This document shows positions 1-22,715 of a stretch of 22,715 bases of DNA, piece by piece. How positions within the stretch are numbered: the stretch's first letter is position 1; each line of letters starts with the position of its first letter. Where the stretch lies: assembly GCA_043826455.1 (NCBI GenBank), contig JBDRQD010000010.1:1-22715 (forward strand), in the 5' to 3' direction. The notes beneath the pieces are model-generated. The model had not been told where the DNA came from and ran no database searches. It worked only from the letters and a program-made list of their open reading frames with translations. Origin of the DNA: Candidatus Bathyarchaeota archaeon (GTDB lineage: Archaea; Thermoproteota; Bathyarchaeia; TCS64). The translations under genes and the position numbers were made by a program.

Positions 1-1167
1 ATGAGCAGGCTGGCCGACTCAACACAGAGGGTGCAGCTGGCCTACTTCAAGAATTTTTACAAATGGTACAGGGTGAATGGTGGAAAATTCGCGGAGTTCA
101 CCCCGGACCAGCTGATAGAGTACCAGAAGGCGGCGGGGAACGGCCAGCAGTACGACGTCCTGGACATGGTTCAGCGGTACGTCACGCAGAGCCAGGGCAC
201 CTTCAACACAAAAAACAGCCGCTATAACAACGTGCGCAGCTTCTTCGTCCACAACCGGGCAGAGCTCCCCAAGGACAAGAACTACACGATACGGCCCACC
301 AGGAAGCCCGTACGTGGAGACCTCACCGTGGAGGAAGTCAAGCAGGTGATCCTGTCATGCGACCCGGCGCACCAGGCGGCCTACATGGTGATGTTTCAGG
401 GCGCCCTGGACCAGGAGACCTTCACATACTGGAACCTCAACGGTTATGGCCCATTAATGGAGCAGCTGGCCGAGTGTGAGAAGCTGTCCCCTGAGGAGAG
501 GGCAATAAAGCTGGAGCTCCCCGGCAGGAAGCACGCCAAGAACAAGGCCCTATACTACACCTTCATCGGCGCCGACGCCATAAACAGCCTCAGAAACTGG
601 CTGGCACACAGGCCTCAGGGGCCAGGCCCCATAATCACGAACCAGAGGAGGAAGGCCATCAGCAAGAGCGACCTCCGCCACTACTGGATTCACAAGCTCA
701 GGCGGCTGGGCCACGTGGACCCTATAAAGAAGGGCACCCGGGCCGACAAGACGGGTAAAGGCCTCCACGAGATGAGGGACGTGTGGAGATCCCTGTGGAG
801 TAAAAGCCCCGCATCCAGCACCGTTGGGGAGTACCTGATGGGGCACCAGATAGATGACCTAGGCTACGATAAGAGCTTCAGGGATGTGGAGTTCTACAGG
901 CGCGAGTACCTGAAGGCGGCGCCCTACCTTCAGATCATGACGGGAGGCGAGGCCTTCAACATGGTGGACGCTGGCGAGGTGGAGAAGCTGCGTAAGAAGG
1001 TAGCTGAGCTGGAGACCCGCCCACCAGAGGGTGAGGCCATGCAGAGGCTCCAGGCACAGCTTCAGGCACAGCAGGCCGTCATTGAGGACATGAGAAAGCT
1101 TATGGGGCCACTTATCGAGAGAGCGAAGGAAGAGGCCGAGAAGGCGAGCAGAGGGCCAGCATCCTGA
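1..1167 (+). CDS. Tyrosine recombinase/integrase (may be 5'-incomplete)
   Basis: Catalytic-box motifs GLHEMR (HxxR), YLMGH and a downstream Tyr (LGYDK); Lys-containing beta hairpin (GRKHAK...YYTFI); C-terminal coiled coil. Confidence 0.9.
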   Translation: MSRLADSTQRVQLAYFKNFYKWYRVNGGKFAEFTPDQLIEYQKAAGNGQQYDVLDMVQRYVTQSQGTFNTKNSRYNNVRSFFVHNRAELPKDKNYTIRPTRKPVRGDLTVEEVKQVILSCDPAHQAAYMVMFQGALDQETFTYWNLNGYGPLMEQLAECEKLSPEERAIKLELPGRKHAKNKALYYTFIGADAINSLRNWLAHRPQGPGPIITNQRRKAISKSDLRHYWIHKLRRLGHVDPIKKGTRADKTGKGLHEMRDVWRSLWSKSPASSTVGEYLMGHQIDDLGYDKSFRDVEFYRREYLKAAPYLQIMTGGEAFNMVDAGEVEKLRKKVAELETRPPEGEAMQRLQAQLQAQQAVIEDMRKLMGPLIERAKEEAEKASRGPAS

Positions 1168-1168
1168 G

Positions 1169-1184
1169 TGCTCCACGTGGAGCA
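1169..1184. repeat. 16-bp palindrome TGCTCCACGTGGAGCA (copy 1)
   Basis: Perfect dyad starting just after the integrase stop (1167). Confidence 0.97.
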
Positions 1185-1297
1185 ATGCTCTCCCGGCCTC
1201 CATGAGGGCACGCACGCACCCTTAGGGGGTATACTAGTAGTATAGGAGAGAGAGGGAGGGCCCCTTTTGGGCACTTTTTCCCCGGCTCCTCCCCACG

Positions 1298-1325
1298 GCT
1301 TAAGGTTACAGTCTTAACCTTAAAT
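1298..1325. other. dif-like tyrosine-recombinase core site gcTTAAGGTTA-CAGTCT-TAACCTTAAat
   Basis: Perfect 9-bp inverted arms around a 6-bp spacer (11-6-11 layout), 130 bp downstream of the integrase; right arm ends in TTAAAT like the XerD arm of dif. Confidence 0.5.
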
Positions 1326-1440
1326 TATGGGTGGATTCTGGTCCTCATGAAGGCTCTCAAAGACCTGGAGGAGAGGGCCTCCCTCGCAGGCCTGATCTTC
1401 TCATCATCTAGGCTAGGGCATTCTACATAAAAAAATGGGG

Positions 1441-1456
1441 TGTTCCACGTGGAACA
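1441..1456. repeat. 16-bp palindrome TGTTCCACGTGGAACA (copy 2, parS-identical)
   Basis: Perfect dyad, intergenic, just past the stop of the minus-strand RHH gene. Confidence 0.97.
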
Positions 1457-1462
1457 GAGGGT

Positions 1463-1606
1463 TTAGGCCTTGATGCGCTCCAGCTCCTCGACCTTCCTGG
1501 TAAGGATCCGCTCAACGAGCTCACTGAGGGGCACGCCGAGCTTCTCAGCCTGGAGCTCCAGCTCCCCACACAGCTTAGCATTCACAAGCACGGGTTTAGC
1601 AACCAT
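1463..1606 (-). CDS. Small ribbon-helix-helix-like DNA-binding protein, 47 aa (not in ORF track)
   Basis: Hand translation MVAKPVLVNAKLCGELELQAEKLGVPLSELVERILTRKVEELERIKA: beta strand, helix, G-x-x-x-S-E-L-V turn, helix; TATA-like element upstream. Confidence 0.7.
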   Translation of the reverse strand: MVAKPVLVNAKLCGELELQAEKLGVPLSELVERILTRKVEELERIKA

Positions 1607-1617
1607 CTCATTCACCG

Positions 1618-1680
1618 TGTGATTACCACTGTAACACAACCGATATAAGGTTTATGATGGTAGCTGTAACACAGTGATTG
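1618..1680. promoter_or_regulatory. Divergent promoter with direct repeat CTGTAACACA x2
   Basis: CTGTAACACA at 1629-1638 and 1664-1673 flanks the TATA-like GATATAAGGTTTAT between two divergent small genes. Confidence 0.6.
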
Positions 1681-1682
1681 AG

Positions 1683-1868
1683 ATGGCGCGTAGCTACCTT
1701 CTAACGGCCAGGGAGAGGGAGATCATCACCACCTACCTGGACAAGGGCGTGGCCCTCGACGGGCTCAGGGAACTCCGACACGTGCTGGCAAACTTGGACC
1801 TCAGCATCATCGACAAGGACAGGGAGCTCATCGACAGGCTCCTCCATGACCGACCCCAGACCCATTGA
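1683..1868 (+). CDS. Small hypothetical helical protein (61 aa; alternative GTG start 1674)
   Basis: ORF MARSYLLTAREREII... with element-like codon usage, downstream of a TATA-like box. Confidence 0.65.
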   Translation: MARSYLLTAREREIITTYLDKGVALDGLRELRHVLANLDLSIIDKDRELIDRLLHDRPQTH

Positions 1869-1944
1869 GAGCCTGTAGCCCAGGCCTCAGCCACCGAGGC
1901 CCGGGAGGAGCTTAAAGCGGAAGCCGCTCTGGGCACCCTTCTAA

Positions 1945-2327
1945 ACTGTTTTTAATGGGTTAAAACTAACAATATCGTTACCCCTAAATTATAATAAAAA
2001 TGTTAATAATATACACAACAACATGATGAAAAAATACAGTACAGGTATAGTACGTACAAATAACATGTACAAAAAATACATTATTAAAATAACGGTTCAT
2101 TTTTCACGTTTAAAGAAACTCATGTATATCTCAGAGCCTCAAAATAACGGGATCAATGGAATGAACCATTCACCCTATGTACGTGTATCCATTTATGACC
2201 ACAATTATCCACATTAAATACCCATGGAATGTCTCACATAAACGAAACAACAGGATATTATCGAGTTCTAAACAGATATAAAGCACTCATGTATTGACAT
2301 GAGTAGGTAAAAAAAGGAGAAAGAAAA
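1945..2327. promoter_or_regulatory. AT-rich non-coding control region (candidate origin plus operon promoter)
   Basis: Sharp AT enrichment; AAAATAACGG x2 (2086, 2141); TATA-like GATATAAAG at 2275-2283 followed by the dyad ACTCATGT-ATTG-ACATGAGT (2285-2304); AGGAGA before ATG 2328. Confidence 0.6.
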
Positions 2328-2477
2328 ATGACCGAAAAAACTGCTTTGACCGCCTGGGTGCCCCGCTCGACGGCCGATCAGGTAGCGGAACGCATCGAAA
2401 AACGCGGATTCGTCTCAGCGAGCGACTATCTGAGGGCCCTCATTCGCGAGGACCTTGAGAAGGAGGGCAAGGTATGA
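2328..2477 (+). CDS. CopG/Arc/MetJ-type ribbon-helix-helix regulator, 49 aa (not in ORF track)
   Basis: Hand translation MTEKTALTAWVPRSTADQVAERIEKRGFVSASDYLRALIREDLEKEGKV; the GFxSxSDYLRALIREDL motif is typical of RHH proteins; ATGA overlap with the next ORF. Confidence 0.85.
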   Translation: MTEKTALTAWVPRSTADQVAERIEKRGFVSASDYLRALIREDLEKEGKV

Positions 2478-3160
2478 CCGCAATATTAGCTACCTTGATC
2501 GCGCCACCGCTGACGGCTTCGGGAAAGGGGCGGGGCCCCGAACGTCTGACAAATGCCTTCTTGGCGGCTGTCCGTGCCGTTCTATGGGTTCTGCTGTCGC
2601 TCCTGCTTCTCCGCGGGTACCACTCCCAGGCCTTTAACATGTTTGTCTGGGCAGGGCTTTGCTCGCTTCTGACTCTGGCTCCACCCGCGATCCGATGCCT
2701 GCGTGAACACTCACCTGAGCGTAACTACCTCATTTTGGGCACCCTTTTCACCGTCCTAGTTCCAGCGCCAATGCGCGCCGCGATCGCCATGGGGCTGTTG
2801 ATCATAGCCGCTGCGTGGTCCTTCGCGGCAACGGTGCGAGATATGAGGGTGGTGTCGGGGCTGCCTCAGGCGGCCCACGATGCTGTGACGGGTCTCCTGG
2901 ATGGGCTGCCCGCTCTGAGGCCCGCCCCGCCCATGATGATGGCCGCCACCGGAATGGAGCGAGGGGTGTTCCACGTGGAACACCGGCCTAGGGGTGCCCA
3001 GGGCTTCAGCCAGCAGCGAGACCAGGGCGGCGACGACGAGGACGGCGACGGGGATCACGCGAATCAGACTGGTTTGAGAGACGGGGCCCTCGTGGCGGGG
3101 CCGAAAGTTCACCACGGATGGAATTTTAAGGCTTGTCAGGCCGGGAGGTGGAGGCCATGA
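2474..3160 (+). CDS. Hypothetical membrane protein (about 4 TM segments, hydrophilic C-tail)
   Basis: Hydrophobic stretches in residues ~30-120; ATGA overlaps at both ends. Confidence 0.65.
   Translation: MTAILATLIAPPLTASGKGRGPERLTNAFLAAVRAVLWVLLSLLLLRGYHSQAFNMFVWAGLCSLLTLAPPAIRCLREHSPERNYLILGTLFTVLVPAPMRAAIAMGLLIIAAAWSFAATVRDMRVVSGLPQAAHDAVTGLLDGLPALRPAPPMMMAATGMERGVFHVEHRPRGAQGFSQQRDQGGDDEDGDGDHANQTGLRDGALVAGPKVHHGWNFKACQAGRWRP
2967..2982. repeat. 16-bp palindrome TGTTCCACGTGGAACA (copy 3; dyad extends to 20 bp, 2965-2984)
   Basis: Perfect dyad inside the CDS (encodes VFHVEH). Confidence 0.97.
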
Positions 3161-3282
3161 CTGAGGCACCACCGCCGGCGCCGATGAGCTGGGCAGAACT
3201 ACTTGAAAGGCTTCTGGAATTGGACCGGGCCTTGGACAAGCTGGAGGCCAAAACTAATGTCGAACACCCAAGTAAAAATTAA
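3157..3282 (+). CDS. Small coiled-coil protein, 41 aa (not in ORF track)
   Basis: MTEAPPPAPMSWAELLERLLELDRALDKLEAKTNVEHPSKN; GGAGGTG RBS; ATGA overlap. Confidence 0.55.
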   Translation: MTEAPPPAPMSWAELLERLLELDRALDKLEAKTNVEHPSKN

Positions 3283-3436
3283 AGTTTATGGCGATGATTG
3301 TCGCCGTGTTTTGCAGGTTCTCAACGAGATAAGAGACAGCTACGCGCCCGATGTCACGCAAAGCGACGTCAAACCCAGCGCCCAGGGCGGGTGGCACGCC
3401 TTTCTCACTGTTTACATGCGGGAGGGCAGACGATGA
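3257..3436 (+). CDS. Small hypothetical protein, 59 aa
   Basis: MSNTQVKIKVYGDD...; GGAGG upstream; stop overlaps the helicase ATG. Confidence 0.6.
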   Translation: MSNTQVKIKVYGDDCRRVLQVLNEIRDSYAPDVTQSDVKPSAQGGWHAFLTVYMREGRR

Positions 3437-5196
3437 CTGAGCCCGAGCTATGTCCCGAATGCGGGGCCTTCATGGTGGGCGGTGCGTGCCCAAAGTGCAG
3501 CCACGGGGCCGAGAAGGCAGGGGATAGTATAATTTCCGGACACACAGGGGGGGTGGAATATATTCCGCTGGAGTTGACCGGCGAGGAGCGCGCAGCGGCC
3601 ACCAGGGAGATGAGCCGAGAGGAGGTATGTAGAATCTACACGAAGACCGTCAAAAACGACACGGCCAACATCCAGGTGCTCTTCTACGGCTTCATCAACA
3701 ACTACACGGAGAGCGATCAGCTCAACTTCAGCATCACAGGCCCTAGCACCACGGGCAAGACCTTCCTACCCCGCGAGGTGCTGCGCCCGTTCCCCCAAGA
3801 GGACATCAACTGGAAAGGCTACACCAGCCCAAAAGCATTTTACCACGACCGGGGCGCCCTCGTAAGGGCGGACGGTAGTGAGCTCCAGCCCCAGCATGAG
3901 TTCGTGAGGGAGGCCCTCAAAAAATGGATGGAGGAGAACCCTAAGCCCACGAAAGGGCAGGGTATCTCCGAGTGGAGGGAGCAGCGCCAGCGGGTCGCCG
4001 CCGAGTTCAAGGACATCTGGGAGGACATCGACAAGAAGCTGATAGTTGACACCCACCAGAAGTTCGAGGTGTTCATAGACCAGCCCAGCGACGCCCTCCA
4101 GCGCGAGCTCCGGCCCCTCCTAAGCCACGACCGCAAGGAGATCGAGGCCAGCATCACGGACCGCACCAAGGACGGGGCGAACCGGACCAAGAAAGTGATA
4201 ATCCGGGGCTACCCAACCACCGTGAGCAGCAGCGTAGCCCACCTACTGGACGAGCAGGAGCAGACCCGGCACGTCCAGGTGAGCCCGGAGACGACCCAGG
4301 AGAAGTTCAGGGAGGCCATAAAGGCCCAGGCCGAGGCGCTGGCCAACCCCGGCGAGTACAGGGACTCTGTAGACCGCGACCCGGGCTTTGAGCTCCTCCG
4401 GCGGCGCATCAGGCTCATCAAGGAGAGCCCGACGGAGACCGTGGTAATACGTCCCGAGGACCGTGATGAAGTATATAGGCGGTTCAAGGACAAGCACCCG
4501 TACCTGAGGCCCAGGCACCAAAGAGACTTCCCCCGGCTGATCGCCTACATCAAGGGGCACGCCCTCTTTAATCAGTGGACCAGGGAGCAGACGCCAGACG
4601 GGAAGGAGATATACGCCACCCGCCTTGACCTGGAGGAGGGATTCAAGATACTTGAGCCCCTGCTGGAGTCTAACGAGCTGGGGATACCACCCCATGAGTA
4701 CGAGTTTTTCAACAAAGTCCTGAAGCCGGCCCTCGAGGCCGCCGAGAACGGGCTGCACCGCAACGACGTGTCGAAGATGTATTTTGACCATTTTAAATCC
4801 CGGATAGGGCAGAAGGCCCGGGACCGCGTGGTTCAGCTATACCTGGAGACGGGGCTCGTGGTGGAGGAGGTGGACCCGGAGAACAGGCGCAGCAAGAGAA
4901 TATATTCCACCCCCCCTGTATGGGAAAAAAATACACAAGCCAGTGAGCCCACGGTCGGCACCGGGACTCTGCCCAACCAGGGCACCCTGGACGACGACCC
5001 CAACATACAGCACCTACGGCGGGTGGCCGAGACCCAGCTAAAACGGGCCGGGTATATGGCCCGGGCCGATTTTTTCAGCTTCATGGATGCGGCCGGGCAC
5101 CCTAATCAAGACGCCGTTTTAGCTATAGTTAAGCTGGAGTCTCGGGTGAAAGTGGAGCCGGGCGGCTTCAGGTGGGTAGAGGAGGAGCAGCCATGA
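3433..5196 (+). CDS. Zn-ribbon + AAA+/MCM-like replicative helicase (start reassigned from 3298)
   Basis: N-terminal CPEC...CPKC; Walker A GPSTTGKT; Walker B-like VFIDQP; DEQEQTR arginine-finger region; RHQRDF sensor-2-like motif; adjacent to the primase. Confidence 0.75.
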   Translation: MTEPELCPECGAFMVGGACPKCSHGAEKAGDSIISGHTGGVEYIPLELTGEERAAATREMSREEVCRIYTKTVKNDTANIQVLFYGFINNYTESDQLNFSITGPSTTGKTFLPREVLRPFPQEDINWKGYTSPKAFYHDRGALVRADGSELQPQHEFVREALKKWMEENPKPTKGQGISEWREQRQRVAAEFKDIWEDIDKKLIVDTHQKFEVFIDQPSDALQRELRPLLSHDRKEIEASITDRTKDGANRTKKVIIRGYPTTVSSSVAHLLDEQEQTRHVQVSPETTQEKFREAIKAQAEALANPGEYRDSVDRDPGFELLRRRIRLIKESPTETVVIRPEDRDEVYRRFKDKHPYLRPRHQRDFPRLIAYIKGHALFNQWTREQTPDGKEIYATRLDLEEGFKILEPLLESNELGIPPHEYEFFNKVLKPALEAAENGLHRNDVSKMYFDHFKSRIGQKARDRVVQLYLETGLVVEEVDPENRRSKRIYSTPPVWEKNTQASEPTVGTGTLPNQGTLDDDPNIQHLRRVAETQLKRAGYMARADFFSFMDAAGHPNQDAVLAIVKLESRVKVEPGGFRWVEEEQP

Positions 5197-6170
5197 GCCT
5201 GGAGGCCTTCTTAGCTGAGTGGTGCTGGCCCGGCCCCTACCGCAGCGTAGGCACCCCATACCAAACATATTACACACACCATGAAGCCGTGGACCGCCTG
5301 GCGGCTCTCATCAACCAGGGAGCCGCCCCCGTCTACATGAGCACCAACCCGTACAGCGAGGACGGCGAGATAGCGCTACTGGACCGCCTGTTTTTTGACT
5401 TCGATTCAAAGGAGAAGATTAGGTACGCCCTGGACGACACCCAGGCCTTCAGTGAGGCCTTAGCCCGGTACTACGGCGTAGGAGCCCTAACCACATTCAG
5501 CGGTAAGAAAGGCTACCACGTACACGTATTCCTACAGGAGCCCGTATATGGGCCCCCGGACCACCTAGCCGCCCTCTACAAGGCCATCCGGGATCTGTTG
5601 GTCAAGGGCTCCACCTACAGGACCCTGGACCCCCAGGCAGCCGACGCCACGCGACTCCACCGGGTCCCCTACTCAGTCCACCAGGGCACCGGGGCCCTCT
5701 GCGTACCCGTGGATCGAGACTTACAGCCATTCACCCTGCACCCCGGCTTCAGCGCAGTCCTGCGTGAGCACGGCATCGGCCCGGAGCTTGTAAGAGTCGC
5801 GGAGCGGCAGCTACACAGGCCCCCAGCTACGCCCCGGGAGTACCGGGGCCCCAAGGGCCGGCTTAGACCCTGTATGGAAGCGGTCTTTGAGGCCAGCGTA
5901 CACGAGGGACCTCACCTCATGAGAGTGGCCGCCGTAGCCGAGCTCCACGCCGAGGGCGCCCGCATCGACGAGATCCTGAGTAGATTCGCCGGCATGCAGG
6001 GCTTCGACGAAGGCAAGACCAGGTACTATATTGAGCACGCCCTTAGGCGCGGCTACAGGCCCTTCAAATGCGCCACGATCCAGAAGCTGGGAGGCTGCCT
6101 GGGCTCAGCGTGTAGGATCTACAGGGGGCCGCCGACGCCAAGCCAGACGCAGGAGGTGGCGGTGAGGTGA
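5193..6170 (+). CDS. Archaeo-eukaryotic primase: PriS-like catalytic domain fused to PriL C-terminal Fe-S-like domain
   Basis: AEP motifs FFDFD, SGKKGYHVH and DxxRLHRVPYS; C-terminal LRPC...HxxR...FDEGKTRYYIEH...PFKCATIQKLGGC...C with four cysteines. Confidence 0.88.
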   Translation: MSLEAFLAEWCWPGPYRSVGTPYQTYYTHHEAVDRLAALINQGAAPVYMSTNPYSEDGEIALLDRLFFDFDSKEKIRYALDDTQAFSEALARYYGVGALTTFSGKKGYHVHVFLQEPVYGPPDHLAALYKAIRDLLVKGSTYRTLDPQAADATRLHRVPYSVHQGTGALCVPVDRDLQPFTLHPGFSAVLREHGIGPELVRVAERQLHRPPATPREYRGPKGRLRPCMEAVFEASVHEGPHLMRVAAVAELHAEGARIDEILSRFAGMQGFDEGKTRYYIEHALRRGYRPFKCATIQKLGGCLGSACRIYRGPPTPSQTQEVAVR

Positions 6171-6469
6171 CGAGTGAGGTAATGGTACCGTTAGCCGAGC
6201 GTCGTCACCGCCTCAACAGCGACGAGATCGAGCCGGTCAGGGATGCCGCCCTAGCCCGGCTTCAGCTTCTCGTGGAGGCCCGGGAGCTCGGGACTATAGA
6301 CGAGGCGGGCAGCCTCTACCGGGTTTGGTTCCGCATCGAGACACATGTTACCCACAAGCCCGCGTACCCACCACACGAGACGTGGATGGAGCTAGCCCAG
6401 CAGCTGTCTAACGGTACCATAAGGGGCTTTGCTCCACGTGGAGCACTCGGTGACCAGGAGGAGGACTAA
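6167..6469 (+). CDS. Hypothetical protein
   Basis: GTGA overlap with the primase stop; upstream GGAGGTG/GGTGAG. Confidence 0.65.
   Translation: MTSEVMVPLAERRHRLNSDEIEPVRDAALARLQLLVEARELGTIDEAGSLYRVWFRIETHVTHKPAYPPHETWMELAQQLSNGTIRGFAPRGALGDQEED
6430..6445. repeat. 16-bp palindrome TGCTCCACGTGGAGCA (copy 4, flanks in reverse orientation)
   Basis: Inside a CDS; 6429-6448 is the reverse complement of 1166-1185. Confidence 0.97.
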
Positions 6470-6471
6470 AT

Positions 6472-6663
6472 ATGCCTAACTTCTTCGTCAAATCTGACGG
6501 CGTGGAGATGATACTCCGGGCCCGGAGCTCGGAGACGGCCATGAGGAGGTTCATGGCAAGATACCCAGCCCTAGCCGAGCTCAACGGGCTATACGTGATG
6601 AAGTGGGGCGGGCCCCCATACTTGGCCTCGCCGCGTGGGGAGATCAGAGGAGGGCGGCGATGA
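6472..6663 (+). CDS. Small hypothetical protein
   Basis: GGAGGAGG RBS; in operon. Confidence 0.6.
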   Translation: MPNFFVKSDGVEMILRARSSETAMRRFMARYPALAELNGLYVMKWGGPPYLASPRGEIRGGRR

Positions 6664-7031
6664 CGCGTAAAAGAGGGCGGTGGAGCCATCCGGTGTTGAG
6701 CACCCCGGGGAGCCGGCTTCTCGATATCTACGTTGAGCTGCCTGAGGGGCAGGCTTCCCTGTTCCGCGTCAACGAGGTCATCGGCCGCTACGAGACGGTC
6801 ACACTCCTCGAGCGCACCAAATATCTCCCCGACAGACGCGGAGTCTGGGACCTCGTCTCATACGAGGCGCTTGTGTGGGTCTCAAGGGACCAGCTCAGGC
6901 CCTTCCAGGAGGAGCTTAGCAGCCTGAGGCAAGACGGGTTTAAGGTCACCGTGGCCGACATCATGACGACCCCGGAGCCTGCAGACAGCGAGCCGGAGGG
7001 AGGCCCGGGTAGGAGGTGGGTCAATAGTTGA
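6660..7031 (+). CDS. Hypothetical protein (start reassigned to ATG 6660)
   Basis: ATGA overlap; GGAGG upstream. Confidence 0.65.
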   Translation: MTRKRGRWSHPVLSTPGSRLLDIYVELPEGQASLFRVNEVIGRYETVTLLERTKYLPDRRGVWDLVSYEALVWVSRDQLRPFQEELSSLRQDGFKVTVADIMTTPEPADSEPEGGPGRRWVNS

Positions 7032-7495
7032 CTGACTGCTTTAGTGGTGCTCCACGTGGAGCAACTGAGGCTACACACAGGCGGCGCCCGGGGCTTTGGC
7101 TGCGAATCAAAACCCGGCTCCGGATCATACGCCTGGCCATGAGGGCTAAGGAGGTGGTCGAGGAGGTTGAGGCCCCGCCCGGCCGCCTAGGGTGGGACAC
7201 CGTCGCCGGCCTCCTCGGGGAGGCCCTGGAGGGCTACTCTACGCGCCGGCTGGACATCGGCCCGGGTGCCGCCATAGGGATGGAGGATCTCGTGGCCGCC
7301 CTGGAGGCTATGGGCTACCCCTTGACTGGCCGGCGCGTGGTCCTGACTGTTGTCCACGGCTACGGGGGACAGTTGACGCCGGACAGTGCTCCACGTGGAG
7401 CAAACCAGGCACATGAGGAGCCCCACAGGCGCGTCAAAACCGGGGCCAAAGAGGCTAGGGTAAATGCGCGGAAGATTGAGGAGGCCGAGGCGTGA
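7028..7495 (+). CDS. Hypothetical protein containing two palindrome copies
   Basis: TTGA overlap; GGAGGTG RBS; APRGA peptide occurs twice. Confidence 0.55.
   Translation: MTDCFSGAPRGATEATHRRRPGLWLRIKTRLRIIRLAMRAKEVVEEVEAPPGRLGWDTVAGLLGEALEGYSTRRLDIGPGAAIGMEDLVAALEAMGYPLTGRRVVLTVVHGYGGQLTPDSAPRGANQAHEEPHRRVKTGAKEARVNARKIEEAEA
7048..7063. repeat. 16-bp palindrome TGCTCCACGTGGAGCA (copy 5)
   Basis: Perfect dyad inside a CDS. Confidence 0.97.
7387..7402. repeat. 16-bp palindrome TGCTCCACGTGGAGCA (copy 6)
   Basis: Perfect dyad inside a CDS. Confidence 0.97.
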
Positions 7496-7599
7496 GCTTT
7501 GAGTCGTTAGAGCGGGTGACCCGGGCCCTCTTCATGGCCATGGCCGTGCTGACCTTCGCGGCGCTCCTAGCCGGCTTCGCTGCGAGGTGGTTAACTTGA
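7492..7599 (+). CDS. 35-aa single-pass membrane peptide (not in ORF track)
   Basis: MSFESLERVTRALFMAMAVLTFAALLAGFAARWLT; GTGA overlap; GGAGG RBS. Confidence 0.6.
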   Translation: MSFESLERVTRALFMAMAVLTFAALLAGFAARWLT

Positions 7600-7724
7600 T
7601 CAAGGAGTTGAGTAAGATGAGTGAAGCAGGCCCCATGGGGGCTTTGAAATCCGCCCCAGAGGTGGGGCGCCACGTTTCCCCAGCCTTGCGGCTGGCCATC
7701 AACAAAGAGGAGGGAGAAAAATGA
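7596..7724 (+). CDS. 42-aa hypothetical peptide (not in ORF track)
   Basis: TTGA and ATGA overlaps at its two ends link the TM peptide to the ATPase gene; GAGGTG upstream. Confidence 0.4.
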   Translation: MIKELSKMSEAGPMGALKSAPEVGRHVSPALRLAINKEEGEK

Positions 7725-9088
7725 AGCCCTACGTGATGCCGATAGTGCTGGGTGACTGCCTGATGCCCATCCAGTTCGGGTACGAGCCCCTGGATAAGAA
7801 GCAGAGGCTCCCTAACCTCACTGGGGAGTACCTGAAGGTGCTGCAGAGGCCCATGAAGCCGGGCCTCATTGAGTTCGTCAGCACCGTTATCATAGGCACC
7901 ATGGGGTACGGGAAGACGGAGTTCGCCAAGTGGGTCGCGGTCAAAATCTCCGAGTTCTACGGAGCCGAGAACGTGAACGCCATCATGAACCGCAGCGCCG
8001 ACCTGAAGACAATCATGGGCGCCATGGACTCCAGGCCGGTGCAACTGCTGTTCCTGGACGATAGCTTCGGGGAGATGCCTCCGGACATCGCCAGGCAGTT
8101 CACCAGGATCAGGCACAGGTTCCACGAGGTCCTGACGGAGGCCGGAAAGCCCGAGTCCGGGGTCATCGTCGCCCTCTTCGGCATCCAGGATATCTACGCG
8201 CTGGATAAGCTGGCCAGGCGGGTCAGCACCGCCATCATCGCGAAGAGTAGCAGCGGCGACAAGTGGTACAAGTCCGACCTAAAGAAGACCTTCGGGGAGG
8301 AGGGCATACGCGAGCTGGACCGGATCACCAGGCGGGTGACGCGCAACTACGACCAGGGCGTCAAGAGCCGCGGCATCATCGCCCTCACCGGCTTCGAGAA
8401 GCCGGGGTTCATCAAGAGCGAGATGGTGGGCGAGGACCTGTACACCGAGATCCTGAGCCCCGAAAAGGATGAGGAGGCACCGCAGGCTGACGCGGAGGTC
8501 TCGGGGATGGAGCTCATCGAGGCCCAGATGCTCGCCCTCAGCGGTGACGCCTTCGCCTTCGACGAGGAGCCCGTCCTCGTGGAGCTGGAGGCTGACAAGA
8601 AGTGGAGGCCCCGGGTCGAGGCGTATAGGAGCTACCTCCGAGGCCGATACCAGGACGACGTCGCCCGAGATCTCGGGGTCACCCAGGGGGCGGTATCCAA
8701 GTGGCTCGGCATGGTCCGCGGGGAGGTGGGCCGCCGCATGGGCGCCGCCTATGAGGTGTACCTGGAAGGCAGCCACAGGCTTAGGCCTGACGTCAGCAGG
8801 GTCACCCGGGATGGCGCCAAGGGCCGCCCTGACCTGGTGGTGGAGCTCAGGGACGGCAGCTACGAGGTGATCAGCGTCAAGTGCTTCAAAAGCGACCGGT
8901 CCATAGTGACCATACCACTAGAGGAGATCCGGCCGGAGCTCAATGAGGCCCACAGGCTGGCCAGGCTGGGGGAGCCGGTGAGGCTCCTGGTCGACTACCT
9001 GAACCTGAAGACAGGCCAGCACGAGGTCACTGAGATCAGCTTAGACGAGCCGCCCCAACGCCTCAACTTCAGGGAATCGGGCAGCTGA
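7721..9088 (+). CDS. P-loop ATPase (Zot/A32/FtsK-HerA-like) - HTH - PD-(D/E)XK nuclease fusion
   Basis: Walker A GTMGYGKT, Walker B LLFLDD, IRH and hhhhQxxxxLDKxxR motifs; HTH QDDVARDLGVTQGAVSKWL; nuclease-like GxxYE...GRPDLVV...ISVKC. Confidence 0.75.
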   Translation: MKPYVMPIVLGDCLMPIQFGYEPLDKKQRLPNLTGEYLKVLQRPMKPGLIEFVSTVIIGTMGYGKTEFAKWVAVKISEFYGAENVNAIMNRSADLKTIMGAMDSRPVQLLFLDDSFGEMPPDIARQFTRIRHRFHEVLTEAGKPESGVIVALFGIQDIYALDKLARRVSTAIIAKSSSGDKWYKSDLKKTFGEEGIRELDRITRRVTRNYDQGVKSRGIIALTGFEKPGFIKSEMVGEDLYTEILSPEKDEEAPQADAEVSGMELIEAQMLALSGDAFAFDEEPVLVELEADKKWRPRVEAYRSYLRGRYQDDVARDLGVTQGAVSKWLGMVRGEVGRRMGAAYEVYLEGSHRLRPDVSRVTRDGAKGRPDLVVELRDGSYEVISVKCFKSDRSIVTIPLEEIRPELNEAHRLARLGEPVRLLVDYLNLKTGQHEVTEISLDEPPQRLNFRESGS

Positions 9089-9146
9089 GCCCCAACATCC
9101 CCCCTTTTACCTGAAATATCACATATAGAATAAGGTTGCCGCATGA

Positions 9147-9386
9147 GGGGCGTTTGGTTCCAGCCAAGGCTAAACGCCCCGTTTTCAACCCCACACCCCC
9201 ACCCCCCAGGCGCCCTCGAGGCAGCGGCGCCAAGGATCCGGGAGGAGGCGGCTCGAAGAGCCGCAGGAGACACAGGATAGGAAGGCCTTCAACACATGAA
9301 GGCCACGGAGGACACCGAGGCCACAGGCGGCCCAGAGCGTGGGGTTGAAAACGGCCCATGGGGTGCCTCCCTGACCGCCCCGGTCA
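9147..9386. repeat. Hairpin-rich non-coding block with perfect 16-bp inverted repeat
   Basis: CCGTTTTCAACCCCAC (9179-9194) pairs with GTGGGGTTGAAAACGG (9339-9354); further stems at 9147-9180, 9248-9264, 9284-9304 and 9372-9386. Confidence 0.75.
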
Positions 9387-9556
9387 AGGTTCAGGGGTTT
9401 ATATAGAGTGAGGGTTTTTCGTGCCTCTCAGGGCCTTCTACGCGGGGGCGGAGTGTCGCGACCACAGAGGCCGCGAGGTCCACGCCTTCCTCAGGGCCTT
9501 CAGCACGTGAGCTGCTTCAACTAGAGGAATACGGTGAAGATCATGGCGAGGCGACT

Positions 9557-9901
9557 CTAAGACACTATGAGCTCCTCAGCCTCCTCCGCGGAGGCCTCCC
9601 CGGGCTGTGTGAGCTCTTTCTCGACCTTCATAAAGCACTGGACGATGGGGGACTCCCTGTCCAGCGTGTAGAGCTCAGCCCTTCCGATCCTCCTGGACAC
9701 CTTGATGGCGCCCTCCTCCAGAAGAACGGGCAGGTACTCGTAGAGGGTACGCTTGGCCATCCCTATGGCCTCCATGACCTCGTTCCTGGGGAAGTCGTGG
9801 TTAGGGTTATCCATGAAGAAGTCCAATAGCCGGAGCTGAGGCGACGCGCCGAACACCTTCAGAAACACCGAGCCGTACTCTTCGCTGTAGATTGACGCCA
9901 T
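9557..9901 (-). CDS. Winged-HTH (ArsR-like) transcriptional regulator
   Basis: LRLLDFF...EVMEAIGMAKRTLYEYLPVLLEEGAI...RRIGRAELYTL wHTH pattern. Confidence 0.8.
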   Translation of the reverse strand: MASIYSEEYGSVFLKVFGASPQLRLLDFFMDNPNHDFPRNEVMEAIGMAKRTLYEYLPVLLEEGAIKVSRRIGRAELYTLDRESPIVQCFMKVEKELTQPGEASAEEAEELIVS

Positions 9902-9991
9902 TCTCTCTATCTAATGCGTTATTAAGACGAAGGTATATAAGTCTGTCACTGTGAAAGGTGTAGTAAGTGACCCAATACGGCGCCCCGCGAT

Positions 9992-10249
9992 ATGACCACT
10001 GAGGAGATCAAGGCCGAGATCTGCTGGAGACTCAAAAGGCGTAACTGCTGGGGCGCCAAATACCTACCAGTGGACAGCCTGGTGGACTGGCTGGGGAAAC
10101 TGGTCAAGGAGGACGGTAAGAAGGTTCACACAGCCATCGAGGACCTGATCAGAGAAGGCCTTGTTATCGGCCACAAGAAGAGGCGCACAATCTCCCTGAA
10201 CCCTCACAGAGTCCGTGAGATTGACAGCCTCCTCGAGGAGCACCTTTAA
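9992..10249 (+). CDS. Small wHTH-like hypothetical protein
   Basis: AIEDLIREGLV...ISLNP wing pattern; divergent from the 9901 gene across TATA-like GTATATAAG (9932-9940). Confidence 0.7.
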   Translation: MTTEEIKAEICWRLKRRNCWGAKYLPVDSLVDWLGKLVKEDGKKVHTAIEDLIREGLVIGHKKRRTISLNPHRVREIDSLLEEHL

Positions 10250-10266
10250 CCGGGGAAGGCTGCCAG

Positions 10267-10282
10267 TGCTCCACGTGGAGCA
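10267..10282. repeat. 16-bp palindrome TGCTCCACGTGGAGCA (copy 7)
   Basis: Perfect dyad 17 nt after the last element ORF. Confidence 0.97.
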
Positions 10283-10594
10283 AGCCACAGCCTGAGCTTA
10301 CCTGCATCTTCTGGATGCAACAATAAGCCTTTTTGTTGCATTGAGGGAGAGAAGGCGCAGAAAAGGCCCATTTCCTCCCCTCTATACTCTACTGCAGCCC
10401 GTGGGCACGTACGAACGACCCAGCACCCGCGCCTCTTCTTCTGGAGAGCTTCCGCTAAGGCCCTCCAGACTACAGCCAGCAGCTCACCTGGACCCTTGGA
10501 GGGCCTGAGAACATGGATTTATACGTAAGTAACCTGATGTAGTAGGCGTGGACCTGAAAAATATGCAGGCAAAAGGGAATACAGGTGATGTTTG

Positions 10595-10810
10595 ATGCCC
10601 TATTGCACAGAGTGTGGAGGTAAGCTGAAATGGGACCCCAAGCTGAGACACTACAGCTGCCAGAGCTGCGGCCTCACATACACTGAAGCTGAACTCTCCC
10701 GAGCCCTCGAAAAGTTGTACGAGAAAAACGACGACGAGGAAGAGAAGAAGCGGCAACGTAACGAGGACTATTTGGATTGGTGGACGAGCTCCAAGAAAAA
10801 GAGAGGTTAA
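10595..10810 (+). CDS. Small Zn-ribbon protein (host)
   Basis: CTECGG...CQSCG motifs; charged C-terminal helix ending YLDWW. Confidence 0.8.
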   Translation: MPYCTECGGKLKWDPKLRHYSCQSCGLTYTEAELSRALEKLYEKNDDEEEKKRQRNEDYLDWWTSSKKKRG

Positions 10811-10915
10811 GTATTTATTGTAATTACTTTCAATGCACCAATAATTTTTACAATGTTTAAACTTTAAAGCCTGCAATGATTATATGATTAATAGAATAAT
10901 CCCTGGTGCGTATCA

Positions 10916-11566
10916 ATGGTATTCCCCGTCGAGTCCGAAGACCGTACAATGCGAAACCTTCTCATGCTCTGTCAGGACCATGCAAGGCTGACCGTTGAGA
11001 GCTTTAGAAAGATCCTCGCCCTGATCGATATCCTAGCGAAGAAGAAGGGAACATCGGCGGGCCTCATGGACAGCGTTCAGACTATCACCGATGAAGCGGG
11101 TGGAATTAAGGTCACTCTGATCAAGGAGCTCCACGAGATCGGAGGCGTTCTAGTGAACAGAGACGACTTCTTCAGGCTAATCAGCGCCTTCGGTGATATA
11201 ATGGATCAGATAAAGGGGACAGGGGCTAGGCTCACGGTGATAGAAAAAAGACGGTGGCAGATGCCTGAAAACGTTGCAGCGGGGATGCTGGAGCTGAGTG
11301 ACCTGGCCTTCGACGCTTTAATCAAACTGAGGGAGGCCATGATGAGCCTGGGCTTCAACTCAGACAAGGCCATCGGGTTCACCAAGCAGATTGAGGATAT
11401 AGAGAGAAAGTTTGACGAGAACTACATGAACGTGGAGATGGAGGTCATCACAAGCGCCATGGAGCTGCCGGCCATCCTGATCCTTAAGGACACGATAAAT
11501 CTCATGGAGAACATGGTTGACAAGGTCAGAGAGGCCTCAGACCACATACGCATAATAGCATTGTAA
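10916..11566 (+). CDS. DUF47/PhoU-like phosphate transport regulator
   Basis: All-helical 216-aa protein with two repeats; RDDFFRL...IMD and IERKFD...MENMVDKVREASD motifs. Confidence 0.8.
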   Translation: MVFPVESEDRTMRNLLMLCQDHARLTVESFRKILALIDILAKKKGTSAGLMDSVQTITDEAGGIKVTLIKELHEIGGVLVNRDDFFRLISAFGDIMDQIKGTGARLTVIEKRRWQMPENVAAGMLELSDLAFDALIKLREAMMSLGFNSDKAIGFTKQIEDIERKFDENYMNVEMEVITSAMELPAILILKDTINLMENMVDKVREASDHIRIIAL

Positions 11567-11576
11567 CTGATCAAAC

Positions 11577-12116
11577 ATGTCTCCCGTTGCCCAGTTGGTG
11601 GAAAACAACAGACTGATAGTATGGGACACGAGTCAAGGCAACGAGTTATTTTCGGAAGGTTTCTACGGTAAACCCCTAGGAATACCCAAGCCAAAAGAAG
11701 AGTTTGACACACCGCTGGTACTTGACGCCATAGAAGGGCTTTACCTGGCTGAAACCGGGCGGCTAAAGGTACAAGACTTGAAAGGTAGGTTCATCTCCCT
11801 GAGAAGTTTGAGAAACAAGATCGCTGGGGGCATACAGGGCTTCGAAGCCAAGTACAAGACATACAAGGATCTTAGATCACGAGGGTACGTGGTCTCGCCC
11901 GGCATTAAATACGGGTGCGACTTCGCTGTCTACGAGCACGGCCCAGGGATAGACCACGCGCCTTACATAGTGCAGGTGTGGAGCGGAGAACAGGACATGG
12001 AAGCGGCTGAGATGGTAAAAGCTGGCAGACTGGCTACAACTGTGAGAAAATCGTTCATATTGGCCATAGTAAACGAGCAGGTGAGGTACCTGGAGTTCGA
12101 CTGGTGGAAGGCCTAG
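11577..12116 (+). CDS. endA: tRNA-intron (splicing) endonuclease, catalytic subunit
   Basis: YKDLRSRGYVVSPGIKYGCDFAVYEHGPGIDHAPY...GRLATTVRK containing the Tyr/His/Lys triad. Confidence 0.95.
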   Translation: MSPVAQLVENNRLIVWDTSQGNELFSEGFYGKPLGIPKPKEEFDTPLVLDAIEGLYLAETGRLKVQDLKGRFISLRSLRNKIAGGIQGFEAKYKTYKDLRSRGYVVSPGIKYGCDFAVYEHGPGIDHAPYIVQVWSGEQDMEAAEMVKAGRLATTVRKSFILAIVNEQVRYLEFDWWKA

Positions 12117-12556
12117 TGCTCCTCTTTCATGAACTCCTTAAAGTCGCTGGGCTCCTTGAACTCCCTGTAGACTGACGCGAACCTAACATAGCAAACATAG
12201 TCCAGGTCTCTAAGATAGGAGATGACGATGTCACCTATCTCCCTGCTAGACACCTCGTCTTTCCCATCTGCTATGATCCTTTGACGCACCTGCTCCGCTA
12301 TGTCCTTGATCTGCTCAAGACTCACCGGACGCTTCTCGCAGGCCTTCTGAAGGCCCTTGACAATCTTGTCGCTGTTGAACCTCTCCAGGCGCCCATCCTT
12401 TTTCCGGACCATGAGCTCGATCTCCTCGATGTACTCGTAGGTGGTAAAGCGTTTACTGCATGCGGAGCACTCCTTTCGACGCCTAACCATGTTGTTGTGG
12501 GAGTCCCTAGTCTCAAGGGTTCTGAGTTCCTCTAAGCCACAGAAAGGACATTTCAA
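12113..12556 (-). CDS. nrdR: Transcriptional repressor NrdR (TTG start)
   Basis: KCPFCG...RRRKECSACSKRFTTYE Zn ribbon; ATP-cone VRKKDGRLERFNSDKI; YVRFASVYREF. Confidence 0.95.
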   Translation of the reverse strand: MKCPFCGLEELRTLETRDSHNNMVRRRKECSACSKRFTTYEYIEEIELMVRKKDGRLERFNSDKIVKGLQKACEKRPVSLEQIKDIAEQVRQRIIADGKDEVSSREIGDIVISYLRDLDYVCYVRFASVYREFKEPSDFKEFMKEEH

Positions 12557-12854
12557 GGGTCTACACTGTCCCGGGTTGAAACCGTTAACAGAAAGGTGAT
12601 TATAAGCTTTTTGCGGAGAGCCGTTCGAGGAATGTGTTGTTTTTCTATACCTACACATTCAAGGAAACTGTGAATAGAATGTTTTTCTCGGACCACACAA
12701 ACGCTTTAAACCGATCACTGTCACCTAGAAAACAGAAGACGAGGCTCACCTCCCACTCCTAGGGCTAACTCCTAGAGAATATGGATGCAGAAACTAGTTT
12801 TTCTCTCCAGAATCTCTTTTTATATTAAAGATATGGATTTGCCAGGGCTGAAAG

Positions 12855-13763
12855 ATGCAGGTTGGACAATTACAACTCGAAAAAGGCGAGAAGAAGAAGA
12901 CTGAGCTTATGGAGGACGAACTGGAGCTCCTGCCGGTATACACTAAAGAGACCAGCAGGACACGTATCCCCTCCGAGGCCATGGAGCACATCAGTGCTCT
13001 GAAGAGCATAGACCAGGCTCTCAGCAGGTTCAAGCTCAGTAAGAATGAGGTCAGGGTATATCTTTATCTGGCGAGGTTCGGCGCCCACAAGGCTCAAAGT
13101 GTCGCGGAGGCGCTGGGTGTGCATCGCACAGAGGCCTATAAGATACTGCGCCGCCTCGAGACCCAGGGTCTCATCAGTAGGGTCATGGAGAGGCCCATGA
13201 AGTTTGTCGCCGTCCCCTTTGAGACGGTCCTGAATAACCTCATCGAGGAAAGGCGACAACGCATCTACAAGATGGAGCAGCAGAAAACCGAGCTTCTCAA
13301 GATATGGAAGAGCCTTCCTGAGCCTGAGAACGTACAGCAGACGAAGGAGACCTTCCAGGTGCTGGAGGGCAAACGCCACATCAGTGTGAGGCTCAACGAG
13401 CTTTTAACAGGATGCAAAGAGACCTTCGACATGGTGGCATCGGATAACAACCTCATCTGGCTCTACAACACCCCGTTCCTAGAGGAGCTGGACGAGTTGG
13501 CCACCAAGAAGGGCATAAAGGTGCGACTACTGACCAACTACTCGCCCACAAGCAGCTACGTTCTGGACCAGATAGAGATAGGTGACGGTGACTTCGCGTA
13601 CCTGAAGAAGTACGAGATGCCGGGCTACTTCGTCAAAGACGGGGAGGAGATGATCCTTCTCATGGCCAACGACCAGAGCAACCTTTACGGCATGTGGACA
13701 AACTATGAGACCATCGTGGACAGCTACAAGATCCTTTTCGAGTTACTCTGGAAGAGCAAGTAG
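12855..13763 (+). CDS. TrmB-family transcriptional regulator
   Basis: LSKNEVRVYLYLARFG...HRTEAYKILRRLETQGL...PMKFVAVP N-terminal HTH plus effector domain. Confidence 0.9.
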   Translation: MQVGQLQLEKGEKKKTELMEDELELLPVYTKETSRTRIPSEAMEHISALKSIDQALSRFKLSKNEVRVYLYLARFGAHKAQSVAEALGVHRTEAYKILRRLETQGLISRVMERPMKFVAVPFETVLNNLIEERRQRIYKMEQQKTELLKIWKSLPEPENVQQTKETFQVLEGKRHISVRLNELLTGCKETFDMVASDNNLIWLYNTPFLEELDELATKKGIKVRLLTNYSPTSSYVLDQIEIGDGDFAYLKKYEMPGYFVKDGEEMILLMANDQSNLYGMWTNYETIVDSYKILFELLWKSK

Positions 13764-13774
13764 GCCTCTTTCCT

Positions 13775-14062
13775 TTACATTATTAGACTAATGTTCCATA
13801 GGCTAACAGCTACCTTGAATAACCCAGCCACCAAGGGGAACATGTATAGAATCTTGGCGGCTCTACTTTTCACAAGCCTGTTAACCAGGTACGGCACAAT
13901 GATGCAGACGCCAACCATCATGAGATCGGTGGGTATCCACAGGCCGGTCTCCATGAGTGAGGCGGCCAACATATTACCTTCCAAGAGCCCTACGCTCAGC
14001 CCTTTAGTGGTTGACGCCCAGTCGCCTAGAGCTCCCAGCAGAAGCAGTAGATACGCGGCCAT
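13775..14062 (-). CDS. Small membrane protein (DUF5658-like)
   Basis: DxxxTxxGLxxGxxEGN motif; three hydrophobic segments. Confidence 0.65.
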   Translation of the reverse strand: MAAYLLLLLGALGDWASTTKGLSVGLLEGNMLAASLMETGLWIPTDLMMVGVCIIVPYLVNRLVKSRAAKILYMFPLVAGLFKVAVSLWNISLIM

Positions 14063-14257
14063 TTCGAACCTGCCACTTAGCTGGGTCCGGAACAAATAGA
14101 TCGAAAATATAGATCAAGAATCCATGATATAAAGTTATAGATCACAAATACATTAATTATCATCAATATAATAATCTATTTAATAAACCGGAATAAATTA
14201 ATAAATCAATAAACAACCTATAAAAACAGTTTGAATATATTGATTAAAATAAATGAG

Positions 14258-15016
14258 TTATTCTATTCTCCAGTAAAACCCGATGTCGCCTGCCTCGCTT
14301 TGACCCAGATTTACTCTGAAGCTGTCCGAGTCAACATCACTGACCCAGAAACCGGGGCCGGTTATCTCATTCCTAGGCGTCACTTGTATGTTTGTGGATA
14401 CCCGCCCCAGGTTATGGGACACTTCAACGAAGACGCTGCCTGATGCTATGGACGTTGTCCCAGATTGATAAGACAACGTTAAACCAGTCGACACGGTGAC
14501 GCCGTTCAGGGTCGAATACATCACGTACCTATAAGTTGGACTCACGGCATCAATGTGAATCAGTAACTCGATGGTTTCCCCAGGGTCCCAGTTGCCGCTC
14601 ACCGGCACAGTTAAGACCATGGGGTTTACCTGGTCGCCCTCGGCTCCGTTGAAGAATACCCTGTTGATCTTCCAGTAGTCGCCTGAGGAGGCTCCTTGAT
14701 TGAAGGCCAGCCACTCAGACTTTGTGGCCCCTGCCTCGATGTAGGTGACTATCAGGTCAAACTTGTCGAACTCTCTTAGAGCCATGATGGTTTCCCCCGC
14801 GTTTGTCGCGTTAAGCCTGAGGGTCTGGGCGTCGTCAAGCTTCCAGCCGGTGAAGGCCATCCTCTCGTGGACAATGGTCTGGGTCCTGTCAACCCTGCTG
14901 TCTATGGCTTGGGTAATGATGCTGAAACCTGAGACAGCCGTGGTGATGAGGATGGTGATTCCTGCTATCATCATTATGGCGGTAAACGCCGTTGCCACGG
15001 TGGTTGACTGTCCCAT
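14258..15016 (-). CDS. flaF: Archaellum accessory protein ArlF/FlaF with C-terminal beta-rich extension
   Basis: N-terminal TM helix; NAGET and WDPGETIEL motifs; follows flaG. Confidence 0.75.
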   Translation of the reverse strand: MGQSTTVATAFTAIMMIAGITILITTAVSGFSIITQAIDSRVDRTQTIVHERMAFTGWKLDDAQTLRLNATNAGETIMALREFDKFDLIVTYIEAGATKSEWLAFNQGASSGDYWKINRVFFNGAEGDQVNPMVLTVPVSGNWDPGETIELLIHIDAVSPTYRYVMYSTLNGVTVSTGLTLSYQSGTTSIASGSVFVEVSHNLGRVSTNIQVTPRNEITGPGFWVSDVDSDSFRVNLGQSEAGDIGFYWRIE

Positions 15017-15018
15017 CC

Positions 15019-15501
15019 TTAACCGCCTATGCTGAAGTACAGCTCATCGTCGACCCCGTTGAACGTGTTGAAGCAGAAGTAGTAGTCCCCCTTGCTGAGG
15101 ACTGCGGAAGCCGTTATCGTGACCTCTATCGTCTCTCCGCTCTGCCAGTTGGTGTCGTCGCTGTTCACGAGCCGGAAGCTCCAGCCTGCACCGGACTCGG
15201 CGTACTCCACTAGGCTGAACTCCCCATACTTTCCGAATATGACATCGCCTCTCTGTATGACGGCAGAGGGCATAATGTATGTCCCAGTGTTCTTAACCCA
15301 GACCTTGACTGTGGTGGAGCTCGTGTTCACGGCTGAGATGACCTGGATGCTGGTCTTCATCTTGTCGCCGAGCCTCTCTGACATGGTCAGACTGCTCTGC
15401 TCTATCCCCGTCATGGCTGTCAGGAAGACCTGGCTCAGCATAGCGGCTGCCACAACTACAGCTACGAGTACTATGCCTTCTGACACGATCGAGGAGGCCA
15501 T
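15019..15501 (-). CDS. flaG: Archaellum accessory protein ArlG/FlaG
   Basis: MASSIVSEGIVLVAVVVAA...VWVKNTG...WQSGETIEV...NGV. Confidence 0.85.
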   Translation of the reverse strand: MASSIVSEGIVLVAVVVAAAMLSQVFLTAMTGIEQSSLTMSERLGDKMKTSIQVISAVNTSSTTVKVWVKNTGTYIMPSAVIQRGDVIFGKYGEFSLVEYAESGAGWSFRLVNSDDTNWQSGETIEVTITASAVLSKGDYYFCFNTFNGVDDELYFSIGG

Positions 15502-15611
15502 TTTCACTCCATCATCGAGCTGGAATATATAGATAGTTTATGAAGGCGTGTTATGGAACAGATATAGTCGCCCAGACAACAGTGATGTAGATCGAGGACT
15601 ATGTAATGCCG

Positions 15612-16367
15612 TTAATTGGGGCTATAAACTCCCTTTTTTAACTTCAATTCTTCAACAACGCGTTCAAGCTCGTTTAGCGTCGCGATGACTTCACTCTGCT
15701 TAAGCATATCATCAACGACTTCGTCGACTTCATCATCAAAGAACCTCTGCTGAGCCATCTCGTCCATGGCGTCCAAATCCATTTCCTCCTCAGCTATTGC
15801 GGCTTTGGGTTGAGAAGATCCATCGTCAATCTTTACTTCTATTTTCCTATAACTGACTTGGTCCTTTTTAGTGGACGTTTTAGCTGTTTCTTCTACAGTC
15901 GTCGGAGCCGCCTCTTTTTCAACGACTACCGATTTACTTTCCGGTTCGCTTTCCAGCAGCAGTTCATCGAGTTCTTCCTCAGGTTTCTCTTCTTCCAGTT
16001 TAATGGCTTGAACAACGGGAGGACCCTCAAGCGGTGTAGATGCGGGGAGAGGAGCAGGCTGGGGCGCGTGTGGAGCCTGAAGATCCTCTATCTTATCAAG
16101 TAACTCGGTTAAGGCAAAAAGACCGTCGATCCTCTTCCTGACCTTGAAGAACTCGGAGACGACAGCCAGCATGGCCACGGTAGTAAGTAAGTATGAGACG
16201 ACTAGGAGAAGGCCCACCGTGTTTCGCCCCAAGAGGGTGTCGAGGGAACCTATGTCAACTGTCTCGTTTATAGCGTACAGTTGGAGCATAAGCACCACAC
16301 TTAGGATCAGGCCTGCGGCGAGCAGCCATCGCCCGGGCTCGAAGTTGCTTCTTATCGCGTCTCCCAT
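15612..16367 (-). CDS. Hypothetical 2-TM protein with acidic cytoplasmic tail, in archaellum cluster
   Basis: Two hydrophobic helices, then a Pro/Glu-rich disordered region and a terminal coiled coil. Confidence 0.75.
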   Translation of the reverse strand: MGDAIRSNFEPGRWLLAAGLILSVVLMLQLYAINETVDIGSLDTLLGRNTVGLLLVVSYLLTTVAMLAVVSEFFKVRKRIDGLFALTELLDKIEDLQAPHAPQPAPLPASTPLEGPPVVQAIKLEEEKPEEELDELLLESEPESKSVVVEKEAAPTTVEETAKTSTKKDQVSYRKIEVKIDDGSSQPKAAIAEEEMDLDAMDEMAQQRFFDDEVDEVVDDMLKQSEVIATLNELERVVEELKLKKGVYSPN

Positions 16368-16380
16368 ATCCGTTCTCCTC

Positions 16381-17850
16381 CTATAATGTCGTCACTCCCG
16401 CTAGATACCCTAATACTGCCTCACTGATTATGAGGTACACTATTCCTCCTAAAGTCATTTGCATCCCCACGAAGTAGAGAACCGAGAACCTTGAGTCTCC
16501 CTCCATGTTGTATATGCTGAACACGTTGTTGAGGGCGAAGAGGGCTAGGGCGAACACGAAGAAGAGCCTCATGAACTCCACGTCCGGGACAGAGAAGAAG
16601 TCCAGGACCGTGGCCATCTCACCTATGAACTCGATGAGACTCGCAAAGAACCCGTCTATGACAGCGAATAGAGCCGCGGCCACTATGTAAATGGGCACAA
16701 GTAGGCCTGTGTGGTAGCCTACTGCGTTGTACCTCTGTTCTCTGATGGTGGTGTACACGTGGTAGAACTCCTCGATGAACTTGCTGGCCACGCCCAGGTT
16801 GCCGCCCGTGTATATGGTGTCCGTCATAATGGTGTTGACGCGGCGGATCAGGGTGCTGTCTATCTCAGTCTCGAAGCCCCACCACGCTATCTTGGGTTCA
16901 ACCCTCATCTTGATCTTGTTGTCGAGGCTCTTGATCACCAGGTTTAAGCTGCCGAAGTCCGTGTCGGCGGCGCCTTTAAGTATCTGGGCCAGGGGTATGT
17001 TGGCTGACAGGTTGGAGGCCATGTACCTGAAGAAGGTGGGGTAGTCCTTCTCCCTCTTCTTCACTGTGCCGACGTAGGTTCGCCCTATTAGGCCCCCCAT
17101 GAAGAGTATGATTCCTATGAGTATAAAGTGCTTGAACCTGTTCTCGAAGGGTATGAGCAGGACAAGACCTGACAGCACCAGGCTCATAATGGCCGCGTAC
17201 TCGGCTCTCCTGCGAGCTGCAGGTTTCTCCTTCTGGTCCTGGACCAGGACCGCGTCCGGCTTCGCGGAGTTGAAGATGAGCCAGGATAGGATGTAGAGTA
17301 TGAAGCTGACGGCAATGACAACCATGATGGCTAGGACGATCATGATCTTTGCGTCGTAGAAGATGGACGAGATGAGCATCGTGGTGGTCATGAAGAGGGT
17401 TATGCTTAACATGGGTACGTAGGCGTCGCTCAGTATCTTCAGCCGGGTCATGGACTGCATCCGTGAGGCCTCGAACTCGGCCATGTAGTTGGTGTGGTAG
17501 TTGTTGATGAACTGGTTGACGGGCTCGCCTGAGGCTATGCTCTGGCTGAACTTGAACAGGAAGTCCTTAAAGTCCTTGGTGGGCGCCTGGCTGCTCATGA
17601 TCTCCGTGGCCTTGGCCTGGGGATACCTCCACTGGCTCATGAGGTTGAGAATCTTGACCATGTAGGGCCTTATGCTGCTGAAGATGAGCTTCTCCGAGGC
17701 CACCTGAAGCATGAGGACCCTGGATATGGTGCCCGACGTTATTGAGCGTAGGTAGAGGATGAAGAAGGGAAACTCGAAGTCTATCTTATCCCCTTTACTG
17801 AGGCCCTCCAGAAACTTGGGCACTTTAAGGGTCTTCAGCCTCGCCATCAT
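16381..17850 (-). CDS. flaJ: Archaellum platform protein ArlJ/FlaJ
   Basis: Polytopic T2SS-F/TadC-like protein with two cytoplasmic repeats; coupled to flaI. Confidence 0.88.
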   Translation of the reverse strand: MMARLKTLKVPKFLEGLSKGDKIDFEFPFFILYLRSITSGTISRVLMLQVASEKLIFSSIRPYMVKILNLMSQWRYPQAKATEIMSSQAPTKDFKDFLFKFSQSIASGEPVNQFINNYHTNYMAEFEASRMQSMTRLKILSDAYVPMLSITLFMTTTMLISSIFYDAKIMIVLAIMVVIAVSFILYILSWLIFNSAKPDAVLVQDQKEKPAARRRAEYAAIMSLVLSGLVLLIPFENRFKHFILIGIILFMGGLIGRTYVGTVKKREKDYPTFFRYMASNLSANIPLAQILKGAADTDFGSLNLVIKSLDNKIKMRVEPKIAWWGFETEIDSTLIRRVNTIMTDTIYTGGNLGVASKFIEEFYHVYTTIREQRYNAVGYHTGLLVPIYIVAAALFAVIDGFFASLIEFIGEMATVLDFFSVPDVEFMRLFFVFALALFALNNVFSIYNMEGDSRFSVLYFVGMQMTLGGIVYLIISEAVLGYLAGVTTL

Positions 17851-19712
17851 TCCGTGTTGCTCACCTTCTTCTTGATCTCGGCCTCGATACCCTGACCAAA
17901 CTTTGTCAAGGCCATCCTCCTCAGCTTGGAGTGGGCCTGCTGTATGCCCACGCCCTGGACGTAGAGAAGGTTCTCCATGACGTCGTCGTACTCCAGGATA
18001 CCCAGGGCTATCATGTACTCGAGGGTCTCGGCCCGCATGTAGAGCTCGTCGTAGATCTTCCTGATGTCGATACCCGTGAAGCCCTTCATGATGGCTATCT
18101 TGTTGTCCAGAAGGTAGCTGGTGCCCAGGCCTCTGAAGATGATCTTGTCCGTTGAGGGCTCGAAGCTGAACACCTCCACGAAGTTGAAGGCCTGGTCGGC
18201 GGGCTCGTAGCCCAGGATCTCGTTGACGCTTACGACGCGGCGCTTATACTTGCCTGTCTCGTAGTCGTGGACGGCGCTCTGGAAGAGGGCCGCGTTGAGG
18301 TTGTCCACGTGGGTCTTGGGCACGTTGATGGGGTAGTTGGTGAGCCTCTGCACCAGTTTCCCGACGGAGGCCGCGTGGAAGGTGGCGATGCTGGGGTGGC
18401 CCGTCTGCATAGCCTGGAAGGCGATGTTGCCCTCGGCGCCTCTGACCTCACCTACGATGATGTATGTGGGCCTCTGCCTCAGGGCGGCCTTTAACAGGAC
18501 GAACATGGTGACGCCCTCCTCGCTGCCCGCGTTGGCTGTGTCCCTCACCACTTCCCTTATCCAGTTCTTGTGGGGTATGTGGACCTCGGGGACTTCCTCG
18601 ATGCTAACGATCTTGTTGTCGCGGGGCATGAACATCATGAGGGCTGAGAGGGTGGTGGTCTTGCCTGAGGCCGTCTCCCCGCATATCCAGAGGCTCATCT
18701 TGTTCTCCAGGAGCATCCACATGTAGGCGGCGCACAGGCTGCTCATGGTGCCCCACTTGATGATCTGGGTTATGCTCAGGGGGCTTGTTGCGAACTTACG
18801 GATGGTGAAGTTGCTGCCCCTGGTGGACACGTCCTCGCCGTAGACGAGGTTCAGCCTTGATCCGTCAGGCATCTTGGCGTCCACTATGGGCTCGCGGTGT
18901 GAGGCGGGCTTGCCCACGATCTCGCTGAGCTTGAGGGCGAAGTGGTCCAGCTGCTCAGAGTCCTCGAGCTTGATGGTGCTCTCCATGGTCTTGAAGATCT
19001 TGTGGTCTATGTAGATGGGGCCCATACCGCTGCAGTGAATGTCCTCTATGTAGATGTCCCTGATGAAGGGCTCAAGGATGCTGGAGCCCACCTTCTCGCA
19101 GTATACCTCGTACCTGAGCATCTCGTAGCTGAGGGGGTCCAGGACGATCTCGTTCTGGTCTCTCTTCTTGAGTCTGGATAGGAACCCCTTGTTCTCTTCC
19201 TCCCCGTTTTCCTCTTGGGTCATGGTTCTGGGTTTGTATCCCTTCTCGACCCGCACAAAGGTGGTGAGTAGCTCGTGTAGGTACTTGGTCTTCTCCTCCG
19301 GGGTCTTGAAACTAATGGTTTCATCCACATTCAGGGCGATCCTTCTCTCCACCTCAGCCAGTATCCAGTCGCGGTTGTACACCAGCCTGGGCTCTATGGG
19401 CTTGTACATGAGGTCCTTGTTCTTGCCGCTCACGAAGATGTGGATGAACACCGGGTCCCCGACGGGGTAGATGAGGTTGGGGCTATCCATGATCCCCATG
19501 TCTCTTCCTAGGCTGGCCACCAGCTGGGGCTGATCCTCCGATCCGTTGCTGAGGAGCTTCTTCATGTAGTACTTGAAGTAGGGGTTCTTGCGCACCCGCT
19601 GCGCCCAGCTCTCGTCGAACCCTTTGAGCCTGCTTATTTTACCCTCTAGGCTTAGCTCTGCGTCTGTGCCGTATCCGGCGAAGCTCTTACCAATAGCCTC
19701 AAAGGATTCCAA
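17847..19712 (-). CDS. flaI: Archaellum motor ATPase ArlI/FlaI
   Basis: GETASGKTT, ALRQRPTYIIVGEVRG, AMQTGH...TFHA; N-terminal PNLIYPVGDPVFIHI. Confidence 0.95.
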   Translation of the reverse strand: MESFEAIGKSFAGYGTDAELSLEGKISRLKGFDESWAQRVRKNPYFKYYMKKLLSNGSEDQPQLVASLGRDMGIMDSPNLIYPVGDPVFIHIFVSGKNKDLMYKPIEPRLVYNRDWILAEVERRIALNVDETISFKTPEEKTKYLHELLTTFVRVEKGYKPRTMTQEENGEEENKGFLSRLKKRDQNEIVLDPLSYEMLRYEVYCEKVGSSILEPFIRDIYIEDIHCSGMGPIYIDHKIFKTMESTIKLEDSEQLDHFALKLSEIVGKPASHREPIVDAKMPDGSRLNLVYGEDVSTRGSNFTIRKFATSPLSITQIIKWGTMSSLCAAYMWMLLENKMSLWICGETASGKTTTLSALMMFMPRDNKIVSIEEVPEVHIPHKNWIREVVRDTANAGSEEGVTMFVLLKAALRQRPTYIIVGEVRGAEGNIAFQAMQTGHPSIATFHAASVGKLVQRLTNYPINVPKTHVDNLNAALFQSAVHDYETGKYKRRVVSVNEILGYEPADQAFNFVEVFSFEPSTDKIIFRGLGTSYLLDNKIAIMKGFTGIDIRKIYDELYMRAETLEYMIALGILEYDDVMENLLYVQGVGIQQAHSKLRRMALTKFGQGIEAEIKKKVSNTE

Positions 19713-19969
19713 GTAGTAACCTCACGTGGTTCCGGGGAGTTGTTTCTGCTATTGTCCCGTCTCCAATCTTTAAATGGGTTATAGAATGGTGTTCCAGCGG
19801 TTCTTCGTAGCTGGCTGGTTTATTCTTTGCAGCCTCGGCCCTCGGATGTTGTCAGTTCATATGACAGTGGCTGGGTAGAATGTGATATTTTTTGGGAGTA
19901 ATTTTCTATTTTTTTCAGCTATTTTTTGATAGCTACAATGTTCCGTCTTCAAAAGCGTGGGATAAGGGT

Positions 19970-20695
19970 TTATCCTCTAGCCGTCGAGAAGGGCAGTATC
20001 TTGATGCCGTAGGCGGGGGACACCTCGAAGCTTATGAGGTCGCTGACGTTCTTGATGGCCCCCTTGAGTTTGGCCACGTTCATGGTGAGGGCCGTGCGGT
20101 CCCTGAAGGTCCTTATCTCCAGGACTATGTGGCCGTCACAGAAGGCTCTGGTTCTTGTCAGCAGCTCGTTCTGTAGGGCGTATGGGTGGATGGTTATTAT
20201 GAAGGTCTGGCCCAGCTGGTCCACTATGAACCTGCAGGTGCTGAAAAAGTCCAGGATGTCGTTCTCCTGGGCGTGGGAGAGGAGGTGTGTAATTGAGTCA
20301 AGGATCACTATGTCGTAGACGCTGGCCCTCTGCCTGATGTAGTTGGTGAGGGCTATGAGGTAATACTTGGATATCTCCTCGTTCCACTTCATGTTGACCG
20401 TGTTCAGGGCCGTGATCTTGAAGCTGCCCATGATGAACTGGTCGGTGATGCTCCAGTTGAGCCTCTCCATGTTTGTGAGGAGGCCCTTAGCCGTGTCCTC
20501 GGTGGTGATGAATATCACCCTTTTCCCGGCTTTGAGGGCGCCGTAGGTTATCTGCTGAGCGAGGACACTTTTCCCTGAGTCGTTGGTGCCCTCGATGAGG
20601 GTCAGAGAGGGGAGGGGAAGACCACCTATCTTCCTGTCCAGCTCAGGGTTGTTGAGCTTTAGAATGTTCTCGTCTTGTTGGTTTAGAAAGCTCAT
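19970..20695 (-). CDS. flaH: Archaellum KaiC-like ATPase ArlH/FlaH
   Basis: ELDRKIGGLPLPSLTLIEGTNDSGKSVLAQQ; ILDSIT; ISFEVSPAYGIKILP. Confidence 0.93.
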   Translation of the reverse strand: MSFLNQQDENILKLNNPELDRKIGGLPLPSLTLIEGTNDSGKSVLAQQITYGALKAGKRVIFITTEDTAKGLLTNMERLNWSITDQFIMGSFKITALNTVNMKWNEEISKYYLIALTNYIRQRASVYDIVILDSITHLLSHAQENDILDFFSTCRFIVDQLGQTFIITIHPYALQNELLTRTRAFCDGHIVLEIRTFRDRTALTMNVAKLKGAIKNVSDLISFEVSPAYGIKILPFSTARG

Positions 20696-21933
20696 GACTC
20701 AGCCCTGTTCATCTTGTTCTCTCTCGCTCTCGTGACAAGGGCAAGGAGGAGGAACAGGTGCGTAGGCTCAGTCCACTCCGCGACGGGTTTATCCAGGTTC
20801 TTCAGAAGCGAGGTTAGGAGTATCTTGTCCTCCAGGTCGTTATTCATCTGCCCTATCCCCAGAGGTAGAGGGATGCTCCGCTTATCCTTGACCTTGTAAT
20901 TGGTGGCGGTGTGATCCATGATGTCTCTCACGACGCGTGGAGACGCCCAGCCCTTGTACATGCCCTCCAGGAGTATCTCCTCGGCTCCTTTCTCGCCGAA
21001 CCTCAGCACAAGGTAGTCAGCGACCAGGCTGACGTAGGCCTCATAGTAGACCTCTCCGGGTTTCTTTGATTCGTCTGCTCCGAGCTCAAACGAGAACCTA
21101 TCATGGTCCCGGGGCATCTCCCTTCTGGTTCTACGCCGCTCTCCCTTCAAGTTATCTATAAGCTCCAGCACCGTGTCGTTGAGCTCCCCGACGGCCTCCT
21201 CGGTTCTTGACACCCTCTTCAGGATCATGGGCACAGCCTGCTCTGTGACTATCACTCTCTTCATGAGAGACTGAACATTTTCCTCGATACTTGACATAGC
21301 TCCGCCGTAACTAGACCCCGGCCCATGGGCTGAGGCTGATCCTTGAGATGGCTGCGAACCGCCGTAGCCTGAGGCTGGTCCTTGAGATGACTGCGAACCG
21401 CCGTAGCCTGAGGCTGGCGCAGAAACCTGAGGCGCCCCTCCTTGAGGAGCATGAGCACTGTACTGCGGATCCATTTGTGGAAGGGATGAAGCCGTCGGCT
21501 GACCTGTGGCCGCACTCAGACCTGCGGACGCGGGTGCTGAAGTAGCGGACCCAGCTAACTGGGTTGTGACAGGGCTGCTGCTGTCTTTTCCTCCGTCAGC
21601 CATCCGCTTCTTTGCATCCTCACGCTTCTGCTTGTTAACCTCGTCCTCGACGGTCTCGACGGCCTTGTTGACGAGTTTGTCCACACCCATGTCCCGCAGC
21701 ATGTTGAAGGGATTATCCATATCCTGCATAAGGGCGCGGACATCCAGCAGCGTAGACTTCATGGCCTCGGTCATGGCTCTCATCTCTTGGTCGGCCTTGT
21801 CCATTCGTCTCTTGAGGTCCAGCATGTCGTTGGACATGTCTTGCTCCTCAGCGGGCAAGCCGTCGTCTAAATCTGTCTTCAACGCGTTAAGCTCAGATTT
21901 GAGATCCATCAATGAGTCCTTGTCCGCAGCCAT
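20692..21933 (-). CDS. ArlC/D/E-like archaellum accessory protein (start 21933 or 21957)
   Basis: N-terminal coiled coil ending in NPF (FlaC-like); low-complexity linker; C-terminal DYLVLRFG...KGWASP resembling the FlaD/E domain; lies between flaB and flaH. Confidence 0.6.
   Translation of the reverse strand: MAADKDSLMDLKSELNALKTDLDDGLPAEEQDMSNDMLDLKRRMDKADQEMRAMTEAMKSTLLDVRALMQDMDNPFNMLRDMGVDKLVNKAVETVEDEVNKQKREDAKKRMADGGKDSSSPVTTQLAGSATSAPASAGLSAATGQPTASSLPQMDPQYSAHAPQGGAPQVSAPASGYGGSQSSQGPASGYGGSQPSQGSASAHGPGSSYGGAMSSIEENVQSLMKRVIVTEQAVPMILKRVSRTEEAVGELNDTVLELIDNLKGERRRTRREMPRDHDRFSFELGADESKKPGEVYYEAYVSLVADYLVLRFGEKGAEEILLEGMYKGWASPRVVRDIMDHTATNYKVKDKRSIPLPLGIGQMNNDLEDKILLTSLLKNLDKPVAEWTEPTHLFLLLALVTRARENKMNRAES
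21330..21417. repeat. In-frame 39-bp tandem repeat (about 2.3 copies)
   Basis: Units 21330-21368 and 21369-21407 differ at 2 nt; they encode PASGYGGSQ(S/P)SQG. Confidence 0.9.
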
Positions 21934-22132
21934 CAGTCTCACGTCCCGGATTTTCATTAAAAGGTTTATAGATCACCGTTTACTGTCTGTCCATATTTGC
22001 CTCGATACGAGTTGATCTGACTAACCTCGATCCAGGGAATGTTTTGGCACCGCTCTTACATCCATCTTGTCTCGTTTGGGACATTTTTCTCACCTGTTTT
22101 GAAGATAAAAGGGGGAAGGAGAAAAATAGGAT

Positions 22133-22715
22133 TTAGTCTATCACCATTATCGTGGCATAGACGGCAGGTATCTGGCGCTCGATGGCGAGGACTGCGCCCG
22201 TGGAGGGCCTCAGCTCGATCCTGAACTCCTCGTAGGGATGTACCAGGGCGCCTGCAGGCGTCGCCTGAGCCGGGTCCAGAGTGCTCCTGTCGAGCTGGTT
22301 AAAGTCGACAGTGACCTTGAACTTCTCGCCGGTCTCAATCAGCCTGTCGCCGTCGCTGTTCACGCCCTGGATAGTCATCACCGTACCGTTGCTAGCATAG
22401 ATCTCGCCGTGTGCTCGTTGACTGGTGAAGGTGGCTACCAGCTTGTCGCTGCTTAGGTCCACAGGCTCGTGGCCCTGGCTAAGCTTAATGTAGAACGTCA
22501 GCTTCACAAGGGCGATACTAGATTGTGCGCCTGTGACGTTGTCGAACTGTCCGATGAGCCCGCTGTCCATCAACATAGATGAGCTGGCCTCAGTCATGCC
22601 TGCGCTGATCACCGACTGCGCTTTCTCCGCTGTCAGGAAACCCATGTTCAGCACGACGAAGGCGAAGGCAGCCGCCGTAATGACGAAAGCCACAAGGATA
22701 ATGGCTGTCTCCAGC
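22133..22715 (-). CDS. flaB: Archaellin ArlB/FlaB (5' end outside window)
   Basis: LETAIILVAFVITAAAFAFVVLNMG class III signal/H-domain; DGDRLIETGEK; EIRP-like ELRPSTGA...IERQIP. Confidence 0.95.
   Translation of the reverse strand, partial: LETAIILVAFVITAAAFAFVVLNMGFLTAEKAQSVISAGMTEASSSMLMDSGLIGQFDNVTGAQSSIALVKLTFYIKLSQGHEPVDLSSDKLVATFTSQRAHGEIYASNGTVMTIQGVNSDGDRLIETGEKFKVTVDFNQLDRSTLDPAQATPAGALVHPYEEFRIELRPSTGAVLAIERQIPAVYATIMVID

Follow-up and report, generated by a model that had tools for sequence, protein, structure and literature searches.

The integrated element

The window analysed here, a stretch of 22,715 nucleotides, carries an integrated element of a probable Bathyarchaeia archaeon. 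The element measures approximately 10.7 kb; its left end lies beyond the contig start, and its right end is an att repeat (attR, positions 10595-10610) in which 13 of 16 letters match attL on contig C78. This right repeat falls within the 5' end of a zinc-ribbon gene, whose first codons it rebuilds. The integrase gene adjoins attL, with its first 15 codons on C78, and a relative harbours an empty allele (G029:C225) that joins the C78 flank to window position 10596. With an empty allele, a terminal direct repeat and an integrase located at its end, the unit is an integrated mobile element with a tyrosine integrase. An initial sequence-only reading of this DNA had let the element end at 10282; the actual end is at about 10600, and the host part of the window therefore amounts to some 12.1 kb instead of 12.4 kb.

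The integrase gene (1-1167, plus strand) encodes a divergent, tyrosine-recombinase-like protein with only a weak match to a PHROG integrase, and its catalytic-looking motifs were read by eye. It is accompanied, also on the plus strand, by genes for a P-loop helicase-like protein (3430-5196, with a weak match to AAA_22), a primase with PriS-like and PriL-C-terminal-like parts (5172-6170) and a P-loop protein of 455 amino acids with a helix-turn-helix (7721-9088), homologues of which occur elsewhere without the site described below. Two small divergent genes, wh_9557 (9557-9901, minus strand) and wh_9992 (9992-10249, plus strand), are found close to the right end. A search for ParA had been proposed in the sequence-only reading; the element encodes none, and a domain search of the 28 ORFs in the window returned no ParA (deviant Walker A), TubZ or ParM-like gene, the four AAA_31 matches obtained being all on other contigs.

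Distribution and placement of the palindrome

Seven copies of the 16-bp perfect palindrome TGYTCCACGTGGARCA are spread over 9.1 kb of the element, at the coordinates previously reported, and none lies in the 12.1 kb of host DNA, which bears out the absence from host genes noted before. There are two forms, differing at positions 3 and 14: the C form, TGCTCCACGTGGAGCA, with five copies (starting at 1169, 6430, 7048, 7387 and 10267), and the T form, TGTTCCACGTGGAACA, with two (1441 and 2967). None of 100 shuffled windows matched the perfect palindrome, and allowing up to three mismatches added no site in the window (mean in shuffles 0.40, maximum 2), so that the seven dyads are confirmed by pattern count, shuffles and mismatch scan. 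When the motif was counted genome-wide and in relatives, as the sequence-only reading had proposed, 10 palindromes were found in the 2.95-Mb genome (81 contigs), seven of them on the window contig and one each on contigs C1, C7 and C49; a reversed control pattern gave no match genome-wide, and the bare core CACGTG showed no enrichment (911 in the genome, 13 on the window contig). The motif was present in 11 of 31 congeners versus one of 369 other genomes searched of the same class. The palindrome is confined to mobile DNA, where its frequency is far above chance, and it is restricted to one genus except for that single class genome. The earlier idea of a dispersed protein-binding-site system is supported, and this is how the palindromes are best read. 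Pooling genome, congeners and class genomes yielded 26 perfect sites, 20 of them in the C form, and positions 3 and 14 were symmetric in all 26, even though the search pattern permitted hybrids. Palindromy ends sharply at 16 bp, and an extension to 20 bp is seen in two copies only.

Most of the sites are next to gene ends. Site 1 (1169-1184, C form) starts 2 nt after the integrase stop codon, and site 2 (1441-1456, T form) is located 7 nt past the stop of a minus-strand gene (1463-1639) and is followed on the minus strand by a run of seven T (T run 1427-1436). The 256-nt spacer between these two sites (1185-1440) is non-coding, and it is possible that it represents the counterpart of the two-site unit of relatives. 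Site 5 (7048-7063, C form) and site 7 (10267-10282, C form) are found 17 nt past the stop of gene 6603-7031 and 18 nt past that of 9992-10249, respectively, and homology to the pairs in other genomes stops exactly at the outer edge of site 7. The sequence-only reading had placed four sites inside ORFs. This stands for site 4 (6430-6445, C form), which falls within the last 13 codons of ORF 6167-6469 and has around 12 further flanking letters in common with the site on C1, and does not stand for site 5, given that the stop it follows belongs to a well-supported gene; site 3 (2967-2982, T form) and site 6 (7387-7402, C form) both fall in the 3' part of ORFs whose codon-position signal is weak, namely mechanical ORFs on the two strands for site 3 and ORF 7028-7495 for site 6. 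Altogether, five of the seven window sites are at most 25 nt from a stop codon, a figure reached by 5 of 100000 random placements, and none of the seven is that close to a start codon. The close association with stop codons points to a role at gene ends more than to the segregation, SMC loading or packaging suggested earlier. Using A+T-only octamers as a crude promoter proxy, none was found adjoining the sites except the T run at 1427-1436. The sites are not close to TATA-like boxes, and classical operators were therefore rejected. A T run directly after the stem-loop, resembling an intrinsic terminator, was seen at one of the seven window sites (1441), and its occurrence in congeners is inconsistent.

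Candidate readers of the site

The T form is letter-for-letter the parS2/parS3 sequence of Pseudomonas aeruginosa as given in Table 1 of PMC4368675; the C form was not found in the literature searched. Two ParB models, ParB_N (PF02195) and TIGR00180, produced no match at E <= 0.01 in the genome (G000, 97.66% complete, 81 contigs), and the same models gave matches in 11 and 12 of 14 control genomes, which leaves the ParB reader that had been contemplated unsupported.

Linkage in other genomes leads to a different candidate. In a search of 16 site-bearing loci with the products of 17 window ORFs, matches were limited to wh_9557 and wh_9992, in 6 of the 16, and none of the other element genes accompanies the site. 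Both in congeners and in metagenomes, the palindrome lies 8-48 nt past the stops of a divergent pair homologous to 9557-9901 and 9992-10249. These two genes were among the candidates listed in the sequence-only reading, which had also named absence from homologous elements as a finding that would refute the idea. That outcome was obtained by half: the motif is missing from elements with homologous primase or ATPase genes, whereas it is present at loci where the homologous winged-helix pair is found. Counting a site when it had at most two mismatches and lay within 77 nt of the stop, it was found in 7 of 11 unique wh_9992 copies with at least 64% identity (5 perfect) and in 9 of 16 unique wh_9557 copies with at least 70% identity (5 perfect), versus 5 of 58 and 3 of 57, respectively, below those identities; most copies of the pair are therefore without the site. 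A second, distant subclade (approximately 35% and 52% identity) has the site at the same two positions, with decayed remnants in sister copies. The divergent arrangement is kept in 54 of 58 metagenome loci, the contig ending just upstream in the other four, and copies of the pair in five contexts lose homology at the outer site edge. On the other hand, 7 of 15 perfect sites in congeners do not adjoin a pair, and the pair is absent from two site-bearing genomes, G017 (93% complete) and G023 (87% complete).

The pair encodes winged-helix proteins from two uncharacterised families, which comprise at least 243 sequence clusters and have no Pfam domain. The 114-residue wh_9557 is ArsR/BigR-like, with profile matches to BigR (3.2e-4) and TubR (7.2e-3). 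The structure model of wh_9992 (85 amino acids, pLDDT 92.8) is a winged helix with a C-terminal helix, and gave tied VIA Z scores of 9-10 against numerous DNA-binding winged-helix proteins, among them TubR, Pex, RTP and F-93 of SSV1. Z was 9.8 for TubR (rmsd 2.5, 78 residues) and 9.0 for RTP (77 residues), values that are tied among proteins of the generic winged-helix fold. The similarity to AspA (4rs8; Foldseek rank 46, E 4.9e-2, TM 0.61) is likewise one of this generic fold, and there is no match to AspA in sequence. A predicted complex of wh_9557 and wh_9992 scored 0.89, compared to 0.00 for the best control; among solved complexes 116 of 157 attain this mark, as do 2 of 215 mismatched pairs. 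At least 77% of the contacts were common to the model runs, with partner pLDDT of at least 90, and the interface involves N- and C-terminal parts of both chains, outside the presumed recognition helices. The modelling supports the formation of a heterocomplex. The divergent promoter region of the pair (9902-9991) is conserved and has two TATA-like boxes and no copy of the 16-bp site; in relatives it contains a different 14-bp palindrome of its own.

Possible roles of the sites

Our preferred reading, to which we assign a probability of about 0.4, is that the palindromes are recognition sites of wh_9557 and wh_9992 and act as gene-end boundaries on the element, by roadblock or by looping. That the pair reads the palindrome is probable, and the roadblock or looping role is speculation. 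According to this scheme, the duplex palindrome would be recognised by the two-protein module at the right end of the element, which in relatives has the site just past both of its stop codons; the further copies in the window element lie where a gene or gene block has its 3' end. Each site would accommodate a symmetric binding unit, with one partner as a homodimer or both partners in a 2:2 complex. A simple heterodimer is a poor fit to a perfect palindrome, and a hairpin would account just as well for the symmetry at positions 3 and 14. Bound sites could then block transcription running between blocks or inward from the host, and may bridge into loops, the outcome being an insulated and quiet integrated element. 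The binding of protein to site and the effect of that binding are the two steps that we infer. Almost nothing is known about the control and inheritance of mobile elements in Bathyarchaeia, an abundant and uncultured archaeal group, and the site in its two symmetric forms plus two small proteins provide three defined components for experiments, which together form a compact module found repeatedly at integrated-element ends. Should the pair bind the site, archaea would have a new cis/trans pair that insulates genes or maintains DNA, and archaeal genetics would gain a small tool; the exact match to a bacterial centromere would represent a clear case of convergence, and a caution against deducing a ParB from a parS-like string.

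Several known systems offer partial parallels. Bacterial chromosomal ParB-parS also relies on dispersed copies of a perfect 16-bp palindrome, a few of them within coding sequence, and the T form is identical in sequence, but here there is neither a ParB nor an adjacent ParA, the prevailing form carries C/G at positions 3/14, and the sites are at gene ends on a 10.7-kb integrated archaeal element with small winged-helix proteins linked to them. KorB of IncP-1 plasmids, a member of the ParB family, is an element-encoded reader that coordinates the genes of its element through one palindrome distributed across it, with many operators at promoters and some far from them. The seven sites in 9.1 kb are similar to this in that one palindrome occupies many places of an element; however, none of them is near a TATA-like box, and the candidate reader is a winged-helix pair. 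Replication roadblocks of the RTP/Ter type and other protein roadblocks resemble the proposed boundaries as winged-helix dimers that halt a moving enzyme on short symmetric sites, although no polarity, Ter-like double site or replication link was seen here. AspA of the Sulfolobus plasmid pNOB8, also an archaeal winged-helix protein with a palindromic site on a mobile element, is described as a dimeric protein of approximately 90 residues that has a single 23-bp site, upstream of the operon that encodes it, and works with ParB and ParA encoded alongside (PMC5120986); in contrast, the element has seven 16-bp sites behind genes, no ParB/ParA neighbours and a second winged-helix partner. StbA of plasmid R388 is described as a small protein that binds DNA at dispersed sites, controls several operons and ensures plasmid segregation without an NTPase of its own; it is bacterial, belongs to another fold family and binds repeats at promoters. 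A heteromeric winged-helix complex that nucleates on a palindrome converged on the bacterial centromere sequence, and that bridges gene-end sites to fold, silence and perhaps segregate the integrated element, as a ParB-less archaeal counterpart of parS/KorB-type systems, would be an unlikely extension of these parallels.

Related to the latter, the sites could be centromere or condensation sites lacking a motor or borrowing one from the host, where a winged-helix binder that nucleates on the dispersed palindromes tethers, compacts or partitions an episomal form, along the lines of AspA, TubR and StbA. The identity of the T form with a working bacterial centromere sequence, the alignment of the wh_9992 model with TubR and AspA, the profile match of wh_9557 to TubR, and the examples of AspA as a dimer on a palindrome (PMC5120986) and of StbA, described as functioning without a plasmid NTPase, all go in this direction, as does the word depth of Logan contigs in run X1 (11.8 for 2984-10325, 10.3 for the first 2.9 kb and 9.3 for the host flank), which is weak evidence because contig depths are not copy numbers. 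Yet the element has no ParA, TubZ or ParM-like gene, the genome has no ParB match, the structural matches are ties within a generic fold, known centromeres form clustered arrays or precede an operon instead of being dispersed behind stops, and small remnant insertions in host genes retain sites without any need for partition; we regard this reading as improbable. An equally doubtful explanation is a conserved stem-loop (6-bp stem, 4-nt loop), possibly bound by a winged-helix protein, that acts in stability, processing or termination of 3'-end RNA or in single-stranded DNA. The location right after stop codons, the strict symmetry of positions 3 and 14 in 26 of 26 sites, as base pairing predicts, the seven T after site 1441, and a core hairpin folding at -7 to -9.4 kcal/mol would agree with it; of 67 unique wh_9992 copies, 20 also had inverted repeats with arms of at least 6 past the stop, some with unrelated sequence, versus 7.7% of random stretches, but past wh_9557 they were at background (4 of 68). 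Against a stem-loop, all 16 letters are conserved including the loop, with palindromy stopping at 16 bp, compensating changes are absent from degenerate copies, just one of the seven window sites is followed by a T run, and there is no Rfam family match.

Sites for recombination or module exchange, i.e. integron-like crossover points at which the integrase or another enzyme shuffles, inverts or deletes blocks and the winged-helix cassette, appear less likely still. Like integron attC and REP elements, the palindromes are located just past ORFs in a unit with a tyrosine recombinase, whereas those elements are longer, imperfect and variable in sequence. One-sided homology breaks at the site edge (L024 versus L025, L030, L034 and the window; L027 versus L031; L026 versus L024), a paralogue on C8 that is without exactly the seven site-holding codons, and the branching of Logan contigs at 10297-10325, just right of site 7, would fit such an exchange. 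Nevertheless, the palindrome was rejected as att core, the att repeat of the element having a different sequence; the insertion examined, G020:C164, is bounded not by sites but by copies of the target-gene 3' end, 190 and 266 nt outside its two sites; five empty alleles hold no site; and no site-to-site joint was present among the Logan contigs examined. To our knowledge, the cores used by tyrosine recombinases do not resemble two 6-bp arms around a symmetric centre of 4 bp, which also counts against exchange. Least probable by far is a true ParB-parS system with its ParB hidden in a part of the genome that is missing from the assembly or has diverged strongly: two sites have the sequence of P. 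aeruginosa parS2/parS3 and the assembly is in 81 contigs, but both ParB models were silent in a genome that is 97.7% complete, with positive controls, the C form that dominates the perfect sites was absent from the papers searched, and the site travels with the winged-helix pair and not with any ParB.

Distribution of the palindrome and limits of the element

A search of the window with the pattern TGYTCCACGTGGARCA returned seven perfect copies of a 16-bp palindrome, five of them with C and G at positions 3 and 14 (C form; 1169, 6430, 7048, 7387 and 10267) and two with T and A (T form; 1441 and 2967), and none of 100 shuffles of the window gave a match. Allowing up to three mismatches added no site, so the window holds perfect copies only, with no intermediates. 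Ten sites were counted in the whole genome (G000; 81 contigs, 2.95 Mb, 97.66% complete, 7.21% contamination), namely the seven of the window and one each on contigs C1, C7 and C49; the bare core CACGTG occurs 911 times in G000, approximately the level estimated from base composition. The names that NCBI assigns to homologues of one of the proteins are consistent with placing this genome in Bathyarchaeia. The motif was present in 11 of the 31 other genomes of the genus (one to three sites each, 15 in total) and in one of 369 genomes of the same class outside it, and G000 alone among the genomes searched has more than three sites. A scan of IMG/VR with the C form yielded 30 contigs with one site each, close to chance by a rough estimate, and none of these contigs encodes relatives of the 17 window ORF products. 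The sequence-only reading had interpreted the palindromes as binding sites of one system, dispersed over an integrated element, and had called for counts of the motif across this genome and its relatives; these numbers establish the feature as real and unusual, and in our judgement that interpretation named the right kind of thing.

The other three sites of G000 (C1:540-555, C7:759-774 and C49:5907-5922, the last in locus L221) lie in frame within the signal peptide of a secreted protein, where they encode the residues CSTWST. These contigs are paralogous, with 81-89% DNA identity around the perfectly kept site, and a further paralogue, C8 (L222:4300-4469), is without exactly the seven codons that carry it. 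The products of these clusters are membrane and secreted proteins without known function, including one that is Rce1-like.

An empty allele, a repeat shared by both junctions and an integrase reading frame that runs on into another contig of the genome, C78, lead to an element of about 10.7 kb. In the empty allele, from a congener (G029:C225), C78 DNA of G000 (reversed, to base 149) joins window position 10596 directly, and the 16-nt repeat common to both junctions (10595-10610 and C78 164-149) has 13 of its 16 letters equal. The integrase frame extends 15 codons into C78. Window bases 1-55 are 92.7% identical to the end of C78; judging from the four mismatches in this 55-nt overlap, the element sequence at the end of C78 probably belongs to a strain variant, and this would account for the break between the two contigs. 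The integrase adjoins attL, and the right end lies about 320 nt past the last palindrome, where the first codons of a zinc-ribbon gene (10592-10810) are rebuilt by the element-borne copy of the repeat, the element thus bringing a replacement start. The palindrome itself was ruled out as the att core, the att repeat being a different sequence.

Besides the integrase (1-1167), a divergent tyrosine-recombinase-like protein, the element encodes a P-loop helicase-like protein (3430-5196), a primase with PriS-like and PriL-C-terminal-like parts (5172-6170), a 455-aa P-loop protein (7721-9088) with a helix-turn-helix at about residues 311-334, and a divergent pair of winged-helix proteins, wh_9557 (9557-9901, minus strand) and wh_9992 (9992-10249, plus strand). 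The small ORFs at 1463 and 2328 had both been labelled as ribbon-helix-helix proteins; 2328 gave weak NikR and ParD-antitoxin-type matches, and 1463 had no such match. The C-terminal stretch of the 455-aa protein may contain a PD-(D/E)xK nuclease-like motif, as read by eye. An A+T-rich island (1940-2330; GC about 0.3 within an element of 60% GC) holds no site and is a candidate origin or promoter hub. In Logan contigs of the probable source run, word depth was 11.8 over most of the element, a little more than the 9.3 of the host flank, and two RNA runs of the same study gave no contigs matching the element.

Site placement and linkage to a winged-helix pair

The position of the sites relative to genes was evaluated with 12 genes that we chose for a clear codon-position signal or for having homologues. 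A stop codon is no more than 25 nt away from five of the seven window sites (gaps of 2, 7, 24, 17 and 18 nt), a start codon is that close to none of them, and random placement reached the same stop proximity in 5 of 100,000 trials. Two sites occupy the extreme ends of the 295-nt gap between the convergent integrase and ORF 1463-1639. With the exception of a T run beside 1441, an A+T-only octamer adjoins no site, which speaks against promoter operators, and a classical operator role is accordingly disfavoured. The promoter region of the winged-helix pair (9902-9991), which is 88% conserved over seven loci and has two back-to-back TATA-like boxes, contains no copy of the 16-bp site and has a different palindrome of 14 bp, which in the window copy is slightly changed and may serve the pair as its operator. 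Four other loci share a conserved unit in which about 95 nt of A+T-rich DNA, including a T run, separates a C-form site from the T-form site that follows it (L021:1603-1730, L027:9891-10016, L186:504-630 and L205:1618-1742). An origin, a promoter and a small RNA are all possible identities of this unit, whose counterpart in the window may be the sites at 1169 and 1441 with their 256-nt spacer.

When the 17 element ORF products were searched against 16 site-bearing loci (13 from congeners plus C1, C7 and C49), only those of wh_9557 and wh_9992 gave matches, in six loci, where the site follows the stop codon of wh_9992 by 8-17 nt and that of wh_9557 by 15-48 nt. Sites flank the pair on both sides in two congener loci (G020:C164 and G026:C231, the second site of the latter being about 170 nt behind the wh_9557 stop) and in metagenome loci L152 and L153. 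The pair is common: of the 32 genomes of the genus, 21 have wh_9992 and 24 have wh_9557, and 54 of the 58 metagenome loci found with a wh_9992 profile hold both genes, the contigs of the other four ending at most 165 nt upstream.

For unique gene copies, counting as a site any match with up to two mismatches within 77 nt of the stop and taking identity relative to the window copy, a site was found behind 7 of 11 wh_9992 copies of at least 64% identity (five perfect) and 5 of 58 below that value, and behind 9 of 16 wh_9557 copies of at least 70% identity (five perfect) and 3 of 57 below. All site-bearing copies under these thresholds come from a single distant subclade (identities of about 35% and 52%), in which sister copies show decayed versions of the site in the corresponding places on either side. 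As background, 132 of 19,974 random 80-nt draws from these loci contained a site, a figure that includes the real sites. From the counts in close copies and in the distant subclade, together with the decayed sister copies, the comparison indicates that the site is an old, position-fixed part of a two-gene module in two of its lineages and decays in others. Co-occurrence at the genome level is weak, with wh_9992 in 10 of 12 site-bearing and 11 of 20 site-less genomes, which are kin.

The other large proteins of the element (integrase, helicase, primase and 455-aa protein) had relatives beside the pair in none of the 58 metagenome loci or the congener loci. Conversely, the idea that elements with homologous replication or ATPase genes would also carry the motif did not hold: the motif was absent from all seven stretches with relatives of the primase (40-45% identity; G074, G035, G042, G073 and G000:C25) or of the 455-aa protein (31-38%; G016 and G040), none of which has a repeated palindrome of 12 bp or more. 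A primase query returned no related loci from the genome-contig and viral-contig sets. One of the seven stretches, L117 (G042:C198), from a different family of elements whose primase is related (about 37-40% identity), contains within 4.7 kb three copies of another palindrome, of 10 bp (810, 2549 and 3594), which may be a parallel site system. G000 also encodes a second primase (C25:4906-5832, 42% identity) and a second helicase-like gene (C67:32837-34173, 64% DNA identity), neither with a site copy, which look like further related elements. In a diverged lineage of the pair (L046, L055 and L057; G025:C60, G012:C141 and G020:C7), a tRNA-like gene, read by eye from its 3' end, starts about 30 nt behind the wh_9992 stop; if this reading holds, tRNA genes would be the integration targets of these elements, with the pair as the outermost element genes.

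Among candidate readers of the site, the best supported is wh_9557 with wh_9992, the winged-helix pair encoded at the element's right end. Given the placement of the sites at gene ends, we propose that they have a boundary role, in which bound sites would act as a roadblock, in insulation or in looping. We assign a probability of about 0.4 to the whole reading, with the pair as reader and a gene-end function inferred from placement.

Candidate reader proteins

A ParB encoded outside the window had been put forward as a possible reader. The T form is identical to Pseudomonas aeruginosa parS2 and parS3 as listed in Table 1 of PMC4368675, and the papers found with this string all concern bacterial ParB; the C form was absent from papers in the literature searched. 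The models ParB_N (PF02195) and TIGR00180, which both match in most control genomes, had no match in G000 at E <= 0.01, and the element has no ParA-type gene, so that ParB fails the available tests. Of the partner genes suggested together with it, ParA/MinD-like and SMC/Rad50-like genes do exist in G000, on contigs other than that of the window.

No family was assigned to wh_9992 in Pfam, PHROGs or NCBIfam. Its profile recovered 243 sequence clusters at E <= 0.001, and the 120 of these that were listed include none with a Pfam domain, almost all of them going without a name or being annotated as hypothetical. The predicted structure, a confident one (pLDDT 92.8), is made up of three helices, a beta wing and a helix at the C terminus. 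Foldseek gave weak matches only (best E 5.2e-3), including Pex, PadR-type regulators, a Wadjet subunit and, at rank 46, AspA; a second structural comparison gave Z values of 9-10 for many winged-helix proteins (Rpa2, SqrR, TubR, Pex, Z-alpha, RTP and SSV1 F-93), and these tied values, obtained with a model, tell the fold alone. For wh_9557, with nothing in NCBIfam or PHROGs and weak Csa3-type winged-helix matches only in PADLOC, the profile led to ArsR-type proteins (BigR, 3.2e-4; TubR, 7.2e-3), and the model (pLDDT 83.8) extends a winged helix by additional helices at both the N and the C terminus. The modelled complex of both proteins scored 0.89, with 0.00 for the best control. Of 157 solved complexes 116 attain this mark, as do 2 of 215 mismatched pairs, counts that are approximate given the custom alignments used. 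The runs share at least 77% of contacts with partner pLDDT of at least 90, and the interface residues belong to the terminal parts of both chains. This prediction supports the binding of wh_9557 and wh_9992 to each other.

Alternative explanations

All 26 perfect sites seen have either C and G or T and A at positions 3 and 14, and hybrids, which the pattern permits, are absent. This symmetry would be expected of a dimer with two site classes and equally of base pairing in a hairpin, which makes a conserved stem-loop, instead of a duplex site, a live rival. It would also fit the general enrichment of inverted repeats behind wh_9992 (20 of 67 unique copies vs 7.7% of random stretches), but there is none behind wh_9557 (4 of 68), the core energy is modest (-7 to -9.4 kcal/mol), palindromy ends sharply at 16 bp in all copies but two, degenerate copies show no compensating changes and, of the seven sites in the window, just one is followed by a T run; no Rfam family was found at the sites. 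Overall we consider the stem-loop unlikely, and about the same holds for a centromere working without a motor. The window system works most like those of KorB and StbA in bacterial plasmids, which use dispersed palindromes, and that of AspA on pNOB8, and is a member of none of them.

Less probable still is that the palindromes are recombination sites, for which Sulfolobus conjugative plasmids, with their 16-nt recombination motif, may provide an analogy. In several pairwise comparisons homology stops exactly at the site edge, and in G030 the sequence downstream of wh_9992 breaks off at the opening letters of the palindrome. However, the insertion at G020:C164 is bounded by copies of the 3' end of the target gene, well outside both sites, and its five empty alleles are all site-free, so that site-by-site insertion of a cassette is rejected at this, the one locus with empty alleles; nor did the Logan contigs matching the element contain a joint between two sites. 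That insertion (L024, 9810-11019; about 1.2 kb, in the 3' end of an MlrC-like gene) holds only the pair and its two sites. It brings a replacement for that 3' end as well as a third copy in inverted orientation (74% identity over 156 nt), and looks like the remnant of a larger element. In the Logan contigs the graph branches at 10297-10325, just right of the seventh site (10267), and breaks at 2918/2984, around the third (2967), with adapter letters on both sides.
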